Of a stretch of 32,000 bases of DNA, positions 1 through 32,000 are shown in pieces. The notes beneath the pieces were generated by a model that searched no databases, had not been told where the DNA came from, and was given only the letters and a program-made list of their open reading frames with translations. The stretch is taken from the NCBI GenBank assembly GCA_003345555.1, contig PRDJ01000035.1, positions 30,001-62,000 of the forward strand, written 5' to 3'. The translations under genes and the position numbers were made by a program. Source of the stretch: Candidatus Thorarchaeota archaeon (GTDB lineage: Archaea; Asgardarchaeota; Thorarchaeia; Thorarchaeales; Thorarchaeaceae). Within the stretch, counting starts at the first letter, position 1. Each line of letters opens with the position of its first letter.

Positions 1-1225
1 TGACAGTAGCTCCTCCCAGACCATCTGGAGCAAGCTCAAGATCGCTTTCCGGAGGCGCAATTGTAATATGAGGACCGGGCTTCTCGAACATGAGCTTGCC
101 AGTTAGGTTCCTCGAGGAGTTGTTGATCACAGTGATAGGTAAGGTAGTCTTCCCGGATTGTAGTACACGACATTCTCTCCATCTCGTCTGAATCTCGGCG
201 ACCGGCTTCACTCTCAGCCCCGTACGCAGCGTCGACTCCTGTCCGTTAATCTTCAACTTCGTAACAATCGAAGGCGCCTTGATGTACTGGCGGAATGCAG
301 GAGCATCCGGTGAAAGGTTGAAGGGAACGGACCATGTGAATGTTTTCTTGGCCTTTACTCGGGCGGTAGTCTGAGGGTTTGAGTCAAAATGCAGACTCTT
401 GAAGCCGTCCAAAGCAACGCTGAGGTCTATGTCCTTAGTTGTCCCGTTCTCGAACTTGAGTTCGTAGACCGAGGGGATTCCACAAAGGGTGAGATGTTGG
501 CTCACGAGTGCCTTCACCACAAGGCGGCCTTCGGCCGTCACTCGCTCTATGCCAGTGATAGCTCTAGCCAAACGATCTACAGTGACGTGCAGACTATTCT
601 TGCCGTTTTCGAAGCCATACGGGTAGATTGCCATTCCATGTTCTGTGTAGTCGTCTGGAGCTTGATTCAGCTCTCTTCGCTGCATGCCGTACCATGCACT
701 TCGGTCGGGGTTCGTGGTAAAGAAGGGAGTGCACAAGGGGTGTCGGAGAATCTCGGGAATATAGCTCTGCATTTCCACTCCCTGACCCTCCGGGTTCCAC
801 ATGAGACCCATCTTCTTGTAGAGCGGTACTGCTCTAAGGTTTCCTGCCCAGGTGTTCAGGTCGACTCTGGTATACCCTTTCTGTATGGCGATTTCAAAGC
901 ATTTCAGTAGAAGGTGCTTTCCCACTTTCTTGTTCAACGCTTCAGGGCTCACGCCCAGGGTTCCGACATAGGCAGCTTCGGTATCCCTCCAGTGTGAAAG
1001 AAGGGTCACTGACCCGACGGGGCGGTGGGTTGTCTTGTCAATTGCTATGAGAATCGCAAGAGCTCGCATTGACTCGTATTGCTTGACGACTCTTTGAGCT
1101 GTGAACGGCACTCCCTGAGTGAAGCCTCCCAGCCACAGCGGATCCCAGCTGTTATACATTTCCGCTAGCGATTCTGCGTCTTCAGGCCTGTATTCTCGAA
1201 TCTCTGTTGTTAGTTCCTCGGGCAT
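1..1225 (-). CDS. Large GNAT-family N-acetyltransferase with long beta-rich C-terminal extension (runs off left edge, partial)
   Basis: Not in the ORF track. Manual translation from ATG at 1225 is open to position 1 (408 codons): MPEELTTEIREYRPEDAESLAEMYNSW...AYVGTLGVSPEALNKKVGKHLL...RVDLNTWAGNLRAVPLYKKMG. Contains GNAT motif A (V.P....K.VG..LL) and motif B (N..A..LY.K.G). Confidence 0.85.
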   Translation of the reverse strand, partial: MPEELTTEIREYRPEDAESLAEMYNSWDPLWLGGFTQGVPFTAQRVVKQYESMRALAILIAIDKTTHRPVGSVTLLSHWRDTEAAYVGTLGVSPEALNKKVGKHLLLKCFEIAIQKGYTRVDLNTWAGNLRAVPLYKKMGLMWNPEGQGVEMQSYIPEILRHPLCTPFFTTNPDRSAWYGMQRRELNQAPDDYTEHGMAIYPYGFENGKNSLHVTVDRLARAITGIERVTAEGRLVVKALVSQHLTLCGIPSVYELKFENGTTKDIDLSVALDGFKSLHFDSNPQTTARVKAKKTFTWSVPFNLSPDAPAFRQYIKAPSIVTKLKINGQESTLRTGLRVKPVAEIQTRWRECRVLQSGKTTLPITVINNSSRNLTGKLMFEKPGPHITIAPPESDLELAPDGLGGATV

Positions 1226-1275
1226 TTATGAACCCACCTCTGTAGGATTATGATTTCCTGCCAATTGCACTCCCT

Positions 1276-1312
1276 CATATATGCGATTGGTAAGTTGCAA
1301 TCTGCAATCGCA
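1276..1312. promoter_or_regulatory. Putative operator/promoter in the divergent GNAT-kinase intergenic region
   Basis: CATATATG AT-rich box followed by the 8-bp inverted repeat TGCGATTG(1282-1289)/CAATCGCA(1305-1312) and tandem TGCAATC x2 (1296-1309). Confidence 0.3.
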
Positions 1313-1373
1313 AGAATGCTGACCATGACATCTGGGCAAAGGTTTTTTCCTTCTCCGACACCATTTCCGGCAA

Positions 1374-4340
1374 ATGACGGGCGAACCATTGACTGCACTG
1401 GTCTTAAGACGGTTCGCAAAGGAAGTCAGTGTCGTTGCTGTCATTGCAGCCGGATTCTATCTTGCTACTGTGTCTGCTTGGGATAGCTACCAAACGAACG
1501 TTGATTATCATGCCGTAGTGTCATTTCTCGCGATTTCGTGTGCGTCCGCCTCACTCTTCCAATCAAGGGAAAACCGCTCGCCTCTGACTGTTCTGTTGCT
1601 TTCGGCCTTTCTCTTCTCGGCCATTGTACACATGATTGGTTCCGCCGAGCATCTAGTTGGCGGCCCTTCTCTTATTCCGACTGAGACCCCCATAGACACT
1701 TGCCTCGAGTTGGTTGAGCTGGGCCTTTTTGGAATCACAATCCTTGCTGCTGTGGGTCTTGAACGCAGAGTCTCGGGAGCCTCCAGACATGCCCTCTACT
1801 CTCTTGCATTCTCGGTCACGTTTCTATCCTCTCTAGTGTTTACTGTGATCTGCTGGTTTGTTTGGTCTGGAGTTTGGCAAGTTCTCGTTGTGAGTTACTT
1901 GGCCGCACCGGTGGCTGTTATTACAATGACGCTATCTGGAGTGGTGCTCTTCAGGCGTGTCCCTTACCCGCATGTCACTGACAGATATCGCTTGTTTTTT
2001 GGTCCGGCTCTTTTTGCGCTTTCTGTGGTCCCGTTGATATTCTCGCTGGGGGAAGTAAGGGATCTGTGGGTCCTCTCAGCATTCCTGCAGATGGGCGCAT
2101 TCTTTATCCTATACTTGGCAATGGTGATGCCAGTTCTAAGGGGAATGAATCTTACACGGAGACGAGCCTATTCTATTGCCTACTCGATTTCACTTCTCGT
2201 AGTCGTGCCCTTCTTGGTAACGATATTAGTGATGGCACTTGCGCCAGGATGGACGTTGTTCGATTTTGGAGCATACGCGACATCGCAGATCGGAATTGCA
2301 GTAGTCTTTTGCGTGATGGCCCAACTCCTGTTGTTGTACTCAAGGAGGAGGCCGGATTGGGGCCATAATCCAATCATACTGCTTTTCCTTACCCAGGCGT
2401 TTGTTGAGTTAGTAGGGCTTCTGCTTACCGCAATCACGCCCATAGGAGCTACGTGGTCCTATGTGCCATACATTATAGGCAGTGGAACCGTAACAATCGG
2501 TCTCTTCTTAGCCATAAGGTGGACCACCAAGCCACCTGCACGAGAGAACCCAAGCGGTTCTTGGGTTCTTGCCTGTCTTGTACTAGTCATGCTCCTTTGC
2601 GCTATTGGAGCCGGAGTGGCATGGCTCGTTTTGATACCATATCCTTGGCTATCAGGTAGTCCCGTGGGGTCTGTGATTCTGCTGACCACGAACCTGGTCA
2701 ACGTCTTCGGATTCCTCTATCTCATCTTGATGCTACTAAAAACCTCAAAGACATTGTTTCCCGTGGAAACGAGAGCAGTCGGCTTCCTATCACTATGGAT
2801 TGGGCCGAACATTCTCAGGGCAACATTCCAGGCTTGGTCCGGGGGGTGGTGGGTTTCGGAGTTCATTCTGCTTCTGGGGATGCTAGCTGGTCCAGCCCTT
2901 CTCGGAGCGATGTACATGGAATCGTTTGCTCAGGCGGAAGAATCTCGAAAGAAGGCCACACTCTATGGGGACATACTGGTGCACGATATTGGCAACTATC
3001 ACCAAGCCATACTTAATGCTCTGGAGCTGCTTGAAACCCCAGGTCTTCCTTCGGACATCAGCGAACGGGCAAGGTCAGAAGCTCTTCTTGCCCTAGCTCA
3101 GGCCTCGCAGCTTGCTGGCAACGTGAGACAACTTGCAAGAGCCGATGTGTCTCGAAGAATGGAGCTGGCTCCTGTCGATCTAGTCAGTTGCATCACAGAC
3201 GCCATGAATCAGGCGGCGGCAAATGCTCCAGAACTGGAATCTCACCTTCTCTTCAATCACAATGAACGGTTCTTCGTTGATGCGAACAGCCTTCTCACGG
3301 ATTTGTTTGTCAATCTTTTCCGCAATGCAGCCCAGCATTCTCCCGCCCGAAAGCGAATCGATGTCGAAATTACGCCTACGGCTTTGCGGAGCAAGGATGC
3401 ATGGTCAGTTCGCATATGTGACTATGGCAGTGGTATAGATCCAGAAACAAAAAAGAGGCTATTCAGTCGGTTCATGGAAGGTGCATCCGGCACCGGTCTT
3501 GGCTTGTCAGTAGTGCGGACGCTGACAGAGTTGTTTGAAGGGCAAATCGTTGTAGAGGACAGGGTGCTTGGTTCATATCGAGAAGGATCCGTTTTCACCA
3601 TTACGTTGCCCGCCTCTGTTTCCGCGGCACTTCTCGGGATCAGCATGAGAGGTGGCCTCGAAAGAGCCATGCATGCGGCAATAACGGGACTGTACCCGAT
3701 CATAATTGTGGGGCAAACAAACCAGGTCCCGTTTGCGATTAGTTTCCTCAAAGAGATTGCGTCTCACTTGAAGGAAGTTCAAGCAGGTTACGAGAGCCCA
3801 CTTTCGACTCAATCTCTAGGCAAGTTTGAGATTACTGGTACGACGCAATTGGTGGACAGCAACCTTCCCTCTGCCTTCTTAGTCATTGACTTGACGAGAC
3901 AGCACAGTGAGGGTGGCGCAGCATGCAGGTATTTCTCTCGGATTCTCGAGAAGACACGAGTAGCATCTTATCGCTCTCTGCTGTCGATGATTGACAGAGA
4001 GATTCCTAAGATAGTGAATGCTGCAACGGAGCTTGCACGAATTCTCTCTCTTGACCGGGAGAGCCGCGATCCACATCTGGCCGTCTGGAAGGGCAAGTTT
4101 AACGATGACGAGAAGGATCTGGTCTATGATATCGTCTTAGGGCGAACACACTTAGGCCACGTTCTCAGAGAAGCCGTCAGACGCAATCCATCCTCGGTCG
4201 TAGCAGGCGCTGATGAACGGTTGATTCTTGTGGAAGGCAGAGTGCTGCCCCCTTCTGAGCTGGGACCAAATGAAGCAAGGGACATCGAGAAGAACCTGAC
4301 TGCCGTTCTTGGTATCATCGGGTCTGAAGTGCCTTCCTAG
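1374..4340 (+). CDS. Multi-pass membrane sensor histidine kinase (~16 TM, HisKA, HATPase_c) with C-terminal DENN/folliculin-like domain
   Basis: About 16 hydrophobic segments in the first ~520 aa. H-box LVHDIGNYHQ (His at 2982), N-box LFVNLFRNAAQH, G1 DYGSGI, F-box LFSRF, G2 GTGLGL, then ~230 aa extra domain. The kinase call is strong; the DENN call is inference. Confidence 0.9.
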   Translation: MTGEPLTALVLRRFAKEVSVVAVIAAGFYLATVSAWDSYQTNVDYHAVVSFLAISCASASLFQSRENRSPLTVLLLSAFLFSAIVHMIGSAEHLVGGPSLIPTETPIDTCLELVELGLFGITILAAVGLERRVSGASRHALYSLAFSVTFLSSLVFTVICWFVWSGVWQVLVVSYLAAPVAVITMTLSGVVLFRRVPYPHVTDRYRLFFGPALFALSVVPLIFSLGEVRDLWVLSAFLQMGAFFILYLAMVMPVLRGMNLTRRRAYSIAYSISLLVVVPFLVTILVMALAPGWTLFDFGAYATSQIGIAVVFCVMAQLLLLYSRRRPDWGHNPIILLFLTQAFVELVGLLLTAITPIGATWSYVPYIIGSGTVTIGLFLAIRWTTKPPARENPSGSWVLACLVLVMLLCAIGAGVAWLVLIPYPWLSGSPVGSVILLTTNLVNVFGFLYLILMLLKTSKTLFPVETRAVGFLSLWIGPNILRATFQAWSGGWWVSEFILLLGMLAGPALLGAMYMESFAQAEESRKKATLYGDILVHDIGNYHQAILNALELLETPGLPSDISERARSEALLALAQASQLAGNVRQLARADVSRRMELAPVDLVSCITDAMNQAAANAPELESHLLFNHNERFFVDANSLLTDLFVNLFRNAAQHSPARKRIDVEITPTALRSKDAWSVRICDYGSGIDPETKKRLFSRFMEGASGTGLGLSVVRTLTELFEGQIVVEDRVLGSYREGSVFTITLPASVSAALLGISMRGGLERAMHAAITGLYPIIIVGQTNQVPFAISFLKEIASHLKEVQAGYESPLSTQSLGKFEITGTTQLVDSNLPSAFLVIDLTRQHSEGGAACRYFSRILEKTRVASYRSLLSMIDREIPKIVNAATELARILSLDRESRDPHLAVWKGKFNDDEKDLVYDIVLGRTHLGHVLREAVRRNPSSVVAGADERLILVEGRVLPPSELGPNEARDIEKNLTAVLGIIGSEVPS

Positions 4341-4721
4341 TCGAGTACTCTCTGCCACCGGTCGAAAGAATGTGCACCGGACTCGGTTTCTTTTTCCACA
4401 ATCAGACAAAGAAAACGAGTGCACGTTTGGACTTCTTTGCAGCAAAGGCTGCTGTGACTCCGTGTCACTGGAAGCCACCGCAACCATTATTGGCATCGAG
4501 TGACATGAGCAATCCGCAACGTCCGCTCTTCTTTTCAAAAGATAGGACGGTCGTGGGGAAGTGATTCCACGTGACTTGGCCATCTCGGTGTTTGTCTGGT
4601 ATCGGCTCCGCCATCGGCAATGAGCAGTCTCCGAGCCGGGGGTACTGCCAAGGTAGGTTCACTTCGCTGCCATCAAGGGACAGCAACAGTTATTGACCCC
4701 AAGAACTGTCTCAGTTCAGAG

Positions 4722-7115
4722 ATGCCTGCGAAGAAGTACTACACAGCGTGCTCACTGAACTGCCCAGACATATGCGCGTTCGTGGTTCAAGTAGAGGGCG
4801 GTCGCATTGTCAGACTTGAGGGTGACAGGAACCATCCATACACATTGGGCAGATGCTGTCCAAAGGGTTATGCCCATGTGCTCAGAATGTATTCGCCCGA
4901 CAGGATATTGTACCCTCAGCGGCGTCAGGCTGACGGTACCTTCAAGAGAATCGCTTGGAATGATGCGCTCGACGAGATTGCTGTCGATATTGACGATGCT
5001 CGCAGGAAGTTCGGTGCGCAGTCTGTGGGCATATACTGCGGCTCGGGAAATGATGGGCTAGCCCCTAAGTATGCCAGCAGATTTGCGAACACGCTTGGCT
5101 GCAGAATGATTCCGGGGATTGTCGAAATCTGTTTCGAAGGTGCGTACGAGGGTGCTCGGTTCAATGTCGGCCCTTTTCCTCCTCACGAGCTAAGCGACTG
5201 GGCGAACTCGCGATGTATTGTGGTATGGGGTACGAACAAGTTCGAATCCAGCATTCACTCGAAGAGAGTCATCAAAGAAGCGACCGATCACGGCGCGAGA
5301 CTGATTGTCATAGACCCTCGCAAGACTCCACTCGCAAAGATAGCTGACATCTACACAACCATTAGACCAGGGACTGACGGAGCACTTGCTCTTGGAATTG
5401 CGAATGAGATAATCAAGAGAGACCTGTATGATCACGAGTTTGTCGATAGATACGTTGTCGGCTTCGAGGAGTACAAGCGCAGAGTGGCTGAATACGACAA
5501 GAGGACCGTGAGCGAGATAACTTGGGTGGATGCCAACACAATTGAAGCCATAGCTCACACATTTGCCGTTCACGGACCCGGTCTCTTAATGACAGCTCCT
5601 GCTGGGATGAATCACTATACGAATGGAACTTGGGCCGCGAGGGCAGTGCATAGTCTTCTTGCAATATGCGGCTACTTGGGTGTTTCAGGAGGCGGTTTTC
5701 AGTATCTCTCATCCGATCGCGGTCCCTTCCAAAGCTCTTCGATTACGCTTGCTGACATGCTTCCAAGTTCAGTCAGACCTGTTGTCGAGTCGGGAACGCA
5801 TATTCCGGAATACGTGCTGAGTCATGAGGAATCACCTCTCAAGGTGTTCATCATTCAGGCGGCAAGTCCTATTACTCAGTGGCCGAATACGAAGAAGACT
5901 AGGGCGGCACTTGAGCGAATTCCTCTCAAGGTCTGTATCGATATCGAGATGACCGACACAGCCCGGTTGTGTGACATCGTCCTCCCCGCGACAACATTGT
6001 TCGAACATCATAACTTAATGCACAGCGAACTTCACAGGATTGTCCAATATGCACCGAAGATTGTGGAGCCACCGGGCGAGGCAAGGCATGAGCTGGAAAT
6101 CTGGAAAGGAATCGCAGAGAAGCTCGGGCTTGGCAAGTTCTTCCGACTAACAGAGCTTGATGCGATAAAGCTTGCACTGGGAGGTCATGATTGTGAAGGG
6201 ATTACGCTCGATGAACTTAAGCGGCATCCGGGCGGCATGAGAACTAGGAGTCCGGCTATCCCATTCGCAGATCGCCACTTTCTCACGCCATCAGGCAAAG
6301 TCGAGCTGTATTCCAAAACGTTGGCGAATTTGGGCTATGACCCTTTGCCGTACCACCAGGAGCCAGCTGAAAGCCCTGTATCCACGCCTGAGATTTTCAG
6401 AAACTACCCACTAATCATGATTTCTGGTAGGCTACGGAACCGATTGCACTCACAGTACACTACCGTGGAAGTCGGAGCTGAGGCCAAGGCCTATTCTGAA
6501 TGTACAACTTGTCAGAAGTGTGTCAAAGACTGCAAGGACGAGGCAATATCCCTACAGTCACCCAGCATCGAGATGATTCGCCGGGTTTCTAGCGAGAATC
6601 CAGAGACGCGTGCCAAGATGCGTGAAAAGCTAAGTGAGAGTGTGAAAGGACTTGCCATCACTGGCTCAGAAATAGTGATAGCTATTCCCAACAGCATCAC
6701 TGGACTCCAAGTCCCCATATGGGACCCGGTCAAGTGCATAGGGTGCAGAGAGTGTAATCTGGACATCTGTCCTTTCAAGGTCGTGACGGAACCAATTAGA
6801 ATGCCCTCGATGCTCCAGACCCCTACGCATCGAACGTTCCTGAGGATGAACCCGGTTGCTGCAGAGCGGCTCGGCCTCTCTGATGGAGACTCAGTCCGCG
6901 TGGAATCCATCAGAGGGGCAATCGAGGGTATCCAGCTTGAATTGACAGAAGACATCGATTCCAGGGTCGTGTGGGCATCCGACGGTTGGTGGGAGAGAGA
7001 CGGCAACATTAACCTCCTGACCGATGACAAACACACGGCGTTCGGACACACGCCGGGCTTCAACTCGGTTCTTGTGCGAGTCTCTAGGGTCGAGCACGGT
7101 GCACGTCAGCTCTAG
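4722..7115 (+). CDS. Cytoplasmic molybdopterin (Mo/W-bisPGD, DMSO reductase family) oxidoreductase with inserted 2[4Fe-4S] ferredoxin
   Basis: N-terminal CSLNCPDIC...RCCPKG Fe-S motif; VVWGTN, VIDPRKT, PGTDGALA, DIVLPAT and RLHSQ...MNP.AA.RLGL..GD.V motifs. No Tat signal. Start placed at ATG 4722 (MPAKKYYTAC) rather than 4620, because the Fe-S motif normally lies a few residues from the N-terminus. Confidence 0.9.
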   Translation: MPAKKYYTACSLNCPDICAFVVQVEGGRIVRLEGDRNHPYTLGRCCPKGYAHVLRMYSPDRILYPQRRQADGTFKRIAWNDALDEIAVDIDDARRKFGAQSVGIYCGSGNDGLAPKYASRFANTLGCRMIPGIVEICFEGAYEGARFNVGPFPPHELSDWANSRCIVVWGTNKFESSIHSKRVIKEATDHGARLIVIDPRKTPLAKIADIYTTIRPGTDGALALGIANEIIKRDLYDHEFVDRYVVGFEEYKRRVAEYDKRTVSEITWVDANTIEAIAHTFAVHGPGLLMTAPAGMNHYTNGTWAARAVHSLLAICGYLGVSGGGFQYLSSDRGPFQSSSITLADMLPSSVRPVVESGTHIPEYVLSHEESPLKVFIIQAASPITQWPNTKKTRAALERIPLKVCIDIEMTDTARLCDIVLPATTLFEHHNLMHSELHRIVQYAPKIVEPPGEARHELEIWKGIAEKLGLGKFFRLTELDAIKLALGGHDCEGITLDELKRHPGGMRTRSPAIPFADRHFLTPSGKVELYSKTLANLGYDPLPYHQEPAESPVSTPEIFRNYPLIMISGRLRNRLHSQYTTVEVGAEAKAYSECTTCQKCVKDCKDEAISLQSPSIEMIRRVSSENPETRAKMREKLSESVKGLAITGSEIVIAIPNSITGLQVPIWDPVKCIGCRECNLDICPFKVVTEPIRMPSMLQTPTHRTFLRMNPVAAERLGLSDGDSVRVESIRGAIEGIQLELTEDIDSRVVWASDGWWERDGNINLLTDDKHTAFGHTPGFNSVLVRVSRVEHGARQL

Positions 7116-7145
7116 GCGCGCTCGACCTTGGCGCATTGGCAAATC

Positions 7146-8420
7146 CTATGACCAGAATGGAACTATGATGAACATGTAGACAGTTGCAGTTGCAAGGTGT
7201 ATCAGACCCACCGTCATAGCCAGCTTTATGAATTCGGCCCATGAAATATGACTCTCATTCTCCTCGGCCAATGAGACAACGTACATGTTGGGTGCATCAC
7301 CAAAGGGTATTGTATAACCTCCCATGTTCACACCGGCCACGAGTGATGTTGCGACAATGGGGCTTCCTCCAGGGAATTCCGCGGCCACCGGGGCCATCAA
7401 TGCACCAACTGCAGTCGTATCTAGGATCCCTATTGCAAAGCCTGGTACCCATATGAAGACGAAAGCAGCAATGTACATGTTGCCACCGACAAGAGCAACC
7501 AATCCACCCACTAGGTCGGTGACAACGTTCGTGACCGACAGAGACGCGACGAGACCCAGAAGCCCAACCACAAAGAAAACAGTTTCCCAAGATAACTGCT
7601 GAAGGAGGTCCTTCGCTCTGTCGAATGATATCACCAGCAGTGCGGAGGCAACAAGAACCGCGACCATGGCCGATTCATTCGGGACAAGGATAAGCCCTGC
7701 CATGAGAACGCCCAAGGTGAGTATCGAGAGGTAGAAGTCAAAGCGCGACTTGATCATTACTCTTGGGTCAACTTGGAAGAGTTCGCTTGTCTCGTCGAAC
7801 TTGCCCGGCACCAAGACATCCTTGTAGTAGTTTAGCAGAAACACAATTGTCACAAGCAATAGAATCACTGATAGAGGCATGAGGATGACGAACATTGACC
7901 CAACATCGAGATTGGCGAGGCGAACAATCAGTAAGTTCGGGATGCTACCAATAGGTGTCGGGAGGGAGCCTAGGTCTGCCACTATGATTTCTCCGATTAA
8001 GAATGGCCTGAAATCGATTCCGAGACCACGACAAATCTCAACCGTGAACGTGGCCATTATGATGATTGTCGGGAGAGGAGGAATGAAAGGTGACATGACA
8101 AAAACAATGGTCATGAACACGAGGAAGACTTTGCGAGGGTCGCCTCTCGTACGTTTCGCCAGAATAAGGGCCGTATACTGAAACATGCCGGAGGAACCCA
8201 CGACCGATATTATGATCATCATTGCCATGACAAACAGTATCGTATCCCAGTTCATGGCATTCAGCATCTCAACGAATCCATACCCACCCACTGCATACAA
8301 CACAGCCGCTGCGAGACCCATCGAGAAGAGCACTACTGCCGTGTCGTCGAATTTCTCGATTAACAGCACTACGAGTGTGACAATGAATATAATCAGACAA
8401 ATAATACCTGCAATCTCCAA
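7146..8420 (-). CDS. ArsB/NhaD (IT superfamily, P-protein/SLC13-like) anion permease, paralog 1
   Basis: ~11-12 TM; WDTILF..AMMIII...SSGMF, PIGSIPNLLI and PFGDAPN motifs. TTG start aligns with the N-terminus of paralog 2 (IAGIICLIIF). Confidence 0.85.
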   Translation of the reverse strand: MEIAGIICLIIFIVTLVVLLIEKFDDTAVVLFSMGLAAAVLYAVGGYGFVEMLNAMNWDTILFVMAMMIIISVVGSSGMFQYTALILAKRTRGDPRKVFLVFMTIVFVMSPFIPPLPTIIIMATFTVEICRGLGIDFRPFLIGEIIVADLGSLPTPIGSIPNLLIVRLANLDVGSMFVILMPLSVILLLVTIVFLLNYYKDVLVPGKFDETSELFQVDPRVMIKSRFDFYLSILTLGVLMAGLILVPNESAMVAVLVASALLVISFDRAKDLLQQLSWETVFFVVGLLGLVASLSVTNVVTDLVGGLVALVGGNMYIAAFVFIWVPGFAIGILDTTAVGALMAPVAAEFPGGSPIVATSLVAGVNMGGYTIPFGDAPNMYVVSLAEENESHISWAEFIKLAMTVGLIHLATATVYMFIIVPFWS

Positions 8421-8648
8421 GCAGAACGCGCTCCTTCGTGCGAGCCCGATGTGTCATCTTGGCGGCAAAGGTCCGCCTAGCGCACCTGAGCAACTGGATA
8501 ATAAGGTATTCTGTGTTGTCAGGCGATTCACCAGTTCTCAGACAGGCATTCAATGTAGCATCTGTGTTCGTCATTCATCTTGGAGTTCACTCGCTTGAGC
8601 AGGAATTCCAATGTGCCAGCATGATGAACATGTATCACCAATTGATTA

Positions 8649-9929
8649 TCAAACCAGCGCGGCTACCGCAAAAAGATAGGCTGTCGATATTGCCAGATGG
8701 ACCAACCCGAGCGGCGTGACGGCTTTCGTGAAATCCATCCATGAAATCGGCCCACGGTTCTTCTCGGCTAAGTCCCGAAGATACATGTTAGGGGCATCTC
8801 CAAACGGGATGACATACACTGAGAAGTTCAATCCGGCAACCATTGAGATGGGCACTATTCTGTTCAACGATGCGAACTCCACACTCATGGGCGCAAGAAA
8901 GGCTGCTATAGGGATAGTGTCAAACGCAGACATTACAAATCCGGGCAGCCATATCATCACCAAGATGGCGATGAATACGTTGTTGCCCACGACGGCAGTC
9001 ATTGCTGCCACGAGATCTGTGGAGACGCCTGTCACTTGCAGTGCTGCGACAATTCCGAATAGGCCCACAATGAAAAAGACCGTGTTCCAAGACAGCTGGT
9101 TCAACAGAACCTTAGCTCTCTGGAACGAAATCACCAGCAGTCCTCCGGCAACAACGAGAGCCACGGTCACAGACTCTGTAGGGACGAGTACCAGTCCTGT
9201 TATCAGTACTGCAAGCGCAATAGCTGAGACAAAAAAGTCGAGTCTCGAGCGTATCATGAGTCTTGGCTCTATATCAAAGAGATGGCTGGCTGCAGCGCCT
9301 GGAAGCTGTGCGAAGACCTGTCGGTAGTACCTGAGGAAGTACCAAATTGTCACTCCCAGAAGAAGTAATGACAATGGGAACAGAGTGACGAACATGAGGC
9401 CGATGTTCATTTCGGTGAGGGACACGACAATCATGTTTGGAATTGATCCTATCGGACTTGGTATGGAGGCAGAGTTAGCTACAACAGCCTCTGAGAGCAA
9501 GTATGGTCTGAAATCGATTCCAAGGGAGTTGCATACTTCCGCGGTGAAGGCACCTATTATCAAAATGGTCGGCAGGGGTTGCAGCACGAGCGATACTACA
9601 AATACAAACCCCATGAGAACCATGAATAATCTCCTTGGCTCCCCTCGGGTCCAGCGAGCAAGAACGAGGGCCATATACTGAAACATGCCCGAAGAACCTA
9701 GGACGGATATGATGATCATCATCGCCGCTATGAAAAGAACGGTGTCCCAGTAGATACTACCTAGCATGGCTGTGAAAGCTATGTTGTTGAAGGTATAAAG
9801 CACCAGAGCACATAGTCCCAACGAGAAAAGTGCAACAGCTGTTTCATCAAGTCTGCCAAGCAGTATGACCAGTAAAGTCCCGACGAATATAATCAGGCAG
9901 ATTATCCCGGCTATGTCCATGTCAATCAC
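8649..9929 (-). CDS. ArsB/NhaD-like anion permease, paralog 2 (tandem duplicate)
   Basis: Colinear with 7146-8420 over the full length, with shared blocks SSGMFQY, GIDFRP, PIGSIPN, MI(R/K)SR.DF and IPFGDAPNMY. Confidence 0.85.
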   Translation of the reverse strand: MIDMDIAGIICLIIFVGTLLVILLGRLDETAVALFSLGLCALVLYTFNNIAFTAMLGSIYWDTVLFIAAMMIIISVLGSSGMFQYMALVLARWTRGEPRRLFMVLMGFVFVVSLVLQPLPTILIIGAFTAEVCNSLGIDFRPYLLSEAVVANSASIPSPIGSIPNMIVVSLTEMNIGLMFVTLFPLSLLLLGVTIWYFLRYYRQVFAQLPGAAASHLFDIEPRLMIRSRLDFFVSAIALAVLITGLVLVPTESVTVALVVAGGLLVISFQRAKVLLNQLSWNTVFFIVGLFGIVAALQVTGVSTDLVAAMTAVVGNNVFIAILVMIWLPGFVMSAFDTIPIAAFLAPMSVEFASLNRIVPISMVAGLNFSVYVIPFGDAPNMYLRDLAEKNRGPISWMDFTKAVTPLGLVHLAISTAYLFAVAALV

Positions 9930-10041
9930 GTTTCAACTCGTGGTACTACGGAGAGCTGTTTGTGGCTGGAGCCGTCAGGAAGTAATCGCAATAAATAAGT
10001 GTCGCGTCTAGCCTCTGCTGAAAAGACCGGTCGCTGATCGT

Positions 10042-11151
10042 ATGGACTCGAGAATCGAACATCATGCCCGAATTCTTGTAGAATGGAGCACTGAAGTGAA
10101 GAAGGGTGATATGGTCATCATCAGTGCCTCCCCTGAAGCTCACGAATTGGCTGTCGCAGTTACAAAGGAAGTGGCAAGAGCTGGTGGGAGTCCGTTTACA
10201 GTCATGGCGAGTGAGGAGATTACCCGTGCTTTCTATGACGGGGCGGCCGAAGACACGATAGCTTTGTACCCGAAGCATCAGGAATCGCTTATCCAAGCAT
10301 GCGATGTATTTATCGCACTTAGCGCCCCAGTGAACACACGGGCACTCGCGAATATTGACTCGAAGAGAATCATCGCTCTCAGCAGAACAGTCCAGAAGAT
10401 CACGGACCTGAGGCTATCGAAACGCTGGTGCCTGACTGTGCACCCTTGCAGGACACTAGCTCAGCAGGCTAACATGAGCTTGGAAGAGTATCAGAATTTC
10501 GTGTATGGCGCGACCCTGATTGATTGGAAGGCAGAAAGCAAGAATCTATACCTCATGAAGGAGCATTTCGAACAGCACAAGGATGTCAGATTCGTTGGCC
10601 CGGATACGGACCTCCATGCATCAACTGAAGGACGAATTTGGGTCGCCTCAGATGGCAAACACAACATGCCGAGCGGGGAGGTATTCACTGCACCAGTCGA
10701 GACCACTGTCGAAGGGAAGATATTGTTCGATGTGCCTTTCCTACAGCAGGGTCGAGTCATCGAAGGAGTGAAGCTCAGATTCGAGAAGGGAGAAGCAGTT
10801 GATTTCTCGGCCGAGAAGGGGCAGGAGACTCTGAAGTCTATACTGGATACGGATGCAGGTTCCAGACGACTCGGCGAGATTGCAATAGGTACGAATCGTG
10901 GCATCAAGCAGTACACTCTCAACATGCTGTTCGACGAGAAAATGGGCAACACAGTTCACTGCGCCTTGGGTAACAGCTACAAAGAAAACAACGGCACCAA
11001 TCGGAGCGCGGTTCACGTAGACATGATCAAGACCATGGTCAATGGTGAGGTCATAGCAGGTGATGAGGTAATCTACTCTAAGGGCAAGTACTTCTTCGAG
11101 ACTCAGGCGCCTGGAAGGCCTTCGATTGGCAAGAAAACACAGAGAAAGTAA
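10042..11151 (+). CDS. M29 (thermophilic metalloprotease, AmpS/PepS-like) aminopeptidase
   Basis: HNMPSGEVFTAP, LGEIAIG, LFDEKMGNTVHCALG and SAVHVDM metal-binding motifs. Confidence 0.92.
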   Translation: MDSRIEHHARILVEWSTEVKKGDMVIISASPEAHELAVAVTKEVARAGGSPFTVMASEEITRAFYDGAAEDTIALYPKHQESLIQACDVFIALSAPVNTRALANIDSKRIIALSRTVQKITDLRLSKRWCLTVHPCRTLAQQANMSLEEYQNFVYGATLIDWKAESKNLYLMKEHFEQHKDVRFVGPDTDLHASTEGRIWVASDGKHNMPSGEVFTAPVETTVEGKILFDVPFLQQGRVIEGVKLRFEKGEAVDFSAEKGQETLKSILDTDAGSRRLGEIAIGTNRGIKQYTLNMLFDEKMGNTVHCALGNSYKENNGTNRSAVHVDMIKTMVNGEVIAGDEVIYSKGKYFFETQAPGRPSIGKKTQRK

Positions 11152-11270
11152 GTCTGCCAATCATCTGCGGCATCAGCAAAGGAACTCCAAAAGGGGCGTG
11201 CTTTCGGTATCGCTGCTTCTTCTGTAATGCATTTAGGGCAGTGACAAACGTGAGATGCTAGGGTAATAAC

Positions 11271-11702
11271 GTGTCAGCCCAGAAGGATCGTCTGGTTCAC
11301 TTGATTAAGGATGCAAATCTCAGCTCAATCGAAGTCATGAGTGAAGAGCTTGGTGTGAACCAAGAAGAAGTCAGAATGATGTTGCATGAGCTCCTCGAAC
11401 AAGGAGTGCTGAGGGGTCGAATAACTGAAGATGGAATAAGGTTCTTCCAAGATGGCCTGAGAGTCTCGGAACAGCCTTCCGTGTCAGTGAAGGAGAAGGA
11501 ACCACGGTTACTTAAATACAGTACGAAGCCGGGCCGCTACGTGGCAGAGGCAGGTCTCGCAGTTGTCGTGATTTCATATCTGAGTATAGTCATATTCCAT
11601 GGGAATATAGACGTGGAGAACATCGCCGTCGGCATGATACTTGTGGGCCTTCTCTTATTGGCAGCTGGCTGCTATTACGTTGGTCGTCGCAAGACTGTCT
11701 GA
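11271..11702 (+). CDS. Winged-helix (PCI-like) protein with two C-terminal TM helices
   Basis: GTG start; N-terminal SIEVMSEELGVNQEEVRMMLHELLEQGVLRGRI helix-turn-helix-wing pattern; two hydrophobic segments and a basic tail (GRRKTV). Confidence 0.65.
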   Translation: MSAQKDRLVHLIKDANLSSIEVMSEELGVNQEEVRMMLHELLEQGVLRGRITEDGIRFFQDGLRVSEQPSVSVKEKEPRLLKYSTKPGRYVAEAGLAVVVISYLSIVIFHGNIDVENIAVGMILVGLLLLAAGCYYVGRRKTV

Positions 11703-11774
11703 TGTGAAATCGTAAGCACTCACAGCTCGCCTTAAGTACGGGTCGACCGAACCAGACTCTGGACGCGACAAAGA

Positions 11775-12737
11775 ATGGACATCCTCCTTCAAGCTCTCTT
11801 GCTTATCGTGTTTGCAGTTGGAGTGGGAACACTGGCCTCGATGCTCGGTATAGGCGGCGGAATAATCCTGATGCCTCTCTTGGTTATCGTATTTGGTTTT
11901 TCTGCTAGACTGGCACCTGCCACGACGCTCGTCGCCGCTCTCTTTGCCGCGATAGCTGGTTCCTATGCGTACCTACGGCAGAAGCCGAGTCCCGTAATCG
12001 TAAAGGCCGGGCTCTTCTTGGCAGCGACCAGTGTTCCAGGTTCGCTCGTTGGCGTATGGCTACGACTGATAATTCCGACTGACTTCATTCTAAGGTTAGT
12101 CTTTGCTGTAGTTCTTCTCCCGATCGCAATCAGGATGCTCTTTGCCAAGAGGAAGGGCAAAGGAGACTTGGCCTCAGAGGTCGGTTCGTTCGGATTCTCT
12201 CAGGTTTCCCATCGAAGACTCCTCTCTTCTCTTGCAGGCTCATTCAGTGCAGGCACTCTGTCGGGTTTGTTAGGGATAGGAGGGGGCATACTGATGGTTC
12301 CAGTCTTCAACATGATGATGGGACTCCCGATGCACGCGGCAGTAGCCACCTCAATGCTCACGATGATCTTCACTGCCACATCAGGTACGATGCTCAACTT
12401 CCTGACAAGCGAAATCGACTTCTTCTACAGCCTTACTTTGAGCATAGGCATGGTCATTGGAGCCCAGATAGGCCCGAAGCTCATTTGTCACGTGAACGCC
12501 ATTCGTCTCAAGCAGGCTTTTGGTGTTGTATTGGTCTACCCGCTAGTCAACATGGCACAACTTGGCAAGATGATGTTGGACCCTTCAGGCACAAATCCTA
12601 TCATGGCTACGATTGGCGACCTCATCATCTGGTTCTTGATAGTAGTACCGGCCATCTTTGTGAAAGTAGTGGAGTCGCGAAGAGCAAGAACCCTTGAGAC
12701 TCCGTCTGAGAAGTGCGAGGTGCCGACTTCGGAATAG
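11775..12737 (+). CDS. TSUP / TauE-SafE family sulfite exporter-like transporter
   Basis: Duplicated LGIGGG motif (SMLGIGGGII and GLLGIGGGIL), AVATS motif, ~9 TM. Confidence 0.9.
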   Translation: MDILLQALLLIVFAVGVGTLASMLGIGGGIILMPLLVIVFGFSARLAPATTLVAALFAAIAGSYAYLRQKPSPVIVKAGLFLAATSVPGSLVGVWLRLIIPTDFILRLVFAVVLLPIAIRMLFAKRKGKGDLASEVGSFGFSQVSHRRLLSSLAGSFSAGTLSGLLGIGGGILMVPVFNMMMGLPMHAAVATSMLTMIFTATSGTMLNFLTSEIDFFYSLTLSIGMVIGAQIGPKLICHVNAIRLKQAFGVVLVYPLVNMAQLGKMMLDPSGTNPIMATIGDLIIWFLIVVPAIFVKVVESRRARTLETPSEKCEVPTSE

Positions 12738-12856
12738 CGCCGCCTTCTGAAATCCTTCTCTAGCCTTCACCAGAACGTTAGCTTGCCCTAGCAGCTTGAC
12801 CTAAGAGCATGCGGCCTAAGCAATCGGCCAAGCTTCAACGCGTTTCCTTTCGGACT

Positions 12857-13348
12857 ATGGCTGAAACCACAACTGGGAGACAATCGATGATGAAGATAGC
12901 CCGTGCAACAAAGAGACAAGCAGATTGGGTAGTCAGACACCGCATAGAGATGTTCAGGTCTATGGGCTGGAGTGAAGATGAGCTTGAGAAGACTGAACCT
13001 ATTGTCCGAGAGTTCTTTGCTATGGCTCCCAATAATGACATCGACTGCTATCTCGTCACGGAGGAAGGCAAGATCGTGGGCGGTTGTGCCGTATCTATCC
13101 TGAGAATGCTTCCTTCATACAAGAACCGAACCGGCTTGCAGGCCTATCTGCACAATATGTATGTTGAGCCCGACTACAGGGGAAAAGGAATCGCTACAGC
13201 TCTTCTTGAGTTCATTCTCGACACTTACACGAAGAGAGGAATCCGCAGGTTCACGCTGCATGCTTCTGAAATGGGAAGGCCGCTATACGAGCACATGGGT
13301 TTCGAGAAATCAGACAACTACTACTCTAAGTCAATCCAAGATACATGA
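12857..13348 (+). CDS. GNAT family N-acetyltransferase
   Basis: AYLHNMYVEPDYRGKGIATALL (motif A) and LHASEMGRPLYEHMGF (motif B). Start uncertain among 12809, 12857 and 12887. Confidence 0.9.
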   Translation: MAETTTGRQSMMKIARATKRQADWVVRHRIEMFRSMGWSEDELEKTEPIVREFFAMAPNNDIDCYLVTEEGKIVGGCAVSILRMLPSYKNRTGLQAYLHNMYVEPDYRGKGIATALLEFILDTYTKRGIRRFTLHASEMGRPLYEHMGFEKSDNYYSKSIQDT

Positions 13349-13393
13349 CCAACCAGACTGAGGTTGGGATTTCACTGCAAGTAGGCAGAATGC

Positions 13394-14674
13394 TCAGTTG
13401 ACCTTCTCCCAAGCAGTAAAGACCTGACCCCGCCCAGATTCAGTAGTGCCCAGTATCTTCTCAATATCCTCCAGCTGCTGGCAGGTACCTGTGTCCATGA
13501 TCGTTTCAACCATAGACGCCATTTCGGCACCGACATGAAGCCTCTCCTGAAGTGTTCCTTCTTTCCTCAGTAGTGTTAGCTCATCCACTCCTTGTTCAAT
13601 CGTTGCGGCAAGTTCTTGGTAACGTCTGCTCTTGTACCAAGGAAGACCGAGAGCGTACATCTGGTAGAAAATCATGTCTAGCACAACTCCCAGAACCTTG
13701 TTGTTAGAATCATGCTCACCCGGCATCTTGTGCCTAATTGACCTGTCTCTGAGACCTATCTCTCTGCAAATCTGATGCCCCCGAATCATCACGCTTACTG
13801 GTTTCTGGGTGTAGTCCGGGCGTCCGTACTTGTCATTGTTCAGGTAGATCCTTGCAAGGAGGTCATGTTGTTCAGGGAAGTGTCTCTTGACGACGTTGAG
13901 AAAGTATTCCTTCTGTCGTCCGGGTTTCAATGTGAGCCCTCCGAATACGATGGACTCTGCCCCGGCTTGCTTTGCTTCTTTTACGAGTCCAGTGATGTTC
14001 TCGTAAGTATCGCCGATGCCCGGGATGAGTGGCACTGCCATCACTCCCCCGAATAGTCCTGCCTTTCTGACTTCCTTGAGTGCTTCGAATCTCTCGGATG
14101 TAGAGGCAGACTTGGGTTCGAATACTTGCTTTGTGCGTTCCTCATACAACGTGATTGTGAACGTCACGTTCGCAAAGGACTGTTTATGGATCTCCTTCAG
14201 AATATCAAGGTCTCGGAGAACCAGGTCCGATTTTGTCAGAACAAAGACAGGCATACCGAAATCTCGTAGAACCTCGAGGTTCTTCCGTGTCACTTCGTAC
14301 TGCTTCTCAGCTGGTTGGTATCCGTCAGAGACTCCCCCACAGACACCGATGACCTGTTTCCTCGGTCCCTGCCGTGCAAGTTTAGCCGCATCATCTTCGT
14401 CGAGAAACGACAATAGAGACTCCGAGCTCAACTCCGATTGAGGGGCAAAGCCATCTTTCTTCAGCTCGCGTTTGAGTACGTCGGGAGCGTTTTCCTTAAT
14501 GCGGACACAGGTGAAGAAATCATCGACGTGATATCCCTCAGACATACCATCACAGTAGACGCAACCGTGTTCACATCCTCTGTAGGCATTGAGAGAGCGG
14601 TTCACATGGAACCAGCTGTCCGCTACAATGAGTTTGGAAAGAAGTGACTTTGCCCTAATACATTGATACTCCAT
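13394..14674 (-). CDS. Radical SAM protein, spore photoproduct lyase-like (SplB/Rv2578c-type), with C-terminal helical extension
   Basis: NAYRGCEHGCVYC (CxxxCxxC), SDGYQPAE, LTKSDLVLRDLD, FEPKSASTSERF and PLIPGIGD are typical of the SPL-like family. Confidence 0.88.
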   Translation of the reverse strand: MEYQCIRAKSLLSKLIVADSWFHVNRSLNAYRGCEHGCVYCDGMSEGYHVDDFFTCVRIKENAPDVLKRELKKDGFAPQSELSSESLLSFLDEDDAAKLARQGPRKQVIGVCGGVSDGYQPAEKQYEVTRKNLEVLRDFGMPVFVLTKSDLVLRDLDILKEIHKQSFANVTFTITLYEERTKQVFEPKSASTSERFEALKEVRKAGLFGGVMAVPLIPGIGDTYENITGLVKEAKQAGAESIVFGGLTLKPGRQKEYFLNVVKRHFPEQHDLLARIYLNNDKYGRPDYTQKPVSVMIRGHQICREIGLRDRSIRHKMPGEHDSNNKVLGVVLDMIFYQMYALGLPWYKSRRYQELAATIEQGVDELTLLRKEGTLQERLHVGAEMASMVETIMDTGTCQQLEDIEKILGTTESGRGQVFTAWEKVN

Positions 14675-14859
14675 TCTGCGAACAGCCCCGCTTGCAGTTA
14701 CCCAAGGATTGCTTGATGACTCATATAGTGTTCTTGGCTCTTAAATCGAGCTTTCAGATATGCGAAGGATGCATGAAGAGACCCACAATTAACGCGAACG
14801 GATTCTGCATCTAGGTAGCTTTTTCTTCTTGACGTATCTGTCTCAATCTGGGTGCGTTC

Positions 14860-15465
14860 TTGAAGACCGACCTGAAGAAACAGTTCAAGGATCTGTACTT
14901 ACCCTCTGCCAAGAAGCCATCCATCGTTGATGTGCCCTCGTTCAACTTTGTCATGATTGATGGCGCTGGAGATCCGAACACGTCTAAGGAATACCAAGCA
15001 GCATTGGAGGCTCTGTACGGAGTATCATTCACTGTGAAGTTCATGCTCAAGAAGGAGGTTGGGGCCGATTTCGCAGTGATGCCTTTGGAAGGTCAATGGT
15101 GGACACCTGGGCAGGCTACAATCGATTTGAGCAACAAGAGCAAATGGCAATGGACCTCGATGATTCTTCAACCAGAACCTGTGACCAAGATCTGGATAGG
15201 GAAGGCTATTGAAGAGCTGCGCAAGAAAAGGAACCCTTCTGCCCTTTCGAAGGTGCGATTCGAGACCTTCCACGAGGGCCTCTCAGTCCAAATCATGTAT
15301 GTCGGTCCGTACGCTGCGGAGGGTCCGACAATAGAGAACCTTCACACATTCGCGAAGGAGTCCGCCTACAGACTTCGCGGCAAGCACCACGAAATCTACC
15401 TTAGTGACCCTCGAAGGACAGCACCGGAGAAACTCAAGACAGTCATTCGACAACCTGTTGAATAG
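14860..15465 (+). CDS. GyrI-like small-molecule binding domain protein
   Basis: DLKKQFKDLY, IDGAGDPN, VMPLEGQWW, QIMYVGPYAAE and KHHEIYLSDPRRTAPEKLKTVIRQP are typical of this family. TTG start. Confidence 0.88.
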   Translation: MKTDLKKQFKDLYLPSAKKPSIVDVPSFNFVMIDGAGDPNTSKEYQAALEALYGVSFTVKFMLKKEVGADFAVMPLEGQWWTPGQATIDLSNKSKWQWTSMILQPEPVTKIWIGKAIEELRKKRNPSALSKVRFETFHEGLSVQIMYVGPYAAEGPTIENLHTFAKESAYRLRGKHHEIYLSDPRRTAPEKLKTVIRQPVE

Positions 15466-15484
15466 GACGAACATCAATCGTTAT

Positions 15485-16327
15485 ATGTCGGACCTTCCTC
15501 ATGTCTGCTCCAACGATTCTGAGAAGGTGCTACTCAACGTGACGAAGTATAATCTGAGCGGAAAAGCTGCGATCGTGACGGGAGCTTCGCGCGGTCTCGG
15601 TGAGCAGTTCGTCAGAGCCCTTGCTGAGTCAGGGGCGAATGTTGTTCTTGCTGCTCGAACCCTCGACAAGATGCAGAGAATAGCTGACGAGGTATCTCGT
15701 GCTCATGGTGTTAAGGCAATACCAATTGCCACCGATGTAACCAAAGAATCTGACGTCATCAAGATGGTGGACACTGCTGTCAAGAAACTCGGCACCGTGG
15801 ATATTCTGGTCAATAACGCGGGAGTATACGTTTTCAAACCCCTGATTGAGCAGACTCTCGCTGATTGGAACCAAGTCATGAATGTCTGTTTGACGTCGGC
15901 CTTTCTGGCATCAAGAGAGGCTGCGAAGGTAATGATTCCGAAGAAATCGGGCTGCATTATCAACATCTCATCCACTTTCGGACTTGGTGCAACGGAATTC
16001 ACAGAAGTGGGTTACTACGCTTCGAAAGGCGGAGTGATAGCAATGACAAAGGCCCTCGCAGTGGAACTTGGCAAGTACGGTATTCGTGTCAATGCCATTG
16101 CGCCTGGATTCTTTCCAACTGAGATGTCCATCAATGCTCTCACAGACAAGAAGCTTCGAGAGACCTACATCGAACCCAGGACCGCGCTGTTCGATACAAA
16201 GACCGGTGGCCGTCTGATGGCCCAGAACGAGTGGATTCGGGGTGCAGTCTGTTTCTTGGCAAGCGATGATGCGAAGTATATAACAGGTCACACGCTCGCA
16301 GTGGATGGCGGCTGGTTGGCGTACTAG
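15485..16327 (+). CDS. Short-chain dehydrogenase/reductase (gluconate 5-dehydrogenase/FabG-like)
   Basis: TGASRGLG Rossmann motif, LVNNAG, NISS, YYASK catalytic motif, VNAIAPG, VDGG. Start uncertain (15485 ATG or a nearby GTG); 15404 would overlap the upstream gene. Confidence 0.92.
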   Translation: MSDLPHVCSNDSEKVLLNVTKYNLSGKAAIVTGASRGLGEQFVRALAESGANVVLAARTLDKMQRIADEVSRAHGVKAIPIATDVTKESDVIKMVDTAVKKLGTVDILVNNAGVYVFKPLIEQTLADWNQVMNVCLTSAFLASREAAKVMIPKKSGCIINISSTFGLGATEFTEVGYYASKGGVIAMTKALAVELGKYGIRVNAIAPGFFPTEMSINALTDKKLRETYIEPRTALFDTKTGGRLMAQNEWIRGAVCFLASDDAKYITGHTLAVDGGWLAY

Positions 16328-16452
16328 AGATCGTCTCGGACGACAAGCGCCCGGGATTTACGCTTCATTTCCCCGGGTATTGTTCGGCCTTAACAGTCTT
16401 GAAATAGGTATGACGAGAAGCTCAAGAATAGTCTCCTACTGGAGGCGCAAGC

Positions 16453-17379
16453 ATGCGAGCAATACCGTTTATCCAAACCAGTGTCTTTGTGGACGAGAGG
16501 TACTCCTTCAGCGGCAATCAGCTGGCCACATTTTGGGATCATATCCTGAATTCGCGTCTCACTGATGAGGAAATGCAGGGTATTGCTTTGGAGATGCAGC
16601 ATTCAGAGACGACGTTCACTCTTGCTCCCACTCTCGCAAATTGCTCTTCGAAGGTGCGAATCTTTACACCGGGAATGGAGATACCCTTTGCTGGACATCC
16701 AACTCTTGGCACAGCATACGTGCTGAGATACAAGCGACTCGTGAGTCCTACTGACAGCGAAGTGCAGCTCGAACTCGGGGTCGGACCAATAAAGGTGCGG
16801 TACCTTTCAGAAGATGCTATTCAGATGGCCCAAGGTCGCCCTAAGTTCATGGAGACTTGGACACAGAAAGGTGCAGTTGCAGACGCGATTGGACTGAGAG
16901 CCGATGAGATATTAGATACATCACCAATGGAATTCGTTTCGACTGGTGCGCCGTTTCTGATTGTCCCCGTCAAGTCACTCATTGCTATTCAGCGGGCAAG
17001 TCCAAATGCTCCGACCCTACTGAAAGTGCTCAGCGGACAACCGTCCCAAGACGTCGTTCTCTTCAGTACCGAGCACATCAACGCCGACTCGAATGTCCAT
17101 GTCAGGATGTTTGGTCCGGGCGTGGGAGTCCTTGAAGATCCTGCCACGGGCAGTGCAGCTGGTCCGCTGGGCGCATATCTGAAAATGCACGACATCTTGC
17201 CCGAAACCGGGTCAAAGGACAAGATAGTCATCGAACAGGGGTATGAGATTCGTAGACCCAGCAGACTTGAGGTAACTACATCAGGTGGTAAGTCTCCGCG
17301 TGAAGTCTATGTGTCCGGCAAGGTCAGACTTGTCGCCGAGGGGCGTCTGTACGTAAGGACAGAAGACAAACGCAGCTAG
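16453..17379 (+). CDS. PhzF family isomerase/epimerase
   Basis: FSGNQLA, SETTF, RIFTP..EIPFAGHPTLG, EDPATGSAAGPLG and EQG motifs. Confidence 0.92.
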   Translation: MRAIPFIQTSVFVDERYSFSGNQLATFWDHILNSRLTDEEMQGIALEMQHSETTFTLAPTLANCSSKVRIFTPGMEIPFAGHPTLGTAYVLRYKRLVSPTDSEVQLELGVGPIKVRYLSEDAIQMAQGRPKFMETWTQKGAVADAIGLRADEILDTSPMEFVSTGAPFLIVPVKSLIAIQRASPNAPTLLKVLSGQPSQDVVLFSTEHINADSNVHVRMFGPGVGVLEDPATGSAAGPLGAYLKMHDILPETGSKDKIVIEQGYEIRRPSRLEVTTSGGKSPREVYVSGKVRLVAEGRLYVRTEDKRS

Positions 17380-17526
17380 TCCTTCTTGGACGGCACAACA
17401 TCATGCCATGTTTCACTGCCCTTAAGAGAAGGTAGACTTGCGTCAACGACCTATCATTCTAGGAGATTTGATCTCATCAGCGAACAATCCGTTCCGCAGA
17501 CGCGGGCAGGAGAACATCAGAAGTCG

Positions 17527-18819
17527 ATGCGCCCGTTCTTCATAATGTGGAGCGGTCAAGCTGCCTCTCTACTTGGTACCTCACTTGTCCAGTTCGTACT
17601 TGTATGGTGGCTCACGCTTACAACCGGCTCAGCCACAGTCCTAGCCTTTGCTACAATCGCCGCTTTGATTCCACAGGTGCTCCTAACTCCTCTTGCGGGA
17701 GCCTTTGTGGATCGGCACAGTCGACGAGCCATAATGATCGTAGCCGACACAATTGCGGCAGCTCCCATTGTACCTCTGATGATGCTCTATTACTACGGAT
17801 TGATTGAGGTCTGGCATATCTATCTCGCCATGTTCGTCAGAGCTTCTGCTAGTGCATTTCATTGGCCGGCCATGGAGGCGTCTACGACCATGCTTGTGCC
17901 GAAGAAGCATCTGGCCCGAATCGGTGGGTTGAATCAAGCACTCTACGGTGCATCGAGTGTGGTCGCTCCTCCGATAGGTGCTGTGCTATTCGTTACATTC
18001 CCGATGTATGGTTTGCTCGCCATTGATATCGTTACAGCGTCCTTGGCTGTTTCTGCTCTTGCTTTCATACACATACCGCAACCCGTGCGGCAAGCACTAA
18101 CAAAGGACTCAGGGGTCCTAGGCGATATGTTGGCCGGGTTTAGATTCCTGCGAGTCTGGAAAGGAGCATTAGTCTTAATGTTTGTCGCGATGCTGATCAA
18201 TTTCCTCATTTCTCCGGCATTCGGCCTATTGCCTATTCTGGTTGCAGAGAACTTCGCAGGAGATGCGCCGATGCTGGCCGCGATGGAGTCAGTGATGGGC
18301 ATCTGTACAGTCTTAGGTGGTGTGATCTTGGGCGCATGGGGTGGGTCTAGTCGAAGAGTCGTGACGGCAGTATGGTCTCTGGCTATCTCAGGCATTGCGA
18401 CAACGATTATCGGTCTTGCTCCCCTGCTTGTTGGTCCGCAACCTTGGAACCAGTACGAGCTGACCCTGGGCATGGTGTCCGTAGTCGGTTTTCTCTTGGC
18501 ACTTGTGAACGGCTGTCTGATGGCGATCCTTCAGGCCACGATTCCACCAGACATGCAGGGACGGGTGTTCTCACTGATATCCAGCGGTGCGGGAGCCATG
18601 ATGCCATTAGGCTATGCGCTTGCAGGCCCGCTAGCTGATGCCTTTGGTGTTCAATTCTGGTTCATCCTCTCTGGTGTTGTCACATTTGCCACCGGCTTGG
18701 CCTGTGTCTTCATGCCATCGGTAATGGAAATCGAAAAGACCCCAATTCAGTCACGGAAAACGGTAGCTGAGCTGGCCGAGTTGGTCGATACTAGCTCATC
18801 TGACACTGACACGGAATGA
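17527..18819 (+). CDS. MFS transporter, MefA/DHA3-like efflux
   Basis: WSGQAASLLGTSL, GAFVDRHSRR (motif A), IPPDMQGRVFS; 12 TM. Start taken at ATG 17527; the ORF track extends to 17386. Confidence 0.88.
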   Translation: MRPFFIMWSGQAASLLGTSLVQFVLVWWLTLTTGSATVLAFATIAALIPQVLLTPLAGAFVDRHSRRAIMIVADTIAAAPIVPLMMLYYYGLIEVWHIYLAMFVRASASAFHWPAMEASTTMLVPKKHLARIGGLNQALYGASSVVAPPIGAVLFVTFPMYGLLAIDIVTASLAVSALAFIHIPQPVRQALTKDSGVLGDMLAGFRFLRVWKGALVLMFVAMLINFLISPAFGLLPILVAENFAGDAPMLAAMESVMGICTVLGGVILGAWGGSSRRVVTAVWSLAISGIATTIIGLAPLLVGPQPWNQYELTLGMVSVVGFLLALVNGCLMAILQATIPPDMQGRVFSLISSGAGAMMPLGYALAGPLADAFGVQFWFILSGVVTFATGLACVFMPSVMEIEKTPIQSRKTVAELAELVDTSSSDTDTE

Positions 18820-18971
18820 CGTTGCCTGAAGAGGAGATGGCCGACGATTCCTGTCTAGTCAGGAACATAAGAAAGGAGCGGACCTCCCCGGTGCCAAACC
18901 GAGGGGATTCCGCTTCCGTACCCCGCTTTTGTACGATTCCAATTCGATTCCCGCAAGAAAGGGCTCTAGAC

Positions 18972-20306
18972 CTATGCACCCGTTTTGCGTGCCCATAGTG
19001 TCTTGAAATCAGGGTCAATGTCTATGTACCTAAGTATGATGACCGCCACAATTAGAGCCGGAGCAAAAATCGGGCCCCACCATATCAGCGCCCATGGCTT
19101 GGAGTAGTCCATCATAACGCCCAGGATCACCGCGGAGACTGCTTGAAAGAAGTTGAGTGGTACGCCAATGAAGCCTGTATATATCCCTGAACGGCTTTGT
19201 CCAGTCTCAATCTCATCAACCTGAGCGATGTCAGCGGGGACAATGTAGCTCATCAGATAGTAGACCGCCATGCATGCAGCTAACGGTATGAAGTACACTA
19301 CGCCAACAATCACATTTGGCACAATGGCCGTCAAGGACTGTAGAATGACTGTCATCGGCAAAAGCAGCGCAAGAACAATCATCGACATGGTCATGGAGCG
19401 TTTCTTCCCTATGCTTCGAATCACCTTTATCCATACAAAGAGAAACAGCATGATGGAAATGAGGAGCGAGAGTGCTGGTGGAAGGAGCAGCGGGAGAGAG
19501 TTGAGGAGGAGGACATCACGAGTGACTCCTACTATCTGGGCAGTGATAGCCGAAAAGGTGAATGAAAGGAATCCAACAGCGAACATCCACCCCACGTAAT
19601 TGTGATTGGCAAGAACTATCGCAGTTTCTTGACGGAGACTCCTCCTGGGGACGACAATGTCTGGCTTCTCCCGTATCCAGATTATTGACGGTAAGAAGAA
19701 TACAACTGTGAGTACTGAGAATGCGAGTATGAATATCACACCAAAGCTCTTGAGGCCCGGAGGTTCAGGATCCTCGTAGAAGAGTAGTGTAGTCAGGAAG
19801 CTAACCACGACTCCCAGTCCGTTAGCGATCCAATTCGCCGTGTTTTGCATACTTGACACAAAAGGCCTTTCGTCTTCATCTGTTATCTCTGGCAGCCAAG
19901 CTTGGAATGCTGTTAGTAGGAATGCGTAGAAGAACTTGAACGTGCATAAGGTGGTCAAATAGTAGAAGAACAGGAGGAGTCCCAAGTTAGGATTCGTCAA
20001 GTCAAGGAACCAGTTGGGAACGAATAGCAGGAAACCGGTCACGGCAAGACCTGGTGCTCCCACTGCCACGAATGGCTTTCTGCGCCCCCATCTGGTCTCA
20101 ACACGATCGCTCCAGTAGCCTGTCAGCCAATGAGTCAGGCCGATAACAACGTATGACGTTGCGAGAGCCAATCCTGCGAGAAGCCAATCAAGTTTGAAGA
20201 AATTACCGTAAATGTAGAACGAAGTAAGGCCGGTCAAAGTCAAAAGAAACGACGATCCGAATCGGCCCATACCATAAGCGACTTTCTTGTAGAATGGTAG
20301 CATCAT
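18972..20306 (-). CDS. MFS transporter, GPH/MelB-like (glycoside-pentoside-hexuronide)
   Basis: KVAYGMG, GYWSDRVETRWGRRKPF, EITDEDER, ADIAQVDEIETGQSRSGIY motifs. Confidence 0.88.
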   Translation of the reverse strand: MMLPFYKKVAYGMGRFGSSFLLTLTGLTSFYIYGNFFKLDWLLAGLALATSYVVIGLTHWLTGYWSDRVETRWGRRKPFVAVGAPGLAVTGFLLFVPNWFLDLTNPNLGLLLFFYYLTTLCTFKFFYAFLLTAFQAWLPEITDEDERPFVSSMQNTANWIANGLGVVVSFLTTLLFYEDPEPPGLKSFGVIFILAFSVLTVVFFLPSIIWIREKPDIVVPRRSLRQETAIVLANHNYVGWMFAVGFLSFTFSAITAQIVGVTRDVLLLNSLPLLLPPALSLLISIMLFLFVWIKVIRSIGKKRSMTMSMIVLALLLPMTVILQSLTAIVPNVIVGVVYFIPLAACMAVYYLMSYIVPADIAQVDEIETGQSRSGIYTGFIGVPLNFFQAVSAVILGVMMDYSKPWALIWWGPIFAPALIVAVIILRYIDIDPDFKTLWARKTGA

Positions 20307-20418
20307 ATTTCAAAGACCACCAATCCAGCCCTTTTGCGGAATCTGAATCCTAAGCTGAGCGGCTAAGCCCGCATTTAAGCGATACGAAAGAAGGGACAAG
20401 ATTGACTATGTGGTTGTT

Positions 20419-23061
20419 TTAGGCTTTCACATCTTTGTTCCTGTATGCTACTGGGCTTGCATCAAAGGTCTTCTTGCAGTTCGGGCTACAGAAGTAGTAC
20501 CTCTTTCCCATGAAGTCACTGTACAGCGCCGCTGTCTGGATGTCTACATCCATCTTGCATACGGGATCGATGGCGATGCCCGACTTCCTATCCTCGGATG
20601 GAAGCACCGTTGTGGCTCCCTCGCCCAATGGCCTAGGCTTGAACCTGCCAAGGAACAATGCATTCGTGACAACGCTGACGCTGGATAGCGACATGGCGAG
20701 GCCAGCATACTCTGGTCTTAGTACTAAGCCCATTAGCGGTACGAAGACACCAGCCGCTATCGGAAGCAAAGCCAAGTTGTATACGAACGCCCAGAAGAAT
20801 CCTTGCTTAATCTTGGTCATCGTCTTGCGACCGAGCTCAATGCCCGATACAACGTCCAGGAGATTGTCTTTCACAAGTACGATATCCCCGGTCTCCACTG
20901 ATACGTCCGTACCTGAGCCCAAGGCAATACCGACATCGGCTTGAGCCAGAGCAGGAGCGTCATTTACGCCGTCGCCTACCATTGCCACTGTGCGTCCTTC
21001 AAGTTGGAGGCCCTTCACTTTGATTGCTTTGTCCGCAGGTAACACTTCTGCAAGAACGTTATCAATTCCAAGACTTCTCGCCACGGCTCGTGCTGTCTTC
21101 TCCTTATCCCCGCTAATCATCCAGACATTGAGACCCATGCTACGAAGTGCTTTGACTGCCCTTGCTGAACTCTCTTTGGGTGGGTCAGCTATAGCCAGCG
21201 CGGCGAGTGGCCTGCCATCGATTGCTGAGTATACCACCGTCTTGCCCTGTTCCTCAAGCGCGTCGCTCTTGGTATCAATCTGAGAAATGTCGATGGAATT
21301 CTCCCGCATGTAATGGTCATTTCCGATGATTATCGTGGAGCCGTCCACGGTGGCACGGACTCCTTTGCCAGAATCGGAAATGAAATCGTCAACTCGGAGA
21401 AATTCAATCTCTCTCTCTTGTGCATAACGAACGACCGCCTCAGCCAGAGGATGTGCACTATTCTTCTCCACCGATGATATCAGCTGCAATGCTTTGGTTG
21501 CATCGGTATTCGAGGCGTAGATGAGGTCTGTAACGGTAGGCTTCCCGACGGTCAGTGTTCCTGTCTTGTCGAACACGACTGTGTCAATCCTAGGAATTGC
21601 TTCGAGCCCCGCTCCCGTCTTGAAGAGTATACCCTCCTTGGCTCCTCTTCCTATCCCCACCATAATCGCCGTAGGGGTAGCCAAGCCCAGGGCACATGGA
21701 CACGCGGCGACAAGGACAGCTATTGTGAAACTCAATGCTCTCACCCAACCTGCACCCATGAACACCACCCACGACACGAATGTCGCGGCTGCCAGTATTA
21801 GGACAATCGGGACGAATACTTCTGCGATCGCGTCAGCCCTTCTCTGGATTGCAGGTTTCTGGGTCTGAGCTACCTCAACGAGCCGCACAATCTGGGACAA
21901 GACAGTGTCCTGTCCGACCTTCGTAGCTCTTATCCTGAGTGCTCCACTCCTGTTTATCGTGGCGCCGACGGCTGAGTCTCCCACATTCTTGGTGACCGGC
22001 ATTGATTCTCCTGTGATCATTGATTCATCAACAGTAGATTGTCCCTCTACAACTTCGCCATCTACTGGCACCTTGTCACCAGGTCTCACCAATATTATGT
22101 CACCGACTTCCACATCCTCAGCAGGGATTACGATCTCTTGGCCATTCCTCTCGACAATAGCTACCTGGGCTTGAAGGTTCATCAGGCTCCTGATGGCTCT
22201 CGAGGTTCGACCCTTGGCGATGGCCTCAAGCGTCCTGCCTAGGAGAATGAATGTAATCAACAGAGCCGCAGTATCGTAGAACGTCAAGTAACCCGGTAGC
22301 ACAAACGTTGCCGCTACGGAATAGAAATAGGCTGCACTAGTCCCTAGCATTATGAGCAGATCCATGTTGGTCTTGCCATGCCGAAGTACTCTGAGGCTTG
22401 ACCGGTAGAAAGGATAGCCCGCGACGAATTGAATGGGGGTCGTCAAGATGAATAGCACAAAGTCTGCAGACACCCCTGGGGGTATGAATGGAATCAACAC
22501 TCCAAGCATGATCAACAGCACTGGGACAGTCAAGACTGTGGCAAAGGCCAGCAAGCCCGAATAGTAGTGAACTTCCCTCTCTCTTGCCAACGACTCTCTA
22601 TCAACACGTGAGGTACTAGTGTCCACTATGCTGTAACCTAGCTCCTTGAGTGCTCGTTTGACAATCTTGGACGTAACCAAATCCTCGTCGTACTCAACAA
22701 GAAGGCGTCCGCTGTCCTCATAATTCCTTACACTGATAACGCCGTCAAGATTCTTGATCCTCTCTGAGATGGGCTGCCATTCTTCTCGCTGAGGATGAGG
22801 ATTAAGAGTCAGAGTCATGGCCGGCCTTCTTGCGCGATATCCTGTCGAGTTGACTGCTTCCTCCAATGTTCGACGATCTACCTTGCCTGCCTCGTATTCA
22901 ACTACAGCTTTCTCATCCAGTAGACTCACGGCCGCACTGACGACACCTTCCTGTTTGAGAAGCGACTTCTCGACGGTCGCCACACAGGATGCGCAGTGCA
23001 TCCCCTCTATCTTCAGTGACATTCGCGATTTGGTCGCTGACTCGCGCGATTCAGTACTCAA
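20419..23061 (-). CDS. copA: Cu(I)-translocating P1B-type ATPase with N-terminal HMA domains and C-terminal YHS/TRASH domain
   Basis: [40 protein letters not shown] and MSLSS Cu+ signatures; C-terminal DPVCKM...YYFCSPNC. Confidence 0.95.
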
Positions 23062-23164
23062 CGTAGACCACCCTTCTTCGGCTGTATGTTCACTATTGTT
23101 AACGCGGTCAACTAATAAGCATTCGGATATGTCACACAGACCAGCAAATCATCGAGGCACCGTG

Positions 23165-23749
23165 TCAGCCCACGAACAGGTCACTTTCTCCACTTTCGGC
23201 CAGCTTCATCATTCGCAGCAGCTCTGTGAATGTATGTTGTATATTCTCACCTGTCTTAGCTGATGTCTCGATAAAGTAGGCCGGCACATTGAGCTTGGCT
23301 TTGAAATACTCCGCAAACTTCCGGCCTTCGTCAGGAGTCACACTGTCCTTTGCCGGGGTTCGTGGTCGGAGGTCCACTTTGTTACCTACTATGACGGTGG
23401 GCGGCAACGGCCCCATGTTGCGGTAGGCTTCCACGAGCCATTTGGAAGCGTTCTCGAATGATCTTCGGTCGACCACAGAGTACACCAAGATGATTCCATT
23501 GCAGCCATGATAGTAGTGGCCTCTGACTTTCTCGAATGTAGGTTGCCCGGCCAAATCCCATATTATGAACTTCACGACTTCGTCCTCGAAGAGTATTCGC
23601 TTTGTCGCAAGGTCAACTCCTATGGTTGCGATATGACCCTCGATGAAGTCCTCTCCTAGGTAATTGCGCCGCATGCTGGTCTTGCCTACGGCACCATCTC
23701 CTATGAGAACTGCCTTCAGAATCCTGCTGCCGTCGTCTTGGTCCTTCAT
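23165..23749 (-). CDS. Rab-like small GTPase (eukaryotic signature protein)
   Basis: G1 GDGAVGKTS, switch I ATIGVD, G3 WDLAGQ, G4 GNKVD, G5 ETSAK; no C-terminal prenylation cysteines. Confidence 0.95.
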   Translation of the reverse strand: MKDQDDGSRILKAVLIGDGAVGKTSMRRNYLGEDFIEGHIATIGVDLATKRILFEDEVVKFIIWDLAGQPTFEKVRGHYYHGCNGIILVYSVVDRRSFENASKWLVEAYRNMGPLPPTVIVGNKVDLRPRTPAKDSVTPDEGRKFAEYFKAKLNVPAYFIETSAKTGENIQHTFTELLRMMKLAESGESDLFVG

Positions 23750-23919
23750 TGGTTATCATCGTCGCTTTGCGGGGCGCGTTTTTTGACTTTGGTTACTATG
23801 TCACACGTTGTCGGCTCAGTCATATCTCTTGCTGAACAGCTGCGTCCTTAATCCCCGGCGGTACACGATTGTGATGGGACACCATATGGATAAGATAAGC
23901 TTACTGGACTGCCCCGAAA

Positions 23920-25161
23920 TCACGATTCCGGCTCGCCTAGAGCCACTTCTAGGGTTCTCTTCATTGCGCGAGGTCTCACTTGGCCTACTTTGATGCTGTC
24001 ACAATTGTGGAAATCTGCGAATTCTCTCAATCCGTTTGCGAGCCGACCTGCAAGTCCCGCTGTGCTTTCCTCTGACTTCTCAAGATATAGCGACTTCAGC
24101 TCGAGAGTGCTTTCTTTCCGGTGTGCTTTGGCGTCAACTCCACCAACGAACCTCAATCCGTCGAGAATGGGAAGCACGTAGTATCCCAACGTCCTTTTCT
24201 CTTGAGGAACGAATGCTTCCATTTTGTAGTCAAAGCCCCATAGTGTTCTCGGCAGATGACGTTCGCGAACAACGTTGTCAAAGGGGCTAAGGAGCTTGAT
24301 AGGCGCCTCTTCCTCTGGTTCTTTCGTGACCTTGTTAATCTCTTTGAGCTTCGAATTCAGCATGAAATACCGTTGCTCTATGCCTTCTATGGACACTTCC
24401 TCGACGAACCCCTCATCAAGTAAAGTAACGAGAAACTTCTCGATCTCGGTCTTCTTTCCTTTCCAAAGAATGCGGGCGGGAAACCTGCCGCGATAAAGCC
24501 TCAGGTCCTCGGCCGATGCAAGCCCGAGAGATGACAGGGTAGTGGACGCCACAAAACGCGGCACCTCGTCTTCGGGCATCGGTTCCTGACTCACGCGGGG
24601 CGGGAGTACCCTCTCAGTGAGGTCATAGTACTTCTGGAAACCTTCTCTGTAGGCGATCATGAGGCGACCAGTATAGTAGAGGTATTCGAGCGCCGTCTTT
24701 TCGTTTTTCCAGTCCCACCAGCCGCTACTTCTTTCACTCCTGCCTCCGAAGTCCGAACTCGACATAGCTCCGTCTTTCTTGATTCTATCGTACACCGAAT
24801 CAAGTATCTCCCTTTTCTTGACAGCCCAACTTGCCATTGAGCCCCAAGTCTTGTCGGTGTATCTGGTCCTCGCCCAAGTGCAGTAAGGATAGGCCTCTAT
24901 GGGTAGAAGACACATCATGTGATCCCAGTACTCAAACAGGTCACCTTTTCTCTCCCATTTCCAGACTTCATCAGTCTTGTATCCAGACAAACGATTGCGT
25001 ATTATCAGGTCATGACTTCTTGCTACAACGGAGATAGTGTCAATCTGGACATTCTGGATCCGGCGTACAGTGTCTACTACCGACTTTGAGGGTCTTCGCG
25101 TTCTGAGTCCTTGAGCATGCAAGATGAACTTGCGAGCTTCTTCAACGGTCAGCTCAAGCAT
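23920..25161 (-). CDS. Winged-helix YcaQ/AlkZ-like (HTH_42) DNA glycosylase, interstrand crosslink repair family
   Basis: VQIDTISVVARSHDL (QxD catalytic motif), LFEYW.H, SSGWWDW, FQKYYDLTERVLP, LLSPFDN, FDYKMEAFVP..KR..GYYVLPIL. Confidence 0.88.
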   Translation of the reverse strand: MLELTVEEARKFILHAQGLRTRRPSKSVVDTVRRIQNVQIDTISVVARSHDLIIRNRLSGYKTDEVWKWERKGDLFEYWDHMMCLLPIEAYPYCTWARTRYTDKTWGSMASWAVKKREILDSVYDRIKKDGAMSSSDFGGRSERSSGWWDWKNEKTALEYLYYTGRLMIAYREGFQKYYDLTERVLPPRVSQEPMPEDEVPRFVASTTLSSLGLASAEDLRLYRGRFPARILWKGKKTEIEKFLVTLLDEGFVEEVSIEGIEQRYFMLNSKLKEINKVTKEPEEEAPIKLLSPFDNVVRERHLPRTLWGFDYKMEAFVPQEKRTLGYYVLPILDGLRFVGGVDAKAHRKESTLELKSLYLEKSEESTAGLAGRLANGLREFADFHNCDSIKVGQVRPRAMKRTLEVALGEPES

Positions 25162-25239
25162 GTTCTTGATTGAGTGTGAGAGGACTATTCGGTTTTTCTG
25201 TTGGTAGTCTTAGGGCGGTCGGACCTAACCCAGCAGATG

Positions 25240-26532
25240 CTAGTGGAGAAGCAACGTCAGCATCAGAATCCATCCAGTGCCAATGACCATCATCAGCAGC
25301 GCTATTGGCATTGCCGCTTTCGCAAAACCCCGCATCCCTATCGGATTCTCTTCAGCTTCAGATAATGCGAGGGCGATTACGTTCGCCGGAGAGCCTATTG
25401 GTAGAATAAAGGCGCCGACATTGACGCCAAACACAAGCGCAAGAGGAGGCATTGGACCCGCGGTTGCAGCCTCAACAGCCAATGGGGCAAGTAGAGCCGC
25501 TATTGGCACGTTATCGATTACTGACGATAGCAGGCCCGGAATCCAAATCATGAAGAGCGTGACACTGACTGCTCCGCCGCTGATGAATGCGTCTGCCCAG
25601 TTGGCTATGTCCGCGAGTACGCCAGTCGCCTCAAGTGCGGCGACAATCCCAAAAATCCCTATTACGAAGAACACAGTGCCCCACCCAACCTCGCGCAAAA
25701 CCCTGTCCACATCGTGCTCCGTCAATAGGAGCATGATTGCCGCGATTGTTATCGACACTAAGCTTGCTTCCAACCCCTCGGCAACGCCTACTGTGAAAGC
25801 CAATATGAGGGCAATCATCGCTATGATGGACATGTAGAACTCAATTCTCGAACGAATGAGAGTCGTCGGGTCAATCTTGAACAGTTCTTCTGCTGTGGCC
25901 TTGTTGCTTGCAGTTAGGGAGTTTCTATAGAAGCGACGGAGCAAAGGCAGCGATACAATGAGGAGAATGAAAGACAGAGGCATCAAGGTAACAAACTGGA
26001 ATCCCGGGTTGATTCCTGTTGCAGTCGCTACAACTAGATTCGGCACGTCACCCACGACGGAAGGTATAGAAGCGAAGTTTGCGACTATGGCCTCGGAAAC
26101 AAGGAAGGCCTTGATGTCGAGGTCTAGTGCCCTGCACAACTCAATCGTAATTGGCCCGACTATTAGCATCGTGGATGTTGTGTCGAAGAATAGGGAGATG
26201 AAAAACACGAAAACCAAGAATGTCGTAAACAATCGAGGTGGGTTGCCGCCGCTAGGGAGGGCCATCCTGAGGGCAATATACTGATACATGCCCGAGGCAC
26301 GAGATATGCCAACAATAATCATCTGACCCGTTATGAATAACACAGTGTACCATCCAATGCGTTCAGTCAACGCTTGGAATGAGCTCACGTGTGCTGCCCA
26401 GAGAATCAAAGCGACAATCCCCATACCCGTAAGCGACATTGCAGTCCTGTTGACTCTCTCACTTGTTATTGCACTGTAGGTAACAATGAACACTAATACG
26501 ACAAGTCCGCCGACTAGATCCATAGGATGCAT
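25240..26532 (-). CDS. ArsB/NhaD-like anion permease, paralog 3 (more divergent)
   Basis: SGMYQYIA, FFDTTSTM, VGDVPNLVV, SSVIDNVP and PIGSPANV motifs; ~12 TM. Confidence 0.85.
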   Translation of the reverse strand: MHPMDLVGGLVVLVFIVTYSAITSERVNRTAMSLTGMGIVALILWAAHVSSFQALTERIGWYTVLFITGQMIIVGISRASGMYQYIALRMALPSGGNPPRLFTTFLVFVFFISLFFDTTSTMLIVGPITIELCRALDLDIKAFLVSEAIVANFASIPSVVGDVPNLVVATATGINPGFQFVTLMPLSFILLIVSLPLLRRFYRNSLTASNKATAEELFKIDPTTLIRSRIEFYMSIIAMIALILAFTVGVAEGLEASLVSITIAAIMLLLTEHDVDRVLREVGWGTVFFVIGIFGIVAALEATGVLADIANWADAFISGGAVSVTLFMIWIPGLLSSVIDNVPIAALLAPLAVEAATAGPMPPLALVFGVNVGAFILPIGSPANVIALALSEAEENPIGMRGFAKAAMPIALLMMVIGTGWILMLTLLLH

Positions 26533-26770
26533 TCCTCGTTCTGTGCTCTTGTGAATGGCCTTGACAGTGTGTCCCAGTCAGGATGCGGAGTATGGCAAGC
26601 TATGCAGATGGGTTCACCCTATTAACTTCCGCGGATGCAATTCGTACTGAGCTGTTCTTCTCCAGAGCTTGAAGCAATATCAGTTCGTCCCACCAGCGTC
26701 AGTGAAAGCTGTCATCGAGCTCATGCGGGCAAGAGAGATATGCCGCTTCTTGTGCAACTGACCATGCAAG

Positions 26771-27511
26771 ATGATCGGCCTTTACTTTGGCGTGCTCACA
26801 AGCCTTGACACGGTTGTCGCTATACTCACAGGCGCGGCTGCATCTATCGTAGTCGGGATTGCTCATTGGGTTTCAAAGAAGGGCGGTCCACGATGGGTCG
26901 GCCGGAAGCTAGTCCACATGGTAATGGGCACGATTATCGCTCTCACTCTCGTGGTGTACTCGAATCTGAGCGGGCCAATCTTCGCGACCGCTCTCTTTAT
27001 GATAGTTCTATTCTGCTTATCGTTCTACGACAAGGATATCATTTCACACTTGTTGGCTGCAGGCACCAGAGAGTCAGGGAGCACATTCGGAACGTTCTTT
27101 GCCGGCTTTGCTGGTCTCGTGTCGTTTGCTGTTGTGTTCCTTGTATTTTACGTCCGGCCTGAGATATTTGTCGCGGCGATTCTTGCTGTGTCGTGGGGTG
27201 ACGCCTCAGGAGAGGTTTTTGGCAGAACTCTGGGCGGCAGTCTGATTAGGAAGCGATTTCGGGGAAAATCCATTGAGGGCAGCGCGGCAGTATTTGCCTT
27301 CTCTGCATTGTCACTAATCGTAGCCATGCTTCTCCATTCCGTCGACACACAACCCTTCTTGGTATTGCCCGAAATCCTTGTCGTCGCGCTTGTTGTTTCT
27401 GTGGTTGAAGCTGTGAGCGTCGGCTGGACAGATAACTTCCTAGTTCCCTTGACCACAGCCTTTCTGACTTGGTTCCTGATCTTTCCCACGACCCCGTTGC
27501 TGCTGCCATGA
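26771..27511 (+). CDS. Polyprenol/phytol/dolichol kinase-like membrane protein (CTP-dependent)
   Basis: RKLVHM, WGDASGEVFG, KSIEGS and DNFLVP motifs of the SEC59/VTE5/DGK1 family. Confidence 0.8.
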   Translation: MIGLYFGVLTSLDTVVAILTGAAASIVVGIAHWVSKKGGPRWVGRKLVHMVMGTIIALTLVVYSNLSGPIFATALFMIVLFCLSFYDKDIISHLLAAGTRESGSTFGTFFAGFAGLVSFAVVFLVFYVRPEIFVAAILAVSWGDASGEVFGRTLGGSLIRKRFRGKSIEGSAAVFAFSALSLIVAMLLHSVDTQPFLVLPEILVVALVVSVVEAVSVGWTDNFLVPLTTAFLTWFLIFPTTPLLLP

Positions 27512-27531
27512 CTGGCACGGCTGGACGGCTT

Positions 27532-28476
27532 CTATTTCCAGTCGCTATATCTCATAATGCCCGACTCGCCTAGCTCGCAAACAAGCTTGAGTTCGCTCAA
27601 TACACTAGTCCAACCAATATCGTATCCGACGATGTCTTCGGGCTGTCGAAAGTCATGGTGATGGAGATTGACCACAGTGTAATCCTCTGCAGGGTCGAAC
27701 CTGACGTTGACTATGGTTTCTGATTCGTCCTCGTATACCCATGAGAACTCGATTTCCTTGTCGGGGACTAGCTTCCTGAATAGCACGGGACCTCGGCCTT
27801 CTGCCCACCAGGTGTAGATGCCTGCGTATTGTGGGTCTACCTTAGGCTTGGGTGCGCGAACGAAGTGACGGAGCTTCTCAGGGTTGGTCCAGACATCAAA
27901 TGGCAGAGAAGGCGGTGCCCGTATCAGCACACTCTGTCTCACCTCTTTGGGATCGTAACGGGTGATTCTCAGAGGGCGATAATCAGAGTAATCAAAACGC
28001 ACGGCGGGCTCTCCCAGTTCAGTAACCGACTTGAAGTTCGCCAACAGCACGTTCCAGTGTTCTGGCAGGTATAGTCTGCTTGCAGAAAGAGGGATGGCCC
28101 CATGTTTGACTTCGATTAACGTACCTTTCGCCAGCTCGCTGAATCTCAATACGAAGAGAGTCTCTACACCCATTATGCTCCAGCTGCAAAGGATGGCTTT
28201 GTTCTGAGAGAACTCGGTAATGGTCCAAGTGTCCTCGATTTCGGAGTTAGTCGGAGCATTCTTCCCCCGGAATGTGATGAAACCCCCCTTTTTCGTGTCC
28301 GAGGTAATCTCGTTGCCCAGCCACTGTACCATCCTCACCGGATCTAGGAATGTATTCCATACTTCTGGAACTGGCTTAGAAATGTGGGCAGTAATCCTTA
28401 CTACCGGGAGCACAGGTTCTTCGTCGTTACCAGGCACGGTCCTACTCCTCCACAAGTTCTGATTTGCCGAGGCCAC
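27532..28476 (-). CDS. Tandem SRPBCC (AHSA1/START-like) domain protein
   Basis: Two repeats: P.EVWNTFLDP.RM.QW...HWNVLL..FK..E and P..PFDVWTNPEKL..F...GWTSVL..LK..E. GTG start. Confidence 0.85.
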   Translation of the reverse strand: MASANQNLWRSRTVPGNDEEPVLPVVRITAHISKPVPEVWNTFLDPVRMVQWLGNEITSDTKKGGFITFRGKNAPTNSEIEDTWTITEFSQNKAILCSWSIMGVETLFVLRFSELAKGTLIEVKHGAIPLSASRLYLPEHWNVLLANFKSVTELGEPAVRFDYSDYRPLRITRYDPKEVRQSVLIRAPPSLPFDVWTNPEKLRHFVRAPKPKVDPQYAGIYTWWAEGRGPVLFRKLVPDKEIEFSWVYEDESETIVNVRFDPAEDYTVVNLHHHDFRQPEDIVGYDIGWTSVLSELKLVCELGESGIMRYSDWK

Positions 28477-28733
28477 TTATCTACGTGACAAAGACGAGTA
28501 CCCTAGCTTGAATCAGGCTTTATTGACTGCTTTTCTTACACAAAACACTTTCTGCGGTAAGGCCTTTCTCGATGGCACCGAGTGCCGTCAAGCCATCCCT
28601 TCTCCAATATGACGCGACTTGTTCGTTATAGACCTACCCGCCGCAAGCACAACAGACAAGTACGCTTGCGATAATTGGTCTTGGCGCATCATTTCACTTG
28701 AGATTCTCAGTATGCGCCGAGGTTCTCAGACAA

Positions 28734-30578
28734 ATGAAGAGTCGGAGTAAGCCCCCCAGCACTTCTGGCACCAAGACGCAGGAGGAGATTCTGCGATACC
28801 ACGCCCTCATTGATAACATGAATGAAGGATTCTGTGTCGTTGACCTCGACTCCAAGATAGTTTACGTGAACAAACGTTTCTGTGGAATGTTCGGGTATAC
28901 CACGGAAGACATGTTTGGTCGGGACGTTCATGAGTTCCTAGACAAACGCAACAGTGGCATATTCGACAAGCACAACAAGAAGAGGGCAAGGGGTCTTCCA
29001 TCGCAATATGAACTGGAGTGGATCACGAAGACCGGTAGAGTGCTTCCGACGCTTGTGTCGGGTGCTCCTCTCGTTGATACGCAAGGTGTTCAACGTGGCT
29101 CGTTTGCAGTTGTCTGTGACTTGACGGAACGTCGAAAGGTGGAAGATGCATCGAAGGCGTCTGAGGCTAAGTATAGGGCTCTAGCAGAGGAGATGACTCA
29201 GGGGCTCGTTATCGTAAAGGATGACAGGTATGTCTACGCAAACAAGGCGTTCGCGGAGATGCTCGGTTATTCGCCAAAGGAGATAGTTGACATGTCCTCG
29301 AGTAAGGCTTGGTCTCTCGTACAGCCTGAGGACCAGGGTATCTTGCGTCAGTATGGAGCGGACCGCCGAGCAGGCAAGAAAGCTCCATCTCACTACAGAT
29401 ATCGCTTAGTTGCACGCAACGGGTCGACTCACTGGGTGGAGGCGTTTGTTACTGAAACTGATTTCGGAGGAAGCCCTGCGTTGCAGGTGTTGCTGATTGA
29501 TGTAACAGAGCGAGTGGAAAGAGACGAAGCTTTTCTTGCTTCAGAGGCGAAATATCGTGCTCTGGCCGAACAGTCAAGCCAAGGAATCATGATAATAGGT
29601 GACGAAGGATTTGCTTACATCAACAAGGCATTCGCCCAGATGGTGGGATACTCTGTTGACGAACTAATGAGAAAGAACATGATTGAGATATGGGACTTGA
29701 TCCATCCCGAAGATCAGCCCGTCGTAATGACGCAAATTCAGAACCTCTTCGCACGAAGGGCCGTGCCGCCTAGGTATCAATACCGTCTAGTTCGCAAGGA
29801 CGGTGAGATATGCTGGGTTGAAGCATTCTCAGGCCCAATTCAATATGAGGGCAAGCAGGCAATCCAGACCATGATTGTGGACGTGACCGAGCGATTGAGA
29901 GTCGAGAGAGCAACAGGCGTCACGAAGGATAGGGCGTCGTTCTACTTGGATGTAATGGGGCATGATTTGAAGAATCAGCTACAGGTTGTTGTCAATAGTG
30001 CGGCACTGTTGCGTATTGCACAAGATGACAGCCGGAAGTCCTCGCTTTTGGAGGTCATTGAGAATGCTGTTCAGAGATGTTCTAGGCTTATAGAGGAGGT
30101 CCGAGCGACAGAACAGCTAATGAGCATCCCCTTGGCAGAGCGGCCGTTGAATGTCGCTTTGAAGGGGTGTGTCCAAGCTATCTCCAGCCGTGTCACAGAT
30201 GCGGTGTTCGAGGCAGTCTATGAAGTGGATGATGCCTGGATCTACGCGGACGGCTATCTTGAGCTGCTGCTTTCCAACATACTCGTGAATGCGGTTGAGC
30301 ACAACCCGAGTTCGGACAAGCATGTTTGGGTCGGACTGAAGGACGACGGTCAGTTCTATGTGGTCTCCATCTCAGACAACGGACCCGGTATTCCTGATTC
30401 GTCCAAGGCCATTCTCTTCGATCCTGCTAGGCGGTTTGGAGGAATGGGTATCCACCAGTCAAATCAGATTATTGAGAAATACAGGGGTAAGATCGACATC
30501 GTGGACAGAGTAGTGGGACATCAAGACATGGGAGCTGAATTCAGAATATGGTTCCCGAAAGCAGTGAGAAGCAGCTAG
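28734..30578 (+). CDS. Cytoplasmic histidine kinase with three PAS/PAC domains
   Basis: Three PAS repeats ending CDLTERR, IDVTER and VDVTER; H-box MGHDLKNQLQ; NILVNAVEH; DNGPGIP; short GGMGI G2 box. Start probably ATG 28734 (track gives TTG 28698). Confidence 0.92.
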   Translation: MKSRSKPPSTSGTKTQEEILRYHALIDNMNEGFCVVDLDSKIVYVNKRFCGMFGYTTEDMFGRDVHEFLDKRNSGIFDKHNKKRARGLPSQYELEWITKTGRVLPTLVSGAPLVDTQGVQRGSFAVVCDLTERRKVEDASKASEAKYRALAEEMTQGLVIVKDDRYVYANKAFAEMLGYSPKEIVDMSSSKAWSLVQPEDQGILRQYGADRRAGKKAPSHYRYRLVARNGSTHWVEAFVTETDFGGSPALQVLLIDVTERVERDEAFLASEAKYRALAEQSSQGIMIIGDEGFAYINKAFAQMVGYSVDELMRKNMIEIWDLIHPEDQPVVMTQIQNLFARRAVPPRYQYRLVRKDGEICWVEAFSGPIQYEGKQAIQTMIVDVTERLRVERATGVTKDRASFYLDVMGHDLKNQLQVVVNSAALLRIAQDDSRKSSLLEVIENAVQRCSRLIEEVRATEQLMSIPLAERPLNVALKGCVQAISSRVTDAVFEAVYEVDDAWIYADGYLELLLSNILVNAVEHNPSSDKHVWVGLKDDGQFYVVSISDNGPGIPDSSKAILFDPARRFGGMGIHQSNQIIEKYRGKIDIVDRVVGHQDMGAEFRIWFPKAVRSS

Positions 30579-31435
30579 TGTTCCTCAATCACGTCTATGT
30601 CATCGTCACTGCTGGCTCCGATTTTCAGTTCCTTTGCGCGCCGTACCTGCGGTAGGTCCCAGACATCCATGTTCAGCTTGTTGTCCGCATTGAATGTTTG
30701 TAGAATCCGTACGCCCTGAACGTCTATTGAGACCATATCTCCGCTTGCCAGAATGATTCCCGGTTCTTCCACACGACCAGAAGCCGGGCCGCCGGTCACA
30801 AAGACCTTCCTTGCATCCATCACAATAAGCACGGGATGAAAGAATGACGCTAGCTCAACCACCTTCTCCTCCAGGTGGCTCATATGCATCTTCACCCTGT
30901 CCTGTCTGTTCATCCAACCCACAAGCAGCTTCATGCTTGCTGTGAATCGTGCATACTTGTGCGTCTTCAGACATGGTGCCAACACGAGTGTTCCAATGTC
31001 GAGCAGCGGCTTCCCGATATGTGTCTCCTTGAGGAACTTGCCGTCTGCAATCCTCACCTTGGTGTATGGTTGCTCCTCAAGGAAAACAATGTCTGCTCCA
31101 AGCCTCTCGGCAACTTCGGTCAGTCCAACTCTACTGGACGCCTCTCTTGTTGAAGCCGTTACCATCGAGCTCTCAGCAATCTGTATCTTATCTGCCCCTG
31201 CGTCCAGAATGTTCCGACCTAGAGCCTCGACAAAGCTGGCATCACTGCTGGCCGGGTAGGGGTCTGCCGTGTTCAGGTTGGGTTTAATCGTGACAGTGTC
31301 GCCGGGCACGATAGCTTTGTCAAAGCCTCCAATGAGGTCTACTGCTTTCTTTATGGAAGCACGGAGGTCGGAGCTTGCATGCACTTTGCTGACAAGGAAT
31401 TTGCCATCTCTGACGAATGGCCTTGCTGATTGCAT
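30575..31435 (-). CDS. DUF362 domain protein
   Basis: GDTVTIKPNL, IAESS, PCLKTH...FTASMKLLVG, MDAR..FVTGGP, DMVSID motifs. Confidence 0.85.
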   Translation of the reverse strand: MQSARPFVRDGKFLVSKVHASSDLRASIKKAVDLIGGFDKAIVPGDTVTIKPNLNTADPYPASSDASFVEALGRNILDAGADKIQIAESSMVTASTREASSRVGLTEVAERLGADIVFLEEQPYTKVRIADGKFLKETHIGKPLLDIGTLVLAPCLKTHKYARFTASMKLLVGWMNRQDRVKMHMSHLEEKVVELASFFHPVLIVMDARKVFVTGGPASGRVEEPGIILASGDMVSIDVQGVRILQTFNADNKLNMDVWDLPQVRRAKELKIGASSDDDIDVIEEH

Positions 31436-31693
31436 GATTGAAAAGTGCTGGCCTAGGTGTCAAATACCTTTCTCAATGACATGAACTGGCGAACGGAAAC
31501 GCGAGACCATTCAGTCATTAGGTTAGAACACTTGTCCATGTCTGCACAAGCCAATTCCGTCTTGGCTTCACTACTGTCCAACTGATTCAAGGACCGGAAA
31601 CCGCTCATGTTCGCCAACCTGACGCGGATTGCAACGGCGCCTTCGTGTGCAAACGTCCAAGTTAATATGCAGGAACGCGCTGCCTTTGGAACC

Positions 31694-32000
31694 ATGTCTG
31701 AGCCAATGATAAAGGAACTTGAATCGAGATTCGTAGAGGTTGTCGAGAAAGTTGTGCCCAGTGTAGTGAGTGTGTCTACAGTGGCTCTGGCGCGCGTACA
31801 GATGTCCCAGATAGTCCCAGTGCAAGGTCAAGGTTCAGGTGTTGTCTTGACTGAGAAAGGTTTCATTGTCACCAATGCACATGTTGTGGAAGGAGCCAGA
31901 GACATCGGAGTGACCATGTCTGACGGCGAAGCTTTCAAGGCTGTTCTCGTTGGTCAGTCGCGAGTGAGAGACCTCGCGGTTCTGAAGATTGATACAAAGA
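31694..32000 (+). CDS. HtrA/DegP-like trypsin-family serine protease (partial, runs off right edge)
   Basis: Not in the ORF track. Manual translation: MSEPMIKELESRFVEVVEKVVPSVVSV...GQGSGVVLTEKGFIVTNAHVVEGA...DLAVLKI, including the catalytic His (TNAHV) and Asp (DLAVL) motifs. Confidence 0.9.
   Translation, partial: MSEPMIKELESRFVEVVEKVVPSVVSVSTVALARVQMSQIVPVQGQGSGVVLTEKGFIVTNAHVVEGARDIGVTMSDGEAFKAVLVGQSRVRDLAVLKIDTK

Follow-up and report, generated by a model that had tools for sequence, protein, structure and literature searches.

Asgard archaea encode many eukaryote-like small GTPases together with longin, Roadblock, and DENN regulator domains. In folliculin and SMCR8, the GAP arginine sits in the longin (uDENN) lobe. 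SMCR8, as part of the C9orf72-SMCR8-WDR41 complex, is an ARF GAP through its longin domain, acting with C9orf72, and DENND1A and DENND1B are Rab35 GEF modules. In a preprint (Liu et al., bioRxiv 10.1101/2020.10.19.343400), folliculin-like longin-DENN proteins and an operon type that combines Roadblock, GTPase, and DENN genes are described for Asgard archaea, in keeping with the original prediction, which had stated that DENN domains were reported there. The same preprint (Fig. 5c) presents NPRL2-like longin domains fused to two-component domains, and the concept is the same as in the gene described below: a eukaryote-type GTPase-regulator domain joined to two-component parts, with a longin domain there and a DENN domain here. 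The kind of fusion is already known, since Asgard DENN proteins and longin/two-component fusions are published, and a DENN domain on a kinase is a fresh combination; no kinase-DENN fusion was found in searchable literature text.

The gene lies on the forward strand of a window of 32,000 nucleotides, the whole stretch of DNA that was analysed, from a Candidatus Thorarchaeota archaeon. It spans positions 1374..4340 with its stop at 4338-4340, and the list of open reading frames and the translation give 988 residues without an internal stop. All of its domains are read on this strand. Residues 1-515 (1374..2918) form an integral-membrane sensor region with ~14-16 hydrophobic or transmembrane segments in a hydropathy scan, for which ESM Atlas feature matches to MASE3/MASE4 clusters (score 0.92) offer no more than a lead toward a MASE3/MASE4-like identity. 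The DHp (dimerisation helix) region follows at 2919..3290, as placed by motif positions and NCBIfam kinase models; among the latter, CreC, ChvG, and PhoR align to the kinase from residues 514-582 on, with starts at 514 or 537 for the DHp helix, and Pfam HisKA had no match in the 988-residue protein. Within an HDIGN motif, 22 residues past the last transmembrane segment, the candidate His537 (codon 2982-2984) is probably the phospho-accepting residue. The HATPase_c catalytic domain (residues 640-747, 3291..3614; PF02518, E 6.5e-20) carries the N box at residue 647, the G1 box (DYGSG) at 683, the F box at 697, and the G2 box (GTGLGL) at 706. This is one real gene for a multi-pass membrane sensor histidine kinase; the N, G1, F, and G2 motifs and the probable H motif are intact, and the kinase is apparently active.

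The final FTITLPAS strand of the kinase ends at about residue 749, and the frame continues beyond the complete HATPase_c domain much as first described (~230 residues), with 239 open codons at nucleotides 3621-4337. By our own estimate, which takes codons as uniform, such a run would arise by chance with a probability of about (61/64)^239 = 1e-5. The DNA across the junction of kinase and tail (3560-3720) is ordinary sequence, and orthologues are colinear across it, each aligning as one tblastn segment. Downstream, a T-rich tract read from the sequence, TTTCTTTTT (4386..4398, forward strand), begins 46 nucleotides past the stop codon and is a possible archaeal terminator between this gene and the following molybdopterin oxidoreductase gene.

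The tail itself comprises a DENN domain with an alpha/beta core and a helical part (residues 750-945, 3621..4208, assigned from an AF2 model and structure comparison) and a C-terminal extension of a beta-hairpin and a helix (residues 946-988, 4209..4337; columns 201-271 of alignment A1, with strands at 202-204 and 207-209 and a helix at 216-230 of the model). Sequence searches of residues 750-988 returned no Pfam family even at E 10 and no NCBIfam model; phmmer against PDB sequences gave no match for the tail, nor did any eukaryotic DENN profile (DENN, Folliculin_C, SMCR8_C) match it significantly, and a profile of 20 tail relatives reached SMCR8 723-755, the equivalent helix-strand-helix, only below threshold (E 0.54). 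The AF2 model (pLDDT 87.3, pTM 0.86) reproduced the order of secondary structure that had been read from the translation, namely helix 13-22, strand 27-30, helix 35-47, strands 55-57, 71-74, 87-90, and 95-97, and helices 103-196. In an exhaustive structure scan of this model against 48,161 PDB chains, DENN proteins took the six top places (Z 9.0-11.9, 164-179 aligned residues), with the next fold at 7.4. The VIA-align Z values were 11.9 for folliculin 6nzd_H, 11.8 for 3v42, 11.8 for DENND1A, 11.2 for DENND10, and 10.6 for SMCR8. Foldseek assigned a probability of 1.0 to SMCR8, folliculin, and DENND10, and DENN was likewise best across the PDB, Swiss-Prot, AFDB clusters, and the ESM Atlas, where the tail reached a TM of 0.64 with a Heimdallarchaeota cluster bearing PF11704 in 23% of its members. 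The structural comparison that had been proposed thus yielded a DENN-type fold with folliculin, SMCR8, DENND1, and DENND10 as its nearest neighbours. It also agreed with the initial reading that the tail is not a receiver; a hybrid histidine kinase with a C-terminal CheY-like receiver was discarded, as there is no Response_reg match in Pfam and the best structural matches are all DENN. In the predicted structure, the last ~240 residues are thereby shown to form a folliculin/SMCR8-type DENN domain, and we hold the identity of the domains with high confidence.

The closest structural match is the C-terminal DENN of folliculin (3V42; 6NZD, 6ULG, 8DHB), with Z 11.8-11.9 and an rmsd of 3.3-3.4 A over 168-169 residues. 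Folliculin 347-558 superposes on residues 1-176 of the tail model, helices coming after a like alpha/beta core in both, although identity is only 10-12% and there is no profile-level sequence match. Unlike folliculin, the tail has an extra C-terminal hairpin and helix and no known FNIP-like partner, and where folliculin has its longin lobe with the GAP arginine, a membrane histidine kinase stands in the fusion. The DENN of SMCR8 (6LT0, 7MGE, 7O2W) was the top Foldseek match (E 9e-4, probability 1.0), with Z 9.0-10.6 over 177-183 residues; DENND1A and DENND1B (6EKK, 3TW8) and DENND10 (8P0V) gave Z 11.2-11.8 at 4-13% identity. SMCR8 and the DENND proteins all have their longin part, whereas no longin (uDENN) lobe was detected in the 988-residue protein, whose first 749 residues are taken up by the membrane sensor, DHp, and HATPase_c.

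The fusion was present in 4/4 genomes of the genus and in 0/82 other genomes of the family, with orthologues of 996-1008 residues and open frames of 1001-1040 residues in 3/3 sister genomes, and it occurs in further metagenome lineages (JGI contigs and Logan/ENA assemblies). The recurrence that the original prediction had asked to be checked was observed, in four separately assembled genomes and independent metagenome contigs. Among the fused orthologues the DENN part is 34-64% identical with the frame kept open, and the fusion is real and under selection. A whole-protein search for related loci returned only an unrelated Syntrophobacterales kinase fragment. Single-sequence and profile searches showed the tail to be homologous to Asgard proteins of 360-570 residues with an N-terminal longin-like half, with E values of 1e-5 to 5e-23 for those of 360-390 residues, also in an iterated search; one relative passes Pfam Folliculin PF11704 at 23.8 bits (gathering cut-off 23.3). 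The longin-DENN proteins of Liu et al. are homologous to the tail but, in the available text, soluble and without kinase domains. In the representative search, the 2774-residue P0005 (E 2e-40) was set aside as a Cna_B repeat protein matching through 22 short repeated stretches. The fused DENN domains are monophyletic (97/93), with the longin-DENN proteins P0006 and P0007 as their sister (98/97), and the 946-988 extension is common to these and the Loki CR_4 proteins, the nearest longin-DENN relatives, and missing from shorter Asgard relatives. On the kinase side, ~760-residue multi-transmembrane Thorarchaeota proteins homologous to residues 11-750 occur in 74/86 family genomes (22-34% identity) and share the layout of membrane sensor, DHp, and HATPase_c, but these tail-less paralogues (for example G000:C69:6291-8024) stop right after the ATPase domain, at about residue 750, and none has a DENN tail. 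These relationships show that the fusion arose once, in one Thorarchaeota genus, when a member of this ~760-residue kinase family gained, at its C-terminus, the DENN half of a folliculin-like Asgard longin-DENN protein.

As for a possible GTPase partner, the Rab-like gene that had been pointed out elsewhere in the window (23165-23749, reverse strand) is a genuine Ras-family GTPase (Pfam Ras, E 1.7e-42), but it has no specific link to the kinase-DENN gene. Orthologues 68-89% identical occur in 83/86 family genomes, the majority of which do not have the fusion, and the GTPase gene sits on another contig in two sister genomes; as a core gene of the family, unlinked in those two assemblies, it was set aside as an unsupported partner. 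This genome has 16 Ras-superfamily and 13 Roadblock matches, and it carries an operon (G000:C50) with a tandem Roadblock, a 306-residue DENN-like protein, and an MglA/Arf-like GTPase, of the type described by Liu et al. Compared as profiles, alignment A1 and the 306-residue protein matched in nothing beyond the initial helix-strand-helix (E 0.0014, probability 17%), and a complex prediction of the tail (A1) with this protein (A2) gave a score of 0.07 and a mark of 0.32, which counts neither way. In DENND1B, Rab35 is contacted mainly by the C-terminal DENN lobe (PMC3747258), the longin lobe making 6 of 21 Rab contacts, about a quarter, so that binding of a Rab-like GTPase by a DENN lobe on its own would be possible in principle; in vitro, Rab-GEF activity was seen with just the C-terminus of folliculin (PMC3747258). 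Since the fusion lacks the longin lobe and thereby the GAP arginine, folliculin-type GAP activity by the kinase-DENN protein alone appears unlikely.

A molybdopterin (bis-PGD) oxidoreductase (4620..7115, forward strand) lies downstream, with two CitMHS/ArsB-type permeases (7146-8420 and 8649-9929, reverse strand) behind it, all assigned by Pfam, and the order GNAT, kinase-DENN, Mo-oxidoreductase, two permeases, M29 peptidase is kept in three sister genomes and a JGI contig. The conserved oxidoreductase and permeases fit an ordinary metabolic sensor. No GTPase, longin, or Roadblock gene adjoined the kinase-DENN gene in five lineages, nor was one found next to distant longin-DENN relatives at three loci. 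In Loki CR_4, too, a CitMHS permease adjoins the DENN genes, which stand in tandem; two other relatives have no permease neighbour, and CitMHS permeases are abundant in these genomes, with three in the window.

As was noted from the outset, the window contains no response regulator, and none lies beside the gene in the sister genomes either. The genome as a whole (93.5% complete) has 0 PF00072 matches vs 2-6 receiver genes in each sister genome, and its contig C55 starts exactly at the edge of the receiver (two-component) cluster of a sister, so that the absence of receivers looks like an assembly gap. The suggestion that the kinase might signal through GTPases rather than through a response regulator is consequently not indicated, and we rejected the argument that the DENN domain must be the output of a genome without response regulators. 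Since the sister genomes have response regulators, the classical output is available.

A role in GTPase signalling is something that we only infer for this fusion, and we judge the odds that the kinase-DENN protein couples to GTPase machinery at all to be even or slightly below. The best explanation as a whole, which we consider about evenly balanced between right and wrong, is a selected kinase-DENN fusion in which the DENN domain would act as a protein-docking module, joining the membrane kinase dimer to small-GTPase machinery. Candidate docking partners are GTPases of the Rab/Arf/MglA-like kind and regulators with longin or Roadblock domains, and the state of the membrane sensor would alter where or whether the GTPase switch is engaged. 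The direction could run either way, from kinase to GTPase or from GTPase to kinase, and a parallel phosphotransfer to a response regulator would probably persist. In favour of such coupling speak the Rab35 contacts of the DENND1B lobe, the Rab-GEF activity of the folliculin C-terminus, the Ras-superfamily and Roadblock complement of the genome, and the published longin/two-component fusions. Counting against it are the loci without GTPase, longin, or Roadblock neighbours, the missing longin lobe, the lack of a significant match to eukaryotic DENN profiles, the classical output offered by the response regulators of the sister genomes, and the conserved oxidoreductase and permeases.

Foremost among the alternatives, though still doubtful, is a structural or scaffold role without any GTPase function, in which the DENN domain would support homodimeric DENN pairing or the docking of the permease or oxidoreductase, the signal leaving only through a distant response regulator that receives the phosphoryl group. 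A dimeric state is obligatory for histidine kinases, the solved complexes at the top of the fold searches, folliculin(-FNIP2) and (C9orf72-)SMCR8, show DENN-DENN pairing, and the conserved oxidoreductase and permease neighbours, the Loki CR_4 permease, the response regulators of the sister genomes, and the lack of GTPase linkage at orthologous loci all agree with it. Against this stands that the DENN-family proteins characterised so far all work on or together with small GTPases (PMC3747258, PMC12290439); moreover, CitMHS permeases are so abundant that their adjacency may be chance, and the two other relatives lack one. Unlikely in our estimation is a receptor wired straight to a GTPase switch, in which the sensor state or His537 phosphorylation would gate whether the DENN domain recruits a Rab/Arf/MglA-like GTPase at the membrane or promotes its nucleotide exchange there.

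Rather unlikely too is a DENN domain that serves as an input. Its ligand would be either a longin or Roadblock protein or a GTPase bound to one particular nucleotide, and binding would switch autophosphorylation or phosphatase activity, so that the GTPase status is relayed to a response regulator. The linker between HATPase_c and DENN is only ~10 residues, which would place the DENN domain well to restrain the catalytic domain behind which it lies; the kinase motifs are intact, receivers exist in the sister genomes, and the Asgard longin/two-component fusions are read in the preprint as eukaryote-type sensors feeding two-component systems. However, a very large membrane sensor region is already present, and nothing direct points to any binding partner.

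That the tail is instead a degenerate P-loop-type NTPase or another nucleotide-binding alpha/beta domain is highly improbable: its core does superpose on FlaI/GspE/AAA+ ATPase cores (Z 5-7.4), and the conserved G31 after strand 1 and D90 at a strand end (alignment A1) recall Walker-like positions, but DENN scores 2-4.5 Z units higher, over 164-179 residues including the helical part vs 85-129 for the ATPases, no Walker A motif GxxxxGK[ST] occurs in residues 750-988, and the sequence relatives carry folliculin-type longin domains. An artefact, whether through loss of a stop codon, a frameshift, or the chimeric assembly of two genes, found no point in its favour and has a negligible chance of being correct, since the same architecture recurs across four separately assembled genomes, JGI contigs, and Logan/ENA assemblies with conserved synteny and one DENN clade, alignments span the junction as colinear single segments, and no stand-alone copy of the tail DENN was found in the genus.

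The kinase-DENN fusion provides a defined, expressible object with which GTPase binding by Asgard DENN domains can be tested in the first place, and it lets a connection between two-component sensing and GTPase switching be probed. It also indicates that a DENN lobe can stay under selection without a longin partner. If there is no GTPase link, the gene still cleanly exemplifies how prokaryotic signalling domains and eukaryote-type ones are shuffled, here within a single Thorarchaeota genus; if the sensor is wired directly to a GTPase, it would represent a receptor-to-GEF coupling of the eukaryotic kind, made from a two-component kinase.

The kinase-DENN gene occupies window positions 1374–4340 on the + strand as one ORF of 988 codons, as given by the ORF list and its translation. 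A hydropathy scan of residues 1–515 revealed ~14–16 hydrophobic segments, and a resemblance of this membrane region to MASE3/MASE4 sensor modules (ESM Atlas features, score 0.92) is a lead only. The helix directly after the membrane region carries His537 in the motif HDIGN, and a complete HATPase_c domain spans residues 640–747 (Pfam E 6.5e-20), with its N, G1, F, and G2 boxes at 647, 683, 697, and 706, respectively; several NCBIfam kinase models align starting at residues 514–582. As originally predicted, the frame runs on without a stop past the final HATPase_c strand, for 239 further open codons (nt 3621–4337), and the DNA at the kinase/tail junction is ordinary sequence. The deposited copy of the protein, annotated with HATPase_c only, has its own AFDB cluster and is present in the ESM Atlas.

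Searches of Pfam, NCBIfam, and PDB sequences gave no match for the tail (residues 750–988). Its AlphaFold2 model, based on an alignment of 20 relatives (A1), reached a pLDDT of 87.3 and a pTM of 0.86 and reproduced the order of helices and strands that the original prediction had read from the sequence. Foldseek comparison of the model with the PDB identified SMCR8, folliculin, C9orf72, and DENND10 (probability 1.0), while Swiss-Prot models yielded SMCR8, folliculin, DENND10, and DENND11, and AFDB clusters yielded 'Folliculin/SMCR8 longin domain-containing' and 'UDENN FLCN/SMCR8-type' proteins. The first ESM Atlas match was a 380-aa Heimdallarchaeota cluster (TM 0.64; Pfam Folliculin in 23% of members), followed by SMCR8 and DENN clusters. 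In a second structural comparison, independent of Foldseek, the top six of 48,161 PDB representatives were all DENN proteins, with folliculin (6NZD/3V42) at Z 11.9/11.8 (rmsd 3.3–3.4 Å, 168–169 residues), DENND1A at Z 11.8, DENND10 at Z 11.2, and two SMCR8 entries at Z 10.6 and 9.0. The next fold was the FlaI ATPase core (Z 7.4, 129 residues), and no Walker A motif is present in the tail. The DENN reading of the original prediction is thus supported by every one of these structural searches. At the sequence level, no significant link between the tail and eukaryotic DENN domains was found, the best being to SMCR8 residues 723–755 (E 0.54). Sequence and profile searches matched the tail to Asgard proteins of 360–570 aa with longin-like N-terminal halves. 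One of these relatives attains the Pfam Folliculin gathering score, another has an N-terminal half resembling Asgard longin/Roadblock clusters (a lead only), and some more distant DENN relatives are Lokiarchaeon CR_4 proteins. Because of this fold and the homology to Asgard folliculin-like proteins, the tail is a divergent DENN domain of the folliculin/SMCR8 type that lacks the longin lobe. A phmmer match to P0005, a 2774-aa Cna_B repeat protein (E 2e-40), was rejected as a false positive built from 22 short repeated stretches.

All four genomes of this Thorarchaeota genus carry the kinase-DENN architecture (996–1040 aa), which the remaining 82 family genomes lack; further copies lie on JGI, ENA, and Logan contigs. 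The recurrence that the original prediction had asked to be checked was thus observed in related genomes. Identity among the orthologues is 34–64% in the DENN part, 43–67% in the membrane part, and 58–81% in the kinase core; the DENN tail is fast-evolving, yet its frame is open and foldable. Maximum-likelihood phylogeny recovered the fused DENN domains as monophyletic (97/93), with two metagenomic longin-DENN proteins as their sister group (98/97), a topology which indicates that kinase and DENN were joined only once. The kinase part is a member of a ~760-aa multi-TM kinase family that is present in 74 of the 86 family genomes, with a paralogue in this genome too, and whose members stop directly after the ATPase domain. 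The gene order of a divergent GNAT acetyltransferase, kinase-DENN, a molybdopterin oxidoreductase, two CitMHS permeases, and an M29 peptidase is kept in five lineages, in all of which the oxidoreductase and the two CitMHS/ArsB-type permeases (window 4620–9929) lie downstream. From this distribution, synteny, tree, and tail-less kinase family, an artefactual fusion is therefore excluded for practical purposes.

Kinase-DENN is 46% identical between sister genomes versus 72–77% for the flanking genes; it is a fast-evolving sensor amid conserved neighbours. Also kept in this syntenic block, here and in the three sister genomes, is a 143-aa protein (11271–11702, +) that weakly matches PCI (winged-helix). 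In Lokiarchaeon CR_4, too, a CitMHS permease (locus L027, 11647–13104) divergently adjoins tandem DENN genes, an adjacency that may be coincidental, as the window alone has three such permeases. On a contig of JGI sample 3300042731, the DENN relative P0007 (558 aa; TM, longin-like, and DENN) has a 330-aa HATPase_c protein two genes away and may represent an unfused kinase/DENN association.

The original prediction had drawn support for a GTPase bridge from the lack of a response regulator and from a nearby Rab-like GTPase, and neither argument held. No receiver domain (PF00072) was detectable in this 93.5%-complete MAG; sister genomes carry 2–6 receivers each, none adjoining the kinase-DENN gene, and the start of this genome's contig C55 coincides exactly with the downstream boundary of a sister's receiver/kinase cluster (91% DNA identity), so the missing receivers probably fall in an assembly gap. 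A second histidine kinase of the window (28698–30578, +; 626 aa), with three PAS domains, a weak HisKA match, and HATPase_c, likewise adjoins no receiver. The Rab-like GTPase (23165–23749, −), 19 kb away, is a real gene, with orthologues 68–89% identical in 83 of the 86 family genomes, and it sits on other contigs than kinase-DENN in two sister assemblies.

The original prediction's statement that DENN-like domains have been reported in Asgard archaea was borne out by Liu et al. (bioRxiv 10.1101/2020.10.19.343400), who describe such domains along with folliculin-like longin+DENN proteins, a Roadblock/GTPase/DENN operon, 'other' DENN architectures, and NPRL2-like longin domains fused to two-component domains. 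Liu et al. further argue that Asgard growth control is still two-component-centred, with eukaryote-type sensors. An operon probably of that type lies on contig C50 of this genome (G000:C50:6502-9031; locus L032:1503-4032), where three genes with overlapping stops and starts encode a 336-aa tandem-Roadblock protein, a 306-aa protein, and a 204-aa MglA/Arf-like GTPase; it is kept in 84 of the 86 family genomes. In a poor model of the 306-aa protein (pLDDT 55), the closest structural matches to its alpha/beta core were DENND10 (Z 12.3) and folliculin (Z 10.5). In the searchable text of the literature, no fusion of a histidine kinase to a DENN domain came up.

We tentatively favour, at close to an even chance, a tail that would dock the kinase dimer onto GTPase machinery, with signalling in either direction. 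Most contacts between DENND1B and Rab35 are made by the C-terminal DENN lobe, and the folliculin C-terminus alone showed Rab-GEF activity in vitro (PMC3747258). The GAP arginine of folliculin and SMCR8 sits in their longin lobe (PMC12290439), which is absent from kinase-DENN; folliculin-type GAP activity of kinase-DENN alone would be unlikely. A tail serving as a GTPase-independent dimerisation or scaffold module appears rather improbable, albeit deserving consideration. The solved structures of folliculin-FNIP2 and C9orf72-SMCR8 show DENN-DENN pairing, and no GTPase link was found in the gene neighbourhoods of kinase-DENN orthologues, nor any GTPase or Roadblock neighbour at three loci of distant longin-DENN relatives. 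Candidate partners for docking are ample in this genome, with 16 Ras-superfamily and 13 Roadblock matches. That the tail is an NTPase-like domain, or the fusion an artefact, carries very little probability. Kinase-DENN would be a plausible bridge to GTPase signalling.

Follow-up and report, generated by a model that had tools for sequence, protein, structure and literature searches.

Eukaryotes rely on DENN modules as central regulators of their Rab, Arf and Rag GTPases. In folliculin and its kin a longin domain lies upstream of the DENN part, and DENND1 also employs a longin lobe. According to a preprint on DENN-family GAPs, the catalytic arginine of the characterised GAPs of this family is located in the longin subdomain, and longin domains make the GTPase contacts in the folliculin and C9orf72 complexes; in DENND1 and in a predicted Avl9 complex, the same source reports, it is the cDENN part that contacts the GTPase switch regions. 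Among Asgard archaea, both DENN proteins with non-eukaryotic architectures and NPRL2-like longin domains fused to two-component domains (Fig. 5c) are described in the text of Liu et al. (bioRxiv 10.1101/2020.10.19.343400). Hybrid histidine kinases carry an alpha/beta domain straight after HATPase_c and a short linker, and end in a receiver.

Here we describe a gene in which a histidine kinase occupies the position upstream of a predicted DENN fold that a longin domain holds in folliculin and its kin. The gene lies in a 32,000-nucleotide stretch of a Candidatus Thorarchaeota contig, called the window below. Its product resembles a hybrid histidine kinase in having an alpha/beta domain straight after HATPase_c and a short linker, but the C-terminal domain is no receiver. 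It also shares with the longin fusions of Liu et al. the principle of a eukaryote-type GTPase-regulator domain inside a two-component protein, but it uses the DENN part without a longin. Full-text literature yielded no paper joining a DENN domain, a histidine kinase and archaea, and Fig. 5b of Liu et al. may depict such a kinase–DENN protein. A preliminary description of this DNA was right that DENN domains had already been reported in Asgard archaea, but the novelty that it implied was overstated, as both the longin/two-component fusions and unusual Asgard DENN architectures are already in Liu et al.

A membrane sensor kinase with a C-terminal extension

The features of the locus are collected in Table 1. 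The membrane-embedded N-terminal region had no match in a Pfam search, and its nearest protein-language-model clusters are MASE3/MASE4 (score 0.95), a lead by which the sensor is possibly MASE3/MASE4-like. The histidine-kinase core is intact as judged by its motifs. HATPase_c, the sole Pfam match on the 988-aa protein, was recovered at identical coordinates by a six-frame search, and its N, G1 (DxGxG), F and G2 boxes are invariant across orthologues. The Pfam HisKA model found no match in the protein; nevertheless, the region aligns with a HisKA-positive PAS kinase encoded in the window, three H-box positions (H, D and N) do not vary, and the H-box histidine is His537 (codon 2982–2984), the residue that the preliminary description had named.

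Table 1. Features of the kinase–DENN locus, in window coordinates.
Feature	Coordinates	Strand	Details	Evidence
Large GNAT-domain protein (start of gene), conserved divergent upstream neighbour	2..1225	-		Pfam; synteny
Whole gene: membrane sensor histidine kinase with predicted C-terminal DENN-fold domain	1374..4340	+	988 aa; stop 4338-4340	ORF list, translation
N-terminal integral-membrane sensor region	1374..2918	+	residues 1-515; ~14 hydrophobic segments	Kyte-Doolittle scan
DHp / phospho-acceptor region	2931..3290	+	H-box HDIGNYHQ	alignment with the window's HisKA-positive PAS kinase
HATPase_c catalytic domain	3291..3614	+	residues 640-747	Pfam PF02518, E 6.5e-20
Linker between kinase and DENN domain	3615..3644	+	10 residues	
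cDENN-like alpha/beta core (predicted)	3645..3959	+	tail residues 1-105	AF2 model, structural alignment, invariant columns
Helical dDENN-like part, beta-hairpin and terminal helix (predicted)	3960..4337	+	tail residues 106-231	DSSP of model
Molybdopterin oxidoreductase, conserved downstream neighbour	4620..7115	+		Pfam; synteny in L013, L014, L015, L016

After HATPase_c the frame continues for 241 further residues without a stop, as had been noticed from the letters alone, and in the orthologue alignment the junction between kinase and DENN domain likewise holds no stop and is constant in length. Full-length orthologues have 996–1008 aa.

The fusion is genuine and confined to one genus

The preliminary description had asked whether the fusion recurs or reflects a lost stop codon or an assembly artefact. 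It is present in all four species of genus g1, as an open frame of 1001–1040 aa in 4/4 genomes, with tail identities of 35–86% (P0009, 85–86%; P0003, 62–63%; P0005, 40%; P0004, 35–36%), and the frame is uninterrupted in NCBI, ENA, JGI and Logan contigs of up to 916 kb. That it arose through loss of a stop codon, by a frameshift or from chimeric assembly is hardly credible: nothing was found in favour of such an origin, the same unbroken frame occurs in four species and in many independent assemblies, and junction length and synteny are both conserved. Outside the genus the fusion was found in none of the family's 82 remaining genomes, and 400 Asgard genomes yielded no further case. The kinase–DENN fusion is thus genuine and confined to one genus, and the association of the tail with the kinase is beyond chance.

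Three matches met in these searches were set aside. P0010 appeared to be a free-standing 231-aa DENN protein, but a contig end cuts the gene, whose frame is still open at base 1. P0006 (2774 aa) was matched at 22 stretches by the exhaustive search, but it is a protein of Cna_B repeats and the matches are spurious. A match found with P0001 as the query is a weak similarity in the HATPase_c region, from a Syntrophobacterales MAG, and is irrelevant to the fusion.

The conserved neighbours of the fusion gene are the GNAT protein (about 1100 aa in relatives), the molybdopterin oxidoreductase and CitMHS transporters. Genes for GTPases, Roadblock proteins or longins do not occur among these neighbours. 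In the window the molybdopterin oxidoreductase probably starts at the Met near 4722, and at the P0004 locus its gene overlaps the stop of the kinase gene by 4 nt.

The tail is predicted to adopt a DENN fold

The 231-aa tail begins at codon 758 (position 3645), the Met of 'MRGGLERAMH'. Its AlphaFold2 model (pLDDT 87.8, pTM 0.86) has, by DSSP, helices at 2–14 and 27–39 and strands at 19–22, 47–49, 63–66, 79–82 and 87–89, followed by helices over 95–188, a hairpin and a final helix, in agreement with the secondary-structure pattern proposed earlier from the translation. The cDENN-like core contains a near-invariant first helix, 'GLERAxHAxxTGL', an invariant Asp82 and an invariant Gly90-Gly91. When the model was compared with 48,161 PDB chains, the top six were all DENN proteins (Z 11.1–8.8) and the next chain scored 5.7. 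The best was the folliculin C-terminus (3v42_B by VIA-align: Z 11.1, rmsd 3.4, 161 residues aligned), with DENND10 (10.7), SMCR8 (10.2), DENND1A (9.1) and C9orf72 (8.8) also in the PDB scan; the alignments to DENND10 and DENND1A extend to model residue 203–210. Foldseek returned folliculin, C9orf72/SMCR8 and DENND10 at probability 1.00 (TM about 0.5), and the language-model neighbours of the tail are the clusters C9orf72-like, Folliculin_C/SMCR8_C, SPA/Avl9 and DENND11. On the predicted model, the tail is a DENN-fold domain (cDENN + dDENN) closest to the folliculin C-terminus, the assignment that the preliminary description had proposed.

Folliculin (PDB 3V42; FLCN in 6NZD), SMCR8, C9orf72, DENND10 and FNIP2 share this predicted fold with the tail, but at about 10–13% identity and without a sequence-profile match. 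The DENN lobe of DENND1A/B, the Rab35 GEF (PDB 6EKK), is likewise similar, though the match is poorer (Z 9.1, 169 residues, rmsd 6.2). Pfam and NCBIfam gave no match for the tail or its relatives. The HMM profiles A1 and A5 found no DENN chain among PDB sequences, only chance matches (keratin, calcium channel), and PF15019, PF16692 and PF02141 had zero matches in the genome, in searches that lacked a valid positive control. Since neither curated models nor PDB sequences matched, the case for DENN homology is one of predicted structure and language-model features. For two copies of the tail, complex prediction scored 0.36 against a mark of 0.42 and is given no weight on either side.

A diverged receiver or a P-loop-NTPase-like domain would be another way to read the alpha/beta core, which weakly matches P-loop-like folds (Z 4–5.7 over 70–120 residues), brings up ChlI AAA+ chains in Foldseek and has a beta-strand ending in an invariant Asp. 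We consider this very improbable: DENN chains reach Z 8.8–11.1 over 160–170 residues whereas P-loop folds reach at most 5.7, the ChlI chains align at TM 0.3 with an rmsd near 14 A, and the Walker A motif is absent from the tail sequence. The 50 best structural matches include no CheY-like chain, and PF00072 does not match, which agrees with the earlier view that the tail is not a receiver.

Longin–DENN relatives and a possible origin

The tail, read as a DENN domain, has homologues among Asgard proteins of a different architecture. These longin–DENN proteins (P0007, P0011, P0008, P0013 and P0019 of CR_4, and an ORF of L018) match the tail at E 1e-22 to 1e-11 and 21–31% identity and are likewise predicted to have the DENN fold, but they carry an N-terminal longin and no kinase, in ORFs of about 250–800 aa; the kinase is fused only in genus g1. 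A longin–DENN profile matches 71/400 Asgard genomes. The closest free-standing relatives, P0007 and P0011 (28–31% identity to the tail), are modelled as a longin (Z up to 14.4) followed by a folliculin-like DENN domain (3v42_B, Z 12.5), and these models align to FLCN, SMCR8 and C9orf72 over about 300 residues. P0008 additionally has hydrophobic, probably membrane-spanning N-terminal segments; compared directly, the membrane region of the kinase does not resemble the N-terminal region of either P0008 or the CR_4 protein. No neighbour suggestive of GTPases was seen at the loci of the relatives. The tail may have descended from Asgard longin–DENN proteins, with the kinase occupying the place of the longin.

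How the tail might act

The best overall explanation, to which we give slightly less than even confidence, is that the gene encodes a membrane-embedded sensor histidine kinase with a DENN tail that would serve as a protein-interaction module, not as an enzyme, and would tie the kinase to the small-GTPase machinery of the host. By analogy with DENND1 and predicted Avl9, the tail could bind a GTPase switch region through its cDENN face; alternatively, it may pair with another longin, Roadblock or DENN protein. The state of the kinase would then gate the contact made by the tail (an output), or the state of the GTPase would gate the kinase (an input). The more specific proposal of a direct physical coupling between two-component sensor and small GTPase, in which a signal read by the MASE-like domain and the kinase state would control the recruitment or nucleotide exchange of a Rab/Arf/Rag-like GTPase at the membrane, or the GTPase state would control the kinase, strikes us as rather doubtful.

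The 2.3-Mb genome holds 16 Ras-superfamily, 12 Roadblock and 4 longin-like matches. The preliminary description had pointed to a Rab-like gene of the window as a hint of a partner. This Ras-family gene (23165–23749, minus strand) is real, but it is one of the 16 matches and lies 19 kb from the fusion gene, with unrelated genes on both strands between them. The GAP half of the GEF/GAP-like role suggested at the same time is unlikely for the tail by itself, which has only cDENN and dDENN parts. No longin domain occurs in the polypeptide, where the membrane region and kinase core lie upstream of the tail, and an arginine finger, whether of the longin GAP type (FLCN–FNIP, C9orf72–SMCR8, GATOR1) or of the Avl9 type, is absent; with no longin to supply the arginine finger of the characterised DENN-family GAPs, the tail is not expected to act as a GAP by itself.

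A response regulator was also said to be missing. This holds for the window and, by a PF00072 search, for the rest of the assembly, but the assembly is 93% complete and three congeners with the same fusion have 2–6 receiver domains each (none of those listed is near the fusion gene), so the absence is weak evidence. Since fusion-bearing congeners possess receiver domains, an ordinary phosphorelay output is possible, and the kinase may signal through a conventional response regulator too.

The receivers of the congeners also bear on a different account of the tail, which we regard as a real possibility though on the unlikely side: that it serves the kinase itself in a structural or regulatory way, as a second dimer contact, for autoinhibition or as a docking site for a response regulator or some other partner that is not a GTPase, with the DENN fold reused as a scaffold and no link to GTPases. 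Histidine kinases are dimers; the DENN domains of folliculin–FNIP2 and C9orf72–SMCR8 mainly pair or scaffold and leave the GTPase contacts to the longin domains; in Commander, DENND10 is a scaffold subunit; and the conserved gene neighbours include no GTPase. Against this account, the first helix, which is conserved more strongly than any other motif of the tail, is common to the kinase-fused and the kinase-free, longin-fused DENN forms, which points to a function independent of the kinase.

Another arrangement would have the tail and a separately encoded longin protein rebuild a longin + DENN unit in trans. Four other matches in the genome are to the longin part of the longin–DENN profile and none is to the DENN part, and two adjacent longin genes on one contig (C36) have sub-threshold TrmB/wHTH matches at the C-terminus. 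By extension, these two longin candidates with winged-helix DNA-binding ends could provide a route from kinase to transcription without a receiver, as would suit an assembly in which no receiver domain was detected. The idea is pure inference, however, the wHTH and longin Pfam scores fall under the curated cut-offs, and the congeners do have receiver domains; we judge it improbable.

Implications

Under the explanation that we favour, a DENN domain covalently joined to a classical sensor kinase would have a defined input (the kinase) and a defined location (the membrane), and its set of candidate partners, the 16 Ras-superfamily and 12 Roadblock matches, is small. What the DENN lobe did ancestrally thereby becomes testable apart from its longin partner. 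The protein, restricted to one genus and putative in function, would be a second way, alongside the longin fusions published by Liu et al., in which two-component signalling is linked to eukaryote-like GTPase regulators. If the proposed coupling is true, a folliculin-type module would have been wired onto phosphorelay signalling in a prokaryote.

The kinase–DENN gene

The histidine kinase ORF stays open for 241 residues past its kinase domain. Its last 231 aa form the tail (P0002, residues 758–988), which begins at window position 3645, codon 758, the Met of 'MRGGLERAMH', only ~10 residues beyond HATPase_c. Residues 1–515 contain ~14 hydrophobic segments, and the protein-language-model clusters nearest this membrane region are MASE3/MASE4 membrane sensors, an identity we treat as a lead only. 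NCBIfam gave only partial, sub-threshold histidine-kinase matches. Aligning residues 500–800 with three orthologues and the HisKA-positive PAS kinase of the window revealed conserved H (HDIGNYHQ, His537), N, G1 (DxGxG), F and G2 boxes, so the kinase part looks functional from its motifs. The ORF, this alignment and the tail model agree with the coordinates, His537 position and helix/strand pattern in the preliminary description. The PAS kinase is a second orphan sensor, with no receiver nearby.

Coordinates of the features discussed (window positions unless a locus is named)
Feature	Coordinates	Strand	Remarks
Kinase–DENN gene	1374..4340	+	988 aa ORF
HATPase_c of kinase–DENN protein	residues 640–747		sole Pfam match
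Molybdopterin oxidoreductase	4620–7115	+	longest ORF start 4620; Fe4S4 domain from residue 38
CitMHS-family transporters (three in window)	7146–8420, 8649–9929, 25240–26532	-	
Ras-family small GTPase	23165–23749	-	PF00071, E 1.7e-42
PAS sensor kinase	28698–30578	+	three PAS, HisKA, HATPase_c
Inserted hydrophobic protein	L014 13209–13868; L002 909–1547	+	212–219 aa
Two adjacent longin-profile ORFs	G000:C36, L031 11739–12632 and 12847–14034	+	C-terminal winged-helix/TrmB-like, all Pfam scores below cut-off
TackOD1 protein	G000:C36, L031 9023–9937	+	304 aa; TackOD1 E 7e-18
CitMHS transporter next to tandem DENN-family paralogues P0013/P0019	L038 12647–14104	+	paralogues of 560 and 593 aa
ORFs with two DENN-profile matches	e.g. 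G117:C39:184188–185000		767–795 aa

The fusion of kinase and DENN-like domain, as first proposed from the sequence, is genuine and recurrent, and it is specific to one genus. Orthologues occur in independent assemblies (NCBI, ENA, JGI and Logan; contigs up to 916 kb), an open kinase–DENN frame of 1001–1040 aa is found in 4/4 species-level genomes of the genus, and synteny is conserved. Full-length orthologues (996–1008 aa) have tail identities of 62–63%, 35–36% and 40%, and one fragment has 85–86%; their annotation so far is only 'histidine kinase' or 'hypothetical'. Among genomes of the family outside the genus, 0/82 had a tail match. DENN-profile matches were found in 71/400 genomes of the Asgard phylum, where the other DENN-profile ORFs are always ~250–800 aa long and none contains a kinase. 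'Promethearchaeota archaeon CR_4' is a member of this phylum, and the host of the window probably falls within Thorarchaeia.

The conserved gene order is a divergent GNAT protein (~1100 aa), kinase–DENN, molybdopterin oxidoreductase, two CitMHS transporters (two of the window's three), M29 peptidase and TauE. The oxidoreductase and kinase–DENN genes overlap by 4 nt at L013, the locus of orthologue P0004; in the window, the conserved N-terminus suggests that oxidoreductase translation really begins at the Met near 4722. At two other orthologous loci (L014, L002) a hydrophobic protein lies between these genes (57% identity between loci, no Pfam match) and is likely a membrane protein. No such insert occurs at L013 or in the window, which is non-coding from 4341 to about 4720.

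Fold of the tail

The tail has no match among Pfam or NCBIfam models. When 1.84 billion representative proteins were searched exhaustively with phmmer, only three true relatives emerged, and word-seeded searches brought in a handful of others. The AlphaFold2 model from a nine-sequence alignment (A2; mean pLDDT 87.8, pTM 0.86) was aligned to 48,161 PDB chains with no prefilter. The best six were all DENN proteins, led by the folliculin C-terminus (3v42_B, Z 11.1, 161 residues, rmsd 3.4); other DENN matches were DENND10 (Z 10.7), SMCR8 (10.2), DENND1A (9.1) and C9orf72 (8.8). The first chain below this set (Z 5.7) has a small P-loop-like fold and covers the alpha/beta core only. Foldseek returned FLCN, C9orf72/SMCR8 and DENND10 at probability 1.00 (TM ~0.5); its ChlI AAA+ rows were not meaningful (rmsd ~14 A). 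Independently, the protein-language-model neighbours were archaeal C9orf72-like, Folliculin_C/SMCR8_C, SPA/Avl9 and DENND11 clusters. The modelling thus supports a DENN-fold domain and bears out the folliculin/DENN-like reading of the preliminary description. Sequence-profile methods gave no link to curated DENN models or PDB DENN chains; DENN-superfamily membership therefore rests on predicted structure, not sequence.

Free-standing relatives

The nearest relatives lacking a kinase, P0007 and P0011 (390 aa, 28–31% identity to the tail), have longer variants in P0008 and the proteins P0013 and P0019 of 'Promethearchaeota archaeon CR_4'. In the P0007 model, residues 1–135 form a beta-beta-alpha-beta-beta-beta-alpha-alpha longin domain (Z up to 14.4 against TRAPP, CPLANE, Mon1-Ccz1 and VAMP7 longins) and residues 143–318 a DENN domain resembling that of folliculin (Z 12.5 to 3v42_B); the entire protein aligns with FLCN, SMCR8 and C9orf72 over ~300 residues. 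A near-invariant first helix, 'GLERAxHAxxTGL', is common to kinase-fused and longin-fused forms. Thus, whereas the canonical module places a longin (uDENN) before DENN, here the kinase holds that position.

The CR_4 paralogues, longin-like by sequence at the N-terminus, adjoin a CitMHS transporter, a resemblance to the kinase–DENN locus that may be coincidence. P0008 has hydrophobic segments at its N-terminus, together with a longin-like region and a DENN domain; a 330-aa HATPase_c protein ~1 kb downstream (JGI 3300042731) is a hint that members of this DENN family may lie near kinases elsewhere too. Genomes G116–G126 (family f20) have 4–6 DENN-profile paralogues each, and the double matches in some ORFs suggest tandem DENN domains.

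Liu et al. (bioRxiv 10.1101/2020.10.19.343400) report DENN-domain proteins in most Asgard lineages, with expanded paralogues of non-eukaryotic architecture, FLCN-like longin-DENN proteins, an operon of Roadblock, Rab-like GTPase and DENN protein, and NPRL2-like longin domains joined with domains of two-component signalling. PMC12290439 treats Asgard FLCN/SMCR8-type longins that carry a conserved arginine finger. The window protein joins a kinase to the DENN part without longin, a combination of which the searchable literature text, as distinct from figures, yielded no mention.

Response regulators

By gene order the kinase is an orphan. Receiver domains (PF00072) were found neither in the window, as already noted in the preliminary description, nor in the whole source assembly (93.5% complete), which has nine HATPase_c hits. 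Receivers occur in 24/24 other family genomes (2–21 each), including three fusion-bearing congeners (2, 4 and 6), where each of the receivers listed sits either on a different contig or ~267 kb from the fusion gene. Missing contigs are the simplest and likely explanation, real loss a less likely one; the absence cannot support replacement of a response regulator by the DENN tail. Elsewhere in the assembly (L031), one protein carries TackOD1, a thaumarchaeal response-regulator output domain, behind an unassigned 150-aa N-terminus not recognised as a receiver.

Possible link to small GTPases

The Rab-like GTPase first noted from the sequence is a real Ras-family gene that lies ~19 kb away from the kinase, with transporter and enzyme genes of both strands in between. 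In total the genome has 16 Ras-superfamily hits, this one included, and 12 Roadblock/LC7 hits, of which some cluster with GTPases (e.g. C10:519–2403). Within this genome the kinase is the sole match to the DENN part of the longin-DENN profile; the longin part finds four further ORFs, of which two have weak wHTH/TrmB-like ends. These two, adjacent at L031 and followed by a ParA/MinD-like ATPase, may encode longin-DNA-binding fusions.

In multimeric DENN-family GAPs (FLCN-FNIP, C9orf72-SMCR8, GATOR1) and monomeric Avl9/DENND6A-type GAPs alike, the catalytic arginine sits in the longin subdomain, and the cDENN part binds the GTPase switch regions in DENND1 and the predicted Avl9 complex (preprint, DENN-family GAPs). 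Because it lacks the longin, the tail is unlikely, by analogy, to have GAP activity by itself; binding to a GTPase would still be conceivable, as would pairing with a further longin or DENN protein.

No conserved GTPase, Roadblock or longin neighbour was found at the fusion loci or those of free-standing relatives, which, together with the missing longin, weakens the case for a GTPase bridge. The main rival, that the tail has a kinase-intrinsic scaffold or regulatory role, seems to us rather unlikely. Our best explanation, held tentatively, is that the tail would be a partner-binding DENN module through which the kinase is coupled to a network of GTPase, Roadblock and longin proteins. As a hypothesis, a bridge from the kinase–DENN protein to small-GTPase signalling is plausible.
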